Assembly: GCA_046160805.1 (NCBI GenBank)
Contig: JBJXHF010000057.1
Location: 43,432 to 107,431 of the forward strand
Source of the DNA: Pyrinomonadaceae bacterium
Lineage (GTDB): Bacteria; Acidobacteriota; Blastocatellia; Pyrinomonadales; Pyrinomonadaceae
DNA: 64,000 bases
Direction: 5' to 3'
In this document: positions 1 to 64,000 of the stretch, piece after piece
Layout: every line of letters starts with the position of its first letter
How positions within the stretch are numbered: position 1 is the first letter of the stretch
Program-made: the position numbers and the translations under genes
Notes under the pieces: model-generated
Seen by the model: the letters and a program-made list of their open reading frames with translations, nothing else
The model's database searches: none
Told to the model about the DNA's origin: nothing

Positions 1-1105
1 GCAGGCGATTTACTTTTGCCGGCGAAACGTTGCGGCGGGCTTGTTCTTCGAGGTCGGTAACCTTCGTGCCGTGGATAAATTCCATCGTCAGCACTTTTTT
101 GGTGGTCGCGTTCCAATAGATCGTCGGAACATGAACATTAGACCAATTCTTGAAATTGTCGCGAAACCGCTCGGCATTTTTGCCCTCGGCGACGTAATCC
201 ATTTCTTCGTGGATCGTCGTATCAAACTCGCGCAGCATTCCCGGCCAGTCGGCGTTTTCATTTAGCTTTGGAAAACGTTCAGCAAAGTTTGCGACTTGTT
301 TGAGAATAACGATGTCACCTTTGATCGTGGCTTCGAGATTTGGCCGCTGAACCTTTACGGCGACTTCCTCGCCAGTGTAAAGCCTTGCGCGGTAAACCTG
401 GCCGAGCGACGCAGCCGCGACCGGCTCAAGCTCGAATTCGGCATAAACTTCGTTGATCTTGCGTCCAAGCTCGTGCTCGATGATCGAAAAAGCAACGTCA
501 TTCGCAAATGCCGGCACCTGATCGACCAGCGTGCCCAGCTCTTTGACAAACGGCAGCGGCAAAAGGTCGGCCCGCGTACCCATCGACTGCCCCATCTTGA
601 TAAATGTCGGCCCCAGCTCGATCAGTTTATCCTTTAGCCATACGGCCTGCTTTTGCTGATTGGCCTCTCGTGACTTAGAGCTTCCGAGAAATACACGCTG
701 TAGGGCGAGTACTGCAATGTGAAACAACCACAGACGCGCTCCGTAAAGCTTTTCACCATAAACCGCCGCACGAGTTAGTCCAAGTGCTACCTTCATTCGT
801 CCGGCAGCCCGCTTTAGGCTATGTTTATGATGTATATCGTACTGATCGAGATAAAGATAAAGCGAAAGCATCGCTATGACACGCGAGATACTAAAAATTC
901 GCCAATACCCGCGCAAACCGCGATATTTGCCCTCAACAGCGGTTTCAACCTTTTGCAGCGAGCGCTCCTCTTCGAGTATTTGCTCGCTCGTGATCTGCTT
1001 TGCGATTGCAAGCTCGTTCGTCGGAACAAGCACGTGCGAGCCGTTGTTGTTTAGCCCGATATTTCCTGGCTCTTTGATAATTTTTTCGTCAGTCGTCTCG
1101 GTCAT
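1..1105 (-). CDS. ABC1/UbiB-family atypical protein kinase, 3' end cut by window edge
   Basis: Not in the supplied ORF track because it is open at the window edge. Manual minus-strand translation from the ATG at 1105-1103 gives MTETTDEKIIKEP...WLKDKLIELGPTFIKMGQSMGTRADLLP...AAASLGQVYRARLYTGEEVAVKVQRP...EEMDYVAEGKNAERF, the conserved ABC1/AarF kinase-like core. There is no stop down to position 1. Confidence 0.85.
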   Translation of the reverse strand, partial: MTETTDEKIIKEPGNIGLNNNGSHVLVPTNELAIAKQITSEQILEEERSLQKVETAVEGKYRGLRGYWRIFSISRVIAMLSLYLYLDQYDIHHKHSLKRAAGRMKVALGLTRAAVYGEKLYGARLWLFHIAVLALQRVFLGSSKSREANQQKQAVWLKDKLIELGPTFIKMGQSMGTRADLLPLPFVKELGTLVDQVPAFANDVAFSIIEHELGRKINEVYAEFELEPVAAASLGQVYRARLYTGEEVAVKVQRPNLEATIKGDIVILKQVANFAERFPKLNENADWPGMLREFDTTIHEEMDYVAEGKNAERFRDNFKNWSNVHVPTIYWNATTKKVLTMEFIHGTKVTDLEEQARRNVSPAKVNRL

Positions 1106-1108
1106 TAC

Positions 1109-2062
1109 TTAGAGAATTGCCAGCATATTCTTTACGCCCTGATGATGGAAATAGTTCCTTGCGCGCGACGTGTCTTTTTCGATCTGAACCTTTAATTCTT
1201 CAATACCATTAAATTTTTGCTCCTCACGTATTCGATGCAGAAACCGCACGCGCAGCACGTCGCCATATAGATCGCCTTCAAAATCAAAGACATAAGTTTC
1301 GATCGAAGGCTCTTGCGTTTGCTCGAATGTCGGCCTGACGCCAATGTTCGTTATGCTCTTTCGCCAAATACCGTCGATGAGCGTGGCGGTCGCATAAACG
1401 CCGTAGCGCGGAATCACGCGATTGTGCGGCTTTAGATTCGCGGTCGGAAATCCGATGGTGTGGCCGCGACGATTGCCGCGAATGATCACGCCTTCCACGC
1501 CGTAAGGCCTTCCGAGCATTCGACGCGCGAGATTGATGCGGCCTTCCGCAAGCAGGTTGCGTATCGCCGACGAGCTGATCCGCTGCCCGCGCATTTGCAC
1601 TTCTTCAACCTCGTCGGCAATAAAACCGAGTTCTTCGCTCATTTTTCTAAGAAGGTTGATATTGCCGCCGCGATCTTTGCCAAACGCAAAGCCTTTGCCA
1701 AGATAAACCTCTTTTGCATGTAGACGGTCGTGAATAATGTCAGTCAAAAAATTTTCCGCAGGCTGGTTTGCAAATTCGCGGTCGAATTTTACAACTATCA
1801 CCTGCTCAATGCCGAGAACCTCTAAACTGGCAAGCCGCTGGTCGAGCGTCTGCAGCAGCGGCGGGGCCGATTCCGGATGAAGAACCGCCCGCGGATGCGG
1901 ATCAAAAGTGATCGCCGTCGCGTGCGCACCGACAGCCTTAGCACGCTCCACAACCGTCTGCATTATCCGCTGATGCCCAAGATGCAACCCGTCAAAAACC
2001 CCAAGCGTAAGCACCGTCGTCTTCAGAATATTTGCATTCTCGGTTCCGTGAAATATCTTCAT
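1109..2062 (-). CDS. ribF: bifunctional riboflavin kinase / FMN adenylyltransferase
   Basis: 317 aa. N-terminal nucleotidyltransferase motif GVFDGLHLGHQ. C-terminal riboflavin kinase region GFPTANL...GVY...PTF...ETYVFDF. Confidence 0.93.
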   Translation of the reverse strand: MKIFHGTENANILKTTVLTLGVFDGLHLGHQRIMQTVVERAKAVGAHATAITFDPHPRAVLHPESAPPLLQTLDQRLASLEVLGIEQVIVVKFDREFANQPAENFLTDIIHDRLHAKEVYLGKGFAFGKDRGGNINLLRKMSEELGFIADEVEEVQMRGQRISSSAIRNLLAEGRINLARRMLGRPYGVEGVIIRGNRRGHTIGFPTANLKPHNRVIPRYGVYATATLIDGIWRKSITNIGVRPTFEQTQEPSIETYVFDFEGDLYGDVLRVRFLHRIREEQKFNGIEELKVQIEKDTSRARNYFHHQGVKNMLAIL

Positions 2063-2104
2063 TACTTGCAGTTTCTATTCTAGCCGATTCCACAAGGTAG
2101 GTCG

Positions 2105-4090
2105 TTATTTCAACAAGGCGAGGAGCTTTTTCATTTCCCAAGACGTAAGTATACGGTAAGCGGGGTGCTTTGCTTTTTCGTAAGTTTTGCTGTGATGGAT
2201 GGCGGGAAAATCTTGTGACCCCATTTCGCCGGCGAGTTCGCTCCACGCCGCGTAGTCTAGGTTTCCAATAGATCTTTTCTTTAGTCGCTTACCCAATTCC
2301 GACCAGGCATCGACAAAACTTGTCTGCTTGGCCTTAAGTGCGCGACTGCTCGCCAGAAATGCCTCGAGGAGGTCCTCCTTCTTGCCGCCCTTTGCTTTGA
2401 ACGGCCGCAGATTCAATCGGCCGATCTCGCCACCGGAACACAGTGGTTCCCAGATTGGCTCGTTCTTCCCCGGTTTATCCAAAGTCTTCCACTCATCGTC
2501 AAGCCATTTGCGAGCCGACTCTTCATCGGAAACAGCATGTTCAGCTCCACGTGTCGCCTGATAGAGCCATTTGTACGCATCCTCGATACGAACATTCTTG
2601 TCCGCTGACCATTTGGGAATAGAATAACTTAGTAAAGCGGAGGGCAAACGATCTAGCTCAACGGTAGAGAAAGGTAAATTGTCTTTCTCCCATTCTCGCC
2701 AAGCATCCTTATTTCCGTGTACCCATTCCCAATAGTAATTGAGAATAACCCCAGACATATATTCTGCATGCGAAACCCCTCGATCCGAAAAATACTTTTG
2801 CAGACGTGAGCTGCCCCATAATCCCCAATTATTCCTTATTCCCATTCCCAAACTGTGATGATATCCACCCATGTCCGGTGAGTTAAGTATTTCATACTTA
2901 ACAACTTCATCCAGCATTTTGTCCAGTTCAGGGAAACACTCTCCAAGGTTTGCAGGTATGTACCGGCCTTCAATAGTTTCGGCAACAAGGTTATTCTTGG
3001 ATCTTTCTTGTGCCTTACGTGTATCTGATCGGCCTTCTTTTAGCGCGAGTGCATCATTCGCCTTTCGAAAAAAGAAATATTCGTCGTCCAGATACCATTT
3101 GGCAAACACCGAAGGAATATCGCTGGTTACGAAGCGGTTTGAGGAAAAAAAAGCGACTATCTTTTCTTTTGGCAGGTCGCTCGGTATGTCTATCTTCTCA
3201 ATTTCGATGGATCCGTCTTGTCGTAGATAGCCACTTAATGTAAACACATAAGTTCTGTAAAGATAGTCTTTTTTCGAACTGCCTTCCCAAACCTTCATGC
3301 CGAGTGTTTTAGCCAACGCTTGATAAGTATCTTCTCCGGATCGAAGTTGCGGAAAATCCAAGTAAATTGGGGCATCAAAAGGCGTCAATTCAACTCTATT
3401 AGATCGAGCTTTCGGTTTTATATCCTCGTAGATTTCTGCAAAGGGCTTGAAGTCGAGATACCTAGTTTGAGCCAGACTAAACCGATGAACATTCTTCTTT
3501 GAATCGATGATGTAAACGTAATCATCGAAACTAAGAATGGCAAATTCATGCAGGAATTTTTCCTGTTCACCAATACCTTTTTTATAGACTTTCTTATAAG
3601 AGGTCGTTCCCAAATTACTCGCTTCTTGGTCAACAACTTCATCGTAGTTTGAATACCTAATGTCGCACCGCTCCTTTTTTAGATTACAGCCAGTTATTTC
3701 GGAGACAGTATAACTTTGCACCAAGTGTCCGTTCTTGTATATAGAAATACTCTTCAAGCCATCACGTTTTTCATCAGCACTCCATGTAATGATGTAAAAA
3801 ATTATTTGACCGTCGTTGCTCAGGATCAAGTTGTTAGAGACTTCATGTACGGAATCGAACCCGCGATCAACAGTGTATATTGGAGTCGTGATGTCGCGTC
3901 GATACACCCGTGTTACTCCAGGCAAAGTTGGCTCTTCATGGTCATAGGGGATAGATTCTAAATAGAATTCTTCGTTTTGTGAGTAAACCTTAATTGTCTC
4001 GACTTTGGTAGACAAAGTCTGCCCTAAAAGAGGAGATAGAAATACAAAAACTGCAACTAGAATCCCGAAGACTCTCATTGAATTTACCAT
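2105..4090 (-). CDS. secreted hypothetical protein, compositionally chimeric
   Basis: 661-aa ORF with N-terminal signal-like segment MRVFGILVAVFVFLSPLLGQ. No family is confidently recognised; the central GMGIRNNWGLWGSSRLQKYF region vaguely resembles a DUF6794-type module. The 5' about 1.45 kb is strongly AT-rich compared with the 3' about 0.55 kb. Confidence 0.6.
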   Translation of the reverse strand: MVNSMRVFGILVAVFVFLSPLLGQTLSTKVETIKVYSQNEEFYLESIPYDHEEPTLPGVTRVYRRDITTPIYTVDRGFDSVHEVSNNLILSNDGQIIFYIITWSADEKRDGLKSISIYKNGHLVQSYTVSEITGCNLKKERCDIRYSNYDEVVDQEASNLGTTSYKKVYKKGIGEQEKFLHEFAILSFDDYVYIIDSKKNVHRFSLAQTRYLDFKPFAEIYEDIKPKARSNRVELTPFDAPIYLDFPQLRSGEDTYQALAKTLGMKVWEGSSKKDYLYRTYVFTLSGYLRQDGSIEIEKIDIPSDLPKEKIVAFFSSNRFVTSDIPSVFAKWYLDDEYFFFRKANDALALKEGRSDTRKAQERSKNNLVAETIEGRYIPANLGECFPELDKMLDEVVKYEILNSPDMGGYHHSLGMGIRNNWGLWGSSRLQKYFSDRGVSHAEYMSGVILNYYWEWVHGNKDAWREWEKDNLPFSTVELDRLPSALLSYSIPKWSADKNVRIEDAYKWLYQATRGAEHAVSDEESARKWLDDEWKTLDKPGKNEPIWEPLCSGGEIGRLNLRPFKAKGGKKEDLLEAFLASSRALKAKQTSFVDAWSELGKRLKKRSIGNLDYAAWSELAGEMGSQDFPAIHHSKTYEKAKHPAYRILTSWEMKKLLALLK

Positions 4091-5058
4091 CCTAAAATAT
4101 ACGCAAACATCAACGGAGCAACAATCGAAGCGTCGCTTTCAACGATGAATTTTGGCGTCGTGGCTTCGAGTTTGCCCCATGTGATCTTTTCGTTCGGTAC
4201 TGCGCCTGAATACGAACCGTAGCTCGTCGTCGAATCAGATATCTGGCAGAAGTAGCCCCAGACTGGCACACTCTCGCGCTGCAGGTCCTGATGCAGCATC
4301 GGCACAACGCAGATCGGGAAATCGCCCGCGATACCGCCGCCGATCTGGAAGAAGCCTATTGAGGCTGATTCGCTCGTCCGCGTATACCACTCGGCGAGCA
4401 TCGTCATATATTCTATGCCGGTGCGGACTGTGTGGACATTCTCGACATCGCCGGTGATGACGTGGCCCGCATACATATTGCCCATCGTCGAATCTTCCCA
4501 ACCGGGCACGACCATAGGCAAATTTTTCTCCATCGCGGCGAACATCCAACTCTCTTTGACGTCGATCTGGTAAAACTCTTCGAGCGAGCCGTTCTTTAAG
4601 ACCTGATACATGAACTCGTGAGGAAAATATTGCTTACCTTCGGCCTCGGCATGGGTCCAAACCTCGACCATAGCCTTCTCCAACCGTCGCATAGCTTCGT
4701 GCTCGGGGATGCATGTATCGGTCACGCGGTTCATGTGCCGGTCGAGCAATCCTTGCTCATCCTGCGGCGTTAGATCACGGTAATGCGGCACACGCTCATA
4801 AAAATCGTGCGCGACGAGATTAAAAAGATCTTCCTCAAGATTCGCCCCCGTGCACGAAATGATCTGCACCTTGTCCTGCCTTATCATCTCCGCCAGACTC
4901 AACCCCAACTCCGCCGTCGACATCGCACCCGCAAGTGTAATCATCATCTTCCCGTTAGCGTCGAGATGCTTTATATATCCTTCCGCCGCATCGATCAAAG
5001 CCGCCGCATTGAAATGACGATAGTGGTGTTTGATAAATTCAGTGATTTGATTGTTCAT
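4084..5058 (-). CDS. deoxyhypusine synthase-like protein (bacterial DHS family)
   Basis: 324 aa. N-terminus HYRHFNAAALIDAAEGY...ITLAGAMSTAELG...IISCTGANLEEDLFNLV is typical of the DHS/homospermidine synthase-like fold. Its stop overlaps the start of the downstream ORF by 7 nt. Confidence 0.8.
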   Translation of the reverse strand: MNNQITEFIKHHYRHFNAAALIDAAEGYIKHLDANGKMMITLAGAMSTAELGLSLAEMIRQDKVQIISCTGANLEEDLFNLVAHDFYERVPHYRDLTPQDEQGLLDRHMNRVTDTCIPEHEAMRRLEKAMVEVWTHAEAEGKQYFPHEFMYQVLKNGSLEEFYQIDVKESWMFAAMEKNLPMVVPGWEDSTMGNMYAGHVITGDVENVHTVRTGIEYMTMLAEWYTRTSESASIGFFQIGGGIAGDFPICVVPMLHQDLQRESVPVWGYFCQISDSTTSYGSYSGAVPNEKITWGKLEATTPKFIVESDASIVAPLMFAYILGW

Positions 5059-5113
5059 GTTTCAGTCAGTCTGTTTCACTGTGAGGTGAAACAAAACAAA
5101 GAATTCAAGAAGA

Positions 5114-5195
5114 TTTTGCCCGCGAATTACGCGAAAAAACGCGAATAAGAAAAGATTATCTTATTCGCGTCTATTTGCGTAATTCGCGGGCAAAA
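5114..5195. repeat. Family-1 palindromic intergenic repeat (TTTGCCCGCGAAT..ACGCGAATAA arms)
   Basis: The outer stems tttgcccgcgaattacgc / gcgtaattcgcgggcaaa are perfect inverted repeats. Related copies lie at 57405-57489, 60919-60990 and 62808-62843 with 63287-63320. It sits just downstream of the nrdB stop. Confidence 0.9.
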
Positions 5196-5199
5196 ACTC

Positions 5200-6198
5200 T
5201 TAGAATGCTTCGCTAAAACTCACCTCGCCAGCGACTGCGACCTGATACGCAGAGACGCGGCGTTCGAAGAAGTTCGCGAGTTCTTGCACGTCCTGTAGGT
5301 CCATAAAAGAGAAGGGATTTTTTGCTCCGTAAACTTTTTGCAGGCCGAGCATCACGAGGCGTTGGTCGGCGATGAATTCGAGATACTGCCGCATGTCGGC
5401 TACCGAGAGTCCCGAGATGCCGCCGCTCAGGATGTCCTCGGCAAACTGCATTTCGCACGTCACGGCTTCGTCGAGCATCTCGACGATCTGGCGGTGCAGG
5501 TGTTCATCAAATAGGTCAGGCTCTTCGTTGCGAACCTCTCTAATGACATCAAGGGCAAACGCCATGTGAGCCGATTCGTCGCGGAAAACCCAATTCGTTC
5601 CCGCCGCGAGTCCGTGAAGCAAACCCTTTGACCGCAAGAAATAGACATATGCGAACGCGGCAAAGAAAAATAGGCCTTCGATACAGGCAGCAAAGCAAAT
5701 AAGATTAAGCAAAAACTGCCGCCTGTCGTCCTTTGTCTGCAAACCGTCCAAATTTTGAATCGAGTCGATCCATTTAAAACAAAACTCAGCCTTTTTGTGA
5801 ATCGACGGAATATTTTCGACCGCAGCAAACGCCGCCGCGCGGTCGTTATGGTCGGGAATATAAGTGTCGAGCAAAGTAAGATAGAACTGAACATGCACAG
5901 CTTCTTCGTAAAGCTGCCGCGAAAGATACATCCGCGCCTCGGGCGAGTTTATGTGCTTGTAAAGATTGAGAACGAGGTTATTGGAAACAATACAATCACC
6001 CGTTGCAAAAAATGCCACCAAACGATTGATCATATGCCGCTCCGAAGCCGACATCTTACTCCGCAGATCGTTCACGTCGGTCGAGAAATCCACCTCCTCA
6101 ACCGTCCACGTATTCTTGACCGCGTTTTTATACATCTCATAAAACTGCGGATACTTCATCGGCCGAAGCGTTAAATTGAAACCCTGATCTAACAGCAT
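5200..6198 (-). CDS. nrdB: ribonucleoside-diphosphate reductase beta subunit (class Ia)
   Basis: 332 aa. Di-iron/tyrosyl radical protein motifs EEAVHVQFY and FRDESAHMAF. Located immediately downstream of nrdA. Confidence 0.93.
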   Translation of the reverse strand: MLLDQGFNLTLRPMKYPQFYEMYKNAVKNTWTVEEVDFSTDVNDLRSKMSASERHMINRLVAFFATGDCIVSNNLVLNLYKHINSPEARMYLSRQLYEEAVHVQFYLTLLDTYIPDHNDRAAAFAAVENIPSIHKKAEFCFKWIDSIQNLDGLQTKDDRRQFLLNLICFAACIEGLFFFAAFAYVYFLRSKGLLHGLAAGTNWVFRDESAHMAFALDVIREVRNEEPDLFDEHLHRQIVEMLDEAVTCEMQFAEDILSGGISGLSVADMRQYLEFIADQRLVMLGLQKVYGAKNPFSFMDLQDVQELANFFERRVSAYQVAVAGEVSFSEAF

Positions 6199-6204
6199 AT
6201 TTTT

Positions 6205-8610
6205 TTACTGACACGCCTCACAAGCTTCTGGATTTTCGAGCGAGCAGATCAGCGTTTCGGCGTCGGTATAGGATGATTTTACTTCTGCCGGTATCTGTAC
6301 GTTTTCCGCTGAAACCTGTGCGATACGTGTTGCGGGTCGCGAACGAAGGTAATACGTCGTCTTCAAACCCTTTTGCCAAGCATACATGTACATCGACGAG
6401 AGCTTGCCGATATTCGGGCTTTCCATAAAGAGGTTGAGCGATTGGCTTTGGTCGATAAATGCGCCTCTGTCTGCGGCCATGTCGATCAACGAGCGCATCG
6501 GTATCTCCCACGATGTGCGGTAGATCGCTTTTAGCTCAGGACTGAATTCGTCAATGTCCTGTACCGAACCTTCGGAAAGTTTTATTTTATTGCGAATTTC
6601 ATCTGTCCAAAGGCCGATACCTTTTAACTCCTGAACAAGATATTTATTGACCTGAACAAAATCGCCTGACAAGGTTTCACGTTTGAAAAGATTAGAAACC
6701 TGCGGCTCGATGCACTCGTAGCAGCCGGCGATCGAAGCAATAGTCGCCGTCGGGGCAATGGCGATCATTAATGAATTGCGCAGGCCGGTTGCCTTTATCT
6801 TTTCGCGAAGAGCATCCCAGCGGCCCATCTCGTCGGGCGTGATGCCCCAGAAATCGAATTGCAGATCGCCATGCGCTGCCCGCGTTTCGAGAAACGCCGG
6901 ATGAACACCGCGTTCAACGGCGAGGTCGGACGATGCATTCAGCGCGGCGAAATAAATTTCTTCTTGAATACGGGCCGAGATATTTCGTGCCTCGTCCGAA
7001 TCGAACGGCAAACGCATCTGAAAGAAAACATCCTGCAAACCCATCAGACCGAGCCCAATATTGCGCCAGCGATTATTTGAACCTGCCGTGCTTGGAATTG
7101 CGTAATAATTCAAGTCGATAACTCGGTCGAGCTGACGAACGGCAAGCCGCACATTGTGATGCAGCTTTTCGTAATCAAACTCGCCGTCCTTGATATATCG
7201 AGCCGCATTGATCGAACCGAGATTGCACACGGCTGTTTCATTTTCGGACGTGACCTCGATAATCTCGGTGCAGAGATTTGAGAGATGAACGACGTTTTCC
7301 GGCCTTGCGGTCTGGTTTGATTTTCGATTGCTTGCGTCCTTAAACGTCATCCAGCCATTGCCGGTCTGAGCCATGGAGCGCATCATTTTTGCATACAGAT
7401 CACGAGCGTTGACCTGACGCATAAATAAGGCTTCCTGTTCCGCTTTCAAAAATGCTTCTTCAAATTCTTCGCCATACAGGTCGGGAAAATGCGGCACGGC
7501 CTTTGGGTCGAACAAAGACCAAACGCCGTCCGCCTGTACGCGCTTCATAAAGAGATCAGGAATCCAGTTGGCGAGATTTAGGTTGTGCGTGCGTCGCGCT
7601 TCGTCTCCTGTATTTTCGCGGAGCTCGAGAAAATCTTCGATATCGGCGTGCCACGTTTCGAGATAGACGCAGCAGGCGCCTTTTCTTTTGCCGCCCTGAT
7701 TTACGGCCGCAACGCTGGAATCGAGCGTTTTCAGCCAAGGCACAATGCCGTTCGAATGGCCGTTAGTCCCTCGTATCAACGACCCTCGTGAGCGCACCCG
7801 ATGATAGGCAATTCCGATGCCGCCTGAGAACTTTGAGAGCACGGCGACATCGGAATACTTGCGGTATATACTATCGAGGCTGTCCTGAGGGGAATCGAGC
7901 AGGAAGCACGAAGAAAGTTGCTCGTGCTGTGTACCCGAGTTGAAGAGCGTTGGAGTCGATGGAACATACTCCAACGATGAGAAAAGGTGATAGAGACTGA
8001 TCGCTTCGTAGGGATTTTCAGCTAACCCGCAGGCGACACGCATCCAGAAAAACTGCGGAGATTCGATTACATCGCGAGTGACAGGATTTTTCAAAAGATA
8101 GCGATCGTATAATGTCCGCAAGCCAAAAAATTCAAACAGATCATTGCGCGACTGGTCTATCGCATCATTGAGCTTGCGACTGTTTTCGGTTACGAAGTTG
8201 GCGACTCGATCACCGATCAAACCTTCCTTTACACCGATGGCTATCGATTGTGAGAACGAATGTATCTCCTGATTGCGAACTTCTTTTTCAACATACTGAT
8301 TCAGCAAACGAGCCGCGAGAAGCGAATATTCCGGCTCCTCAAAGATGAGGCTGGCTGCGGTTTGTATTGAGAGTTTGTCGAGTTCTTTTGTCGTCGCTCC
8401 GTCATACAAACCGCTGATCGTCTTTGTCGCGATCCGCAAACTATCGACCGACGGCAGGTGAACACAGCAACGCGTGATCGCGCGGACGATCTTATTTATA
8501 TCGACGGGTTCAAGCGATCCGTTCCGCTTGCGAACCTGCATTGAGGTCTGAGCCGAGTTGTCTAATTGCCGTGTTGCTGCTGTGCCGATATGTCCCAGAA
8601 AGGTATCCAT
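6205..8610 (-). CDS. nrdA: ribonucleoside-diphosphate reductase alpha subunit
   Basis: 801 aa. N-terminal ATP-cone (VRKRNGSLEPVDINKIVRAI), catalytic core (NLCTEI, PTATIA) and C-terminal Cys pair (CSLENPEACEACQ). The start could instead be the internal Met at 8541. Confidence 0.93.
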   Translation of the reverse strand: MDTFLGHIGTAATRQLDNSAQTSMQVRKRNGSLEPVDINKIVRAITRCCVHLPSVDSLRIATKTISGLYDGATTKELDKLSIQTAASLIFEEPEYSLLAARLLNQYVEKEVRNQEIHSFSQSIAIGVKEGLIGDRVANFVTENSRKLNDAIDQSRNDLFEFFGLRTLYDRYLLKNPVTRDVIESPQFFWMRVACGLAENPYEAISLYHLFSSLEYVPSTPTLFNSGTQHEQLSSCFLLDSPQDSLDSIYRKYSDVAVLSKFSGGIGIAYHRVRSRGSLIRGTNGHSNGIVPWLKTLDSSVAAVNQGGKRKGACCVYLETWHADIEDFLELRENTGDEARRTHNLNLANWIPDLFMKRVQADGVWSLFDPKAVPHFPDLYGEEFEEAFLKAEQEALFMRQVNARDLYAKMMRSMAQTGNGWMTFKDASNRKSNQTARPENVVHLSNLCTEIIEVTSENETAVCNLGSINAARYIKDGEFDYEKLHHNVRLAVRQLDRVIDLNYYAIPSTAGSNNRWRNIGLGLMGLQDVFFQMRLPFDSDEARNISARIQEEIYFAALNASSDLAVERGVHPAFLETRAAHGDLQFDFWGITPDEMGRWDALREKIKATGLRNSLMIAIAPTATIASIAGCYECIEPQVSNLFKRETLSGDFVQVNKYLVQELKGIGLWTDEIRNKIKLSEGSVQDIDEFSPELKAIYRTSWEIPMRSLIDMAADRGAFIDQSQSLNLFMESPNIGKLSSMYMYAWQKGLKTTYYLRSRPATRIAQVSAENVQIPAEVKSSYTDAETLICSLENPEACEACQ

Positions 8611-8757
8611 GATTTACTTGTCGGCGTGAAAATGAGAGAAAGAATTCCTCTTCCACACTCCGCAATTTTAGAGCGTGGCCATCATTCGCGCCTGTAATTT
8701 TAGGTATTTGCAGGCGGGTCTTTTGATAAAGAATCAAAGGCGATGTCCTGCAGTGGT

Positions 8758-8805
8758 ATAGAATATATTGTAGTCGAAACGCTTTGTCAACCCAAGATGT
8801 AGTAG
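8758..8805 (-). promoter_or_regulatory. candidate nrdAB promoter with two NrdR-box-like sites
   Basis: On the minus strand the promoter reads TTGACA (8790-8785), a 17-nt spacer, then TATATT (8767-8762). Two 16-mers, CTACTACATCTTGGGT (8805-8790) and CTACAATATATTCTAT (8773-8758), match the NrdR box consensus acaCwAtATaTwgtgt at about 11/16 and 12/16 positions. They are 32 bp apart and overlap the -35 and -10. Confidence 0.45.
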
Positions 8806-8972
8806 TTTTTAAACTTTCTTCTAAAGACAGTTATTTCAGCATTTAAAGCGCGTCTGGTAAGGTAATGGGTTAAAATCGTTTCCTTTTCACGTCGGCAATT
8901 ACGTAAGTTTAATTTAATCAAGAATTAATTGTTCCGTAACGCAGTTTAAAAGAGGATTTTCGCTTTTTTCTA

Positions 8973-9734
8973 TTAGTCCACCACTTGTTCGTCGTACGCA
9001 AAACGAACATTCTGGGGCAGTAATTTGGAATCTCTTTCGTAGAGAATGTCATGGTTGAGGTGAGTAAGGAAAGCACGCTTTGGCCGCAGGTTGGCGATGA
9101 TCTCGAGAGCTTCTTCAAGGCAAAGGTGCGTCGAGTGCGGTTTGATCCGAACGCAGTCGAGAACCAAAACGTCCAGATCGCGGAGGCCGTCCATAGAATC
9201 GGGTGGAATTACTTTTAGATCAGTTGCGTATGCAAAATCGTTAAAGCGGTAAGCAATTACGGGCAGCTTGCCGTGAATAACTTCAAGCGGCATTACTTCG
9301 ATGTCCTCGCCGATGCAAAATGGTGAACCGTGTTGAACTGTGTGCGGGATCAATTGCGGAAGTCCGCCGCCAAAATGTGTGGGCTCGAAAATATATTTAA
9401 AGATTCGTTTTAAATCGACCCAGGCTATGTCGTTCGCGTAAACCCCCATCGCCCCATGTCGAAAATTCAAAGGACGAATATCATCTAGACCAAAAACATG
9501 ATCGACATGGCAATGTGTAATGAGAACGGCGTCGAGATGATTAATTCTAGAGCGCAGAGCCTGTTGACGAAAATCAATCGAAGTATCGACGAGAATCTTC
9601 TTGTCGCAGTGTTCGATCAGGACTGAAACTCTCAGCCGCTTGTCTCGCGGATCGTCAGACAGGCACGTTTCACAGTCGCAACCGATCGACGGAACGCCGG
9701 TCGATGTGCCTGTGCCTAAAAAAGTGAGTTTCAT
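8973..9734 (-). CDS. MBL-fold metallo-hydrolase (PhnP-like)
   Basis: 253 aa. HCHVDH metallo-beta-lactamase motif plus an N-terminal GCDCETC cysteine cluster, as in PhnP-type phosphodiesterases. Confidence 0.8.
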   Translation of the reverse strand: MKLTFLGTGTSTGVPSIGCDCETCLSDDPRDKRLRVSVLIEHCDKKILVDTSIDFRQQALRSRINHLDAVLITHCHVDHVFGLDDIRPLNFRHGAMGVYANDIAWVDLKRIFKYIFEPTHFGGGLPQLIPHTVQHGSPFCIGEDIEVMPLEVIHGKLPVIAYRFNDFAYATDLKVIPPDSMDGLRDLDVLVLDCVRIKPHSTHLCLEEALEIIANLRPKRAFLTHLNHDILYERDSKLLPQNVRFAYDEQVVD

Positions 9735-9741
9735 AAAGCAA

Positions 9742-9825
9742 TTTTAACGCAGAGAACGCAAAGACCGCAGAGGAAGAAATTGATTTTAGCCTCCTCTGCG
9801 AACGTTACGATCTCTGCGTTAAAAA
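9742..9825. repeat. Family-2-like palindromic repeat (ACGCAGAGAACGCAAAGACCGCAGAGG arms)
   Basis: aacgcagaga...tctctgcgtt and cgcagagga...tcctctgcg form nested perfect stems. Each arm is built from tandem 8-9 nt words. The architecture matches the elements at 46816-46897 and 50438-50508. Confidence 0.85.
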
Positions 9826-10395
9826 CTATTTCTTACCTAAGATTTCGTCCCCGGAAAACTTCGTTGCGGCTTGAGCTTTTAGATTTTCTTCGGTAGCGCG
9901 AACGAGTTGAACATACTGCATTCGCAAATCGCCGAGAAGTCCGTCGAGCAAACGGCTTTCCTGCGGATGAAGATTGTTCTTTGTTTTTTCTTTTATCATA
10001 CCGAGGACATCGAGCCAATATTTGCCTGTTTCGAGATCGAGGCTTCGCTTGCCGGTTGCAGGATGTGGAACGGCACCAAGCGAAGCGGCAGCGTTAGTCG
10101 CCAAAGTCGAAAGAAAATTTACAAAACTCGCAGGATCATCGGCACCGGGAATTTCACTTTCTTCTGATAGGTTTTCCGGCTCTGTAGTTTCGCTGAGATC
10201 GTGCTCGTTCGCCTGAACTTGTTGTCTTGTTTGGTCCGTTGGTGATTCTTCTACCTGCGCAGCCTCAAGCACTACACCTTCTTTTACCGATCCATCCGAG
10301 TTGAACTTCCGTCTATCTGCGACTTTAAAACTTACCTCGTCCTGATTTTCGTCGTTACCAATCATATTTCTGAAATCCTGTCTCGATAGTAGCAT
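9826..10395 (-). CDS. DUF1844 domain protein
   Basis: The C-terminal half FVNFLSTLATNAAASLG...TGKRSLDLETGKYWLDVLGMIKEKTKNNL...LLGDLRMQY matches the DUF1844 pattern. The start is uncertain: the ORF extends to 10434 but would then overlap the divergent mazG, and Met codons at 10395 and 10365 are alternatives. Confidence 0.7.
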   Translation of the reverse strand: MLLSRQDFRNMIGNDENQDEVSFKVADRRKFNSDGSVKEGVVLEAAQVEESPTDQTRQQVQANEHDLSETTEPENLSEESEIPGADDPASFVNFLSTLATNAAASLGAVPHPATGKRSLDLETGKYWLDVLGMIKEKTKNNLHPQESRLLDGLLGDLRMQYVQLVRATEENLKAQAATKFSGDEILGKK

Positions 10396-10426
10396 TTTGA
10401 CGAAAAAGAATTCAAAATCTTCTCTT

Positions 10427-11242
10427 ATGTCCAAATCTTTTGACGAATTAGTTGCTGTAATGGCCAGGCTTCGCGCGCCTGGCGGCTGTCCATGGGATCA
10501 TGAGCAGACTTATGCCTCGCTTGCCCAGTACATGCTTGAAGAAGCTTATGAGACATTCGATGCAATACAAGAGGCCGATCAGACCAGCGACACAACTAAT
10601 TTGAAAGAGGAGCTTGGCGATCTGCTGTTACAAGTTGTGTTTCATTCGACGATCGGTACCGAAAGAGGTGATTTTACGATTGATGAGGTTGCCGACGGAG
10701 TGACGCAAAAGCTAATACTTAGGCACCCACATGTCTTTGGCGACAAGAAATTGTCCCGCGCTCAGGATGTCCTCGATAACTGGGATCAACTCAAGTCCGA
10801 CGAGCGAAAAGCGTCAGGGAAAGCAGAGAAAAATCACGAATCGATCCTGGATGATGTGCCCGTCCATTTCCCCGCATTGCTCGAAGGACTGAAGCTTACA
10901 AAAAAGGCAGCAAAAGTTGGTTTTGATTGGGAAAACGCGGATCAGATCTTTGATAAGTTTGATGAAGAGTTAAACGAATTGAAAGCTGCGATCAAGACCG
11001 GAAAAATCGAAGACGCCGCAGAAGAAATAGGCGACTTGCTTTTTGTAGTAATGAATCTCGCACGCCATTTGGATGTCGAGCCGGAAACCGCTCTCAAGAA
11101 AACAAACCGCAAATTCCGCCAACGATTCAAATTTATTGAGGACGAGCTAAAAAAGAACGGCGCGACGCTTGAATCGGCCAGCCTTGATGAAATGGATGCA
11201 TTGTGGAATAAAGCGAAGGAGACAGCCGGTTTCGCCGTGTGA
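10427..11242 (+). CDS. mazG: nucleoside triphosphate pyrophosphohydrolase MazG
   Basis: Tandem MazG domains: LRAPGGCPWDHEQT, EEAYE...ELGDLLLQV, then a second EE..ELGDLLF-like repeat (EEIGDLLFVVMNLARH). The ATG at 10427 is preferred over the TTG at 10397. Confidence 0.9.
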   Translation: MSKSFDELVAVMARLRAPGGCPWDHEQTYASLAQYMLEEAYETFDAIQEADQTSDTTNLKEELGDLLLQVVFHSTIGTERGDFTIDEVADGVTQKLILRHPHVFGDKKLSRAQDVLDNWDQLKSDERKASGKAEKNHESILDDVPVHFPALLEGLKLTKKAAKVGFDWENADQIFDKFDEELNELKAAIKTGKIEDAAEEIGDLLFVVMNLARHLDVEPETALKKTNRKFRQRFKFIEDELKKNGATLESASLDEMDALWNKAKETAGFAV

Positions 11243-11281
11243 AATTCTTGATTCGTTTCACACCGCAGAATAGAAACTAGA

Positions 11282-11608
11282 TCATTCGGCAAATAGTTCC
11301 TGCAAGCGGTCGAGAGTTTCTTTTTGAATGGATTTCTCGATCTCGCCGATTTTTTTTACCAATCTTGCTTTATCGACGGCTCGGATCTGATCGAGGATAA
11401 TCGCGCGTTCGTTGTTAAGGAAGTTGACAGTTATCCGCGTGGGATAGTTGCGCTCGACTGATGAAAGCGGTGCAATAATTACGCTCGAAATGTTGTGATT
11501 CACTTCATCGGGAGAAATGACGACGCACGGACGCGTATTTTTTGCATCCTTCGACGGCGCGGCGTCGAGATTTACAAGGTAAACTTCAAACCTGTTTACC
11601 ATTGCCAT
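11282..11608 (-). CDS. mazF: type II toxin, PemK/MazF family endoribonuclease
   Basis: 108 aa. VYLVNLD....K.TRPCVVISPDEVN....VIIAPLSS is the MazF/PemK signature. It overlaps the upstream antitoxin gene by 13 nt. Confidence 0.88.
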   Translation of the reverse strand: MAMVNRFEVYLVNLDAAPSKDAKNTRPCVVISPDEVNHNISSVIIAPLSSVERNYPTRITVNFLNNERAIILDQIRAVDKARLVKKIGEIEKSIQKETLDRLQELFAE

Positions 11609-11844
11609 TCCTTTTTATCGAAGTCGGTTGATGAATTGCCGCTGGCTAATTCGTCGTCCTCATTTTCGGCCATCGATTTGAATGCCTCATTCCAGCCGTG
11701 ACGCGGCTTTTGCGTGTTGCGGATAAGAATGCCGTCGGGGTGAAGCTCCAGATCGACCTCTCCGGTGATGCGGCTGTCCTCTAGCAAGACTTTGGGTATG
11801 CGAATTCCCTGCGAATTGCCGATCTGAATGATCTGAGCTTTCAT
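11596..11844 (-). CDS. mazE: type II antitoxin, AbrB/MazE/SpoVT family
   Basis: MKAQIIQIGNSQGIRIPKVLLEDS is a SpoVT/AbrB looped-hinge motif, followed by an acidic C-terminal tail. The start is taken at Met8 of the 89-aa ORF. Confidence 0.85.
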   Translation of the reverse strand: MKAQIIQIGNSQGIRIPKVLLEDSRITGEVDLELHPDGILIRNTQKPRHGWNEAFKSMAENEDDELASGNSSTDFDKKEWQW

Positions 11845-11875
11845 AATTACATCGTAATTACGCAACCAGGTTTCG

Positions 11876-13159
11876 TCAACCGATCTTGGTCATCCCGTTC
11901 ATATAGGGATGCAGAATTTCAGGGATTTGAATGGAGCCGTCTGCTTGCTGATAGTTTTCGAGAATTGCGATCCATGTGCGGCCGACAGCTAGTCCGCTGC
12001 CGTTGAGCGTGTGGACAAATTCGGGTTTTGCTCCACCGGCTCGGCGGAAGCGCGTGTTCATTCGCCTTGCCTGAAAGTCGCCGCAGTTTGAACAGCTTGA
12101 GATCTCGCGGTAAGTCTGCTGGCTCGGCAGCCAGACTTCGATGTCGTATGTCTTTTTTGCACCGAAACCCATATCGCCTGTGGAGAGAACGACGGTGCGG
12201 TATGGCAACTCAAGTAGCTGCAAGATGCGTTCGGCATTTGCTGTCAGACTCTCGTGTTCTTTTTCGGAGTTTTCGGGCGGGCAGAGCTTTACCAACTCGA
12301 CCTTTTCAAACTGGTGCTGGCGAATAAGCCCGCGCGTGTCTTTTCCATAACTTCCCGCTTCGCTGCGGAAGCAAGGCGTGTAAGCGGTGTAATTCAGCGG
12401 CAGGTCTTTGGCGTCGAGAATCTCCTCGGCGTGATAATTGGTGACCGGAACCTCTGCGGTCGGGATCAAGGCAAATTGCCGATCATCCTTTATGTGAAAC
12501 AAGTCTTCCTCGAATTTTGGAAGTTGATTTGTGCCGAAGAGAGCCGTGCGGTTGACCAGAAATGGCGGCAGCGTTTCGGTATAGCCATGCTCTGACGTAT
12601 GTATCTCAAGCATGAAGTTGACCAAAGCGCGGCTCAGTCGTGCTCCGGCGCCGTTTAGAATCGCAAAACGTGAACCGGCGATCTTTGTTGCCCGCTCGAA
12701 ATCAAGAATGCCGAGAGCTTCGCCCAAATCGACGTGATCTTTTGGCTCGAAATCAAATTTGCGCGGCTCGCCCCAACGCCTGATTTCCTTGTTTGCAGAT
12801 TCGTCAGGACCGACCGGAACGTCGTCAGCCGGAATATTCGGAAGGCCGGCGAGCAGCTCACGCATATCGGTTTCGACAGTATCTCGCTCTTCTTCAAGGT
12901 CGGATTGTTGGTCCTTAAGTCCAGCCACCTCCAACTTTTTCGCTTCGGCTTCTTCGCTTTTGCCGGCCTGCATCAATGCTCCGATCTCTTTGCTGGCGGC
13001 ATTGCGTTCTTGATTGGTTAGGTCGGCCTCACCGATCACTCTCCTCCGATATGCGTCAAGCTCGACAAATTTATCAAGTGACTCGGGCGGAAAATTGCGA
13101 TTCGCCAAAGCTTGGCGAACCGCATCTAAATTCTCTCTTACAAAATTGAGGTCGAGCAT
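11876..13159 (-). CDS. serS: serine--tRNA ligase
   Basis: 427 aa. N-terminal coiled-coil arm and class II core ([16 protein letters not shown]). Confidence 0.95.
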
Positions 13160-13241
13160 ATTTTGACCTAAAATCAGATAACGGGCAGAAACGCGACTGT
13201 TAAGGAGCGTGCGGTCGGCCTAGCGTTCTTCTACGCCATCT

Positions 13242-13271
13242 GCACGCTCGTTCACACTCGCGTTTCCGCCC
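13242..13271. repeat. solo arm of the long-hairpin repeat seen at 33754-33829
   Basis: gcacgctcgttcacactcgcgtttccgccc is near-identical to the right arm at 33800-33829 (gcacgctcgtttacactcgcgtttccgccc). No intact left arm is adjacent. Confidence 0.8.
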
Positions 13272-13298
13272 GTTTGGTTGAATTTAGCAAAATTGGTT

Positions 13299-14174
13299 AT
13301 GGCAAACAAAATTCGCAAGGCTGTTTTCCCGGCTGCGGGGCTTGGGACAAGGTTTCTTCCGGCGACAAAATCCTCGCCGAAGGAAATGCTGCCGCTCGTC
13401 GATAAACCCCTGATCCAATACGTAGTCGAGGAAGCGGTCGCAAGCGGCATCGAGTCCATCCTGATAATCACAGGCCGCGACAAGACTTCGATCGAGGATC
13501 ATTTCGACATCTCGTTCGAGCTTGAGCACATGCTGAAGGAACGCGGCAAGCAGGACCAGTTCAAAGAAGTTCGGGCGATTTCGGACATAGCCCACATCAG
13601 TTACACGCGGCAAAAACAGGCTCTCGGCCTTGGCCACGCGATCTACCAGGGAAAGGATTTCGTCGGCAACGAGCCGTTTGCGGCGCTGCTGGCGGACGAC
13701 ATAGTCGACGCCGAAAAACCTGCCTTGCAGCAAATGGTCGAGGTATATGAAAAATACGAAGCACCTGTAATCGCGACCATGCAGGTCGAAGGCGAAGACA
13801 TCTCACGCTTCGGAGTGATCGACGCCGAAGAGGTCGAACCGAACGTTTACAAGATCAAAGACATGGTCGAAAAGCCGCCCTTCGCCGAAGCCCCTTCCGA
13901 CCTCGCCATCATCGGAAGGTATATTTTCACGCCCGACATCTTTGCCGCCATCGAGCAAACCAAACCCGGCGCCGGCGGTGAGATCCAGATCACCGACGCC
14001 ATGCGCCTGCTGCTAAAGGAACGCCCCTTCTACGCCGTCAAACTCGAAGGAAAACGCCACGACGCCGGCGACAAACTCGGCTTCCTAATAGCCACCGTCG
14101 AACTAGCCCTAAAACGCCAAGACCTCGGCGACGATTTTCGCACTTATCTGAAAAGTCTCGATCTGGGCGGCTAG
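13299..14174 (+). CDS. galU: UTP--glucose-1-phosphate uridylyltransferase
   Basis: KAVFPAAGLGTRFLPATK...PKEMLP...VEKP motifs. The ATG at 13299 is preferred over the TTG at 13278. Confidence 0.93.
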   Translation: MANKIRKAVFPAAGLGTRFLPATKSSPKEMLPLVDKPLIQYVVEEAVASGIESILIITGRDKTSIEDHFDISFELEHMLKERGKQDQFKEVRAISDIAHISYTRQKQALGLGHAIYQGKDFVGNEPFAALLADDIVDAEKPALQQMVEVYEKYEAPVIATMQVEGEDISRFGVIDAEEVEPNVYKIKDMVEKPPFAEAPSDLAIIGRYIFTPDIFAAIEQTKPGAGGEIQITDAMRLLLKERPFYAVKLEGKRHDAGDKLGFLIATVELALKRQDLGDDFRTYLKSLDLGG

Positions 14175-14195
14175 CATCATTTGCTAGCGTCTCAC

Positions 14196-14286
14196 GTATG
14201 ACCAAATCGCAATCGGTATGACCCAACGGTGCGTCGGTATGACCAAAAACATACCTCGTATGACCCAGTGGGTTCAGTATATGACC
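14196..14286 (+). repeat. array of five phased direct repeats (G)TATGACC
   Basis: TATGACC occurs at 14197, 14217, 14238, 14259 and 14280, giving spacings of 20, 21, 21 and 21 bp. Four of the five copies are preceded by G (GTATGACC). An inverted 7-mer GTCATAC lies at 14486-14492, abutting the -35 of the downstream small gene. Confidence 0.9.
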
Positions 14287-14349
14287 GCCTGCTCGGCAGA
14301 AACTGTCTAAAACCACACTTCGCACCGCAGATCGCAATTCGCACAAGTC

Positions 14350-14380
14350 GGGCGCTTCGCTTCTCGCCCTTTTTGTTTTT
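14350..14380 (+). terminator. possible weak intrinsic terminator
   Basis: GGGCG-N10-CGCCC followed by TTTTTGTTTTT. The stem is short and the loop long, so this is marginal. Confidence 0.3.
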
Positions 14381-14381
14381 C

Positions 14382-14440
14382 TTTGCGGCCTTTGCTTCTT
14401 TGCGTGAAACTTTCTCCCGCAAAGACGCAAAGGTTGCCAA
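14382..14440. repeat. Family-2-like palindromic repeat (CGCAAAGACGCAAAGG words)
   Basis: ttgcggcctttgcttctttgcg / cgcaaagacgcaaaggttgccaa form an imperfect inverted repeat around a 12-nt loop. Confidence 0.75.
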
Positions 14441-14527
14441 GAGGAAGAGAAAACTTGCCAAATACGACGTCATTCTCGTGAGTGTGTCATACTTGATACA
14501 GCAACTTATTTCTGCTATCCTCGAACA

Positions 14528-14926
14528 ATGGCAAGACGATGGGAAGAATTTGTCGATCCGGGGACGTCACGGATCGCTGAGCTGCATGTTTCGATGGCAC
14601 CGAAGGGTATGGTCATAGTGAGCCACAAGGCCTACGAAGCGCTCGGGGAACCGGGTCATATCGTCCTGCTTTGGGAAAGCGAGACGGACACTATCGGGCT
14701 AAGGCCCGTGCCGCCGCGCACGACCAACGCCTTTCGGCTCTACCCGTCGAAGCGCGCCGGAGCCTACCGCTTTCACGCGCTGCGTTTCTTGCGAAAGCAC
14801 GACATCCGCCTCGAATACACCGTCCGCTTCCCAACCGCAACCATCGAAGACGGCGTCCTCCTCCTCGAACTCCCATACCGCGTCCGCGCCGGCCACGGAA
14901 TCCCACGAGCCGCCAGACGGAAATAA
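14528..14926 (+). CDS. small AbrB/SpoVT-like hypothetical protein, paralog A
   Basis: 132 aa. About 30% identical over its length to the ORF at 41028-41468; shared blocks are W.E, A.L.V.M..KG.I..S.K....LGEP..V.LL, IGL+P..P.T.NAF and DG.L.L.L. Putative promoter: TTGATA (14493-14498), 17 nt, TATCCT. No obvious SD. Confidence 0.6.
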   Translation: MARRWEEFVDPGTSRIAELHVSMAPKGMVIVSHKAYEALGEPGHIVLLWESETDTIGLRPVPPRTTNAFRLYPSKRAGAYRFHALRFLRKHDIRLEYTVRFPTATIEDGVLLLELPYRVRAGHGIPRAARRK

Positions 14927-15256
14927 TGGCCCCTGCCTCCCAACTGCCCAACGGGTTTCCGTTGCTCGGCAGTTAGGGCGCCATCAAGGCGTTTGACCTA
15001 ATGAAGTCGGAAAACACCGCCCGAGGGCAAACACCGCATCCATCGCATCACATTTGAAACAGGCGTGAAGGTGACCGCGAACTTTTCTCTCGACCCGCAA
15101 GACAAGATCTCGGGTGCCGGATTCAGACCAGAGTAGCGGGACGGAAAAGGCTGCCGTAATTTAAATTGCCGAATCACACTGTGACTTCAATCTCGATCCC
15201 GCAACCAAGTAGGATCGCAGATTGCACGATGTTTTTGAAACTCGAATGTTCCTCGC

Positions 15257-16222
15257 TCAACTTGTTGCTTCCCACCGAACATTCCATTTGTCACTTATAT
15301 AGTTGTTGTTCAAATCTCTCGCCTGTGGAAGTCTAAAGTCATTTTCCTGCCAGAATTTTGGAATCGGATGGAATTGAGCCTTTACTACGTCGAAACTAAC
15401 ATCTCGACTATTTCGTTCGATAAAAAAATGTTCGGAGCGTCGTAATCCGGTTACCCAATCAAACACTCTAGTGCTCCACTGGTTATTTATTTGGAACCTA
15501 GCGTAGAAAAGCCGAGATTGGATGCCGATCGCATTGAGGGGAAGATCATTATCTTTTCGCTCAGCCTCATACAGCACTACCCGATCAACGTTATTTTCGA
15601 CTCTTTTCTTAATTGCTGCGGCTACCGTCTCAACCTCCTCCGCAAGTTTGAATAAATCGTAGTAGGCCTGAGCAGTACTTGTATGATGAGGCTGAGCCGT
15701 CGTGTCGGAAATTCTGCGGATGTAATTTGAATGTTTTTCTAACAGTTTGGACTTAGGTCCAAATGGCTGAAACAACGCGAGCGACAATCCGTTACTAACC
15801 GCCGATCCTACCAGTTCCGCCAGGTGAGGAATGGCAGAGAACTGTGGGCTGTTGTCCCGAAAGTCGATACAAAGAAGGGCATGCTCAGCGGATTCTAACA
15901 TGACGAAAAAATCCTCGATCGGCTTTAGTGCATCGCCGGGCGCCCGCGGCGTTGTTTTAGCGCTTCGCGTTTCTTCCTGAGCTCGTTCCAAACTCCCACG
16001 AATTTCGTTAGCGAAAGACTCGTCCAGATCTTTGAGAACTAGTGTGATCTTGTCAATAACTTCGTCGGATAAGCCCGAACGGCCGTTGCGCATTCGACTG
16101 AGATATGCGCCTGAAATTCCAAATTTATTGGCTAACGAACCGGAGGTTACGACATCGCTTGATTCAGCTCTTTCGACGAAAAAACCAAGGATTCTTAAAT
16201 AAACTTGCTCAAACGGAGACAT
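15257..16222 (-). CDS. HTH (XRE-like) domain protein with uncharacterised C-terminal domain
   Basis: The start is taken at the Met preceded by AGGA (ttAGGAtatATG). SLANKFGISGAYLSRMRNGRSGLSDEVIDKI is a helix-turn-helix. The remaining roughly 250 aa has no motif I recognise. The gene is low in GC. Confidence 0.65.
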   Translation of the reverse strand: MSPFEQVYLRILGFFVERAESSDVVTSGSLANKFGISGAYLSRMRNGRSGLSDEVIDKITLVLKDLDESFANEIRGSLERAQEETRSAKTTPRAPGDALKPIEDFFVMLESAEHALLCIDFRDNSPQFSAIPHLAELVGSAVSNGLSLALFQPFGPKSKLLEKHSNYIRRISDTTAQPHHTSTAQAYYDLFKLAEEVETVAAAIKKRVENNVDRVVLYEAERKDNDLPLNAIGIQSRLFYARFQINNQWSTRVFDWVTGLRRSEHFFIERNSRDVSFDVVKAQFHPIPKFWQENDFRLPQARDLNNNYISDKWNVRWEATS

Positions 16223-16325
16223 ATATCCTAATCCCTTTCCTAAGTTTCTAGAACCTAAGGTCAATGCTATCACTAGATAGGAACACTTGCAATTGCAGTA
16301 GCATATTTTAACCCATGAAAAGACA

Positions 16326-16402
16326 GTTTACCTAATAAATAGACAATTACCTTAATTAAGGTATTACTTGACAAGAATTTTATAATGAGGTAAAAAGGTA
16401 AA
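16326..16402. promoter_or_regulatory. divergent control region with perfect 16-bp palindrome and AGGTA(A/T) repeats
   Basis: TACCTTAATTAAGGTA at 16348-16363 is a perfect palindrome. AGGTAAA-type words lie at 16326-16332 (inverted), 16388-16394 and 16396-16402. A consensus TTGACA (16368-16373) and TATAAT (16381-16386) are present but only 7 nt apart. Confidence 0.5.
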
Positions 16403-16534
16403 TGCGCATTGATCTTTGATAACGGAACGGGGGCGGCAACTACATAGATTGGAAAGCCTTGCCGACAACTCGCGGAAATTTCACCACGAGAACTTTAAGT
16501 TTGGGCGTACTTTTAGCGCCCGAGGGGGAAGAAA

Positions 16535-16873
16535 ATGCAGATACTAAGAAATTTAATGGTTGCTGTGCTTGGACTTGCTCTTGCTCAAGGTGCTCTTGCT
16601 CAGAACTTCCAAGCCTACAGCCAGCCTCAGGTTGGTCCCTATGCGCAGCCGTGCGTACAACCAAGACCGTCACGTCTTTTGGGTCTGTTTCGAATTTTAA
16701 ACTCGATAACATCCAGCGGCTTGGCGCTTTCGAACTCGCAGCGAACGACGAGGCGCTTGTTATGGGCGCAGGGCGTCATTACAACATCACAGACAATAAA
16801 GGAAGTGCAAGTGGACCAAGCGAACTACTCGCGTGCTCTTGCTTGCTATAACTCAGCTTTCCGAAATTATTAG
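16535..16873 (+). CDS. small secreted hypothetical protein (reading frame downstream of the signal peptide uncertain)
   Basis: Strong SD (GGGGGAAG) 5 nt upstream of the ATG. Clear signal peptide MQILRNLMVAVLGLALAQGALA-QN. After about codon 45 the codon usage looks poorer than in the overlapping frame (see finding at 16651-16851). Confidence 0.5.
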   Translation: MQILRNLMVAVLGLALAQGALAQNFQAYSQPQVGPYAQPCVQPRPSRLLGLFRILNSITSSGLALSNSQRTTRRLLWAQGVITTSQTIKEVQVDQANYSRALACYNSAFRNY

Positions 16874-16891
16874 TCAGTAAAGGAGTGAAAA

Positions 16892-17296
16892 ATGATTGAA
16901 AAAAGTTTAAATAAAAGAGCTTGGCTCTTTATCTTAGCCCTATTCTTTTTTTACGGCGTACAAACGACGTATTCACAACAACGAAAGCCGTGTGACGGTC
17001 TAAGTGGTTCCCAGCGCAGAAGCTGTCTTGAAAGAGAACTTGCACGCTCAACCGCTGAGGCCAATCGGGCTACCCAGCGATTGGATTGGCTCAATCGAAT
17101 TATGCATCGAACTTGCCAGACATACGAGGTATTGGACCAGACTGCCGATCTCGCAAGTGCGCAAGGCCGAACGATGCATATTCAGGCTGCCGGAGTTACA
17201 TGGACGACGCTTCGCGCGCTGCTGTCTGCCGTTACTCGTGAAAGACAGAAGTGTGAAAGTGCACGTCGCGATTTTGAAAGCGCGCGGCGGCGATGA
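16892..17296 (+). CDS. small secreted/lipoprotein-like hypothetical protein (possibly DUF1311/LprI-like)
   Basis: SD AAAGGAG lies 7 nt upstream. Signal-like WLFILALFFFYGVQT. The mature part has C..(11)..C.ERELA....AN.A.Q.L, resembling the DUF1311 Cys-pair helix. Confidence 0.55.
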   Translation: MIEKSLNKRAWLFILALFFFYGVQTTYSQQRKPCDGLSGSQRRSCLERELARSTAEANRATQRLDWLNRIMHRTCQTYEVLDQTADLASAQGRTMHIQAAGVTWTTLRALLSAVTRERQKCESARRDFESARRR

Positions 17297-17377
17297 GGGA
17301 CGATTTCGCTTGTTGCCCGCTTACGGTATCAGAGTCAAACTCCAGGCATGAGCGTGGAATAAGTTGATACAAAATCG

Positions 17378-17530
17378 AAGTCCGCTTTGCGGGCGACAGA
17401 CCAACGGTAAAACATTAATTTGTAAGTGCCTACAGACTCTGTCGCCTGCAACGCGGGCTTAATTATTATCGGGCGCCGACTACACGCTCACGCGTGTAGC
17501 TTTACTTTTTCGTCCGCAATGCGGACTTTT
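17378..17530. repeat. composite hairpin-repeat cluster (modules shared with 40681-40895)
   Basis: Module TTGCGGGCGACAGA-N40-CTCTGTCGCCTGCAA is in the same orientation as at 40757-40820. Module CTACACGCTCACGCGTGTAGCTTTACTTTTTCGTCCGCAATGCGGACTT is the reverse complement of 40681-40729. Confidence 0.85.
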
Positions 17531-17752
17531 TCAGACATGCTCACTTGGCTAATAACTTGGCTTATCCTTGACTAATCTTCGGCGATTATCATTTTCGCGG
17601 ATGACGTTGCGTTCGAGCGAATCGTATATCTGCAGATCGATCTTTATTTCTTGTGGCATTTGGCCAGTCTGAGCCGACGCGACTATCACCACCTCGTCAC
17701 CGAAACGGTGCCACTGCTCTGGCAGGAGGGAGTTGGCTTTGTGCCTTGTTTC

Positions 17753-18898
17753 TTATTCAAATAGCCTGATGTATTGATCAAACAAGAATACTTGATGGCG
17801 AATGTTTCCGGTGACCTCGCGAAGATATCCTGCTTCTACAAAACTGTTTACGAGAGAACTTGTAGCTTTTTTGCTCAGGCCGCAGATCCTTTGAACTTCG
17901 AGCTTGGTTACGACCGGCTGTTTGAATAGCGCGTTAAGCAAAGTGATAGCGGAAAGACTACGCTTTCCGAATGATTGTGCAATTTCAGCTTCCAGTCGTA
18001 ATTTCAGGGCCAATATATTTCCCAAGGTTTCTACGGCCTTGGTCGCGGTTTGCTCTACACCGACAAGAAAATATCGAAGCCAAGTCAGCAGATCGTTCTT
18101 TTCACGAACTTTAGTCAGGTTGTCATAGTACAGCGTCCGGTTTCCTTCAAAAAATGATGAAAGGTAAAGCAGCGGCTTTTCCAATATGCGCTCGCCTACC
18201 AGATATAACGTGATCAGTAAACGGCCGACACGGCCGTTGCCGTCGAGAAATGGATGAATAGTTTCAAATTGATAATGAGCAAGACCTATGCGTATCAATG
18301 CGGGTACGTGAATGCTCTTGTTATGAAGAAATTTCTCCAGATCGCTCATTAATTCAGGAACCAGTATGTGCGCAGGCGGGATAAATGCCGCATCGGCTAA
18401 GGACGCTCCGCCGATCCAATTCTGACTCGTACGAAACTTACCAGGCGTTTTGGACTCGCCGCGCACGCCCTGCATTAAGATCTTATGAGATTCCCGTAAT
18501 AGTCGTGAGGACAGAGGAAGTTTCTCCAATGACTTAATGGACTCATTCAAGGCGTGAGTATAATTCTGAACTTCGGTCCAATCGTCACGTTTTTCGGGCC
18601 GGATCTCTTCAAAAGGGAGGAGAGCTTCGTTCATTGTTGTTTGAGTTCCCTCGATGCGACTCGATACAACAGCTTCTTTTGTAACGTGGAGATGAATGAA
18701 AAGGTCGATATTGGGTACGAGCCGTGCAAACGAATTGAGCTCGCCAAGTTTGATCGAGGCTTTCTCTAAGAGTTCATTGAGTGTGCCGTCAGTCCATTCC
18801 CATTGGGTATTTACTGGCTGAGGAACAAAATACCGGTAATCGTAACCTTTTTCGTATTTTCCGGCCTTATAGGCTTCAATTGTTTGTGTTTGGTTCAT
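17753..18898 (-). CDS. fic: Fic family protein (AMPylator-type, with N-terminal inhibitory motif and C-terminal winged-helix)
   Basis: 381 aa. Fic active-site motif HPFLDGNGRVGR. Autoinhibition motif S-x-x-x-E-G in VVSSRIEGTQ. The C-terminal LSKKATSSLVNSFVEAGYL resembles a wHTH. Confidence 0.9.
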   Translation of the reverse strand: MNQTQTIEAYKAGKYEKGYDYRYFVPQPVNTQWEWTDGTLNELLEKASIKLGELNSFARLVPNIDLFIHLHVTKEAVVSSRIEGTQTTMNEALLPFEEIRPEKRDDWTEVQNYTHALNESIKSLEKLPLSSRLLRESHKILMQGVRGESKTPGKFRTSQNWIGGASLADAAFIPPAHILVPELMSDLEKFLHNKSIHVPALIRIGLAHYQFETIHPFLDGNGRVGRLLITLYLVGERILEKPLLYLSSFFEGNRTLYYDNLTKVREKNDLLTWLRYFLVGVEQTATKAVETLGNILALKLRLEAEIAQSFGKRSLSAITLLNALFKQPVVTKLEVQRICGLSKKATSSLVNSFVEAGYLREVTGNIRHQVFLFDQYIRLFE

Positions 18899-18905
18899 GA
18901 TGCGG

Positions 18906-18977
18906 AAAGTAAACTTATTTTTCCGTAAGTTTACTTTACGCCATTAAAGTAAACTTAGCAACACTTAAGTTTACTTT
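18906..18977. promoter_or_regulatory. four 12-bp half-sites forming two identical perfect palindromes (putative fic operator)
   Basis: AAAGTAAACTTA (18906-18917), N8, TAAGTTTACTTT (18926-18937), N8, AAAGTAAACTTA (18946-18957), N8, TAAGTTTACTTT (18966-18977). All four half-sites are perfect with 20-bp phasing. The array starts 8 bp upstream of the fic ATG. Confidence 0.8.
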
Positions 18978-19159
18978 CGCACCTCTTCCGCATCCTAAGT
19001 ACGGTCAGGCTCTCCCACCACCTCGCTTGACTCATAACTTGACTCATACTTGACTAATGAGACGTTCAAAGACCGCCGGTTATTCGCCTAAATTGCGGCT
19101 ATTCGTTAAAATTTAGCTGTTATAGGACAAAGACTTGGGAGTCGGCGGTTGGGAGGAAG

Positions 19160-20287
19160 ATGCCTTTAGCTTCGATTGAGGATGCGGCGCGGGATATCAG
19201 CGACGGCAAGATGATCATCGTGGTCGATGACGAAGACCGTGAGAATGAGGGCGATCTTGTGTGTGCGGCGGAGAAGGTGACGCCGGAGATCGTTAATTTT
19301 ATGGCGGTGCACGGGCGTGGGTTGATATGTTTGCCCATGACCGAGGAACGGTGTAATGAGCTGCAGTTGTTTCCGCAGACGACGGAGAATACCTCGCATT
19401 TGGGGACGGCGTTTACGACTTCGATCGAGGCCCGTGAGGGCGTGACGACGGGGATTTCGGCGGCTGATCGGGCGAAGACGATATTGACCGCCGTTGATCC
19501 GAATTCGCGCGCGTCCGATTTGGCTCGGCCGGGGCATGTGTTTCCTTTGCGGGCTAAGAACGGCGGCGTACTGGTGCGCGTCGGGCAGACGGAGGCGAGC
19601 GTTGATTTAGCGCGAATTGCTGGATTGCAACCGGCGGCCGTGATCTGCGAGATAATGAACGACGACGGCACGATGGCTCGGATGCCGGAGTTGGAAGTGT
19701 TTGCCGCGAAGCACGATCTGAAGATCGTTTCCGTTGCCGATCTTGTGCGGTATCGCATCCACAAAGAGATGCTTGTGCGGCGGATCGTCGAGGCTGACCT
19801 GCCGACCGCGTATGGTTTGTTTCGCGCCGTGCTTTATGAGAACGAGGTCAACGGCGAGACGCATGTCGCATTGACGATGGGCGACATTTCGAGTGCAACC
19901 GAGCCTGTGATGGTGCGCGTCCAAACCGAGAATGTCACGTTTGCGATGTTTGGCGCCACTCTCGGCGAGGCGTCGAACGCGGTGCAAACCTCTCTCCAAA
20001 AAATCTCAGAAGCAGGGTATGGCGTCATACTGTATTTGCGCCAGCGCGAGAATAACCTCGACCTGGTGAATCAGCTTAGGACCTATGCGCTGATGCAGCA
20101 GCGCGGACTTGATTTTCAGACGGCTAAGCGCGAGACCGGTTACGGAAAAGTGCACGATTATGGCATCGGAGCGCAGATTCTAAAGGATTTGGGCGTCAAG
20201 AAAATACGGCTTTTGTCGAATCATCCGCCGCGCGTTAGCGCGCTGGATGCGTTTGATCTGGAGATAGTCGAGACGGTGAGCTTGTAA
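19160..20287 (+). CDS. ribB: 3,4-dihydroxy-2-butanone-4-phosphate synthase fused to a degenerate GTP cyclohydrolase II-like domain (RibBX-like)
   Basis: The N-terminal DHBP synthase is intact ([25 protein letters not shown]). Where E. coli RibA has HSEC and RCDCG, the C-terminal domain reads QTEN and LGEAS, so all three zinc-ligand cysteines are absent. Confidence 0.85.
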
Positions 20288-20290
20288 AAA

Positions 20291-20332
20291 TTGAGAACGG
20301 AGAATTGAGAACGGAGAATTGAGAACGGAGAA
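20291..20332 (+). repeat. 3 x 14-bp perfect tandem repeat TTGAGAACGGAGAA ending at the tamB start codon
   Basis: Units at 20291-20304, 20305-20318 and 20319-20332. Each carries GGAG. The last GGAG serves as the SD, and the final A is the first base of the tamB ATG. Confidence 0.9.
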
Positions 20333-23300
20333 TGCCGGAAGAAGAAATCGAAAAAACGGAACGCGAGGAACCGAAACGGCGTCGACGTTTTTTTACTCGG
20401 CGCAATACGATGATCGTCGCCGGGCTGGCTGCGGTGCTGATCGTTTTGCTCGGGCTTCTTTCGGTCGTTACTTATCGCTACGGCGTATATGACAATTATG
20501 TAAAGAATCAGTTCGTTGCGAAGATGGCGGACATTGGGATCGTTTTTAGCGCGGACGTTTTTCGCGTGACGGTTAATCCGCTTGAGCTTGAGCTGAAGAA
20601 CGCGACGTTTAACGACAAAGTGAGCGGCGAGAAGCTTTTTTTCATACGCGATGCGCGGCTCAGGATGAGCGTTACGAATTTGTATGCGTGGCAGTTGAGC
20701 CGTGACATCAGCATCGACAAAACCGAGATTACGGGTGCCGAGGCATGGGTAAAGTTTGACGAAAACGGGCGGTCGAATTTTTCAAATCTCAAGCTGGTCG
20801 AGGATGCGGCGGGAACACGCGTCAATTTTAAATACGACACGATCGATCTTTCGCTAACGGAAAGCATTGTGCATTTTGGCGATTTGTCGCGAAAGATTTC
20901 GGGCAATGCGAGGAATGTTTTGTTTCTGCTATCACCGGAAAATCGCAGCGTGCCGGACGAGCAGAAACGGTATAAGTTCGAGATCGCATCGACCGATTCT
21001 AATTTTGTTTATGATGAGAGCTCGATTGAAAATATCGATCTTCGTGTTGCCGGCATTGCCCATGATCGCGGTGCCGAGATCACAAACTTTGAACTGAGAA
21101 CGCCAATCGGCGAATCTACATTGACGGGGACGCTTGTTGATTGGGCCGCCCCGAGATACGAGTTTGATATTCAATCGACGGTCGATCTGACGCAGGCTTC
21201 GAGCATTTTGCCAATCGGAACTTCTCTTGTCGGTGTTGGCAATTTTAGAGGCAAGGTCACGGGCCAGGGCGAGACTTATCGCATAGAAGGCGAGGCCGAC
21301 GCGGCAAGTTTACGTGCCGACGGAGTTTTTCTAAAGGCCATCGATGTTACGGCGACGGTCGAGGGCACAAATTCGAATTACGAAGCGAACGGAACAGCCG
21401 TTGCGGAGATGTTGACGTTTGAGGATTTTCGCGTTGATTTTCTAAAGCTTGCGGGAAATGTTCGCGGGACGGGAACGGACTTTCGTTGGCTTGGCGATTT
21501 GCAGGCGGCGGCGGCGAAATCCAACAAGCTTTCGCTAGGCGGTTTGTTTCTTCGAGACGCGACGGCGGAATTCAGGGACAGAGAGCTGCGAGCCGAAGCT
21601 CGCAGCGGACGAGCACAGAAATTTTCGATCAAAGATATTGAGTTCACCGAGTTGCTGGCCGACAACCTGAAATTCTCGGCAATTGACGACACGATAAACT
21701 TGTCCGCGCCGGGCGCCCGGGCACGATCTTTTTCGTCGAAAGATTACAATCTGAAAAACATTGCCGGGCGAAACATACGCATCAAAAACCGTGGGAATGA
21801 AACGAACGTCGATATCAACGGCTTAACTGCGACTGGCGGAGAGATAAAAGGAGCGAAGGCTAGACGGGTGACGGCGGACACAGTGAGTGTCGTCGATCTG
21901 CCAAGAACGACCGGCGTTACGGCGAAGAATCTTCGCGTTGAACAGTTGGATGTAAACGGCGCGCGAGTTGACGGCGTAGAGGCGCCTTCGGTCGAGCTTG
22001 AGAATGTTACTGATGGTCCACTGACGATTTATTCGGACAAGGTGCGTGTTGCGAAGATTGACGCGGGCTCCGCTGTGCTCGGCAGTTTGAATATCGGCGG
22101 CGTTAGGCTGACCGTTCGGCAGGGCCGCGTTGAAGCGAGGTCCGACGACATCGACGCGGGCAACGTGACGCTCGCGAAAACACAAACTCTGCCCGACGGC
22201 GGCCAGCTTGAAGCCGTAAAAATCGTCAAGCCGGTTTATATTCTTGAACCTTCGGGACGCTACCGCGTGACAGCCGATATGAGCCTCGGCGGTGGAGCGG
22301 TTGGCAGCGTCGCGCTCGGCGCGGCTAAGGCGAAGGTCGAGGCGGACAACAACCGCGTCGCGCTCAACGAGCTTTCCGCCGACGTGATGGAAGGGCAGTT
22401 GAATGGCCGTGCTGTGATAGCTCTAAACAACCGCAGCTTGTCCACGCTTAACGGCGATTTTACAAATCTCGACATCGCAAAGATCATCGCGCTTTCTGGC
22501 GGCGGCATTACGCCGATCGAGGGACAGACAACAGGACGCGTCGATCTGACATTTGCGGGAACGAATTTTCGCAACGCTTCGGGTACTTTGAACGCAGATA
22601 TCACTGCCAACGCCGGCAATGCAGATAGCGGGCTGATACCGGTCAACGGCGAAGTGAGATTGAGTGCGACCAACGGTCTTTTCAACATCGATGTTGCCAA
22701 TCTCAGAACTGCTAACAGCTCGCTGACCGCAAACGGCCGTTTTGATCTAAAAGATCAAGACTCCAACCTCGCGTTCGCTTTGAGATCGACGGACGCGTCA
22801 GAGATTGATCGATTGATTCGCGTACTGAACGTATCTGATGAGCTTGAGAATCAACTCGATTCGATGCAGGTTGCGCTAGCCGGTAATCTGACGTTTGATG
22901 GTACGCTGACTGGAAATTTATCCGATCCGACGATTGATGGAAAGGCTTCGCTTGATTCGCTTCTCCTTCGCGGGCGAGAGATGGGCAGTGTTGCAACGGA
23001 CATATCGGTGTCGCCGATTGAGGTTAACCTGACGAACGGCAAGCTGCAGGACAGAAGCGGCGGAAGTGCGTTGTTTAGCGTCAATATTCCGAGAACCGGT
23101 ATAAACAACGTTGCGGTGAAAGCGACGCTTACGAATATTAACGCAGGTAATCTGCTCGCGGCTTTGCCGATAGAACTGCCGGAGAAGATTCGCGATCTCG
23201 ACGGACAAACATCGGGAATGGTAGATATTAGCGGCTTGCCGAACAGTGCGCAGGGTGCGGTCGATCTTTCCGCCGCAAGAGGCGTAATTGCGGGACAGGC

Positions 23301-25431
23301 TTTCGATGATTTGAATGTCAAAGCGACGTTTAGCGGAACGCGGATCGATCTACAGACGGCCGAGATGCAGCTTGGCGCGGGCCGGCTCAGCGCGATTGGA
23401 AGTTATGACCGCTCGTCGTCGGATTTTGTTGCCGACCTGACAAGCAAGGGCGTTCCGCTGCCGCTTGTGCTGGCGCTCGTTCCAAAAAATGCGAGCATTC
23501 CCGACGTGCGTGGCGATGTGGATTTTACAGCAAAGGCAACAGGTTCGTTTGATAGGCCTGCGACATATAATGTCAATTTTAGCGGCGTCGCGCCGAATGT
23601 CATTGTCAATGAATCGTCGCTCGGCAACGTTGCGTTCAAAGGGCAGACCGTGAATCAAATGCTGTCAGCCGATCTCACTGCGACTCTCGATGGCCGCCCA
23701 CAAACAATAAACGCGACGATAAATTTGGCGAATGAAAATTTGCCGTTCATGGCGGTGACAGAGTTCAACCAAAGTCCCATTTCGCCTTTTATCGCTTTTA
23801 TTCCGCAGCTAAAAGATTTGCCCATTACTGGAACTGGCACGGGACGAATCGAGTTTGGAGGGAACCTTGCAGGGCTTGACGATAAAGGTGTTCGTGTTTA
23901 TTCGGCTGAAAATCTGAGCGGCACGGCCGAGTTTAGCCAGCTTGCGCTACAGATACAGAACACCCCGCTTTCGGCTGCGGAGCCGGTTCTAATCAGGTTC
24001 AACACGCGTGAGATCGTGTTTGAAAAAGCGCGGTTCTCGGGCGGTGGATCGAATATGACGATAGCCGGAACGAAGGCGTTGACGGACACAGGTATCAATA
24101 ACTTGGCAATTGACGGCCGCGTGAATTTGTCGCTGCTCAACCTTGTCGCGAACGATACATTTTTTGCCGGTTATGTTGACACGTCCATCAGGTTCATCGG
24201 GCCGAATTCGACGGCCAGGATCTCGGGCACGGCGAACATTGTAAACGGCTCGGTGGCGACGCTTCTTGGGTCGGACCGTTTTACGGTTGACCGCCTCAAG
24301 GCTCGCGTCATTTTTACCTCGAATCAGGTCGAGATTGAGGAAGCGACCGGTTTTCTCGGGGGCGGAAAATTTACTGGCAGCGGCGGCGGCATTATCGACG
24401 GCCTTGCGGTGCAGGCTTTTCGATTTTCGCTTGATGGTAATAATGTGACGGTTCCGCTGCCGAAGGATTTTGTGACGACAGGCGACGCGCAGCTTGAGAT
24501 CACCGGCGTTCGCGAGAACCCTGCGCAAGATCTGCAGCTTACCATCGGCGGGCGTGTGTTCGCGCGTCGGAGTGTTTATTCAAAGGACATCGATCTTGCA
24601 AATCTGGTCAGCGGGCGGCGCGATCCGGTGTTGACGAGCGGCGGCGGGGCGTTGACGGTGCCGCGATTCGATCTTGTGATCGAAGGCCGCGATGCTCTGA
24701 TAGTGAAAAACAACATCGCCGATCTTACGGCATCGGTGTCGTTGGTTTTAACGGGCGACGCTGAAAATCCGCGCATTTCGGGCCGCATAACTGCGAACAG
24801 CGGAACGATACTTTTCCGAAAGGACAGATATCAGGTTCAGCGCGGCGTGCTTGAGTTTCCGCCGGATACCGCGATTGAGCCGATAATTAATCTTCAGGCC
24901 GAATCCGAGATCGCGGGCTATCAGGTTTTTGTAAATTTATCGGGTCCGCTAAAGGATTCCGAGCTGCTTTCGGCGACCGTGCGTTCGAGCCCGGCCTTGC
25001 CGCAGGCCGATGTTGTTTCGCTTATCACGACCGGCAATCTGACAAATACTCTTGGCGGCATTCCGACCTTAGCACAAACCGGCATCAACACCGCCGCCGA
25101 AATTTTGACAGATACCATCATCAATGATCCAGCGAGAAAAGCTACAGACAGGTTGTTTGGCCTTAACGTTTTCGAGATCGACCCGATCGTGTCGGGCCAG
25201 AATCTGACCAATCCTTCGGCGCGTCTTACGGTCGGACGGCAGATCAACAACAGGCTGCGTGTGACTTATTCGACCAATCTGTCACAGGACCAAAACCAGG
25301 TGTTGGCGCTCGAATATCGTGTGTCGAACAAGCTGTCGCTTGTCGCGCAGTATGAGCAGCGCGCGCTTAGCAACGTCACGCGAAACCGCGACAATTTTAG
25401 TTTTGAAGTTCGGTTCCGCAGGAGATTTTAA
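20332..25431 (+). CDS. tamB: translocation and assembly module protein TamB (DUF490)
   Basis: 1699 aa. N-terminal membrane anchor (MIVAGLAAVLIVLLGLLSVV), a long repetitive beta-rich body, and a C-terminal DUF490-type end (TVGRQINNRLRVTYSTNL...ALEYRVSNKLSLVAQYE). Confidence 0.88.
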   Translation: MPEEEIEKTEREEPKRRRRFFTRRNTMIVAGLAAVLIVLLGLLSVVTYRYGVYDNYVKNQFVAKMADIGIVFSADVFRVTVNPLELELKNATFNDKVSGEKLFFIRDARLRMSVTNLYAWQLSRDISIDKTEITGAEAWVKFDENGRSNFSNLKLVEDAAGTRVNFKYDTIDLSLTESIVHFGDLSRKISGNARNVLFLLSPENRSVPDEQKRYKFEIASTDSNFVYDESSIENIDLRVAGIAHDRGAEITNFELRTPIGESTLTGTLVDWAAPRYEFDIQSTVDLTQASSILPIGTSLVGVGNFRGKVTGQGETYRIEGEADAASLRADGVFLKAIDVTATVEGTNSNYEANGTAVAEMLTFEDFRVDFLKLAGNVRGTGTDFRWLGDLQAAAAKSNKLSLGGLFLRDATAEFRDRELRAEARSGRAQKFSIKDIEFTELLADNLKFSAIDDTINLSAPGARARSFSSKDYNLKNIAGRNIRIKNRGNETNVDINGLTATGGEIKGAKARRVTADTVSVVDLPRTTGVTAKNLRVEQLDVNGARVDGVEAPSVELENVTDGPLTIYSDKVRVAKIDAGSAVLGSLNIGGVRLTVRQGRVEARSDDIDAGNVTLAKTQTLPDGGQLEAVKIVKPVYILEPSGRYRVTADMSLGGGAVGSVALGAAKAKVEADNNRVALNELSADVMEGQLNGRAVIALNNRSLSTLNGDFTNLDIAKIIALSGGGITPIEGQTTGRVDLTFAGTNFRNASGTLNADITANAGNADSGLIPVNGEVRLSATNGLFNIDVANLRTANSSLTANGRFDLKDQDSNLAFALRSTDASEIDRLIRVLNVSDELENQLDSMQVALAGNLTFDGTLTGNLSDPTIDGKASLDSLLLRGREMGSVATDISVSPIEVNLTNGKLQDRSGGSALFSVNIPRTGINNVAVKATLTNINAGNLLAALPIELPEKIRDLDGQTSGMVDISGLPNSAQGAVDLSAARGVIAGQAFDDLNVKATFSGTRIDLQTAEMQLGAGRLSAIGSYDRSSSDFVADLTSKGVPLPLVLALVPKNASIPDVRGDVDFTAKATGSFDRPATYNVNFSGVAPNVIVNESSLGNVAFKGQTVNQMLSADLTATLDGRPQTINATINLANENLPFMAVTEFNQSPISPFIAFIPQLKDLPITGTGTGRIEFGGNLAGLDDKGVRVYSAENLSGTAEFSQLALQIQNTPLSAAEPVLIRFNTREIVFEKARFSGGGSNMTIAGTKALTDTGINNLAIDGRVNLSLLNLVANDTFFAGYVDTSIRFIGPNSTARISGTANIVNGSVATLLGSDRFTVDRLKARVIFTSNQVEIEEATGFLGGGKFTGSGGGIIDGLAVQAFRFSLDGNNVTVPLPKDFVTTGDAQLEITGVRENPAQDLQLTIGGRVFARRSVYSKDIDLANLVSGRRDPVLTSGGGALTVPRFDLVIEGRDALIVKNNIADLTASVSLVLTGDAENPRISGRITANSGTILFRKDRYQVQRGVLEFPPDTAIEPIINLQAESEIAGYQVFVNLSGPLKDSELLSATVRSSPALPQADVVSLITTGNLTNTLGGIPTLAQTGINTAAEILTDTIINDPARKATDRLFGLNVFEIDPIVSGQNLTNPSARLTVGRQINNRLRVTYSTNLSQDQNQVLALEYRVSNKLSLVAQYEQRALSNVTRNRDNFSFEVRFRRRF

Positions 25432-25444
25432 GCCGCCTTATCTG

Positions 25445-28400
25445 ATGCAGACAGGAATCGATATCAACAAAAGAGAAATGACAGTTGCGAGGCAATATTT
25501 CAGAATAGTCGCAGCTGGCCTCTTTCGCGCGGCTTCCCTTTTTGCGCTGATACTTTTGTTTCTCACCTCTGCATTTTCACAAAGCAAATACGAAAACCGT
25601 CCGATAGCAAAAGTCGATATCTCGTTTGGCGAGAACGACAGTAATCCGCAACTTGTCGAAGAGTTTCGTTTACGCGCGCGAGATGAGGTAGGCGCGACTT
25701 ACTCGGCGGCGCGAATTAGAGACGCTATTGAGGCTCTTTACAGAACCAAAAGGATCGAGACGATCTCGGTTGCGGCAAATTTGGATGCGGTGGGAAATGT
25801 CGATCTGATTTTTAACATAAAGCGCAAGATACAGGCGCAAAAGGTTTCGATAGTTGTCGGGGAAACTGTCGGCGACAAGGTGACGGAGCAGGAGCTGCTT
25901 TTTAAGCTCAACGTCCTGCAGCCCGGCACTGCGATCTCGGAGCAAGTGCTGCGCAACAGCGCCAACGAGATACTCGACTACCTGCGCGAGCGCGGATTTT
26001 ACAGATCTGAGGTCACGTATGAGCGCAGGCCGCTGCAGAATCAGAGCGATGTCGGCGTGACGTTCAAGGTCACGCCGAACGAACAGGCGAAGGTCAGCGA
26101 CTTTACGGTAAACATAGAAGGGTACAACAAGCCGCTGCCGAAAGATTTGCTAAAGCTGCAAAAAGGCGAGGAATTCTCGCGCGAGCGTCTGCAAAGCGAT
26201 GTCAAGAAGGTGCGCGACCTGTTAAAAAAAGACAAGTTTTTAGCGCCGCAGCTTGAAGATCCGCGCTTTACGTATGACGGCGACACCAACACGATCTCGA
26301 TCGTGCTTACGGGCAAGGTCGGGCCGACTGTGGATGTTGCGGTAGTTTCGCCAAAGAAGATTCGCGGCAGCACGCAGACATCGCTGCTGCCGGTGAAACG
26401 CGATGGAACGCTCGATTTTTCGGCGATTGTCGAAGGCGAGCGGCGGCTGGAAAACTTTTATCAGGAGAAAGGGTATTTTTTCGCAGCCGTTACGCCGATC
26501 TGCTCGTCTGTGCCGGCAGTTGTCGATACCGAAAATGTTCCGATAAAAAACGAGACTGAGTTTCTGTGCTCGTTTCTAGGCGGCGAAGATCTTACCGGCC
26601 GCGCGGTCGAGGTCAAATACACCGTCGATCCGGGCCGCAGGTTTACGCTCAACAAAATACAGATCGAAGGCACTGACGAATTGACAATTGAGGATGTGCG
26701 AACTGTTTTGAAATCGCAGGAGGCAAACATTCTCGGCATAATTCCCGTGCTTGGATATGGCCGCGGCTACACTAGCAACGCGATTTTGGAAGAAGATGCC
26801 GCGACGATCAAATCGCTGATGTCCGAGCTCGGTTATCGCGACGCAAAGGTGAATGTGAATCAGGGCATCTCGCTCGACGGCGAAGATTTTATCATCACGT
26901 TCGTGGTTGACGAAGGCCTGCCGACGGTCGTCAGCGACGTGAACATCGCCGGAAATAAAGCTATCCAAACGGATGCCCTGCTTGCCGAATTGCCTGCGAT
27001 TGCCGGCAAAAATTACTCGCGGGCAAGAGAGCGAAATGCGGTGCGCAAGCTTCGCGAATACTATTCGAATCTCGGTTACTACGACGCTCGCGTAACGTCG
27101 AAAATGATCGAGACCGCGACGACGGCAGACAAAAAAAATGCGACGATCGAGTTCACGGTCGAGAACGAAGGCCGTAAGGTCGTCATCAATCGCATACTCG
27201 TAAACGGCAACGAGAGCACGGATACGGATGCGGTTTTGAGGGCGCTGACGCTGCGAACCGGCGAGCTGCTGCGTTCGTTGGACATATACACGAGCGAGCA
27301 GAATTTGTATCAGACGGACGCCTTCTCGCTCGTTGAAATAAAGCCGCAGCCGGCGGGCGACGGCGCGGACGGCAGCCGCTTGACGGACATCATCGTGACG
27401 GTCGAGGAGCAGGCTCCGCGGCTGATCACTTACGGCGGCGGAGCATCGACCGATCTCGGGCTCGACGGTTTTTTCGATATTCGCCACGTCAACCTGTTTG
27501 GCAATTTGTGGCAGGGCGGCGCGCGTGTTCGCGTCAGCCAGCGCAGGCAACTGGTGCAGTTCGATTTTGTCAATCCGCGATTTATCCGCGACACCGAAAA
27601 GCGGTTTGCGCCGCTTACCGTTAGCCTGCTTTACCAGCGTGATGCGACCGTGACGCGGTTTTTCCGCTCGACATTCGATCGCGGCACGTTCGGCATCGTG
27701 CAGCGTGTCGATGAGAACGGAAATCCAATAGACGAATTCGGACGCGATGCCGGCAGCCCGACGATAAACCGCTTCGGCTTATCCGCCGAGACGAGCCGCA
27801 CGATCAGCCGTCGCGCTCGGAGCCTCTTTTTTCTCAGATACCGGTTTGAGGACGTGCGGCTTTTTAATATCGATAGCCTTTTGATCAAAGATCTTTTGCT
27901 GCCCGACCAGCGTGTACGAATTTCAGGTTTTGGTGCAACATTCGTGCGCGACACTCGGCGGAATTGCTCGACCAAATACTCGCTGCTCGACCTAATAACG
28001 AAGGGCGACCAGACCGACCCGTGCCGCTACAGCGCGGGCGACCCGACCAACGGCTCGTTTGTGACGGCGGATTACAATGTGTCGTTTCCCTTCATAGGCT
28101 CCAATATCGGTTTTCAAAAATTTCAGGCGACCTACAATTACTATTACACCTTTCCCGGATTGCGAAGCACGACGCTCGCCGCACGCGGCATCATCGGACT
28201 CGGCCACGTATTCTCCGGCGGTGACAGATTCAACAGCGCGCAATTTCCCTCGCTCAACGGCCTGCTGCCTATCAGCGAGCGGTTTTTTGCCGGAGGCTCG
28301 AACACGCTGCGCGGATTCAATCTCGACGAAGCAGGCCCGCGAGTCGTGATCGTGCCGCAGGGCACGTTTATCAACAGCAACGGCGATCGTATTTTTCTCG

Positions 28401-28771
28401 ACCCGTTCACCGTGCCGTTCGGCGGCAACGGACTTGCAGTTGTGAATATCGAGGCCCGCATTCCATTGTCAAACAGCTTTCGCGCCGTTCCCTTCTACGA
28501 TGGCGGCAACGTTTTCCGAAAGGTTGGCGACATATTCAAATCGCCCGATCTTGCACCTGACGACGTCGCCGGCCAAAACCAGCGAGCCGTTTGGACTCAC
28601 ACGGTCGGCCTCGGCCTTCGCCTCAAAACGCCCGTCGGCGGCGAGTTCGGCGTCGATTACGGCTTTCTCCTAAACCCTCCGCAGTTTTTGATACCGCAAT
28701 CCGCTGGCGGCAACGCCATCTACCGCCTCCCGCCAGGCCACCTCCACTTCCGCTTCTCGCAGGCGTTTTGA
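25445..28771 (+). CDS. bamA: Omp85-family outer membrane protein assembly factor (BamA/TamA-like, multiple POTRA domains)
   Basis: Signal peptide (AASLFALILLFLTSAFSQ), repeated POTRA-like units, and a C-terminal beta-barrel with RGF motif (FFAGGSNTLRGF) and terminal ...HFRFSQAF. The start is taken downstream of the tamB stop; 25478 is an alternative. Confidence 0.88.
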   Translation: MQTGIDINKREMTVARQYFRIVAAGLFRAASLFALILLFLTSAFSQSKYENRPIAKVDISFGENDSNPQLVEEFRLRARDEVGATYSAARIRDAIEALYRTKRIETISVAANLDAVGNVDLIFNIKRKIQAQKVSIVVGETVGDKVTEQELLFKLNVLQPGTAISEQVLRNSANEILDYLRERGFYRSEVTYERRPLQNQSDVGVTFKVTPNEQAKVSDFTVNIEGYNKPLPKDLLKLQKGEEFSRERLQSDVKKVRDLLKKDKFLAPQLEDPRFTYDGDTNTISIVLTGKVGPTVDVAVVSPKKIRGSTQTSLLPVKRDGTLDFSAIVEGERRLENFYQEKGYFFAAVTPICSSVPAVVDTENVPIKNETEFLCSFLGGEDLTGRAVEVKYTVDPGRRFTLNKIQIEGTDELTIEDVRTVLKSQEANILGIIPVLGYGRGYTSNAILEEDAATIKSLMSELGYRDAKVNVNQGISLDGEDFIITFVVDEGLPTVVSDVNIAGNKAIQTDALLAELPAIAGKNYSRARERNAVRKLREYYSNLGYYDARVTSKMIETATTADKKNATIEFTVENEGRKVVINRILVNGNESTDTDAVLRALTLRTGELLRSLDIYTSEQNLYQTDAFSLVEIKPQPAGDGADGSRLTDIIVTVEEQAPRLITYGGGASTDLGLDGFFDIRHVNLFGNLWQGGARVRVSQRRQLVQFDFVNPRFIRDTEKRFAPLTVSLLYQRDATVTRFFRSTFDRGTFGIVQRVDENGNPIDEFGRDAGSPTINRFGLSAETSRTISRRARSLFFLRYRFEDVRLFNIDSLLIKDLLLPDQRVRISGFGATFVRDTRRNCSTKYSLLDLITKGDQTDPCRYSAGDPTNGSFVTADYNVSFPFIGSNIGFQKFQATYNYYYTFPGLRSTTLAARGIIGLGHVFSGGDRFNSAQFPSLNGLLPISERFFAGGSNTLRGFNLDEAGPRVVIVPQGTFINSNGDRIFLDPFTVPFGGNGLAVVNIEARIPLSNSFRAVPFYDGGNVFRKVGDIFKSPDLAPDDVAGQNQRAVWTHTVGLGLRLKTPVGGEFGVDYGFLLNPPQFLIPQSAGGNAIYRLPPGHLHFRFSQAF

Positions 28772-28773
28772 TT

Positions 28774-28828
28774 AATTGAGAATTGAAAATTGAGAATCAG
28801 GAAAATTTCAATCTCCATTCTCCATTTT
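28774..28828. repeat. Family-3 palindromic repeat (GAGAAT/GGAGAAT words)
   Basis: aattgagaattgaaaattgagaat / atttcaatctccattctccattt form an imperfect inverted repeat directly after the bamA stop. The word content is related to the tandem repeat at 20291-20332. Confidence 0.75.
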
Positions 28829-28831
28829 TCA

Positions 28832-28915
28832 CTGTCCCAGTGTCCCAAACGGCTTGGGACAGGTTAAACCATTGAGCAAATTAAGCTTAAGCCTTGCTGT
28901 CCCAGTGTCCCAAAC
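28832..28915 (+). repeat. two identical 19-bp direct repeats CTGTCCCAGTGTCCCAAAC
   Basis: Copies at 28832-28850 and 28897-28915, 65 bp apart. The first is followed by a small hairpin, GTCCCAAACGGCTTGGGAC. Confidence 0.9.
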
Positions 28916-28952
28916 TTTTTTTAATGCTAGATGCGAGGCTTGGTGGTTTAGT

Positions 28953-29017
28953 CGTTCCAAACGTTCCAAACGTTCCACGCGATCCAGCTGGTCCAAATCG
29001 TTCCAAATCGTTCCAAG
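28953..29017 (+). repeat. seven degenerate 9-10 bp tandem repeats (CGTTCCAAA)
   Basis: cgttccaaa cgttccaaa cgttccacg cgatccagc tggtccaaa tcgttccaaa tcgttccaag. These share a [GT][TC]CCAAA core with the 19-mers at 28832 and 28897. Confidence 0.85.
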
Positions 29018-29132
29018 CTTGAGTGCGTTGTCATCAACTTTGGATTTTTTTCTTGTATTTCAAAGATCAACAATCGTCATACTTCAACGATCCCGCATCA
29101 AGCTAACACACAGGGTGCGCATTTGAAATACT

Positions 29133-29289
29133 AACTTTCCGAATATGACGCAACTTTCCGGATATGACGCAACTTTCTTAATTTGACGCAAGTTTCCGAA
29201 TATGGCGTAACTTGCCGATGTGATACAAAGAAGAACCCCGTCGCTACCGCTCCCGGTTCTGACAAGACGCAAGTTTCCGAATTTGACGT
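29133..29289 (+). repeat. iteron-like array: five contiguous 19-bp direct repeats plus a sixth copy
   Basis: Units start at 29133, 29152, 29171, 29190 and 29209 with consensus AACTTTCCGAATATGACGC. The fifth is degenerate. A sixth copy lies at 29271-29289. An inverted CGTCATAC lies at 29076-29083. Confidence 0.9.
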
Positions 29290-29345
29290 AGTTTTTCGGC
29301 CCTAAGCCGATTTTATCCCGCGTTAGCGGCGTACAGACTTTATGC

Positions 29346-29532
29346 GTGAGTTTCAACCCACACAAAGCCGGTGGTAAAATTATCCGTGACGCCCAGTTCC
29401 GCCGACCTGTGCATGATCGAGCTCGGCACCGACGCCGCAAAGCTCGTCTCCGTCCTCAACTACGACGGCATGCCGATCACGGCGGACAATATCTTCAGGC
29501 AGATAAAAGGGAAGATGGAAAAGGAAATTTAG
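29346..29532 (+). pseudogene. possible frameshifted small XRE-type HTH gene (candidate R-M controller remnant)
   Basis: The frame starting at 29346 gives ..KAGGKIIRDAQFRR. The +1 frame continues ..SSADLCMIELGTDAAKLVSVLNYDGMPITADNIFRQIKGKMEKEI* with its stop at 29530-29532. Joined, they fit the XRE HTH pattern (G.kIr..R....s..dL...LG.....is..e.G..P). No SD is seen. Confidence 0.3.
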
Positions 29533-29583
29533 TTGTCCCCGCCCACACGCCCGTGAAGTGTGGGTGCTGCGTTCTGTGTAACT

Positions 29584-30006
29584 ATGGATGTTCATACAAA
29601 GGAACAGCGCTCGCGGAATATGAGAGCTATCCGAAGTGTGAACACCAAGATGGAAGTTGTGTTAGCAAAAGCTCTCTGGGCGCGTGGACATCGTTACAGA
29701 AAAAACGACAAGGCTGTCTTTGGAAAGCCTGACCTGACGTTGAAACGTCACAAGCTTGCGATATTCGTCGATAGCGAGTATTTTCACGGCAAAGACTGGG
29801 AAACCGCTAGGTTCATCATTAAATCGCGAAGAGAGTTTTGGTGGAAGAAAATTGAAGGTAATATGAAGAGAGACATCGTCGTCAATCAACACTTAAAAGA
29901 AATTGGGTGGACGGTTCTAAGGTTTTGGACCCAAGACGTTAAGCGAAACTTAACGGATTGTATTAAGACAATAGAGAGGACAATCGACCCAACGAAAAAT
30001 GGCTAA
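29584..30006 (+). CDS. vsr: very short patch repair endonuclease
   Basis: [39 protein letters not shown]...GKPDL...[11 protein letters not shown] matches the Vsr pattern. It overlaps the dcm start by 8 nt (ATGGCTAA). Confidence 0.9.
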
Positions 30007-31204
30007 ACGCTACTCTCAGCTAAGAAACGATCTAAACATAACCGTTGACCGGAACACCGACAGCGGCCTTGCTCATTTAACTCATTATCTACACTCGTAC
30101 TCTAACGGGGTTTCGAAATACTTTCGACCCGGCGCAACTGAATTCTTGGCTGCAAGCGGAATCACTGAAACGTCTCTTGAAGATTGTCTGCCTATTGAAT
30201 GGGATATTCCTTTTCCGCCACCCTTAAGGCCAAAATTTACCTTTGTTGATTTATTCGCGGGAATCGGCGGAATCAGGATGGCTTATCAAAATCTTGGAGG
30301 AAAATGCGTTTTTTCATCCGAGTGGAATGCTTTCGCCAAACTCACGTACGAGAGAAATTTTGGTGAGGTGCCATTCGGCGACATTACAGCGATTGACGAG
30401 AAAGAAATTCCCGATCACGACATTCTAGTGGGCGGATTTCCTTGTCAACCATTCTCGATTGCAGGAGTAACGAAGAAAACGGCGTTAGGTAAACAACACG
30501 GATTCCTTGACGAAACGCAAGGAACTCTGTTTTTCGATATCGCAAGGATTCTCAAAGAAAAGAAACCCAAGGCATTCATGCTGGAGAATGTTAAGAATCT
30601 CCTATCCCATGATAAAGGCAAAACTTTCAAGGTGATCGCTCGAACGCTCGACGAGATTGGATATTCTATTCACTCAAGAGTCCTCGACGGCAAACATTTT
30701 GTTCCACAGCATCGGGAACGGATCGTTATTGTTGGATTTCGATATGATGTTTTTGCGGGTTGGGAACAATTTGAATTCCCTGAATTACCAAACGCTACAC
30801 ATCGGATAGCTGACATCCTCGAAGAATCTCCAGACCCGAAATACACTCTCACGAGCCATCTCTGGAAGTATCTTCAAGACTACGCCGCCAAACATAAGGC
30901 TAAGGGAAACGGTTTTGGATTTGGGCTTACAAATCTTGATGGTATCTCACGCACCTTGAGCGCCCGTTATTACAAAGACGGCGCAGAGATTTTGATTCCG
31001 CAATCGGACAAAAATCCACGACGCCTTACTCCTCGCGAGTGTGCAAGATTGCAAGGATTCCCGGACTCATTTGAGATTCCTGTTTCGGATAATCAAGCCT
31101 ATCGGCAGTTTGGCAATTCAGTTGTCGTGCCGTTGATTCAAGTAGTTGGTGGCCGCTTAATCCAGACAATAAAGGAGAATGCACATGCCGCAACTGGATC
31201 TTGA
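29999..31204 (+). CDS. dcm: DNA (cytosine-5)-methyltransferase
   Basis: Motif [11 protein letters not shown], motif [11 protein letters not shown], motif [10 protein letters not shown], motif [14 protein letters not shown] and QFGNSVVVP. Confidence 0.93.
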
Positions 31205-32132
31205 CTCCATGCGACAATTTTTGTCGAAGAGTATCAGCAGCATCAACCAAAACAAGATTAATGGCATGCTCGCGGAAATCGATTTACGGAACACCTTAAA
31301 TGGCTTGGGGTTTGGTGATCGAATTTCTCAAGGTGGCTGGATCATGCGTAATGTCGGGCCGGGAGTATTCGGACATCACACTGTCGTAGTTTTTCCTGAA
31401 ACGATCCAACCTGCAACTGATTATCCGGTCGGCGGAGTGCCGAATGCCCCGCCAATGGCTTTGCATACGATCTGCTCAACTATGCATCAGATTGGTGTTC
31501 ATAGCTTTCATTGCGTCCCTTCAGTTGCTCTCGCAAACGACACCGAAAGCGTTACTTGGCAAACCACCCAACTCGGTATTCCGAATCCGGCTCCATACAC
31601 GCCGCTCTTAGCAACTATAGCTAACTTTAGCCTGCGAGCTAAGAAATACAACTTTCTTAGGTATCACACTGAAACAGGTATTATTCCGATTGCCTCCATA
31701 CCAGAGGAATTCACCAAAGAACATTTGCGCGTAACTTTACAGACTCAATTCATGACGGAAATGTCAGATATCGATGGAATTATTTGGGGACAACAATACA
31801 CCTATCCCATCGAGATCAAAGAAAAAACGGTTGCCAATGACAACAAGTTGGGCAATTACTTTGGCCTAGACGTTGGGCCGTTTGTGAAGTTAGCCTTCTA
31901 TGCGGCTAAGAAAGGAAATCTTCATTCCCTGTTTTTCGTTCGCGAAATAAATAACACCGTGGACCGAGAACTCGTAAACTGGTGGTTTATTACCTTCGAT
32001 ACGTTGGCACAATATGCTTCATGGGTTCCGCAAGGTGGCGGGATGAACATGCAGGGCGGTGGAAGCACAGTTGTAAAAATTCCACGGGCTGAGTTTACAG
32101 CGTTAACAGCCGCCGCGCTCAACGATCTTTGA
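31185..32132 (+). CDS. putative type II restriction endonuclease partner of the m5C methyltransferase
   Basis: It overlaps the dcm 3' end. SD AAGGAG lies 7 nt before the ATG at 31185. A candidate PD-(D/E)XK signature is present: [21 protein letters not shown] (D...E-I-K). No family is recognised by eye. Confidence 0.45.
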
Positions 32133-32143
32133 GCTACCGAGAA

Positions 32144-33269
32144 TCATGCGGCTGCCTTCTTAGCCGCTGGCTCAAAATCTACAAATAGCAGTTTCGTACG
32201 ATTCTTAAAGTTTTCTTTTACTACTTCCATCGTTAGTTGCCCGCTGGAAAGAACAGCCACGAGGAAATCCGCCCAAGCCGGCGCATATAAGTAGTCCTCA
32301 TGAACCGTGTCATAAACGCAGTACTTGTCATTCGTTTGATCGGTCGGAAGATGCTCTTCCGTGATCGGACGGACCGAGAATACATAATACAGGCACCGAT
32401 GATCGTTATGATTTAATTTGATACCGGTTTTTTCTTCGACTTCCTTAAGAATGCTTCCCGGCTTAACTCGTCCAAGGTTCGCGACTCCATGAACCTCGCG
32501 CTTTTCTTTTACCAAGACCTCAAGCTTCTCATAAGCTGCTCGCTCCTCGTCACTAAGGTCCTTCCAGTTCACAAACTCGATTGCCAAATCGTTCCGGGAT
32601 GTATTTGAAACCTTCGGTATCTGTATCAACTTGATGCTAAATTCTTGGGAGAGAAAAACATCTTCAGGGAGATCTTCCCGATAATTCTTTACATATTCCT
32701 TGATTCTTGTCGCTTCTCGAGATTGATAAGACTTCACCGATTTCTTCTGTTCAGCGGTTCTCATCGTCGAAAACTGGAGTGAATATGCAAGGTTTTCGTT
32801 TACTGCATATTCTTGCCCAAACAATTCAATTAGGACGTTTTCGTAGTTATATAGAAGTGATTGACATTCGCCAAATACGAGTGCGCCGATAGTCAATTCA
32901 TCGATATGTCGATGTTCGATCTTATTCCTTAGGCCAATGATAAATTCAAGATTCGCTGTTACCGCCGAATTCAACTTTCCGAATTGTCGGATACACTTTG
33001 AAAGCTCCCAAGCCTTCCGTTCACCGTCGACAATCTCGTATCGCTTAGGGTTCCTTCTTGTCCTTGTAGTAATAACGATCACCGATTGTTTTATTGAAGT
33101 AAGCTTGGAATAACCGGGTCCACGCTATCACCATCAGCGATATATAGCACTGTGTACGGAACGTCGCCCGGGGTTTGTTATAGACCTCGACAGCAAGGAG
33201 GGCGGCATCGATTGATTCCGCAAGAATGGATTTTGTTTTGCCCTGTCGAAGTTTCATCCTTTCGTACAC
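32144..33269 (-). pseudogene. DUF3644-like protein, split by a frameshift near 33045-33082
   Basis: The 74-aa ORF (33269-33045; ..AALLAVEVYNKPRATFRTQCYISLMVIAWTRLFQAYF..) and the 312-aa ORF (33082-32144; ..NLEFIIGLRNKIEHR..) together resemble one DUF3644-type protein. The two frames overlap across the run acaaggacaagaagg. Confidence 0.55.
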
Positions 33270-33426
33270 AGTATAGCGAATTCTCTTCAGTCATAAAGGC
33301 TTGACACTCATTCTGAAAAGTCCGAAAATTCTCTTGTTCGCAAACAAATCAATAACCTAACTTCGGATGGCCTTACTTAGCTTTTTTTTGTTGTCCGAAA
33401 TGGACGATAAAGGAGGCTTTTTAACT

Positions 33427-33642
33427 ATGGCAGAAACAGGACACGCAAGGAATGTTGCGAATTTTGAGACGTTGATCGCGTTTTGCGTCGGTTATGGCGG
33501 GGATTATAAGCCGACGAATCCGCTGATCGAGATACCGGCTTTGCAGACTTTGTTGGCGCAGGCGCAGGCGGCGTTGGATGACGTTCAAACGAAGCTGGCT
33601 CCGTGGAAGAATAAGGTTGCCGACCGCGAGAATGTTTACTAG
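33427..33642 (+). CDS. hypothetical small protein, possibly a truncated fragment
   Basis: SD AAAGGAGG lies upstream of the ATG at 33427. The 71-aa product MAETGHARNVANFETLIAF... has no recognisable domain and ends just before a repeat-rich segment. Confidence 0.35.
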   Translation: MAETGHARNVANFETLIAFCVGYGGDYKPTNPLIEIPALQTLLAQAQAALDDVQTKLAPWKNKVADRENVY

Positions 33643-33753
33643 GGCATCAGGCCTTTGACGACGACAGGTTTTGGCGGCGTTGACCTTTATTAAATTTCTT
33701 TATATTTCAAGTTAAGTGTATCGCCCTTGCTAAAGTGCGGGCTTTTGCAACGC

Positions 33754-33829
33754 GGGCGGAAACGTGAGTGTAAACGAGCGTGCACGCGCTAATGAAGCCG
33801 CACGCTCGTTTACACTCGCGTTTCCGCCC
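33754..33829. repeat. long hairpin repeat (30-nt arms, 16-nt loop)
   Basis: gggcggaaacgtgagtgtaaacgagcgtgc pairs with gcacgctcgtttacactcgcgtttccgccc, with one G-U position. A solo arm copy lies at 13242-13271. Confidence 0.9.
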
Positions 33830-33914
33830 GTACCTAAGCGCCTCAAATTGCCCGCGCAGGCTAGTTTTGGTATCTTAGAAAGTTGCTCAATAGTATAAAA
33901 ACAGGACGTATTTA

Positions 33915-36200
33915 ATGGCGACTTCAGCAGATACTGACACAAAAGCGGCCAAAGGCGCGGCGGCGGGGAAGAACGGCAAGTCCGTCGTGGCCGAAAAGGC
34001 GAAAACGACCGAGGCCGACGGCTATATTGAAGCTGAGAAGGTTCAAAAAACGGCAAAGGCCGAAACGCCGGATTCCGTTAGCACGACGGCAAGGGCCAAG
34101 CGTGATCGTCACGGCCTTGATGAAAAGACGCTGGTCGGGCTTTATCGGACGATGTATCTGTCGCGGCGGATCGACGACAAAGAGATCCAGCTAAAGAACC
34201 AGAACAAGATATTTTTCCAGATTTCGGGAGCAGGCCACGAAGGCATCCTTGCCGCCGCGGCTTTGGCGATGAAGCCGGCTTACGACTGGTTCTTTCCGTA
34301 TTATCGCGACCGCGCTCTGATGCTCGGGCTTGGGATGACGGCACAGGAGATGCTTTATTCCGCAGTCGGCGCCGAAGTTGACCCGAACTCGCATGGGCGG
34401 CAGATGCCTTCGCATTGGGGGCACAAGGATTTGAATGTGCCTTCGCAATCATCCTGCACCGGCTCGCAGGCTCTGCACTCGGTCGGTGCTGCTGAGGCCG
34501 GCTATCGCGCATCGCTTGTAAAGGAATTGCAGGACAAAGTCGTCGGCTTCAAAGGCGATGAGGTCGTCTATATGTCGGTCGGCGACGGCACGACCAGCGA
34601 GGGCGAGTGGTGGGAAGCTCTGAACACCGCCAGTAACCTAAAACTGCCTGTAATATTCCTCGTCGAGGACAACGGCTACGCTATTTCGACTCCGGTCGAG
34701 GTCGGCACTGCGGGCGGCGATATTTCAAAACTTGTCGCCGGTTTTCCTGATCTTTACATTCAAAAATGCGACGGTACCGACCCGCTCGAATCATACGGAA
34801 CGTTCAAACGTGCGGTTGATTATTGCCGTGCGCGAAAAGGGCCGGCGTTTGTTCACGCAAAGTGTATTCGTCCCTATTCGCATTCGCTTTCGGATGACGA
34901 AAAACTCTATCGCCCTGACGAAGAGCGTCAGGCCGACGCCGCGACCGATCCGATCAAGAAATACGCCGAATTCCTGATGACCGAGGAAATTGCGTCATCC
35001 GAACAGCTTGAGGCTCTTAGAAAAGAGGTCGATGACGAGGTCAACAAGGCTGCCGACATCGCTATTGAAACGCCGCAGCCCGAAGGACCGACTGCTTTGC
35101 GAAATGTCTTTTCTCCCGACGTCGATCCGACCGACCGAGCGTTGTTCGACACCGAGGACGGCGCGGAACTCTCAGGCAACGCCGGCACCATGGTCGATCT
35201 CATCAACCGCTGCATGCACGAGGAGATGGAGCGCGACCCGCGAATTGTCGTCTTTGGCGAGGACGTTGCCGACTGCTCACGTGAAGAATATCTTGAACAG
35301 GTCAAAGGCAAAGGCGGCGTGTTTAAGGTCACGGCGAATTTGCAAAGAAAATTCGGCTCAGCTCGCGTTTTCAATTCGCCGCTCGCCGAAGCGAACATCG
35401 TTGGTCGCGCAGTCGGCATGGCAATTCGCGGGCTAAAACCGGTCGTCGAGATACAATTTTTCGATTACATCTTCCCTGCGTTTCACCAGATACGCAACGA
35501 GGTCGCCGTGACACGCTGGCGTTCAGATGGTGACACTAAATGCCCAATGGTTCTACGCGTTCCGGTCGGCGGTTATCTGAAAGGCGGCGCTGTTTATCAC
35601 TCGCAATCCGGCACGACGCTCTTTTCGCACACGCCCGGACTGATGATCGTTTATCCTTCGACAGCGCTCGACGCAAACGGCTTGTTAAGAACCGCGATCC
35701 GCTGCGACGATCCGGTTTTGTTCCTTGAGCACAAACATCTGTACCGCCAGATTTATAACAAGTCGCAATATCCATCGAATGAATTCCTAATTCCATTCGG
35801 CAAAGCTAAAACCGTCCGTGAAGGCACCGACGTGTCGATAATCACATACGGCGCGCTGGTCGAGCGCTCAAACCAGGCCGCCAAACGCCTTGAACAGCAA
35901 GGCATCTCGGTCGAGATTATCGATCTGCGCACGCTGGTGCCCTACGACTGGGAAGCGGTAGCCGAATCCGTCAAAAAAACCTCACGCGTCATCGTCGCCC
36001 ACGAAGACCCGATCTCCTACGGCTACGGCGCCGAGATCGCGGCCCGAATCTCCGACGAGCTTTTCGAACACCTCGACGCCCCCGTCCGCCGCGTCGGCGC
36101 CACCGACACCTTCGTCGGCTACGCCCCGCAACTCGAAGATTTCATCCTTCCGCAGTCCGAGGATGTCGAGAAAGCCGTGCAGGAATTGATGAAATATTGA
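33915..36200 (+). CDS. 2-oxoacid (branched-chain type) dehydrogenase E1 component, fused alpha and beta subunits
   Basis: 761 aa. The alpha part carries the TPP-binding region ([15 protein letters not shown]). The beta part has FGEDV...GGVFKVT...[14 protein letters not shown] and a C-terminal transketolase-like domain. Confidence 0.88.
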
Positions 36201-36201
36201 T

Positions 36202-36462
36202 ATGCCTTATGTATCGTTTTTCTTCGGGATCATTATTCGGATGTTTCACAACGACCATAATCCGCCGCATTTTCATGCAGAGTATCAAGGACAGAAAGCA
36301 AAGTTTGACCTTGATGGTAATATCATAAAAGGCAGAATGAAGTCGCGAACGGCGAAGTCGCTTATAAAGAAATGGGCCAAATTGCACAAAGACGAGCTAA
36401 TGGGAAATTGGACACGAGCACAAAAGCTCGGCGAGATTCACAAGATCGACCCGCTCGATTAG
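36202..36462 (+). CDS. DUF4160 domain protein
   Basis: FFFGIIIRMFHNDHNPPHFHAEYQG is the DUF4160 signature. It starts 1 nt after the E1 stop. Confidence 0.85.
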   Translation: MPYVSFFFGIIIRMFHNDHNPPHFHAEYQGQKAKFDLDGNIIKGRMKSRTAKSLIKKWAKLHKDELMGNWTRAQKLGEIHKIDPLD

Positions 36463-36470
36463 ATGCCAGG

Positions 36471-36719
36471 ATGAAAAATTACATGCCGGTCGTCATCGAC
36501 GCTCATTACATCTCGGACTACAAGATCCATGTCGTGTTCAATAACGGCGAAGAACGGATTGCGGACTTTTCAAAATGGGGCTTGGGAATTGGCGTTTATA
36601 AACTACTCAAGGATAAAAAATATTTCAAAACATTTTTCGTCGACGGTTGGACTATCTCTTGGCCTAATGGCGCGGATATCGCACCCGAAACACTTTACGA
36701 AGAAAGCGAGCCGGTCTGA
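36471..36719 (+). CDS. DUF2442 domain protein
   Basis: MKNYMPVVIDAHYISDYKIHVVFNNGEERIADFS... is a DUF2442-type sequence and a common partner of DUF4160. The start is taken at the internal ATG at 36471. Confidence 0.8.
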   Translation: MKNYMPVVIDAHYISDYKIHVVFNNGEERIADFSKWGLGIGVYKLLKDKKYFKTFFVDGWTISWPNGADIAPETLYEESEPV

Positions 36720-36752
36720 TCTGTGTCGCTCACGAGCAGAGGAAGAAATAAA

Positions 36753-37301
36753 ATGAAGAAAAGCAAAGTCACATTGATTATGGCTATATCGCTGATAGTA
36801 TATTCCGCTGGTTTTGGACAGTCAGCGTCCGCACCGCCAAAGCCTGGCCCGGAACATGCCAAGTTGGGTGTCTTAGTTGGTAATTGGGTAACGGAAGGGG
36901 AGTCCATGAAAACTTCATTCGGCTCGCCGGAAAAATTCTCAGGTAAGATCGTGAGCGAGTGGATGCCCGGTCATTTTGCCATTGTTCGTCATGTCGACGG
37001 CAAATGGAGCGTAGGTGGAGAAGTGCATTCACTCGAAGTAATCACTTACGATGCCGGCGCGAAAGCTTACAATTGGTACAGTTTTGATAGTAAGGGGACG
37101 ACTCTAGTGGGCAAGACGTTTATCGAGGGTGACACGCTTACAGCCATTTGGGAATTCGCTGTTAACGGAAAGTTTTATAGAGTCAGAGGCACGCTAAAAG
37201 GCCTGGGCTCAGACAAACTTATTTGGGCACAGGAATACTCAGACGACGGTAAAACCTGGAAAGCGCATTACCGCTCGACAGACGCGAAATCAAAGCCCTG
37301 A
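36753..37301 (+). CDS. secreted hypothetical protein (DUF1579-like)
   Basis: Signal peptide MKKSKVTLIMAISLIVYSAGFGQSASA. The mature part (HAKLGVLVGNWVTEGE...W..G.F) resembles DUF1579. Confidence 0.55.
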   Translation: MKKSKVTLIMAISLIVYSAGFGQSASAPPKPGPEHAKLGVLVGNWVTEGESMKTSFGSPEKFSGKIVSEWMPGHFAIVRHVDGKWSVGGEVHSLEVITYDAGAKAYNWYSFDSKGTTLVGKTFIEGDTLTAIWEFAVNGKFYRVRGTLKGLGSDKLIWAQEYSDDGKTWKAHYRSTDAKSKP

Positions 37302-37305
37302 GAAA

Positions 37306-38121
37306 TCATTCCACTGGCATGGGCGGCCAGTTTCTTCGATAAACTCCGGTCGCCAAACGCTCAGCAAAGCCTTCGTCAACGAGTTCGTGATTAGCCTTTC
37401 CTGATTCCCAGCGTTGGAAGCCGAATTTGCCTGAGAGTTCACCGAGGAGGGTCATGCCGCACATTTGTAGATACGTTCGGGCGAGTTCACGGACCGCGTC
37501 TTCGCGTTTCATTTTAATTTTTAGCTCTTCGGGAAAGCGCGCTTCGGCGAGGGTCCAGATGTAGGTGAATTTTGGGGCGTAGAGGACTTGCTGCGGGACG
37601 ACTTTCATTCGGCGTTGGAGTTCGTCGAGGGCGTTTGTGTGGTCTTTTTTTTCTTTGAAGCCGCACGCTTCGCGGAGGTCGGCGGTGGCCATTTCCCATT
37701 CTTTGCGGAGGACTTTTAAAACAACACGAGCATTTTTTGAGAGGATGCCTGCTTCGCCACGTCGCGAGCAGCCCCAGATCGAGTTGAAGATCGGGATCAT
37801 ACGCGGGGCGAGGAACCAGGATTTGCCTTTGATGAGTTTTCCGTAATAGAGCTTGCCGCGCTCGATCACTTCGTCCTTTAGCACCCATGCGCGGCTGGCT
37901 TCGTAGTCCTTCTGAACGTTTCGCGGCATGTGAGCGTCGCGTCGGCCGCAGACGGCGATATATACCGACGGCAAGTTTGTCCGCGAATCGGTAAGGCCGA
38001 GGCAAAACCCGAGTTCCTCGACCATCGCTTCGACCTCTTCGGCGGTGTCAATCTTGAGCGACTCCTCGCGCCGCCATTTGCGGTCGCGGTATTGTTCGAT
38101 CTCTTCGGGCAGAGTTTTCAC
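37306..38121 (-). CDS. hypothetical protein (possibly winged-helix / AlkZ-YcaQ-like)
   Basis: 271-aa ORF with coding-like composition. No diagnostic motif recognised. Confidence 0.5.
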   Translation of the reverse strand: MKTLPEEIEQYRDRKWRREESLKIDTAEEVEAMVEELGFCLGLTDSRTNLPSVYIAVCGRRDAHMPRNVQKDYEASRAWVLKDEVIERGKLYYGKLIKGKSWFLAPRMIPIFNSIWGCSRRGEAGILSKNARVVLKVLRKEWEMATADLREACGFKEKKDHTNALDELQRRMKVVPQQVLYAPKFTYIWTLAEARFPEELKIKMKREDAVRELARTYLQMCGMTLLGELSGKFGFQRWESGKANHELVDEGFAERLATGVYRRNWPPMPVE

Positions 38122-38130
38122 GAGGATTAT

Positions 38131-38169
38131 TTTGCCACAGAGAGCACAGAGAACACAGAGAAGAAAAAA
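38131..38169. repeat. solo arm of Family-2 repeat (CCACAGAGAGCACAGAGAACACAGAG)
   Basis: Near-identical to the left arm at 46816-46845. No matching right arm is present. Confidence 0.85.
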
Positions 38170-38189
38170 GGGCAGCCGAAAGACTGCCC
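38163..38189 (-). terminator. intrinsic terminator downstream of the 38237-39835 gene
   Basis: The minus strand reads GGGCAG-TCTTTCGG-CTGCCC followed by TTTTTT. Confidence 0.7.
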
Positions 38190-38236
38190 AAACTATTTTT
38201 CCTATCTGCGTTTTTCCGCGTAAATCTGCGGCCGAA

Positions 38237-39835
38237 TTATCTTGGTCCTGAATTCACCGGCGATGAGGACTGCACGGTTATAGTCGTGCCGGGCATGAGG
38301 CGGATGTCGTCTTTGCCGGTTACGATAACCGAGCCTGCACCTGCTCCGCCGCCGATCACAGCGCCTATCGCCGCTCCTTTACCTCCGCCAATGATCGCTC
38401 CCAAAATTGCTCCGGCTCCGGCTCCGATGCCGCCGCGTTTGGCGGTTTCCTTTGTTTGGCTGCTGCCTTTGGCGGTGCCTTCGTTGTCGATCTTGACTGT
38501 TTTGCCGGTAGAATCCTTGATGCTTTGCAGGTTGCCGGCAAAGTCATACGTCTGGCCGTTTCGCAAAGTTATGCGCTCGAAATTGAACGTGACGTTCGAC
38601 TGACCGGTCACCTTGCCGGAGCGGCCTACGCCGGAAATGTAACCTTCGACAACCGCGCCGCGAAATTCGATCGGCGACTGCACGGTCATGCGGAAACGGT
38701 CGTTATTTTGCGACACGTTTGTATTGACCTCGTTATCGAGAATGCCGGTGATCATGACGCCGTTCGGCACGACGAAATTGCCGGGCCGACCCGTTACGAT
38801 ATTCGGAGCGCCCCCGCTGGAAACATTGCCCTGTTGATCGTTGTCCGAATAACCGCCGGTCGGGTCCGTGTTGTTTTGATTCGGGTCGATTCCGAGGCGT
38901 GCTACCGAATCGGTCTTGTTATAAACGCTCTCGGCGATGACGGTTTGGTTTAGATAATCGGTCGTGATGCGGCGAGAGACCTTCATCGCGCGGCCGTTGC
39001 TGAGAGATGTAAATGTGATCGTGTAGTCGGTGTCGCCGCCGCGGCTGGAAATTATCAGATTTGTTCCGCTGAGAGTTGCGCGAACGCGTATCGTTTGGCC
39101 GGTTGACGAGCGCTCGGTTTTATCGCGGCCATCTGCGGTGAATGTAACCGGCGACGCTTTTGAGGAAGCAAGCGTGACTTGCGTGCCGCGAATGTCTATC
39201 GCGATCTGACCCGGCGCTTCGAGTTTCTCTTTCAGATCCTCGCGCTGGTCGGTGCCGAGACGAGTGTCGGCGACGATGTCGTCAATATTTTCGCTACGAG
39301 CCATGTCGAGATCATACGTGCCGGACAAGCCAACGCTCACCGTGTTATTTCGAACCGGCGGGTCGGGATAACTTTGAATTCCTTCGGGCGCGGAGGTGTT
39401 CCAGTTCGGCGTTATGCCGTAGTTCGCACCGAGACGCTCGATCTGCCGCTTAACGCCTGCCCAGTCGTCCTCGACAAGCCGGTTCTGCGGATTTGCGCGC
39501 AAAAATTCGTTCATCGCTCTCGCGGCATCGACGATCTTGTTTACATCGTCGCGATTTTCGCGGCGGCGGTTGAGGTTATCTTCGAACTCGCGCACGCTGT
39601 CGCGCAAAACATTAGCTTTGTCCAGAAAATCGGCGACCATCTGGTTCTTCGACGAGATGGTTTGCATTTGATATCTTGCGTTCTGCTCAAAATCGTCGAT
39701 CCTCGAATTGAGACTGCGCAATGCGTCGCGAACCTCACGATCGCTCCGCCGCTGAGCGTCAGCGAAACCTGCCAAACCAAGCAGCATCGACACCAACAAA
39801 AACGAAAGCGAAAAACCTGTTTTCAATTTGTTCAT
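38237..39835 (-). CDS. secreted hypothetical protein with C-terminal glycine-zipper
   Basis: The start is taken at MNKLKTGFSLSFLLVSMLLGLAGFADA (signal peptide). The C-terminus GGIGAGAGAILGAIIGGGKGAAIGAVIGGGAGAG is a glycine-zipper motif. Confidence 0.7.
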   Translation of the reverse strand: MNKLKTGFSLSFLLVSMLLGLAGFADAQRRSDREVRDALRSLNSRIDDFEQNARYQMQTISSKNQMVADFLDKANVLRDSVREFEDNLNRRRENRDDVNKIVDAARAMNEFLRANPQNRLVEDDWAGVKRQIERLGANYGITPNWNTSAPEGIQSYPDPPVRNNTVSVGLSGTYDLDMARSENIDDIVADTRLGTDQREDLKEKLEAPGQIAIDIRGTQVTLASSKASPVTFTADGRDKTERSSTGQTIRVRATLSGTNLIISSRGGDTDYTITFTSLSNGRAMKVSRRITTDYLNQTVIAESVYNKTDSVARLGIDPNQNNTDPTGGYSDNDQQGNVSSGGAPNIVTGRPGNFVVPNGVMITGILDNEVNTNVSQNNDRFRMTVQSPIEFRGAVVEGYISGVGRSGKVTGQSNVTFNFERITLRNGQTYDFAGNLQSIKDSTGKTVKIDNEGTAKGSSQTKETAKRGGIGAGAGAILGAIIGGGKGAAIGAVIGGGAGAGSVIVTGKDDIRLMPGTTITVQSSSPVNSGPR

Positions 39836-39975
39836 ATTTTCTTCACCATTGACGCCCGAATCGGGCGCTTTCCTACCGCATTTTTGAAGCATTTTTAATG
39901 CCAATGGTTGTTTCGGAATGAGAGAGAACCCGCCGCGAGTATGCTAAAATCTGCGCTGGGCCTTACCGAAAATCT

Positions 39976-40401
39976 ATGGCAGTAAATGAATACAAAGCGA
40001 CCGTAAAGTATGCAGGCGACGAATTCTTCATCGGCACGCCTCCGAGCGGCCACGCCCAAGTTATTGATGTAAAAGGAGATAGACACGCCGCCCCAAACCC
40101 GGTTGAGATGCTTTTAGTCTCCGTCGCCGCTTGCACCGCCGCCGACGTTATTTCGATATTACAAAAAAAACGCCAGAACGTAACCTCTTATAATGTCGAG
40201 ATATCAGGCGAGCGTAAAGAAGACCATCCGCGAGCCTTTATCAAGTTCCACGTCCACCATATCGTGCACGGCCACAACGTTTCCGAAAAAGCCCTCGCCG
40301 ACGCTATTGAATTGTCCGACACAAAATACTGCTCCGTCGCCGCCACTGTCCGCCCGACGGCCGAGATTACGACGAGTTTTGAGATAATCGAAGCGCAATA
40401 A
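39976..40401 (+). CDS. osmC: OsmC family peroxiredoxin-like protein
   Basis: 141 aa. The PNPVEMLLVSVAACTA and YCSVAATV cysteine motifs are typical of OsmC/Ohr. Confidence 0.85.
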   Translation: MAVNEYKATVKYAGDEFFIGTPPSGHAQVIDVKGDRHAAPNPVEMLLVSVAACTAADVISILQKKRQNVTSYNVEISGERKEDHPRAFIKFHVHHIVHGHNVSEKALADAIELSDTKYCSVAATVRPTAEITTSFEIIEAQ

Positions 40402-40680
40402 GCCATTTCTGAGGCAAAGATCCCAACAAAACCCCTCTTGAGTTACGCATTCTGATGCTCAGATCGACGTTTATTGCCCTTTACGTACACGACTTTTGCA
40501 TCCGACGCAAAAAATTCGACATCCTCAATGCCTTTACAAGCGGCACTGAAAAGGCACCGCCACAGCTCGCGTCTTCAACCGTGTCTATCCCTTCGCCGAT
40601 CGTTGCCGCGATTGCTGTGGCCTTCGCAAGCTTAGATTTGCATTTGGTTTCGTGTCGCCGTGCCGTTTAAGGTTTGTCTC

Positions 40681-40895
40681 AAGTCCGCTTCGCGGACGAA
40701 AGAGTAAAGCTATATGCGTAAGCATGTAGTCAGTTCGAAAAAATGTAAACAGCCCGTTTGCGGGCGACAGAGCTTTTGCCTACATTACAAATGTCTTGCA
40801 ATACCTCTGTCGCCTGCAAGCAGGCTGTGACTGTCTTTCCGGTTACTCCACGCTTACGCGTGGAGCTAAATTCTACTGCCCGCAAACGGGCTAAA
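40681..40895. repeat. composite hairpin-repeat cluster (modules shared with 17378-17530)
   Basis: Contains AAGTCCGCTTCGCGGAC..GTAAAGCTATATGCGTAAGCATGTAG, GCCCGTTTGCGGGCGACAGA-N40-CTCTGTCGCCTGCAAGCAGGC, CTCCACGCTTACGCGTGGAG and GCCCGCAAACGGGC hairpins. Confidence 0.85.
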
Positions 40896-40947
40896 AATCC
40901 AAGTTTTTGACACTCTCTGAACGGCATGGCCAAATTTGTCGAAACTG

Positions 40948-40999
40948 AACCATTACAATGGTTGCCATCTTGACTATGCAACATACCTGCATTTATGCT
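40948..40999 (+). promoter_or_regulatory. putative promoter with upstream 7-2-7 palindrome for paralog B
   Basis: AACCATT-AC-AATGGTT (40948-40963), TTGACT (40970-40975), an 18-nt spacer, then TATGCT (40994-40999). A strong SD AAGGAGG lies before the ATG at 41028. Confidence 0.45.
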
Positions 41000-41027
41000 A
41001 CAATAGCAAAAAAAGGAGGTTAGATTT

Positions 41028-41468
41028 ATGAAAGCAGATTGGCAGGAATGTCCGCGCGGCGATGTTACGGGGCAATGGGCGGCGTTGTATGTGACGATGA
41101 ATAAAAAGGGCAATATTGCTCTGAGCGGCAAAACGTTTCAGAAGCTCGGCGAGCCCAACGCAGTAAACTTACTTTTCGACGCGGTGAACAACCGCATCGG
41201 CCTGAAACCGGCCGCCCCCACGACCCGCAACGCCTTCCCCGTCGCAAAACAAGGCCGTCACGGCGGCAAGATAGTGCGAGCCTATCGGCTCATGCAGGAA
41301 TACGGCATAAACCTGCCCGAAACGATCCATTTCCGCGACGCCGAAATCGACCACGACGGCATCCTGATACTCGATCTAAGAACGGCGAAGGTTTCGTCTC
41401 GCGCCCTCGGCCAGGGAAAAAGCCGCTCTAATTTAATGAACGCCTCGCCACGCGAAGCAAAGGCTTAG
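41028..41468 (+). CDS. small AbrB/SpoVT-like hypothetical protein, paralog B
   Basis: 146 aa. Homologous to 14528-14926 (see that entry). Strong SD. Confidence 0.7.
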   Translation: MKADWQECPRGDVTGQWAALYVTMNKKGNIALSGKTFQKLGEPNAVNLLFDAVNNRIGLKPAAPTTRNAFPVAKQGRHGGKIVRAYRLMQEYGINLPETIHFRDAEIDHDGILILDLRTAKVSSRALGQGKSRSNLMNASPREAKA

Positions 41469-41784
41469 CTCTCAATGCTGAATAATTCTGCTCGGCTCTG
41501 CCGATCTATTTGCGGCGAAGCTCCACTTCGCCGTTGCGAACTCCACTTACTTTGCGGCTCCGCCGCCGGCGGCATCCCGCATAAAGCGGCACATAGCTAC
41601 GTCCTTCAGAGCGTGGTTAGCAATGGATAAATAAACACTAGCCCGTTTTAACGGGCTTACAATAAGACAGCTCAAGCAAAGAAAAAAGGACTATAAATCG
41701 CCCTCGAATTTATTTTGCGAATGATGACCACGCCGTGAACAACGTGGCTATTTGCCATTCGGGATTTGTCGCCGAACCGAGTTC

Positions 41785-42528
41785 TTAATAGCCAGACTTT
41801 GCATAAGCGTCTGGAACAGCTCTTTTCATAGATGCCAATCGTGAGCGAGCATCATTCTTTGAGAAAGGACCAACTACGACGGCATATAGGCTGCCTCTAA
41901 AACCAGGATAGTTGTCTGTATCGACAATCGATGCCTCGATTCCGAGACCTTGCACATATTTCAACCGTAGATTAGCACGTTCCGATTGGGCTTTCGGAAA
42001 AGAGCCAAGAACAATAAACCAAGTGCCGCCCAGTGCGGCTGGAGGCCGTTCAGTGCTGGGAGGGTTTTGCGTCTTACTTGCGTCTAGCCTCCGCCGCTCG
42101 TCCGCCAATTTCTGTCGTTCTTGTTCCAAGGCGTCCTGTTGAGCCTTTAGGTTGGTATTTAGATCGGGGGCTTGGGAGTTAGAAATATTTGATGGTCGCG
42201 GCTCGTTTGCAGGTAAGTTTTGAACGCCAGACATTAACCAGAATATAAGCCCGCCACCTAAGAGCAATGCGAGGAAGCCGATTAGAAAATACGCAAATAG
42301 AGGGTTGACGCCATTTGAAACGAGTTGCTCGGTTTGCTTAATTTCGGTCGGTTGCGTCGAGTAAGGGGGCTTTAAGACGAGGGTTTCTTCAGCAGCAGCA
42401 GCCGACCGGTCGATCGCGATTGTCTCGTCCGAGACGTACGGCATTCGTGCCAGGCCGGTACCATCGGAAAGGCAGAAGTTTAAAGTATCATCGGCGTAAA
42501 CTTGCTTGCAAAGCGGACACTCTTTCAT
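41785..42528 (-). CDS. SPOR domain membrane protein with N-terminal zinc-ribbon-like motif
   Basis: MKECPLCKQVY..NFCLSDG, one TM segment (FAYFLIGFLALLLGGGLIFWL), a coiled-coil, and a C-terminal SPOR-like WFIVLGSF......A......L...G.EA.IV......YAVVVGPF. Confidence 0.8.
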   Translation of the reverse strand: MKECPLCKQVYADDTLNFCLSDGTGLARMPYVSDETIAIDRSAAAAEETLVLKPPYSTQPTEIKQTEQLVSNGVNPLFAYFLIGFLALLLGGGLIFWLMSGVQNLPANEPRPSNISNSQAPDLNTNLKAQQDALEQERQKLADERRRLDASKTQNPPSTERPPAALGGTWFIVLGSFPKAQSERANLRLKYVQGLGIEASIVDTDNYPGFRGSLYAVVVGPFSKNDARSRLASMKRAVPDAYAKSGY

Positions 42529-42540
42529 CGACGTAAATTA

Positions 42541-42759
42541 CTACGCAGCAAACTCAAAAATCGGTGTTTCAATAGTTTTCTTCGGTTTTTTGCCCGTGAG
42601 GATGATTTTTTGTAGGCGGTTAACTGTTTCGGGTGCGAAGAACTCTTCGCCGGTTTCTACGCAAACTCTCGCGGGAACATTTTCGATGATGTAGAATTTT
42701 CCGTCTCTTTCGAGTGTGTAAGTGACTCGCGCTTCATTCATTGTCATTTCTTTCTTCAT
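42541..42759 (-). CDS. YgiT/MqsA-N-like small protein lacking the zinc cysteines (putative antitoxin)
   Basis: RVTYTLERDGKFYIIENVPARVCVETGEEFFAPETV follows the YgiT-type pattern, but the CxxC pairs are missing. Alternative starts at 42747 and 42741 would remove the overlap with the upstream gene. Confidence 0.6.
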   Translation of the reverse strand: MKKEMTMNEARVTYTLERDGKFYIIENVPARVCVETGEEFFAPETVNRLQKIILTGKKPKKTIETPIFEFAA

Positions 42760-43063
42760 AGTCTAACCTTCGTTTTGCTCGCCGTCTCGACCGAAAATCA
42801 ATCCAAAGATTCTCATCCGGCTCGTATAGGGTAACCACCTTCACTATCTCGCGTGCGCCCGACGTGCATTGTGCGTGTATCGGGCGTCCCGCTTTCGTAA
42901 ATCCGAGTATCAGGCAACTCGGCCCATATTTGTCATCGGGATAATCCTCGATAATAATTCCATTTTCAACTGATTCGCGAAATTCGACAAGGGAAATGTT
43001 TCTCAAGATACTTTGATCGACGGCATGTTTCGAGAATTCATAATGCCCATCAGCAACCTTCAA
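42734..43063 (-). CDS. DUF4258 domain protein (putative toxin)
   Basis: FSKHAVDQSILRNISLVEFRESVENGIIIEDYPDDKYGPSCLILGFT..GRPIH..C......VKVVTLYEPD fits DUF4258. Confidence 0.8.
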   Translation of the reverse strand: MKVADGHYEFSKHAVDQSILRNISLVEFRESVENGIIIEDYPDDKYGPSCLILGFTKAGRPIHAQCTSGAREIVKVVTLYEPDENLWIDFRSRRRAKRRLDYEERNDNE

Positions 43064-43242
43064 AGCGAATAGCGTCTATCATCCGATGAGAATTATACAG
43101 CAAAAAAGCTTCAGCGTGTGCCGAGCTGCGGTTTTGGGTTGTTCCGTTGCGGTTTAGGGATCAGGTGAATGCTATTTTCTTACGCACGGTTTTCTTGTAT
43201 CTTAATTAAAGGATTTACGGTCTTTTTTCGGGAGGTTTCGAG

Positions 43243-44430
43243 ATGAAAAGGAAGGCTTTGGTCTTTTTGGTTATCGTGTTGGCATTCGCGGGCGGTGTGT
43301 TTGCTCAGGGTGTCGATGCCGAACGGACGGCGCGGTGGCGGGAGTTTAATAAGAACGGCTTTGAGAAGGTCAATTTTGCGAAGACGCGGCTCAAGAAGGC
43401 GCGGGTTGCGAAGCTTAGCGTTGAGGGCGAAGTTGACGAGCTCGCTTTGCTTCGCGGGGTTGTTTTTGGGAAACGCGGGCGTGTTTTTAAGGAGCGGTCG
43501 GTTCAGGATTATCTTGAAAAGCAGGCCTGGTATAAGCCGAATCCGAAGTTTAGGAATGCGGTTTTGACGCCTGTCGAGAGAGCAAATCTGGATTTGATAC
43601 GCATAACGGAGGCTGAGAAGCATCCGTTTGTCGAGCCGGGCGATATGCGTGTTTGGAAAGCGAAGGTTATAACGGACGACAACCTGCGTGATTATACGGG
43701 TGCGGAATTGACGATTCTGACAGCGGAGATCGAGGCGATTCATGGGAAGACGTTTAGCGAAGAATGGCTGCAGAAATATTTTGATGAGCGGTATTGGTAT
43801 AAGCGAAATACGGTTTACGATCCGGTTGTTCTGACCGAGACCGAACGCAAAAATATTGAGCGGCTGATCGCCGAGAAAGAGAAGAACCGCAAGACTGCGA
43901 TCTCGATCGGCGATATGGACAATTTTCAGACCGTGCTGCTGACTGAGGACAAGCTTGCAAGACTGAGTTTGCTTGAGCTACGCATATTGCGTGAGGAATT
44001 TTATGCGCGGCGCGGCAAGAAATTCGACGCGCCGGGCATTCGCGATTATTTTAACTGGCGCGATTGGTACAAGCCGGTGAAGAATCAAAAGGCGATCAAG
44101 CTCAATGCAATTGAGCAGAAAAATGTCGATCTTTTGGCGTCTTACGAAGCGAAAATACGCGAATGGTTCTCGACCAACCTTGTCACCGACGATACGCTCG
44201 GCTCTCTGTTTGCCGAAGACCTTCGCGTGCTCAGAAACGAGATATACGCCCGCCGCGGCCGCATCTTCAAAGACAAAACGCTGCAAAAATATTTCGAGTC
44301 GCAGTCGTGGTATAAGGCCAATCCCGAATTCCTGGACGAGCAGCTAAATGAGATCGAAACCCAAAACCTGGCAAAGATAAAAGAGGCCGAGGAAACCGCG
44401 ACCAGCAAGTTCGCGGAAGCCGAAGGCTGA
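43243..44430 (+). CDS. secreted YARHG repeat protein
   Basis: Signal peptide. Four repeats of the YARHG-type module (VFGKRGRVFKERSVQDYLEKQAWYKPNP; IHGKTFSEEWLQKYFDERYWYKRN; FYARRGKKFDAPGIRDYFNWRDWYKP; IYARRGRIFKDKTLQKYFESQSWYKANP). Confidence 0.85.
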   Translation: MKRKALVFLVIVLAFAGGVFAQGVDAERTARWREFNKNGFEKVNFAKTRLKKARVAKLSVEGEVDELALLRGVVFGKRGRVFKERSVQDYLEKQAWYKPNPKFRNAVLTPVERANLDLIRITEAEKHPFVEPGDMRVWKAKVITDDNLRDYTGAELTILTAEIEAIHGKTFSEEWLQKYFDERYWYKRNTVYDPVVLTETERKNIERLIAEKEKNRKTAISIGDMDNFQTVLLTEDKLARLSLLELRILREEFYARRGKKFDAPGIRDYFNWRDWYKPVKNQKAIKLNAIEQKNVDLLASYEAKIREWFSTNLVTDDTLGSLFAEDLRVLRNEIYARRGRIFKDKTLQKYFESQSWYKANPEFLDEQLNEIETQNLAKIKEAEETATSKFAEAEG

Positions 44431-44487
44431 TAAGGCCAAGCCTCGGTTCCGCGTGACGGAGCCTTCGAAAGTTTTAATTTTACCTAA

Positions 44488-44520
44488 AAGCTAACAGCTG
44501 TTAGCTGACAGCTATCAGCT
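44488..44520. repeat. Family-5 palindromic repeat (AGCTAACAGCTGTTAGCT words)
   Basis: agctaacagctgttagct is a perfect 18-bp palindrome, followed by the related gacagctatcagct. Confidence 0.8.
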
Positions 44521-44551
44521 ACTTGCTACTCGTGTCGCCGTAATTATTCTT

Positions 44552-46852
44552 ATGAAAAAAACGCTTATCGCCGCGACGTTTATTCTTATTTGCGTCTCTC
44601 TTGCCCATGCTCAACTCACAACGGAAACGCTTGTAAAGATCGTAAAAGCCGAAGACGCACGCGGTTATGATAATACGCTTGAAGATCTGCTGCGTTCACC
44701 CGATCCTAAGGTTCGTAAACGCGCGGCGCTGGCTGTGGGCCGCATCGGCGATGAGAAAGCTGTAAGCGCATTGGCCGCGTTGTTGATCGACGATAAGTCC
44801 ATTGATGTGCGCGCGATGGCCGCTTTTGCTCTCGGTGAGATCGAATCGGTCAAAGGCGCCGATGCGATTTTGAAAGTTTTGAACAATGCGACAACGCCCG
44901 CAGCCGTGCGTGCTCGCGCCGTCGAAGCAGCAGGCAAAATAGCTGCTGCAAATCCAAAATCGGCAGAATCAAAAAGTCTCAGCGAAGCGATTCTCCAAAC
45001 GTTGGATGAGCAAAACCGGCGAAACGCAAGACGCGACCGCGACACGGCGATTCTTGGATTAACTGCCGCCGCACGCTCTGCGAGTACCGATGCAAAACGG
45101 CGGCGTCCAGACGACACTGATTTTATCACGGCAGAATTCCTGAAAAGCGCGGACGCGCGAATCCGCGCCGACGCGGCGAACACACTTACACGGCTCCGCG
45201 CGGGAAACGCAAACGCGATCTTACGAAAGATTCTCACATCGGACGCGAACCCTATTGCACGCGCAAACGCAGCCAGAGCACTTGGGGCGGCGGCGGACGG
45301 TAAAGCATTTGATCAGCTTGTCAAAAGTGCGACGGAAGACGTTGATTCGCGAGTGCGCGTGTCGGCAATGTCGGCGCTTGGCAGCCTGAAGAATGCGAAG
45401 GCTGCAGACAAGCTGACAGAGCGCGGTGAAAAACTTCTCACGCTTTACAAAACGTCGAAATTTGATCATCCGGCCGAGAAAAATGAGCTGATACAAATCG
45501 TGACGATTTTGGGCAGGCTGATTCCCGATACCGCTAACGAGCGGACGGTTAAATTTCTCGATGAGCTTGTCAGGCTCGACGATGGACGCACGCCTGAGAT
45601 TTCCGTGGCGCGGATGCGGGTTAAGCCTGGCGATTTTACGATCTCGCCGACGGCGTTAAGAACATCGTGGGGTTTAAGCACAACGGCGCAGGTTGCGGGC
45701 GAGCTTGCCGCGATGTTTCCAAAAACAGCGGAAGTGCAAAAAATGCGCAGCGCGGCTCCGGCACTTCTGCGGCGAATGGCTGACAGGCTGTCAACATCTT
45801 ACACAATAGTGGCTCCGGCACGGTTTACAGAGACGGGCGAAATACTGCCTACGACTTACTCGGATGAAGACAAGAGAAATCTCCTAGCCGCTCCGTATTT
45901 TATCCGCGCTTTTGCCGCGTTTAAGACAAAAGACCTGGACGTTTTTTTGCGTATGCGGCTTGCAAATAAAGACGTATTTGTCCGCACCGCAGCGGCGGAA
46001 CTCATGGTGGAACGTCCTGCCTTAAAGGAAAATGTTGCTGCGCTGAAGAGGGCTTTTGAATATGCTCATACAACAGATAAAGAGTATAACGACGCGCGGC
46101 TTGCCATAATGGACGCCCTCTTTAAGCAAGACAAAAAGGAAGCAGCCAAAATTCTTCCGACTGCGTTGAACTCGGCCGATTACCTCACGCGAAAGAAGGC
46201 GATTGATCTGCTCTCGGACAGTGAACTGCAAAAGCAATCGCCGGACGCTGTACCGATAGTGGAAAGGGCACTTGCCAAACGCAGCAACCGCGTTTTGCCC
46301 TACACCGCTGCATACGCAACAAAGCTCGGGCAGATGATGAGCACCAAAGACGATTATCTCCGCGCGGTTTCGCGTAGAAACGGCACGGTCAAGGCAATTC
46401 TCAAAACTGAAAAGGGAACGTTTACTATTGATTTCTATCCTGAGGATGCTCCGCTGACTGTTGATAATTTTATAAAGCTCGCGAAAGAAAATTACTTCGA
46501 CGGAGTCGAGGTTCATCGCGTCGTTCCCAATTTTGTAATGCAGGACGGCGATCAGCGCGGTGACGGCAACGGCGGGCCGGGCTGGTCGATACGCTGCGAG
46601 ATAAATATGCGCCCCTATGATCGCGGCGCGGTCGGCATGGCTCTTTCGGGCAAAGACACGGGCGGTTCGCAATGGTTTGTAACACATTCTCCGCAGCCGC
46701 ATCTCGACGGCGGCTATACCGTCTTCGGCCACGTGAACGAAATCGGCATGAAAGTCGTAGATAATATCGTGCGCGGCGATAAAATTATCAGCGTGAAAAT
46801 TGTCGAGATGAATTCGCCACAGAGAGCACAGAGAACTCAGAGGAAGAAATAG
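44552..46852 (+). CDS. HEAT-repeat protein fused to a cyclophilin-type peptidyl-prolyl isomerase
   Basis: Signal-like N-terminus. Multiple HEAT/PBS-lyase-like repeats (DPKVRKRAALAVGRIGDEKAV, DVRAMAAFALGEI, DARIRADAANTL, DSRVRVSAMSALG). C-terminal cyclophilin domain (FYPEDAPLTVDNF..FDG..VHRVVPNFVMQDGD..GDGNGGPG...GAVGMA...GGSQWF). The last 12 codons lie inside the repeat at 46816-46897. Confidence 0.85.
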   Translation: MKKTLIAATFILICVSLAHAQLTTETLVKIVKAEDARGYDNTLEDLLRSPDPKVRKRAALAVGRIGDEKAVSALAALLIDDKSIDVRAMAAFALGEIESVKGADAILKVLNNATTPAAVRARAVEAAGKIAAANPKSAESKSLSEAILQTLDEQNRRNARRDRDTAILGLTAAARSASTDAKRRRPDDTDFITAEFLKSADARIRADAANTLTRLRAGNANAILRKILTSDANPIARANAARALGAAADGKAFDQLVKSATEDVDSRVRVSAMSALGSLKNAKAADKLTERGEKLLTLYKTSKFDHPAEKNELIQIVTILGRLIPDTANERTVKFLDELVRLDDGRTPEISVARMRVKPGDFTISPTALRTSWGLSTTAQVAGELAAMFPKTAEVQKMRSAAPALLRRMADRLSTSYTIVAPARFTETGEILPTTYSDEDKRNLLAAPYFIRAFAAFKTKDLDVFLRMRLANKDVFVRTAAAELMVERPALKENVAALKRAFEYAHTTDKEYNDARLAIMDALFKQDKKEAAKILPTALNSADYLTRKKAIDLLSDSELQKQSPDAVPIVERALAKRSNRVLPYTAAYATKLGQMMSTKDDYLRAVSRRNGTVKAILKTEKGTFTIDFYPEDAPLTVDNFIKLAKENYFDGVEVHRVVPNFVMQDGDQRGDGNGGPGWSIRCEINMRPYDRGAVGMALSGKDTGGSQWFVTHSPQPHLDGGYTVFGHVNEIGMKVVDNIVRGDKIISVKIVEMNSPQRAQRTQRKK

Positions 46853-46897
46853 AATTATTTATCTCTCGGTGCGCTCTGTGTTCTCTGTGGCAAAAAA
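46816..46897. repeat. Family-2 palindromic repeat (CCACAGAGAGCACAGAGAAC arms)
   Basis: ccacagagagcacagagaactcagagg / ctctcggtgcgctctgtgttctctgtgg form an imperfect inverted repeat. Related copies at 38131-38169 and 50438-50508. Confidence 0.9.
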
Positions 46898-46905
46898 TCT
46901 TGCAT

Positions 46906-47394
46906 ATGGCCGACCTGCAAAAACAAAAACAGATTGAGGTCGAACAAGGGCTCGATAATCTTGCGTTTTATCTTGATGGGCTGTTTCGTGTGCCCGGAAC
47001 GAGTTGGCGGTTTGGGCTTGATGCTGTGGTCGGGCTGGTCCCGAACGTGGGCGATGTGCTGACGATGTTTCCGTCGTTTTATATTTTGCTCGCGGGCGTG
47101 CGTTACGGCGTGCCGAAGATCACGCTGCTGCGGATGGCTTTCAATATCGGGTTGGATTATGTTGTCGGCGTGATTCCGTTTGTCGGCGATGCGTTCGACT
47201 TTGTTTGGAAATCAAACCGACAAAATTTAGAACTCATCCGCACGCGAGCAACCGGACAAACCGGAACACGCGCCGACTACTTGTTCGTTTTCGGAATAAT
47301 GGGGTTTTTAGTGTTGCTGCTTGCGGCGACGATCTTCGTTAGCGTCTATGTGATCTGGGCGATTTTGTGGGAGCTATTCACGGGTAATATTTAA
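46906..47394 (+). CDS. DUF4112 domain membrane protein
   Basis: LDGLFRVPGTSWRFGLDAVVGLVPNVGDVL and LDYVVGVIPFVGDAFDFVWKSN match DUF4112. Confidence 0.85.
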   Translation: MADLQKQKQIEVEQGLDNLAFYLDGLFRVPGTSWRFGLDAVVGLVPNVGDVLTMFPSFYILLAGVRYGVPKITLLRMAFNIGLDYVVGVIPFVGDAFDFVWKSNRQNLELIRTRATGQTGTRADYLFVFGIMGFLVLLLAATIFVSVYVIWAILWELFTGNI

Positions 47395-47397
47395 TGC

Positions 47398-47468
47398 AAA
47401 AGCCCACATGAGTAAGGGCGGTACACACAACGTTGAGTGTACCGCCCTTACTAACGTGCGGGCTTGTG
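47398..47468. repeat. long hairpin repeat between convergent genes (bidirectional terminator-like)
   Basis: agcccaca-tgagtaagggcggtacac / gtgtaccgcccttacta-acgtgcgggct. A partial related copy lies at 49794-49835. Confidence 0.85.
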
Positions 47469-47483
47469 CAATATAACAAAATC

Positions 47484-49736
<2,253 letters not shown>

Positions 49737-49841
49737 TTACCTTATTAATTTTGAATTTTGTTGGTTTCGTCAGCGTTGTCTGTAGGCTGCGTTGAGCCCT
49801 TACTTACGTGCGGGCTACGGACACCGGGCTACGGACAGCGT

Positions 49842-50417
49842 TTATAAAGTTTTCTGGCCCGGCTTCCAATCGGCCGGGCAAAAACCGCCTGTTTGCAGAG
49901 CCTGCAATACACGCAGAGTCTCGTCAACCGATCGTCCGATAGCCGGTGTGTTGACCAATGCGTGCTGCAAAACGCCTTCGGGATCAATGATGAAGAGGCC
50001 GCGAAGCGCGATGTTGGCTTCGTCTATAAGGATGTTGTATTGACGCGCAAGTTTGCCGCCCGCGTCGGATGCGATCGGGTACTTGATCTCGCCGAGCCCG
50101 TTACTTTCCTTCGGCATGCGGAGCCACGCCCGATGCGAGTGGACAGAATCGGTCGAGACGCCGAGAACGTCGGCTCCGAGGCCTTTGATCTCGTCGAACC
50201 TGTCCGAAAAATGCGTCAAATCTGTCGAGCAAACGCCCGTAAAATCGAGCGGGTAAAAAAGCATAATCAGCCATTTGCCCTTGTAGTCGGAGAGCTTAAC
50301 GTTCTCCTTCAACGTTTCGATGTCCTTTGTCGAAGGCATGTTAAAATCCGGTGCCGGCTGGCCGACCTTTGCAAATGGGGCCGTCATTTCCGTAGCAGTT
50401 CCTGTAGCTGTTGACAT
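49842..50417 (-). CDS. ahpC: 2-Cys peroxiredoxin (AhpC/Prx1 type)
   Basis: FYPLDFTGVCSTD (peroxidatic Cys) and C-terminal GGFCPADWKPG (resolving Cys). The longer ORF start at 50474 runs into a repeat, so the ATG at 50417 is preferred. Confidence 0.9.
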   Translation of the reverse strand: MSTATGTATEMTAPFAKVGQPAPDFNMPSTKDIETLKENVKLSDYKGKWLIMLFYPLDFTGVCSTDLTHFSDRFDEIKGLGADVLGVSTDSVHSHRAWLRMPKESNGLGEIKYPIASDAGGKLARQYNILIDEANIALRGLFIIDPEGVLQHALVNTPAIGRSVDETLRVLQALQTGGFCPADWKPGQKTL

Positions 50418-50437
50418 TTTTTTTTCTCCTTTTATTT

Positions 50438-50508
50438 TCACCACAAAGACACAAAGAACACAAAGATAATGCAAGAAGAACTTCTTTATGCCCTTCGTGT
50501 CTTTGTGG
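50438..50508. repeat. Family-2 variant palindromic repeat (CCACAAAGACACAAAGAACACAAAG arms)
   Basis: The left arm caccacaaagacacaaagaacacaaag and the partial right arm cgtgtctttgtgg lie between perR and ahpC. Confidence 0.8.
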
Positions 50509-50913
50509 TTAATCTTCTTTGCAGTCAGGGCAGATGCCCTTCAAAGTAAACTCCAATGACTTAAACTTGAATTTTGACGCTTTGACCGCGCGTTTGACAA
50601 GCTTCGGCGAGTGTTTGATCTCGATATCCACGAGCGCGTCGCACTTTACGCAAATAGCGTGATCGTGTCGAGAGGTCATTCGATCGAACCGGCTCGCGCC
50701 GTTGCCAAAATGCACCTCCGCGATATGGCCCGCGTTTTTCAAAAAACGCAGGCTGTTATAAACCGTCGCAAAACTGATGCTCGGCAGCAACGCTTTTGCC
50801 TGCGCAAAAACTTCGTTCGCCGTCAGATGGTCCTCGGCCACACGGATAACCTTCAAAACGACTGCTCGCTGCTTAGTCAGTCCTAAATCCTGGATACCAG
50901 TGGAAGCCTTCAT
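50509..50913 (-). CDS. perR: Fur family transcriptional regulator, PerR-like by context
   Basis: 134 aa. Winged-helix (ATVYNSLRFL), HDH motif (SRHDHAICVKCD) and a C-terminal CPDC zinc site. Located directly upstream of ahpC-katG. Confidence 0.8.
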   Translation of the reverse strand: MKASTGIQDLGLTKQRAVVLKVIRVAEDHLTANEVFAQAKALLPSISFATVYNSLRFLKNAGHIAEVHFGNGASRFDRMTSRHDHAICVKCDALVDIEIKHSPKLVKRAVKASKFKFKSLEFTLKGICPDCKED

Positions 50914-50927
50914 AAAATAATCTGTAG

Positions 50928-50942
50928 TTAGAATAATTCTAA
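50928..50942. promoter_or_regulatory. perfect 7-1-7 Fur/PerR-box-like palindrome
   Basis: TTAGAAT-A-ATTCTAA lies 15-29 bp upstream of the perR ATG. Compare the PerR box TTATAATNATTATAA. Confidence 0.65.
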
Positions 50943-51002
50943 TTATAGATTATGTCAAAAGGACGGCTACAGTTTTATGCGTTTGGTCTGACGAAAGTCT
51001 AT

Positions 51003-51323
51003 TTATCCTATTTCTTCGCCTTTGGCCTTAAGAGTTCGGCGCCAAAGTTCTCGGTATGAGGTGAAGCGTGAAACGAGCGTGTTGAAATAATAGCGTTGAG
51101 CGTAATTGAGGTTGCGGTTGTCGGAGATGCGTTTTATGTAGGACTCGAGCCTTGCTCGCGCTTCGAGCGGCGGACGTTTTGTGGCGCCGTTGAAAAAGAT
51201 GTCGAAATCTATTTTCAACTTGCGGATATCATCTTCCATGCGGGAAAGCTGCTGATCGATCTCAAGCGCCTCGTCCTGCTTAGATTGGGTATTTCTGTAT
51301 AATTTATTTCCTATGAGTGCCAT
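51003..51323 (-). CDS. hypothetical coiled-coil protein
   Basis: The ORF extends to 51458 but would then overlap the divergent selA, so the start is tentatively placed at the Met at 51323. No domain recognised. Confidence 0.4.
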   Translation of the reverse strand: MALIGNKLYRNTQSKQDEALEIDQQLSRMEDDIRKLKIDFDIFFNGATKRPPLEARARLESYIKRISDNRNLNYAQRYYFNTLVSRFTSYRELWRRTLKAKGEEIG

Positions 51324-51433
51324 TTGATGAGAATTGGAGTGAGAAATCAGGCGCAGGTATGGCCTATTTAAAAAGACGGCTAACGGGTATCTATTTCCAC
51401 GTTTTTGATCGAATTTTCGGTTAAAATATTCGC

Positions 51434-52858
51434 ATGCCATCTGCCAAAACTGAAACATCGAATTCGATGCTTAGAAATTTGCCGTCCGTTGACGAGTTAC
51501 TGCGTTCGAGGACTGCACAAGAAATCACATCGGCTGCCGGCGAACGGCACGCCGCAGAGCTTTGTCGAAGTGTGATTGATCAACTCCGTCAGCAGATCGG
51601 AAAGAACGCTGGCAAAAACCAAACAAAGGAAAGTATTGCAAAACTCGCGGAAAACCGTCTGGAAAGCGTGAGGCGCGTTGAGACAATGGGCGGCACTCAT
51701 AAAGTGATTAATGCAACCGGCGTAGTGATTCACACGAACCTTGGCAGAGCGCCTTTGTCGGAAAACGCACGGCGGGCGGTTTTCGAAGAGGCGTCCGGCT
51801 ATTGCACTCTCGAATACGACCTTTTGACCGGAAAGCGTGGTGCGCGCGGGGCGCGAGCCGAGAGTTTGCTTGCCGAGCTGACCGGAGCGGAAGATGTGTT
51901 GATCGTCAACAATTGCGCCGCGGCGGCATTTTTTGTGCTGACGGTTTTTGCGTCGGGCGGCGAGGTTGTCATCTCGCGCGGCGAGCTTGTCGAGATCGGC
52001 GGCGATTTTCGCGTTCCGGATGTGTTGTCGCAGTCAGGAGCTGCTCTTCGCGAGGTCGGAACGACCAACCGGACGAAACTCGCCGATTACGAGAAAGCGA
52101 TAAACGCTAAAACCAGGCTTTTACTTCGCGTCCATACGTCGAATTACAGGATCGTAGGCTTTACGGCAATGCCGTCGCTTCCTGAGCTTGCAGGACTCGC
52201 TCACGCACACGATCTCTTGCTTTACGAAGATCTCGGCTCAGGCGCGTTGATCGACATGAGCCGCTTTGGACTGAATGACGAGCCTGTTGTCAAAAGATCC
52301 ATAGTTGACGGTGCTGACATCGTCACATTCAGCGGCGACAAACTGCTCGGCGGGCCGCAGGCCGGGATAATTGCCGGAAAGAAAGAGTTTATCGACCGCC
52401 TGCGAAAGCATCCGCTTTATCGCGCAATGAGAGTTGATAAACTTGCGTATTCCGCGCTGGAAGCGACTCTAGACTCGTATCGCCGCGATGCGACACATGA
52501 GATTCCAGTACTGCAAATGTTGTCAATGGGCAAAAATGAGATCGCAGAGCGCGTCGAGCGGTTAGCAAAGCGGCTCGAAGAAAAACTCAAAGGAATCTCA
52601 AATTTGAAATTTGAAATTTCAGATGGAGTATCGGCTGTTGGGGGCGGCGCGGCTCCCGCAATCGAGCCGGAAACAAAACTTCTCGCACTGTCTCACCAAA
52701 ATATTAAGACGCCGAGGCTCGAACAGTTGCTCAGAAATTCCGATCCGCCGGTTATTACGCGCATCATGGACGACCGCGTGATGATAGATTTGCGGACGGT
52801 TTCGGAAGCGGAAGAAACTGAATTGATGAACGCCCTGTGCGACCTTGAAATGTCTTAG
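51434..52858 (+). CDS. selA: L-seryl-tRNA(Sec) selenium transferase
   Basis: 474 aa. VINATGVVIHTNLGRAPL and the PLP-lysine region FSGDKLLGGPQAGII are SelA signatures. The start may be the Met at 51467. Confidence 0.92.
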   Translation: MPSAKTETSNSMLRNLPSVDELLRSRTAQEITSAAGERHAAELCRSVIDQLRQQIGKNAGKNQTKESIAKLAENRLESVRRVETMGGTHKVINATGVVIHTNLGRAPLSENARRAVFEEASGYCTLEYDLLTGKRGARGARAESLLAELTGAEDVLIVNNCAAAAFFVLTVFASGGEVVISRGELVEIGGDFRVPDVLSQSGAALREVGTTNRTKLADYEKAINAKTRLLLRVHTSNYRIVGFTAMPSLPELAGLAHAHDLLLYEDLGSGALIDMSRFGLNDEPVVKRSIVDGADIVTFSGDKLLGGPQAGIIAGKKEFIDRLRKHPLYRAMRVDKLAYSALEATLDSYRRDATHEIPVLQMLSMGKNEIAERVERLAKRLEEKLKGISNLKFEISDGVSAVGGGAAPAIEPETKLLALSHQNIKTPRLEQLLRNSDPPVITRIMDDRVMIDLRTVSEAEETELMNALCDLEMS

Positions 52859-53943
52859 CCGTTCCTGCGGGCGAAATCTTGCATAAAATCGACAAGTGCC
52901 GTAACTCCTTCGCGCGGGAAAGCGTTGTAGATAGAAGCCCTGATGCCGCCGACCGCGCGGTGGCCTTTTAGGCCATCGAGGTTGAGTGCGGTTGCTTCGG
53001 TGCAGAATTGCTTTTCGAGTTCCTCGGACGGCAGGCGAAATGTTACGTTCATGAGCGAGCGCGCCGAGCGGTCCGCATGACCGGAATAATAACCGTCGCT
53101 CGCGTCGATTGCATTGTAGAGAATTGCAGCTTTTTCCTCGTTTTTAGTTTCCATGGCTTTCAATCCGCCTTGTTCTCGGAGCCATTCACACACCAAGCTT
53201 ATGAGATAAATGCCCCACGTGTTCGGCGTGTTCAGCATCGAATCGTTCTCGGCGATCAGACGGTAATCGAGAATCGAATGTTGATTCTCCGGCACAGCGG
53301 CCAAAAGGTCGTCGCGAATAATGACAACGGTGACGCCGCTTGGGCCGATATTTTTCTGGGCACCGGCGTAGATGAGCGCATATTTTTCTATGTCAAGCGC
53401 TTTTGACAGGATGTTCGACGACGCATCACACACGACGGGAATACCGCTGCCGTCAAGCTCGTATTTAAACTCGACGCCTTCGATGGTTTCGTTCGATGTG
53501 TAATGGATATATTTGGCGTTCGGGCTAAAATTTAATTCCTCCTGCTCTGGCACGGATTTGAAGCCTTCGTCTGCGGTCGAGAAGATTGTTACAGCGTTTC
53601 CACAGCGTTTGGCTTCTTTTAGGGCTTTCTTGCCCCATGCTCCGGTGATGATGTAGTCCGCAGTCTCACTCGCACCGAGAAAATTCATCGGTATCATCGA
53701 AAACTGCTGTGTCGCGCCGCCTTGCAGGAACAAGATCTTGTAATTGTTCGGCACGTTTAGCAGCTCGCGCAGGCCGTTTTCCGCCGCTGCCAGAATCGGA
53801 GCGAATTGTTTAGATCGGTGGCTGATCTCCATCACGCTCATGCCGATGCCGTTGAGTGAAAGTATTTCACTCTGTGCTTTTTCCAAAACCTCGGCCGGCA
53901 TAACGGCCGGGCCGGCGCTGAAATTGTAAACTTTTTGTGTCAT
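52855..53943 (-). CDS. serC: phosphoserine aminotransferase
   Basis: VYNFSAGPAVMPAEVL..., GGATQQF, and AGAQKNIGPSGVT (PLP lysine). The start is taken at MTQKVYNF. The stop codons of selA and serC overlap (52855-52858). Confidence 0.93.
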   Translation of the reverse strand: MTQKVYNFSAGPAVMPAEVLEKAQSEILSLNGIGMSVMEISHRSKQFAPILAAAENGLRELLNVPNNYKILFLQGGATQQFSMIPMNFLGASETADYIITGAWGKKALKEAKRCGNAVTIFSTADEGFKSVPEQEELNFSPNAKYIHYTSNETIEGVEFKYELDGSGIPVVCDASSNILSKALDIEKYALIYAGAQKNIGPSGVTVVIIRDDLLAAVPENQHSILDYRLIAENDSMLNTPNTWGIYLISLVCEWLREQGGLKAMETKNEEKAAILYNAIDASDGYYSGHADRSARSLMNVTFRLPSEELEKQFCTEATALNLDGLKGHRAVGGIRASIYNAFPREGVTALVDFMQDFARRNG

Positions 53944-54115
53944 TTTTATTTGATCTGCGGTAAAAATCGAAAAGATAAGATAGCACAGATTCGTCAGCAA
54001 TTCTAATTTTAAGCCGCGTTGGGTTAGAATATTTCAAAGGACAAACTCTTTTAAGCGGTTCGGCATCATACGAAGCGCCGGTTTTTAGCCGCCAAAATAC
54101 ACTCGGAGGAATTCA

Positions 54116-55465
54116 ATGTTTCGAAAGTCGTTTTTATCTTTTATCTTTGCCGCCACGGTGATTTTTCTTGCCCAATCCGCGGCGTATTCGCAATTAGCTC
54201 CCGTCAACGGCACTGTCGTTCTGGAAAAGGACGGTGCAAAAACGCCGGTAGCCGGCGCTCTTATCGAAGTGTATCGCACCGATATCAAAGGTAATTTTCC
54301 ATCCGCCAAGACAAACAAGAAAGGCGAATTCAACTTTGCCGGCATGCCTTACGGAGCAAGGTATGTTTTTTCGATAAGCGCTCCCGGCTGCTCTCCAATC
54401 GTTTATCCGGATATTAAGGCGGGCTTGGAGAAGCTTGTAATCACCGTGCAACCGGGCGATGGCCGGAAATTTACGGAGGCAGAAGCCAGGCAGGCCGTCG
54501 CAAATGCGCCCAAAGGCGAATCCGATTCAGGCGGTTTGACGGACGAACAAAAGAAGGAGCAAGCCGAATTTGAAAAAAAGAATGCCGACATCACGTCCAA
54601 AAACGAGAGGACGAAGGCCGCCGACGCGGTCGCGGCAAAAGCCTTTGAAGAAGGAAAAGCTGCCTCGAAGGCAGAAAATTACGATTTGGCGATTGCGAAA
54701 TTTAACGAGGGCATTGCGGCTGTTCCTGACTTTGTCGGCAGCACCCCGATTCTGGTCAGTCTTAAAATGGACGCCCTAAAAACCAAGGGATTCAAGCTGT
54801 ATAAAGAAGGAGCAACGTCTGGCGACTCCGCCGTCAAAAAAGCAAAGTTTGAAGAAGCGAACAAAATCTATGACGAGGCATTGGCTGATTTCACGGTTGG
54901 TCTGGAAGTAATAAAGCGTGCCCCGGCGGCCACCGATCCTGCCGAGCAGAAACGGCGTGACTCATTGAAACACAGCCTTTATGTCGTGGCCACAGAGGTT
55001 CATCGTTTGAAAGTGATCGGCGGTGTCGATCAATCGAAAACGGCAGAGGCAAGCGCAGTGATTGGTGAATACCTGGCGCTTGAAACCGATCCGGCAGCGA
55101 AACTGACAGCGCAAATGACGCTTGGCGATATTATGCGACGGACAGGTGATTTCGAAAAGGCCGTCGCAGCTTACAGAGAGGTATTAGTGATGAAGCCGGA
55201 TCATGCCGAGGCAATGGGATGGCTCGGCCTTTCCCTTTTTGGTCAGGCTGTTGCGATGTCGCCTGAGAATAAGGAAATGTCACAGGAGGGCCTAAATTAC
55301 ATGCAGAAATATGTTGACATGGCTCCTGTTTCGGATACAGATTCGCCGGCAGTCAAGGAACTCAAAGTCAGCATTAAGGATGCCGTAGTCTATCTCAAGG
55401 CTCAAAACATGGCCCCGCAGAAAACAGCTCCGCAGAAATCGCCGGCCGGTGGCAAGAAAAAATAA
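54116..55465 (+). CDS. secreted carboxypeptidase-regulatory-like domain / TPR repeat protein
   Basis: SD GGAGG and a signal peptide. The N-terminal GTVVLEKDG..PVAGALIEVYR......KTNKKGEFNFAGMP is CarboxypepD_reg-like. The C-terminal half has TPR-like helices. Confidence 0.75.
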   Translation: MFRKSFLSFIFAATVIFLAQSAAYSQLAPVNGTVVLEKDGAKTPVAGALIEVYRTDIKGNFPSAKTNKKGEFNFAGMPYGARYVFSISAPGCSPIVYPDIKAGLEKLVITVQPGDGRKFTEAEARQAVANAPKGESDSGGLTDEQKKEQAEFEKKNADITSKNERTKAADAVAAKAFEEGKAASKAENYDLAIAKFNEGIAAVPDFVGSTPILVSLKMDALKTKGFKLYKEGATSGDSAVKKAKFEEANKIYDEALADFTVGLEVIKRAPAATDPAEQKRRDSLKHSLYVVATEVHRLKVIGGVDQSKTAEASAVIGEYLALETDPAAKLTAQMTLGDIMRRTGDFEKAVAAYREVLVMKPDHAEAMGWLGLSLFGQAVAMSPENKEMSQEGLNYMQKYVDMAPVSDTDSPAVKELKVSIKDAVVYLKAQNMAPQKTAPQKSPAGGKKK

Positions 55466-55531
55466 TGTTGAGCTTCTCTGTATGATTTATGGCTGGGTTT
55501 GATATTATTCAGACCCAGCCATTACTTTTAT

Positions 55532-56011
55532 ATGAACTTGAATATCAGGAAAATCACGCAATCGGATCTGCCGTCGGTGGTTGAGATGCTGCACGAGTTT
55601 GCCGCGTTTGAAAACCTGAGCAAATATTGCACGGTTACTGAGGAACGGCTGCACAAGGCTATGTTTGCTGAAGATTCCGTTGTCGAAGGACTGATAGCCT
55701 TTGACGGCGAGGCTCCTGTTGCATATTCTCTCTTTTACCCAAATTTTTCCAGTTTTCGCGGCCAGCGGGGCATCCATCTCGATGATATCTACATCAAAGC
55801 CGAATATAGGAAAAACGGTCTTGGACAGGTTATGCTGAAGGAAATCGCTCGGATAGCCGCTTCACGAGGGTTTGAGCGGATAGATTTTAATGTTCTCGAA
55901 TGGAACACGCCTGCGTTGAAATTTTACGAGAAGCTAGGCGCCGTTTGTAACATGGAAGAACGGCATTTCAAGTTCGCTGACAAAGCTTTTGCAGCATTAG
56001 CAACGACCTGA
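55532..56011 (+). CDS. GNAT family N-acetyltransferase
   Basis: IRKITQSDL..., the acetyl-CoA site YRKNGLGQVML and LEWNTPALKFYEKLG. The start is taken at MNLNIRK. Confidence 0.88.
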   Translation: MNLNIRKITQSDLPSVVEMLHEFAAFENLSKYCTVTEERLHKAMFAEDSVVEGLIAFDGEAPVAYSLFYPNFSSFRGQRGIHLDDIYIKAEYRKNGLGQVMLKEIARIAASRGFERIDFNVLEWNTPALKFYEKLGAVCNMEERHFKFADKAFAALATT

Positions 56012-56031
56012 TTTCTTTTTTGGAGGATTTT

Positions 56032-56121
56032 ATGCGAAAAAATTTATTAGCTCTGACTACAGCGATGATGTTCAGCATCGGAATCGTGATTGTAATCGGA
56101 AAATACGTCATCATTGCCTAA
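56032..56121 (+). CDS. candidate 29-aa hydrophobic small membrane peptide
   Basis: Not in the ORF track because it is under 60 aa. GGAGG lies 5 nt upstream of the ATG at 56032. The product is MRKNLLALTTAMMFSIGIVIVIGKYVIIA, with its stop at 56119-56121. Confidence 0.4.
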   Translation: MRKNLLALTTAMMFSIGIVIVIGKYVIIA

Positions 56122-56126
56122 ATTTC

Positions 56127-56783
56127 TTACTCAAACTGCTTCCTAAATTCGTCGAACGTTTGTTTGAGCGACTCCACCTCTCCGCGCAAGCTAGTAACTT
56201 CTGCTTCCAATTTTTCGATTCTTTCTCCGTCCACGTTGCCGCGCGAGACACGTGTTGTCTGAGTCGCAGCGATCGTCTCGACATCGATCTCGCCGAATAG
56301 CAAGTGTGCAAAGCGGGCTTCTTTTTGTCCCGGCTGAACTGGAAGTCGCAACACAAGCGCTTCGTCACGACGCATCAGGGCGTCGAGAGTTTCCTGCACT
56401 TCGCCGAGACTTGAAAAAGCATGAAGCCGCTCGCATCGCCCGCGCAATTCGCCGAGTGTTTGGGCACCGCGAAGCAGCATCTCGCACATTATTGCAGTCT
56501 CAGCTTCATTCAGCTCATAAACACTCGGCAGCATGTGTTTATACTTCGGCACGCGGCTCGTGCTGCCGTAAAAAACGTAAACCAGGTTGCGGTCGCGTAA
56601 GATTTCGAGAGTCTCGTTAACAGCCTTTTCATCGTATGACACAACCGGATCGCGGTTGTTCTTTTGATTGCAGGCGTTGACCAGGGCATTGAGCGTCAAC
56701 GGGTAATATTCCGGCGTCGTAAGTTGTTTTTCGATCAAGGCCCCGATGATGCGGGCTTCCATTTGGGTTAGTGTTTCGGGCAT
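56127..56783 (-). CDS. yceH: YceH/DUF480 family protein
   Basis: LTQMEARIIGALIEKQLTTPEYYPLTLNALVNACNQKNNRDPV is the DUF480 N-terminal signature. Confidence 0.88.
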   Translation of the reverse strand: MPETLTQMEARIIGALIEKQLTTPEYYPLTLNALVNACNQKNNRDPVVSYDEKAVNETLEILRDRNLVYVFYGSTSRVPKYKHMLPSVYELNEAETAIMCEMLLRGAQTLGELRGRCERLHAFSSLGEVQETLDALMRRDEALVLRLPVQPGQKEARFAHLLFGEIDVETIAATQTTRVSRGNVDGERIEKLEAEVTSLRGEVESLKQTFDEFRKQFE

Positions 56784-56838
56784 TTTAGAGTTTGGCTTCC
56801 TGTCGTGTTTTCCCGTTTAGTAATTTACAATTTAAGTC

Positions 56839-57447
56839 GTGGATATTCTAGTCGCTCGCACAGAGAACGAAATCGACTTTGCATTTGAACGGCTTTCAAC
56901 GGCCGCTTTCTTAGGCTGCGACACCGAAACATCCGGCTTCGGCGCCCGCAGCGGAAAGCTTTATTCAGTGCAGTTTTCCGATGGCATTTTTAATGTTCTC
57001 GTGCCCGTTAGCGAAAGCGTCGCGCTTGGTCGCCTCGCGGAAATTCTCTGGGATAACTCGATAAGAAAAATATTTCACAATGCCAAATTCGATCTGGAAT
57101 TTTTGAACGAGAATGGATATGCGGCTGAGAATATTTTCGACACGATGATCGCCGAAAGGGTTCTCACGCGCGGCGCGAATCAATCCGCGTCGCTCGCCGA
57201 AACGCTCTACCGCTATTTCGCCGTCGATCTCGACAAATCACAGCGTGCAAAATTCACGCGCAACTGGAACGGCGTCTGGACTGATGAACTGGTAAATTAC
57301 GCGCTGTCAGACGTCGCGCATTTGCCGCGCCTGATGTCGGAGCAAGTCAGTTGGCTTGAAAAGCTGGGTTTAAATGAAGAGTTTGAGTCTCAGTTAGGAA
57401 GAATTTTTTTGCCCACGAATAACGCGAATAATACGAATAAGATTTGA
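56839..57447 (+). CDS. 3'-5' exonuclease domain protein (RNase D / DEDDy-like)
   Basis: GCDTETSG (ExoI), HNAKFDLEFL (ExoII) and YALSDVAHL (ExoIII). GTG start. The last 14 codons (FLPTNNANNTNKI) lie within the Family-1 repeat. Confidence 0.8.
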   Translation: MDILVARTENEIDFAFERLSTAAFLGCDTETSGFGARSGKLYSVQFSDGIFNVLVPVSESVALGRLAEILWDNSIRKIFHNAKFDLEFLNENGYAAENIFDTMIAERVLTRGANQSASLAETLYRYFAVDLDKSQRAKFTRNWNGVWTDELVNYALSDVAHLPRLMSEQVSWLEKLGLNEEFESQLGRIFLPTNNANNTNKI

Positions 57448-57489
57448 TTTCTTTTAATTCGTTGAATTCGTGTTATTCGCGGGCAAAAA
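57405..57489. repeat. Family-1 palindromic repeat
   Basis: tttttgcccacgaataacgcgaataatacgaataag ... attcgtgttattcgcgggcaaaaa. Lies between convergent genes. Confidence 0.9.
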
Positions 57490-57495
57490 TCTTTC

Positions 57496-57963
57496 TTACC
57501 ATCTGTGAAAAGCGGGATGGCCTTCTTTGACGGCGACAAAAACGCCGCGGCATGTGTCGCATACTTTCCCGCCGGCGATCAACTCGGCCTCGACGGTCGC
57601 TCGGTCTTCGCTTGAATCCACGACGCGCGCTTTTAATGTTATCGGCCCGTCAACCGGCGTCGGGCGCAGCAGTTTGACGTGAAACTCGGCGGTTACGGTG
57701 CAGGGCGGCTCAGGTTTGCCGTCGCGTTTCATCAAAAAATACGCCGCCGTCCAATTTGAATGGCAATCGAGCAAAGCGCCGATTATGCCGCCATTCAGCA
57801 TTCCCGGAAACGCCTGGTGATGCGGCTCGGCATGCCACTCAGCGACAACTTCATCGCCATCGGCAAAGCTGTTTATGTGCAGCCCCTTTTCATTCGCCGG
57901 CCCGCAGCCGAAGCAAATTCCATTAGGCGAGTATTGCTGTTGAAGGGAAAGTTCTTGTTTCAT
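57496..57963 (-). CDS. PaaI family thioesterase (hotdog fold)
   Basis: 155 aa. CFGCGPANEKGL...GMLNGGIIGALLD is typical of PaaI/YbgC-type thioesterases. Confidence 0.8.
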   Translation of the reverse strand: MKQELSLQQQYSPNGICFGCGPANEKGLHINSFADGDEVVAEWHAEPHHQAFPGMLNGGIIGALLDCHSNWTAAYFLMKRDGKPEPPCTVTAEFHVKLLRPTPVDGPITLKARVVDSSEDRATVEAELIAGGKVCDTCRGVFVAVKEGHPAFHRW

Positions 57964-57970
57964 AATCTCC

Positions 57971-58051
57971 GGAATAAGTTAAAAGTGATAGGTAATAAGT
58001 GAGAAGTCATAACGCACGCACTTATAACTTATCACTTTTCACTTATTACGG
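57971..58051. repeat. Family-4 palindromic repeat (GTAATAAGTGAGAAGT words)
   Basis: ggtaataagtgagaagtcataa / ttataacttatcacttttcacttattacc-like arms around acgcacgcac. Confidence 0.8.
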
Positions 58052-58106
58052 AGCTTGCTGTCGGCAAGCTAAGTAGCGTAAATTTAATCGGCACCTTGTA
58101 AATATT

Positions 58107-59804
58107 ATGCTTACGATAATTGCCATTGCGGTGATCGCCTGGCTCGTATTTGGTTATTTTGCCTACGGACGCTGGGTCGCGCGCCAGTTTAAACTTGACG
58201 ATAATCGAACGACGCCCGCCAATGTCGTGAATGACGGTGAAGATTATGTGCCGACGCGTCCATTTTATCTTTTCGGGCAGCACTTTTCGGCGATTGCGGC
58301 GGCCGGGCCGATAGCCGGGCCGATAATAGCCTGTCTTGCGTTCGGCTGGCTGCCCTGTCTGCTTTGGATCGCACTGGGCGTAGTGTTGATCGGTGCGGTG
58401 CATGACTTTAGCGCGCTTGCGTCTTCGGTCCGCCACGGCGGACAGAGCGTTGCCGAAATCACTCGCGAACGTTTGGGCAGCGGAGCCGGGCGTGCGTTGA
58501 TGGCTTTTATCTGGATCGCACTCGTATATGTGGCTGTTGCGTTCACCGATATTACCGCCGGGACGTTTGTTTCCGGTGATGAAGCGCTAGTCGGCGAAAC
58601 GAGTTTTAATCCGGGCGGCGCGGTTGCGATGGCCAGCGTGCTCTATCTTGCCCTTTCGCTCATCCTCGGTATCGTCCAACGATTTCTTAAACCGCCGCTC
58701 TGGCTTGTAACCGCTGTCTTTGTGCCGGCCACATTCGCTCTGTCGTATCTGGGCACACAGTATTCAAATGTGTTCCTTTTCAGCCACCAAACTTGGGCGT
58801 TCCTGATCCTGCTTTACTGCGTGGTCGCATCGATGCTGCCGGTTTGGGCGCTGCTTCAGCCGCGCGGATATCTTGGCGGGTTTGTACTTTATGCGGCTAT
58901 CGCGGTCGGGGTGATAGGCATATTTTTTGGCGACTACTCGATACAGCAGCCGGCGTTCAAATCTTTTGACGCGGGCGGGATGACGGGAATGCTGTTCCCG
59001 TTTCTCTTTGTGACTATCGCATGCGGCGCGTGCTCGGGTTTTCACGGCTTGGTCTGCTCGGGCACTACGTCGAAACAGATCGACAAGGAATCGCACACCC
59101 GCCCGATCGGCTACGGCGGGATGCTCGCCGAGGGCTTTGTCGCGTTTATCGCGCTGGTGACGGTGATGATTGCTCTGGGTGATTCATTGATCGGGCCGGA
59201 CGGCAAAAACCTTCCCGCCGGAAAGATCTACGGCAACGGCATCGGCAGTTTTCTTTCGCTCATCATCGGACAGGAGAATCTGAAATTTGCCGTAACATTT
59301 GGAGCGATGGCGTTCTCGACGTTTGTCTTCGACACACTCGACGTGACGATGCGGCTTGGCCGCCTTCTCATCCAGGAACTGCTCGGCATGCCGGGACGCG
59401 TTGGCGCTTTTGTAGGAACCCTCGTGACCGTTGCACTGCCCTTCGCTCTTATCTTCCTCGCAAAACCCGGCAGTTACATAGACTTCTGGGCTCTGTTCGG
59501 CGCGTCCAATCAGCTTCTGGCGGCTCTGACGCTGTTGTCGATCACGGTTTGGCTCTACAAGGCAAAAAAGCGAATCGTCTTTACGCTTGTGCCGATGCTT
59601 TTTGTATTAGTCATCACGCTGTGGGCTCTCGGTTCGATGGTGTTTGGCAATTTTCGCGCGTCAACAGGCTTCGACATAAAGCTCATCAACGGCATCACGT
59701 CTCTCGCACTGATCGCGCTGGCGATCTTTCTGGTGGTCAACGGAATTTTAAGGACACGGAGCAAGCCGGAGACGGCAGATCAGACTCTTTTTAACGGTGC
59801 CTGA
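58107..59804 (+). CDS. cstA: carbon starvation protein A family transporter
   Basis: 565-aa polytopic membrane protein. GQHFSAIAAAGPIAGP and CGACSGFHGLVCSGTTSKQ are CstA motifs. Confidence 0.9.
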   Translation: MLTIIAIAVIAWLVFGYFAYGRWVARQFKLDDNRTTPANVVNDGEDYVPTRPFYLFGQHFSAIAAAGPIAGPIIACLAFGWLPCLLWIALGVVLIGAVHDFSALASSVRHGGQSVAEITRERLGSGAGRALMAFIWIALVYVAVAFTDITAGTFVSGDEALVGETSFNPGGAVAMASVLYLALSLILGIVQRFLKPPLWLVTAVFVPATFALSYLGTQYSNVFLFSHQTWAFLILLYCVVASMLPVWALLQPRGYLGGFVLYAAIAVGVIGIFFGDYSIQQPAFKSFDAGGMTGMLFPFLFVTIACGACSGFHGLVCSGTTSKQIDKESHTRPIGYGGMLAEGFVAFIALVTVMIALGDSLIGPDGKNLPAGKIYGNGIGSFLSLIIGQENLKFAVTFGAMAFSTFVFDTLDVTMRLGRLLIQELLGMPGRVGAFVGTLVTVALPFALIFLAKPGSYIDFWALFGASNQLLAALTLLSITVWLYKAKKRIVFTLVPMLFVLVITLWALGSMVFGNFRASTGFDIKLINGITSLALIALAIFLVVNGILRTRSKPETADQTLFNGA

Positions 59805-60241
59805 TCGAGCGTTTTAGTTGTGTGGTCGGTCACGCTCATTACCGGTTCGCGATATTCTTCGAGCTGCGCCGTGGTTATCGGAGTCTGTAGAGCAGATTGG
59901 ACAGGTTCGTCCAAATTCATCGCTTTCAGCCGGGCGTCAATGAGTTTCGGCACCTGTTTAAGCAGCATGAAGCAAATGCCGAAAACGGCAGCGAGATATG
60001 CGGCTACGATAATGATGACAGGTGAGATTCGCACATCATGACCTAGCAGAACTGCCACTAACCCGACCAGGATCCCGAGCCCGAACATTACGACCAGAAA
60101 GATCGTCGTCAAGATGTTATCAAGCATTTTGCCCGGCATTCCGTCCTTATCGACCTCGCTGGCTTTTGAAAGCCGCTCGCCGCAGCCGCTGCAGTATTTG
60201 AGCTTTTTGTCGGTAGTTTTGCCGCAGTTTGGACAGTACAT
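59780..60241 (-). CDS. zinc-ribbon membrane protein
   Basis: MYCPNCG..KYCSGCG zinc ribbon, then two TM segments. Its 3' end overlaps the convergent cstA by 25 nt. Confidence 0.65.
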   Translation of the reverse strand: MYCPNCGKTTDKKLKYCSGCGERLSKASEVDKDGMPGKMLDNILTTIFLVVMFGLGILVGLVAVLLGHDVRISPVIIIVAAYLAAVFGICFMLLKQVPKLIDARLKAMNLDEPVQSALQTPITTAQLEEYREPVMSVTDHTTKTLDQAPLKRV

Positions 60242-60250
60242 TTAGTTTCC

Positions 60251-60868
60251 TTACGATTTCGGGCTGATCTTTTCCTCGAGCCAGTTGGTTAGCGAATCTA
60301 CAGACTCAATATGCACCGGTCGGCCTTTCCAGGCTCTATAGGCAAAAACAATCATCATTATACTCGTTACGACCGTAAAGATACCGCTTGCCGCATTTGC
60401 AAAACCAGTCACACCGGAAAACCCACCGAGTATTGCAGCAACTATCCAGATTGCAGCATGAGCTGCTAATCCTTGCGCAGCATGAAAACGAACCTTTGCC
60501 TCCGATTTCGGTAGCACAAAGAGCATTATCAAAGCCGCAACCATTCCCGGATACCATGGAATGTACGGAACGGCGGTCATAATGTTTTCCGGCAACCCGA
60601 CCTTATCAACTTTTCGCGAGATCGATTGAGTTCCGCTTCCAAATCCGGCAACATTTGCGGGAACATATTGTCCGGTGTAAGGCGGCGTATAATCCGAAGT
60701 ATTCGCGGGAGCAAATCTGCGGGTTTGTTCTTCGCCGGGCTCGGCAAACTGCCTTGTTTCGGGGCCAGTTTGTCTAAGCGTTCGGGTCGCAACTTCCGCC
60801 TCAGCCGCAGCTTTCGCCTTCGCCGGAAAATCGGGATCAAGAGGATTTGTATCGTACTTCGTCGGCAT
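60251..60868 (-). CDS. hypothetical membrane protein (DUF4870-like C-terminal half)
   Basis: Low-complexity N-terminal half and three predicted TM segments with an FHAAQGL motif. Confidence 0.6.
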   Translation of the reverse strand: MPTKYDTNPLDPDFPAKAKAAAEAEVATRTLRQTGPETRQFAEPGEEQTRRFAPANTSDYTPPYTGQYVPANVAGFGSGTQSISRKVDKVGLPENIMTAVPYIPWYPGMVAALIMLFVLPKSEAKVRFHAAQGLAAHAAIWIVAAILGGFSGVTGFANAASGIFTVVTSIMMIVFAYRAWKGRPVHIESVDSLTNWLEEKISPKS

Positions 60869-60918
60869 ACTACTTCGTTCCTACGATAAAATAGAGAGAA
60901 TTGTTCGTCAAATAAGAA

Positions 60919-60990
60919 TTTTGCCCGCGAATAACGCGAATAATACGAATAAAAAGTAATTTCCTTAATTCGCGTTATTCGCGGGCAAAA
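60919..60990. repeat. Family-1 palindromic repeat
   Basis: attttgcccgcgaataacgcgaataatacgaataaaaa ... aattcgcgttattcgcgggcaaaa. Directly downstream of the aspS stop. Confidence 0.9.
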
Positions 60991-60993
60991 TTC

Positions 60994-62802
60994 TTACTCG
61001 TTAATATTAATTCCCAATTCCTTCAACTGCGACGCGTCCACCTCGCCCGGCGAGTCCATCATCAGGTCCTGTGCCGAAGCTGTTTTTGGAAATGCAATAA
61101 AGTCGCGGATATTTTCGTTCTGCAACAGAGACATCAGCGTTCGCTCGATGCCGGCGGCAAAGCCGCCGTGCGGCGGCGTGCCGTATTCGAGAGCTTCGAG
61201 GAAAAACCCAAAGCGTTCTCGCGCCATTTCCGGCGTTAATCCAAGCGCTTTGAAATTCAACGCCTGTACGTCACGCTGATGAATCCGGATCGAACCGCCT
61301 GCGACCTCAATGCCATTGATTACTGCATCGTAAGCTTTTGCGCGAACACCTCCGAGTAATTCACGCTCACCGGTTTCGACTGCCTGTTTAAACACTTCTA
61401 AATCCTCGTCCATAGGCGATGTGAACGGATGATGCGCCGCGTCGTAGTGATTTTCAGCTTCGTTGTATTCAAACATCGGAAAGTCAATGACCATCAACGG
61501 CTTAAAAACGTCTCGTGCGATAAGATTCTCTCGTCTTCCAATTTCCAAACGCAACGCGCCGAGGCTTGCTGCGACAACCGATTTGCGTCCTGCAACGATC
61601 AAAACGGCGTCGCCCTTTTCGGCGTTCGCAACCGAAGCAAGCTGTTTGACCTTTGATTCGCCGAGCACTTTCATCAACGACGAACTCGTCTCGTCATGGC
61701 CCATCTTTATCCACGCAAGCGCGCCTGCTCCATAGCGTTTGACAAATTCCTGTAACTCGTCAAGCTGTTTTCGTGAATAGTCTGCCTTGCCTTTGACGAC
61801 GATGCACCTTATCTGGCCGTTCGCTTTGAGCGTATCGGCGAAAGGAGCAAAATCCGTATCGCGAAGCTCGTCGCTCAAGTCGATCAATTCCATTTCAAAC
61901 CGCAGATCGGGCTTGTCCGAACCATACCGACTCAACGCATCGGCGTGTGTCATTCGCGGAAACTGTTCCGGCAGATCAACATCGATCAGCTTGAAGATAT
62001 GGCGGAACGTACCCTCGATCGTTCGATAAACCATCTCCTGATTTGCGAACGACATCTCGACATCAAGCTGAGTAAATTCCGGCTGTCGGTCGGCCCTCAG
62101 GTCTTCGTCGCGAAAGCAGCGGGCGATCTGATAATACTTGTCAAAACCCGAGATCATCGTTAACTGTTTCAATATCTGCGGCGACTGCGGCAGCGCAAAA
62201 AACTTGCCCGAATGAATGCGCGAAGGCACGATAAAGTCTCTCGCGCCTTCGGGTGTCGATTTGAGCAAAATGGGCGTTTCGATCTCGATAAAACCTCGCG
62301 AATCCATATACTCGCGAATGCGCCCGACGACTTTTGCCCTCGTGCGTATGTTGTATTGCAATTGCGACCGGCGCAGATCGAGATAGCGATACTTAAGCCG
62401 CGTCGATTCATCGGCGAGATTTTCCGAACCCGCAACCTCAAGCTGAAACGGCGGCACTTTAGCGTCGTTTAGAACGAGAATCTCGCTTGCCTTTACTTCG
62501 ATATCACCAGTCGCAAGTTTTGCGTTGTGTGTGCCTTCGGAGCGCAAAACAACCTCGCCTTTCACCGCAATAACAAATTCGCCGCGAAGATTTTTTGCTT
62601 TCTGATGTGCTTCCGGAGCGGTCTCTTCGCTTACAACAACCTGCGTCAACCCGTCACGGTCGCGCAGATCGACAAACGTAAAAACGCCAAAATCACGCTT
62701 CTTCGCAACCCAACCCATCAGCACAACCTGCTTGCCCGCATCCGCCTCGCGCAGCTCGCCGCAGGTGTGAGTTCTCTCTAAGCTTCCTAAAGTATCTAGC
62801 AT
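60994..62802 (-). CDS. aspS: aspartate--tRNA ligase
   Basis: 602 aa. N-terminal OB fold, class II motifs (FRDEDLRADRQPEFTQLD, GGSIRIH, PPHGGFAAGIER) and the bacterial insertion domain. Confidence 0.95.
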   Translation of the reverse strand: MLDTLGSLERTHTCGELREADAGKQVVLMGWVAKKRDFGVFTFVDLRDRDGLTQVVVSEETAPEAHQKAKNLRGEFVIAVKGEVVLRSEGTHNAKLATGDIEVKASEILVLNDAKVPPFQLEVAGSENLADESTRLKYRYLDLRRSQLQYNIRTRAKVVGRIREYMDSRGFIEIETPILLKSTPEGARDFIVPSRIHSGKFFALPQSPQILKQLTMISGFDKYYQIARCFRDEDLRADRQPEFTQLDVEMSFANQEMVYRTIEGTFRHIFKLIDVDLPEQFPRMTHADALSRYGSDKPDLRFEMELIDLSDELRDTDFAPFADTLKANGQIRCIVVKGKADYSRKQLDELQEFVKRYGAGALAWIKMGHDETSSSLMKVLGESKVKQLASVANAEKGDAVLIVAGRKSVVAASLGALRLEIGRRENLIARDVFKPLMVIDFPMFEYNEAENHYDAAHHPFTSPMDEDLEVFKQAVETGERELLGGVRAKAYDAVINGIEVAGGSIRIHQRDVQALNFKALGLTPEMARERFGFFLEALEYGTPPHGGFAAGIERTLMSLLQNENIRDFIAFPKTASAQDLMMDSPGEVDASQLKELGININE

Positions 62803-62807
62803 AAGAA

Positions 62808-62843
62808 TTTTTGCCCGCGAATAACGCGAATAGCACGAATAAA
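62808..62843. repeat. Family-1 repeat, left arm flanking the GxxExxY gene
   Basis: tttttgcccgcgaataacgcgaatagcacgaataa. Its reverse-complement partner is at 63287-63320. Confidence 0.9.
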
Positions 62844-62846
62844 AAA

Positions 62847-63281
62847 TCAGAAATTTTGACGATTTCCAAGTACTTCATAGTATGAAGCGGATTCGTTGCG
62901 GCGGTTACAAACCAGCCGTTCATATACAAGTTTTGGGAATTGACCAAAATTTACTAACAGCCCCAATTCAAATTGAGTAGCATGTAAATAATTCAATGTT
63001 TGTGCTCTATGAGCGTCGGTTAGGCACGCAACAGCTTTGAGCTCAACCACAATTTTTTCAAAGTAAATAAAATCTGGCTTAAAAGTATGCCCAAGCTGTA
63101 TGCCTTTGTACATCAAAGGAAGTTCCGGCTGCGAAATGAACGGAATGTTTTGAATCAGAAACTCATGCTGTAAGCATTCTTGATAGATAGGCTCGGTAAA
63201 TCCGAACCCTTTTTGGTTACAAACCTCAAAGCATGCTCCCATTAGAATGTAACTCTCATCCTTGTAGAGTATTTCGGCCAT
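62847..63281 (-). CDS. GxxExxY family protein (PD-(D/E)XK-like fold family)
   Basis: MAEILYKDESYILMGACFEVCNQKGFGFTEPIYQECL... carries the G-x-x-E-x-x-Y-type N-terminal motif. DFIYFEKIVVELKA fits a D...E.K nuclease-like core. The start is taken at 63281; the longer ORF reads into the repeat arm. Confidence 0.8.
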   Translation of the reverse strand: MAEILYKDESYILMGACFEVCNQKGFGFTEPIYQECLQHEFLIQNIPFISQPELPLMYKGIQLGHTFKPDFIYFEKIVVELKAVACLTDAHRAQTLNYLHATQFELGLLVNFGQFPKLVYERLVCNRRNESASYYEVLGNRQNF

Positions 63282-63286
63282 CTCTT

Positions 63287-63320
63287 TATTCGTTTTATTC
63301 GCGCTATTCGTGGGCAAAAA
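63287..63320. repeat. Family-1 repeat, right arm flanking the GxxExxY gene
   Basis: The reverse complement of ttattcgttttattcgcgctattcgtgggcaaaaa is ttgcccacgaatagcgcgaataaaacgaataa, matching the left arm at 62808-62843. Confidence 0.9.
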
Positions 63321-63358
63321 ATAAAAAACGCCTTTCGATTTGGACATAACGAAAGGCG
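63316..63358 (-). terminator. intrinsic terminator downstream of cdsA
   Basis: The minus strand reads CGCCTTTCG-N12-CGAAAGGCG followed by TTTTTTATTTTTT. Confidence 0.7.
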
Positions 63359-63421
63359 GCACGCTAATCATTAACGCACACGCCAGTCAATTATTGTCAT
63401 TAAACCGAATAAAGGCGTCCA

Positions 63422-64000
63422 TCAAACCACGAAATAAATCCTTGCAAAATAATACAGTAGCGGCGCGCCGAAAAGCAAACTATCTAGGCGGTCGAGAAAG
63501 CCGCCGTGGCCGGGCAGAATGCTTGCCGCGTCCTTCATTTTTGAGCCGCGTTTCATTGAGCTCTCGGCCAGGTCGCCGAGCACGCCGACAGCCGCCAATA
63601 TGATTGCGAGCGGTATCGAAAATTGAAGCGGCAATTCAGGAAAGAAAGTTAATGTAGCAATGGCTGCGAATGCGGATGCAAAAACAAGCCCTCCGATGAG
63701 ACCTTCAACGGTTTTGCCGGGCGAGATCACGGAAGCTAGCTTGTGTTTGCCAAATGCCCGGCCAAACAAATAAGCGCCGATGTCCGAAGCAAATGTTACG
63801 CAGAAGAAATAACCGAGCAATTTCGTTGACAGGCCGGGCTGATTTTCAAAACCTACTCTCATCGCAACCAAAAATCCGCCGAGAAATGCGACATAAATAA
63901 TTCCGAGCATCGTCACCCCGATGCCGGTCAGCATCTTGGAAAAATCTTTCTGGAAACGAAATGTCTGCGAGATTAAAACAACTATAACAGTCAATGCGAG
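63422..64000 (-). CDS. cdsA: phosphatidate cytidylyltransferase, 5' end probably beyond the window
   Basis: Polytopic membrane protein with C-terminal SSMKRGSKMKDASILPGHGGFLDRLDSLLF, the CdsA signature. The ORF is open to the window end. Confidence 0.88.
   Translation of the reverse strand, partial: LALTVIVVLISQTFRFQKDFSKMLTGIGVTMLGIIYVAFLGGFLVAMRVGFENQPGLSTKLLGYFFCVTFASDIGAYLFGRAFGKHKLASVISPGKTVEGLIGGLVFASAFAAIATLTFFPELPLQFSIPLAIILAAVGVLGDLAESSMKRGSKMKDAASILPGHGGFLDRLDSLLFGAPLLYYFARIYFVV

Follow-up and report, generated by a model that had tools for sequence, protein, structure and literature searches.

A PF13366 nuclease gene between inverted arms of a dispersed hairpin repeat: a candidate site-specific cassette in the aspS leader of Pyrinomonadaceae

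A GxxExxY/PF13366 gene of a Pyrinomonadaceae (Acidobacteriota) metagenome-assembled genome lies between two inverted arms of a repeat that also occurs as compact, ORF-less hairpins. Arm, ORF and arm are gained and lost jointly as a precise unit. Blastocatellia lineages exchange this unit horizontally at the aspS site, independently of the adjacent host gene, and its arm and nuclease sequences diverge together. Protein and arms are both under purifying selection, and arm complementarity is kept through changes on both sides without strand (G·U) asymmetry. Relatives in other phyla have the same architecture inside other operons. With roughly even confidence, the locus is interpreted as a selfish, site-specific cassette with a functional tie between arms and nuclease and with the ORF-less hairpins among its relatives.

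The window, meaning the whole stretch of DNA that was analyzed, is 64,000 nt in length. On its minus strand the locus reads cdsA (63994..63422), a terminator-like hairpin with a T-run, arm, ORF, arm, aspS and a compact hairpin. A repeat search placed the inverted arms at 62808-62843 and 63285-63320, each 36 nt long, 89% complementary and separated by 441 nt, in essential agreement with the original prediction (right arm at 63287-63320, 443-bp spacer). The terminator-like hairpin (CGCCTTTCG-N12-CGAAAGGCG plus T-run, 63316..63358, minus strand) is located just upstream of the 5′ arm. This arm, TTTTTGCCCACGAATAGCGCGAATAAAACGAATAAA (63285..63320, minus strand), consists of three 9-nt CRCGAATAR units, and its orthologs are conserved in 25 loci. 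Each arm is built of three tandem 9-nt units (CGCGAATAA / CGCGAATAG / CACGAATAA), and the arm ends read TTTTGCCCGCG / CGCGGGCAAAA with no GTAG/CGTC tag. The ORF (62847-63281, minus strand) encodes 144 aa, with its stop codon 3 nt from the left arm and its ATG 3–5 nt from the right arm. The 3′ arm (62808..62843, minus strand) is complementary to the 5′ arm and ends 5 nt before the ATG of aspS (aspartate--tRNA ligase; 60994..62802, minus strand), a host gene that lies downstream in the same orientation and has its start codon against this arm. Together with AAAAATTCT, arm, ORF and arm make up the whole indel unit (62803..63320, minus strand), as defined by alignment with the empty sites of relatives L215, L217 and L219. 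A scan of the 5′ arm found no convincing promoter.

The protein scores well above the cut-offs of TIGR04256 GxxExxY (124.9 bits, cut-off 35) and PF13366 PDDEXK_3 (121.9 bits, cut-off 22). These are its sole Pfam/NCBIfam matches, and an HUH Y1 (IS200/IS605-like) transposase is absent. Residues G27, E30, D70, E80, K82, Q94 and Y98 are invariant across 32 sequences, and Y33 is nearly so. The D-ExK (D70, E80-x-K82) and QxxxY (Q94xxxY98) motifs are intact, the latter being the motif of RecB, Cas4 and lambda exonuclease. An AlphaFold model (pLDDT 81.5) is nearest in fold to Cas4 SSO0001, lambda exonuclease and RecE, at a TM score of about 0.5. Profile scores, motifs and Cas4-like fold bear out the assignment to the GxxExxY family and PD-(D/E)XK fold, and the product is annotated as a putative Cas4/RecB-like mini-nuclease. 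The model and motifs point, though not strongly, to a DNA nuclease. PADLOC returned just a weak Cas4b match, and membership in a recognized defence system was rejected on this basis. No solved structure matched the protein in a sequence search, and a PHROGs search gave no match. The PF13366/TIGR04256 family comprises 10,720 cluster representatives at 50% identity and is listed as 'unknown' in a survey of PD-(D/E)XK proteins (PMC3424549). The searchable literature holds no paper that ties GxxExxY/PDDEXK_3 proteins to repeats and no description of a GxxExxY nuclease paired with hairpin arms, consistent with the remark in the original prediction that no link to REP-like repeats was known.

A 31-nt arm pattern with at most 3 mismatches has 2 matches in the window and 0 in 100 shuffles. 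A looser scan of the 64 kb found exactly eight arm-like stretches, of which six form three compact hairpins and two form the split pair around the gene. No solo Family-1 arm was found in the window; solo arms common enough to flank a gene by chance had been named in the original prediction as a possible objection. The compact Family-1 hairpins lie where they had been placed, at 5114..5195 between two co-oriented genes, at 57405..57489 between two convergent genes (an exonuclease-domain gene and a 4HBT-like gene), and directly after the aspS stop codon, where the third extends to 60913..60996. Gene-less hairpins with paralog-type units are present at 9742-9824, 38125-38170, 46807-46894 and 50437-50512. 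The window holds one ORF-bearing copy.

A scan with one genome per species yielded 80 loci with relatives at 54–74% identity, from Acidobacteriota, Verrucomicrobiota, Planctomycetota, Kiritimatiellia, Lentisphaerae and Desulfobulbaceae. Tight flanking inverted arms were defined by a score of at least 30, and shifted intervals served as controls. Such arms, made of 9-nt CRCGAAW units, abut the gene in 58/79 loci (at least five phyla), and 1/696 controls scored likewise. In these 58 loci the inverted repeat usually begins 0–16 nt from the start and stop codons. With 140-nt flanks, arms were found in 61/78 loci; 43 of them are pure split hairpins as in the window, and six have the gene between two complete hairpins. 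The kind of arm is uniform even across phyla (GCCCGCGAAWNACGCGAAW...).

Distant paralogs (about 29–47% identity) are also bracketed, by arms built of other units. The layout with a gene between arms holds across the family and is no accident of this locus. The units are CGCAGAGA in L128, CACAGAGA/CACGGAGA at the second gene of L044, CACAGAGA in Bernardetia, and CACGGAT in L117 and Treponema; the Treponema arms are just 16 nt long. A hairpin of CGCGGAT units is found just downstream of the Gemmatirosa gene, at which no flanking arm pair was found. L044 and L157 each carry two paralogs on one contig with different arm families. A 161-nt insert in L117 has no Rfam match. Within the subfamily, arm unit type does not track protein identity across phyla, which weighs against the cassette interpretation; arms and protein co-vary only in the comparison of lineages that share one site.

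The repeat was also followed through 80 metagenome loci that contain an exact 19-mer of the arm. Compact hairpins account for about 34 arm matches, and a further three enclose a GxxExxY gene. Most arm copies are without a gene, and several enclose nested palindromes. About a third of the arm matches have no detectable partner, a further observation that weighs against the cassette interpretation.

These surveys bear on an alternative in which the hairpins are REP-like elements of the host in their own right, and a small gene of no relation to them has come by coincidence to lie inside one or between two. The metagenome contigs with solo arms and nested palindromes indicate that the loops do take other inserts, and the six loci with a gene between two complete hairpins, not inside one, would fit as well. 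Passive insertion is nevertheless considered extremely improbable given the 58/79 loci against 1/696 controls, arms about 0–16 nt from start and stop codons in most loci, empty sites that are without arms as well as gene, and an arm type that tracks protein lineage. The observation that a gene lies between the arms is correct, and the shuffles, the census of eight stretches and the control intervals exclude chance as its source.

The gene is directly upstream of aspS in 27 species representatives, an occupancy that at first resembled vertical inheritance. Loci with the gene were retrieved via the gene itself, and estimates of occupancy are biased accordingly. The closest AspRS relatives were then chosen independently of the cassette, and five were looked up. 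Three of the five have empty sites: L215 and L217, whose AspRS is 91% identical, and L219 (85%). The leader hairpin and T-run of L215 and L217 lead straight into the aspS ATG, which places the cassette of the window in the aspS leader; an 18-nt spacer separates hairpin/T-run and aspS in L219. The empty aspS-leader site reads GGCGTTTTTATTTTTATGCTGGAT, and alignment to occupied sites gives one clean indel of about 515 nt that corresponds to arm + ORF + arm. Of the remaining two relatives, L218 has a degenerate copy that is split over two reading frames and in which no 5′ arm was found, and the copy of L220 is intact, with arms of the GAAA type.

In a neighbour-joining tree of AspRS (no bootstrap), genomes with and without the cassette are intermingled. 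AspRS and GxxExxY identities are uncorrelated (Spearman -0.006, 325 genome pairs). GxxExxY proteins that share an arm type (GAAT or GAAA) are 71.1% identical and those of different types 62.7%, a difference reached in 0/2000 permutations, whereas AspRS identity is 83.4% within and 83.5% between. The indel, the decoupling from AspRS and the arm-type result together indicate that arms and ORF travel and diverge together, independently of the gene 5 nt away, and the arms and gene are confirmed as one unit. Candidate target-site duplications, ATTTTT(T) on the left and ATTCTT/ATTTTT on the right, are weak evidence, as they lie within T/A runs that extend the palindrome. The exact protein (P0085) was found on 19 contigs that are 99–100% identical and share one genomic context. 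Recent transposition of the ORF to multiple sites was not seen in these contigs, which weighs against the cassette interpretation.

REP/RAYT systems have a gene bracketed by inverted palindromic repeats with GTAG/CGTC tags, paralogs with different repeat families, and read-through expression (PMC3733652). The original prediction raised a REP/RAYT-like pairing as a possibility. On such a reading the present gene would be a domesticated partner, a host-retained nuclease that makes, spreads or maintains REPIN-like hairpins serving mRNA stability or termination. The part of this pairing that stands is a gene between inverted copies of a dispersed repeat, with the arms and three compact hairpins within 64 kb. 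Strong purifying selection on the protein, the same-site cassette in 27 species representatives, compact hairpins that appear and vanish at orthologous sites, extra arm copies that resemble the arms of the same genome's cassette, and different arm families on paralogs of one contig are also in its favor. The part that does not stand is vertical, domesticated inheritance, since the cassette is decoupled from AspRS and not co-inherited with the adjacent host gene. It is missing in 3/5 close relatives, one of which retains hairpins, and the Bernardetia arms bracket their gene with no further arm copy in 40 kb. The enzyme class also differs from that of RAYTs (HUH). A host-retained partner of this kind is therefore judged unlikely.

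Constraint on the arms was assessed in 25 aspS-site cassettes. Between pairs of cassettes the arms are on average 72% identical, compared with 38% at third codon positions and 76.5% at positions 1+2, and they evolve about as slowly as non-synonymous sites. In the outer 19 nt of 22 cassettes, each arm forms 96.2% Watson-Crick pairs with its own partner and 88.5% when partners are shuffled (0/1000 shuffles), and 9/19 arm columns have at least two Watson-Crick pair types. Arm mismatches on the sense strand number 51 G·U and 58 A·C, without G·U bias; such strand-symmetric mismatches are not usual for an RNA stem under selection. Since both the sequence of the arms and their pairing are under constraint, a sequence-specific factor at the DNA level fits better than a mere RNase III stem. 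RNA folding places a long-range stem over the AAAGAG/ATG region in both the minimum-free-energy and centroid structures (z = -6.5), and an RNA role of the stem may coexist with a DNA role.

Among the alternatives, the one to which most weight is given, while still held to be rather improbable, is an element like the intervening sequences (IVSs) of 23S rRNA, with arms that act in RNA. The arms would form a 36-bp stem in host mRNA, and RNase III would excise or silence the ORF and so make the insertion harmless. The nuclease would act in homing, cutting the empty site and leaving the arms alone, and the compact hairpins would be counterparts without an ORF, as the short IVSs are in Salmonella. 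The Coxiella 23S IVS is built alike, with tandem GACAGAT x3-4 in its long stem and an ORF inside the loop, and is excised by RNase III (PMC4990558). The folded stem over AAAGAG/ATG is compatible with this alternative, as are co-orientation with the downstream neighbour in 68/78 loci, insertion within operons (nuoK|nuoL, the aspS leader), arms that abut neighbouring stop and start codons, and PF05635 genes that are bracketed likewise. Occupied, empty and degenerate alleles with horizontal spread would fit a homing cycle. The alternative accounts less well for a transcribed strand without G·U excess over A·C and for an arm sequence that is itself conserved across phyla and evolves like non-synonymous sites, which RNase III pairing does not need. 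It also accounts less well for arm types that co-diverge with the protein, and an extra cistron in an mRNA operon would scarcely require excision.

The selfish cassette that is preferred here sits in the aspS leader between the terminator-like hairpin/T-run and the aspS start codon, in the reading direction of aspS. Its arms would be DNA sites or ends that the Cas4/RecB-like nuclease recognizes, which might take the form of a hairpin or cruciform or of two inverted half-sites bound by an oligomer, and on this recognition the insertion or spread of the cassette would depend. Compact hairpins without an ORF would be non-autonomous relatives, comparable to MITEs and REPINs, or targets of the same activity, in which case the nuclease would act on them. 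Expression would come by read-through from the host leader or operon, as suggested by the co-orientation with downstream neighbours and by hosts that include aspS, nuoL, recQ and alr. Translation would be held down by the long-range stem, which spans the AAAGAG ribosome-binding region.

The relation between hairpins and nuclease is the least secure part of this account. Compact hairpins show turnover. The one that follows aspS occurs in the window genome and L217, is degenerate in L004, L005 and L027, and is missing from about 20 further genomes with the same synteny. In L217, hairpins of a CACGAAT variant occupy both orthologous sites. L215 has no hairpins, and its site B retains GAATTTTTTGCA, the palindrome's outer end. 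Where extra copies of the arm lie near a cassette, their best match is the cassette arm of the same genome in 9/15 loci (49 candidate arms). Hairpin presence is mixed relative to a local cassette in six close relatives: L217 has no cassette at aspS yet two hairpins, and L220 has a cassette and zero hairpins, which weighs against the cassette interpretation. Intrinsic terminators were rejected as an identity for the compact hairpins because on either strand a T-run precedes the stem and an A-run follows it, and a consensus scan gave no excess.

Compared with known systems, the cassette resembles a hybrid of REP/RAYT, ORF-bearing rRNA IVSs and homing genes. It is a member of none, as it differs in enzyme class from the first, in rRNA location from the second and in having its own arms from the third. 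Like REP/RAYT units (REPtrons; TIRYT/TIRtrons), it has one gene between inverted copies of a repeat that is also dispersed as hairpins. It differs in that the predicted enzyme is a PD-(D/E)XK Cas4/RecB-like nuclease and RAYT is an HUH tyrosine transposase, in that its arms are made of three 9-nt tandem units without GTAG/CGTC tags, and in that it is horizontally exchanged and often absent, whereas the REP/RAYT gene is vertically inherited. With the 23S IVSs of Coxiella and Leptospira it shares an ORF inside a long stem of periodic inverted repeats. However, it is not within a 23S helix (25 or 45) but between a leader hairpin and aspS, it is found in mRNA leaders and operon junctions, its arm mismatches have no RNA signature, and its ORF is PF13366 where the IVS ORF is S23p/PF05635. 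ORF-bearing 23S IVSs are regarded as selfish and horizontally acquired, and ORF-less versions exist (PMC4990558).

Homing genes share with the cassette a small nuclease ORF at a conserved site, occupied, empty and degenerate alleles, and a phylogeny that is incongruent with the host. Free-standing homing endonuclease genes include PD-(D/E)XK enzymes such as I-Ssp6803I. Homing genes are not known to be flanked by inverted arms that belong to them or to have relatives dispersed as ORF-less hairpins, whereas the cassette has both. IS elements and MITEs resemble it in having terminal inverted repeats around one ORF and short ORF-less palindromes dispersed in intergenic DNA. They differ in that the cassette has no known transposase family and its ORF-bearing copy is single and site-specific, not multi-copy. 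Integron cassettes with attC sites likewise have a small promoterless ORF beside an imperfect palindrome and are exchanged as a unit. The cassette forms no array, lies within housekeeping operons and, as judged by eye, has no RYYYAAC/GTTRRRY core. An attC identity was rejected on architecture, as 43 loci have half a palindrome on each side and six have complete hairpins on both sides.

The finding, from a unit that related soil bacteria gain, lose and swap at one spot, ties a large, unstudied protein family to a widespread family of DNA hairpin repeats. For many families of palindromic repeats, no enzyme that serves them specifically is known; CGTC REPs are one case, described as lacking a transposase of their own (PMC3733652). 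Where rRNA IVSs come from and how they move has been an open question since about 1990 (PMC4990558). The locus, in front of an essential gene (aspS), offers a concrete case, a small nuclease paired with a single 36-nt arm sequence and a single defined empty site, with natural occupied, empty and degenerate alleles at hand for comparison. If the nuclease acts on the arms, the REP/RAYT paradigm would gain a second class of enzyme, and a compact sequence- or structure-specific DNA nuclease could result.

In its broadest form, the proposal is that PF13366 nucleases with periodic inverted arms constitute an undescribed class of mobile element, in which a minimal Cas4/RecB-like nuclease recognizes its own palindromic ends, colonizes leaders and junctions of highly expressed operons and seeds genome-wide ORF-less hairpins. 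ORF-bearing 23S IVSs would be its rRNA-resident branch. This generalization is tentative and is considered doubtful, less probable than the local cassette. The original prediction placed GxxExxY genes inside 23S rRNA IVSs; this was not supported, as the documented ORF family is S23p/PF05635 (PMC4990558) and none of the 203 fetched loci has 16S or 23S rRNA motifs. No Rfam family reaches its gathering score in the window, and near the locus the compact hairpin gives only sub-threshold matches to generic miRNA-precursor models.

The likeness to rRNA IVSs in topology, a gene inside a stem, holds up, as PF05635 genes in the fetched loci are bracketed by periodic inverted repeats too. Those of L184 and L123 are tightly flanked by inverted repeats of short tandem units. 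Such repeats lie 70–80 nt from the ORF in L163, and the PF05635 genes of L038, L055 and L075 have only short, weak inverted-repeat matches. The arms may belong to a vehicle mobilized from elsewhere, since the unrelated PF05635 four-helix bundle shares the architecture.

PF13366 cassettes are co-oriented with both neighbours in 55/70 loci and with the downstream neighbour in 68/78. The neighbours are housekeeping or operon genes, among them aspS, nuoL, recQ, molybdoenzyme subunits, wzt, alr and degT. In L123, the PF05635 gene is directly before a gene that by eye resembles atpG. In Verrucomicrobia, the cassette is found between nuoK and nuoL, and a PF05635 gene lies a few genes upstream, directly before a gene that by eye resembles the start of NuoI.

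The leader upstream of aspS, in which the window carries its GxxExxY nuclease cassette, is conserved between the window (63329-63425, minus strand) and three close relatives with a cassette-free aspS site, L215 (9896-10000), L217 (9880-10000), and L219 (9876-10000). Each leader has the order TTGACGACAATAATACGTnAGGCGAGAGCG, a terminator-like hairpin, and a T-run, and in the cassette-free relatives it ends either at the aspS ATG or no more than 18 nt from it. The arrangement looks like a transcription-attenuation leader for aspS; no Rfam match was obtained for it. In front of aspS in a further relative, L218, the GxxExxY copy (9545-9978) is degenerate: it is split into two HSPs in different reading frames, and no 5′ arm was found. 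Upstream of this copy, cdsA is replaced by a glycoside hydrolase gene. Between the 4HBT-like and exonuclease genes, a hairpin is present in the window (57405-57489) and L217 (15355-15420). L215 lacks the hairpin at the corresponding position (about 15575-15590), and the sequence still present there, GAATTTTTTGCA, is identical to the palindrome's outer end in those two genomes. It is either the scar of a deletion or a favored target.

Besides Family 1, the palindromic repeat that also forms the cassette arms, the window contains at least five more intergenic hairpin families with arms of tandem 9-nt-type units. These hairpins are found at 9742-9824, 14370-14452, 38125-38170, 46807-46894, 50437-50512, and 57964-58056, and none encloses a gene within the window. 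Their arm units include CGCAGAGAA, CACAGAGAR, CACAAAGA, CTTTGCG, and AAGTGATAG..., and two of the unit types match the arms around distant GxxExxY paralogs in other organisms (L128, the second gene of L044, and Bernardetia).

Nested hairpin-in-hairpin elements were found at related locus L117 (2643-2855) and at L120, L133, L136, L147, L098, L113, and L109. Here, Family-1-type arms surround a non-coding stretch of 161–234 nt that in turn is strongly palindromic (z = -6.1 for the RNA fold), which suggests that the palindrome center receives other inserts. Tandem arrays of solo left arms occur in L090 (about 2575-2800) and around the arm match in L143, L153, L154, and L158. They mix the unit families CACGGAT, CGCGAAT, and CACGAAA in one orientation, have no partner arm within reach, and may each be the outer half of a nested or truncated element.

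Six genes of PF05635 ("23S rRNA intervening sequence protein," a four-helix bundle) were identified at related loci: L038 (994-1479), L055 (959-1396), L123 (9177-9533), L184 (1481-1867), L163 (8982-9515), and L075 (1488-1844). None of the six lies in rRNA, and in three cases inverted repeats built from short tandem units bracket the gene. Inspection by eye of how the following gene begins places the L038 and L055 genes directly ahead of nuoI, in the operon region that also holds the GxxExxY cassette between nuoK and nuoL, and the L123 gene directly ahead of atpG.

In the homologue match table, most close homologues are on very short contigs (0.5–3 kb), and Logan contig L001 begins 115 nt upstream of the GxxExxY gene. 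The pattern points to assemblies breaking at these repeats, in which case metagenome-assembled genomes probably understate the numbers of cassettes and hairpins.

The window also contains two palindromic families with non-periodic 31–51-nt arms (CGGGCGGAAACGYGAGTGT... and AAGTCCGC...GACAGAG...), which are unrelated to Family 1. Their copies lie 20 kb apart, at 13180-13274 and 33753-33830 for one pair and 17378-17528 and 40681-40828 for the other. Two tandem arrays are present at 29133-29298 and 20289-20344. One has a 19-nt period (AACTTTCCGAATATGACGC, 4 or 5 copies) and one a 14-nt period (AATTGAGAACGGAG, 3 copies, plus a related stretch at 28774).
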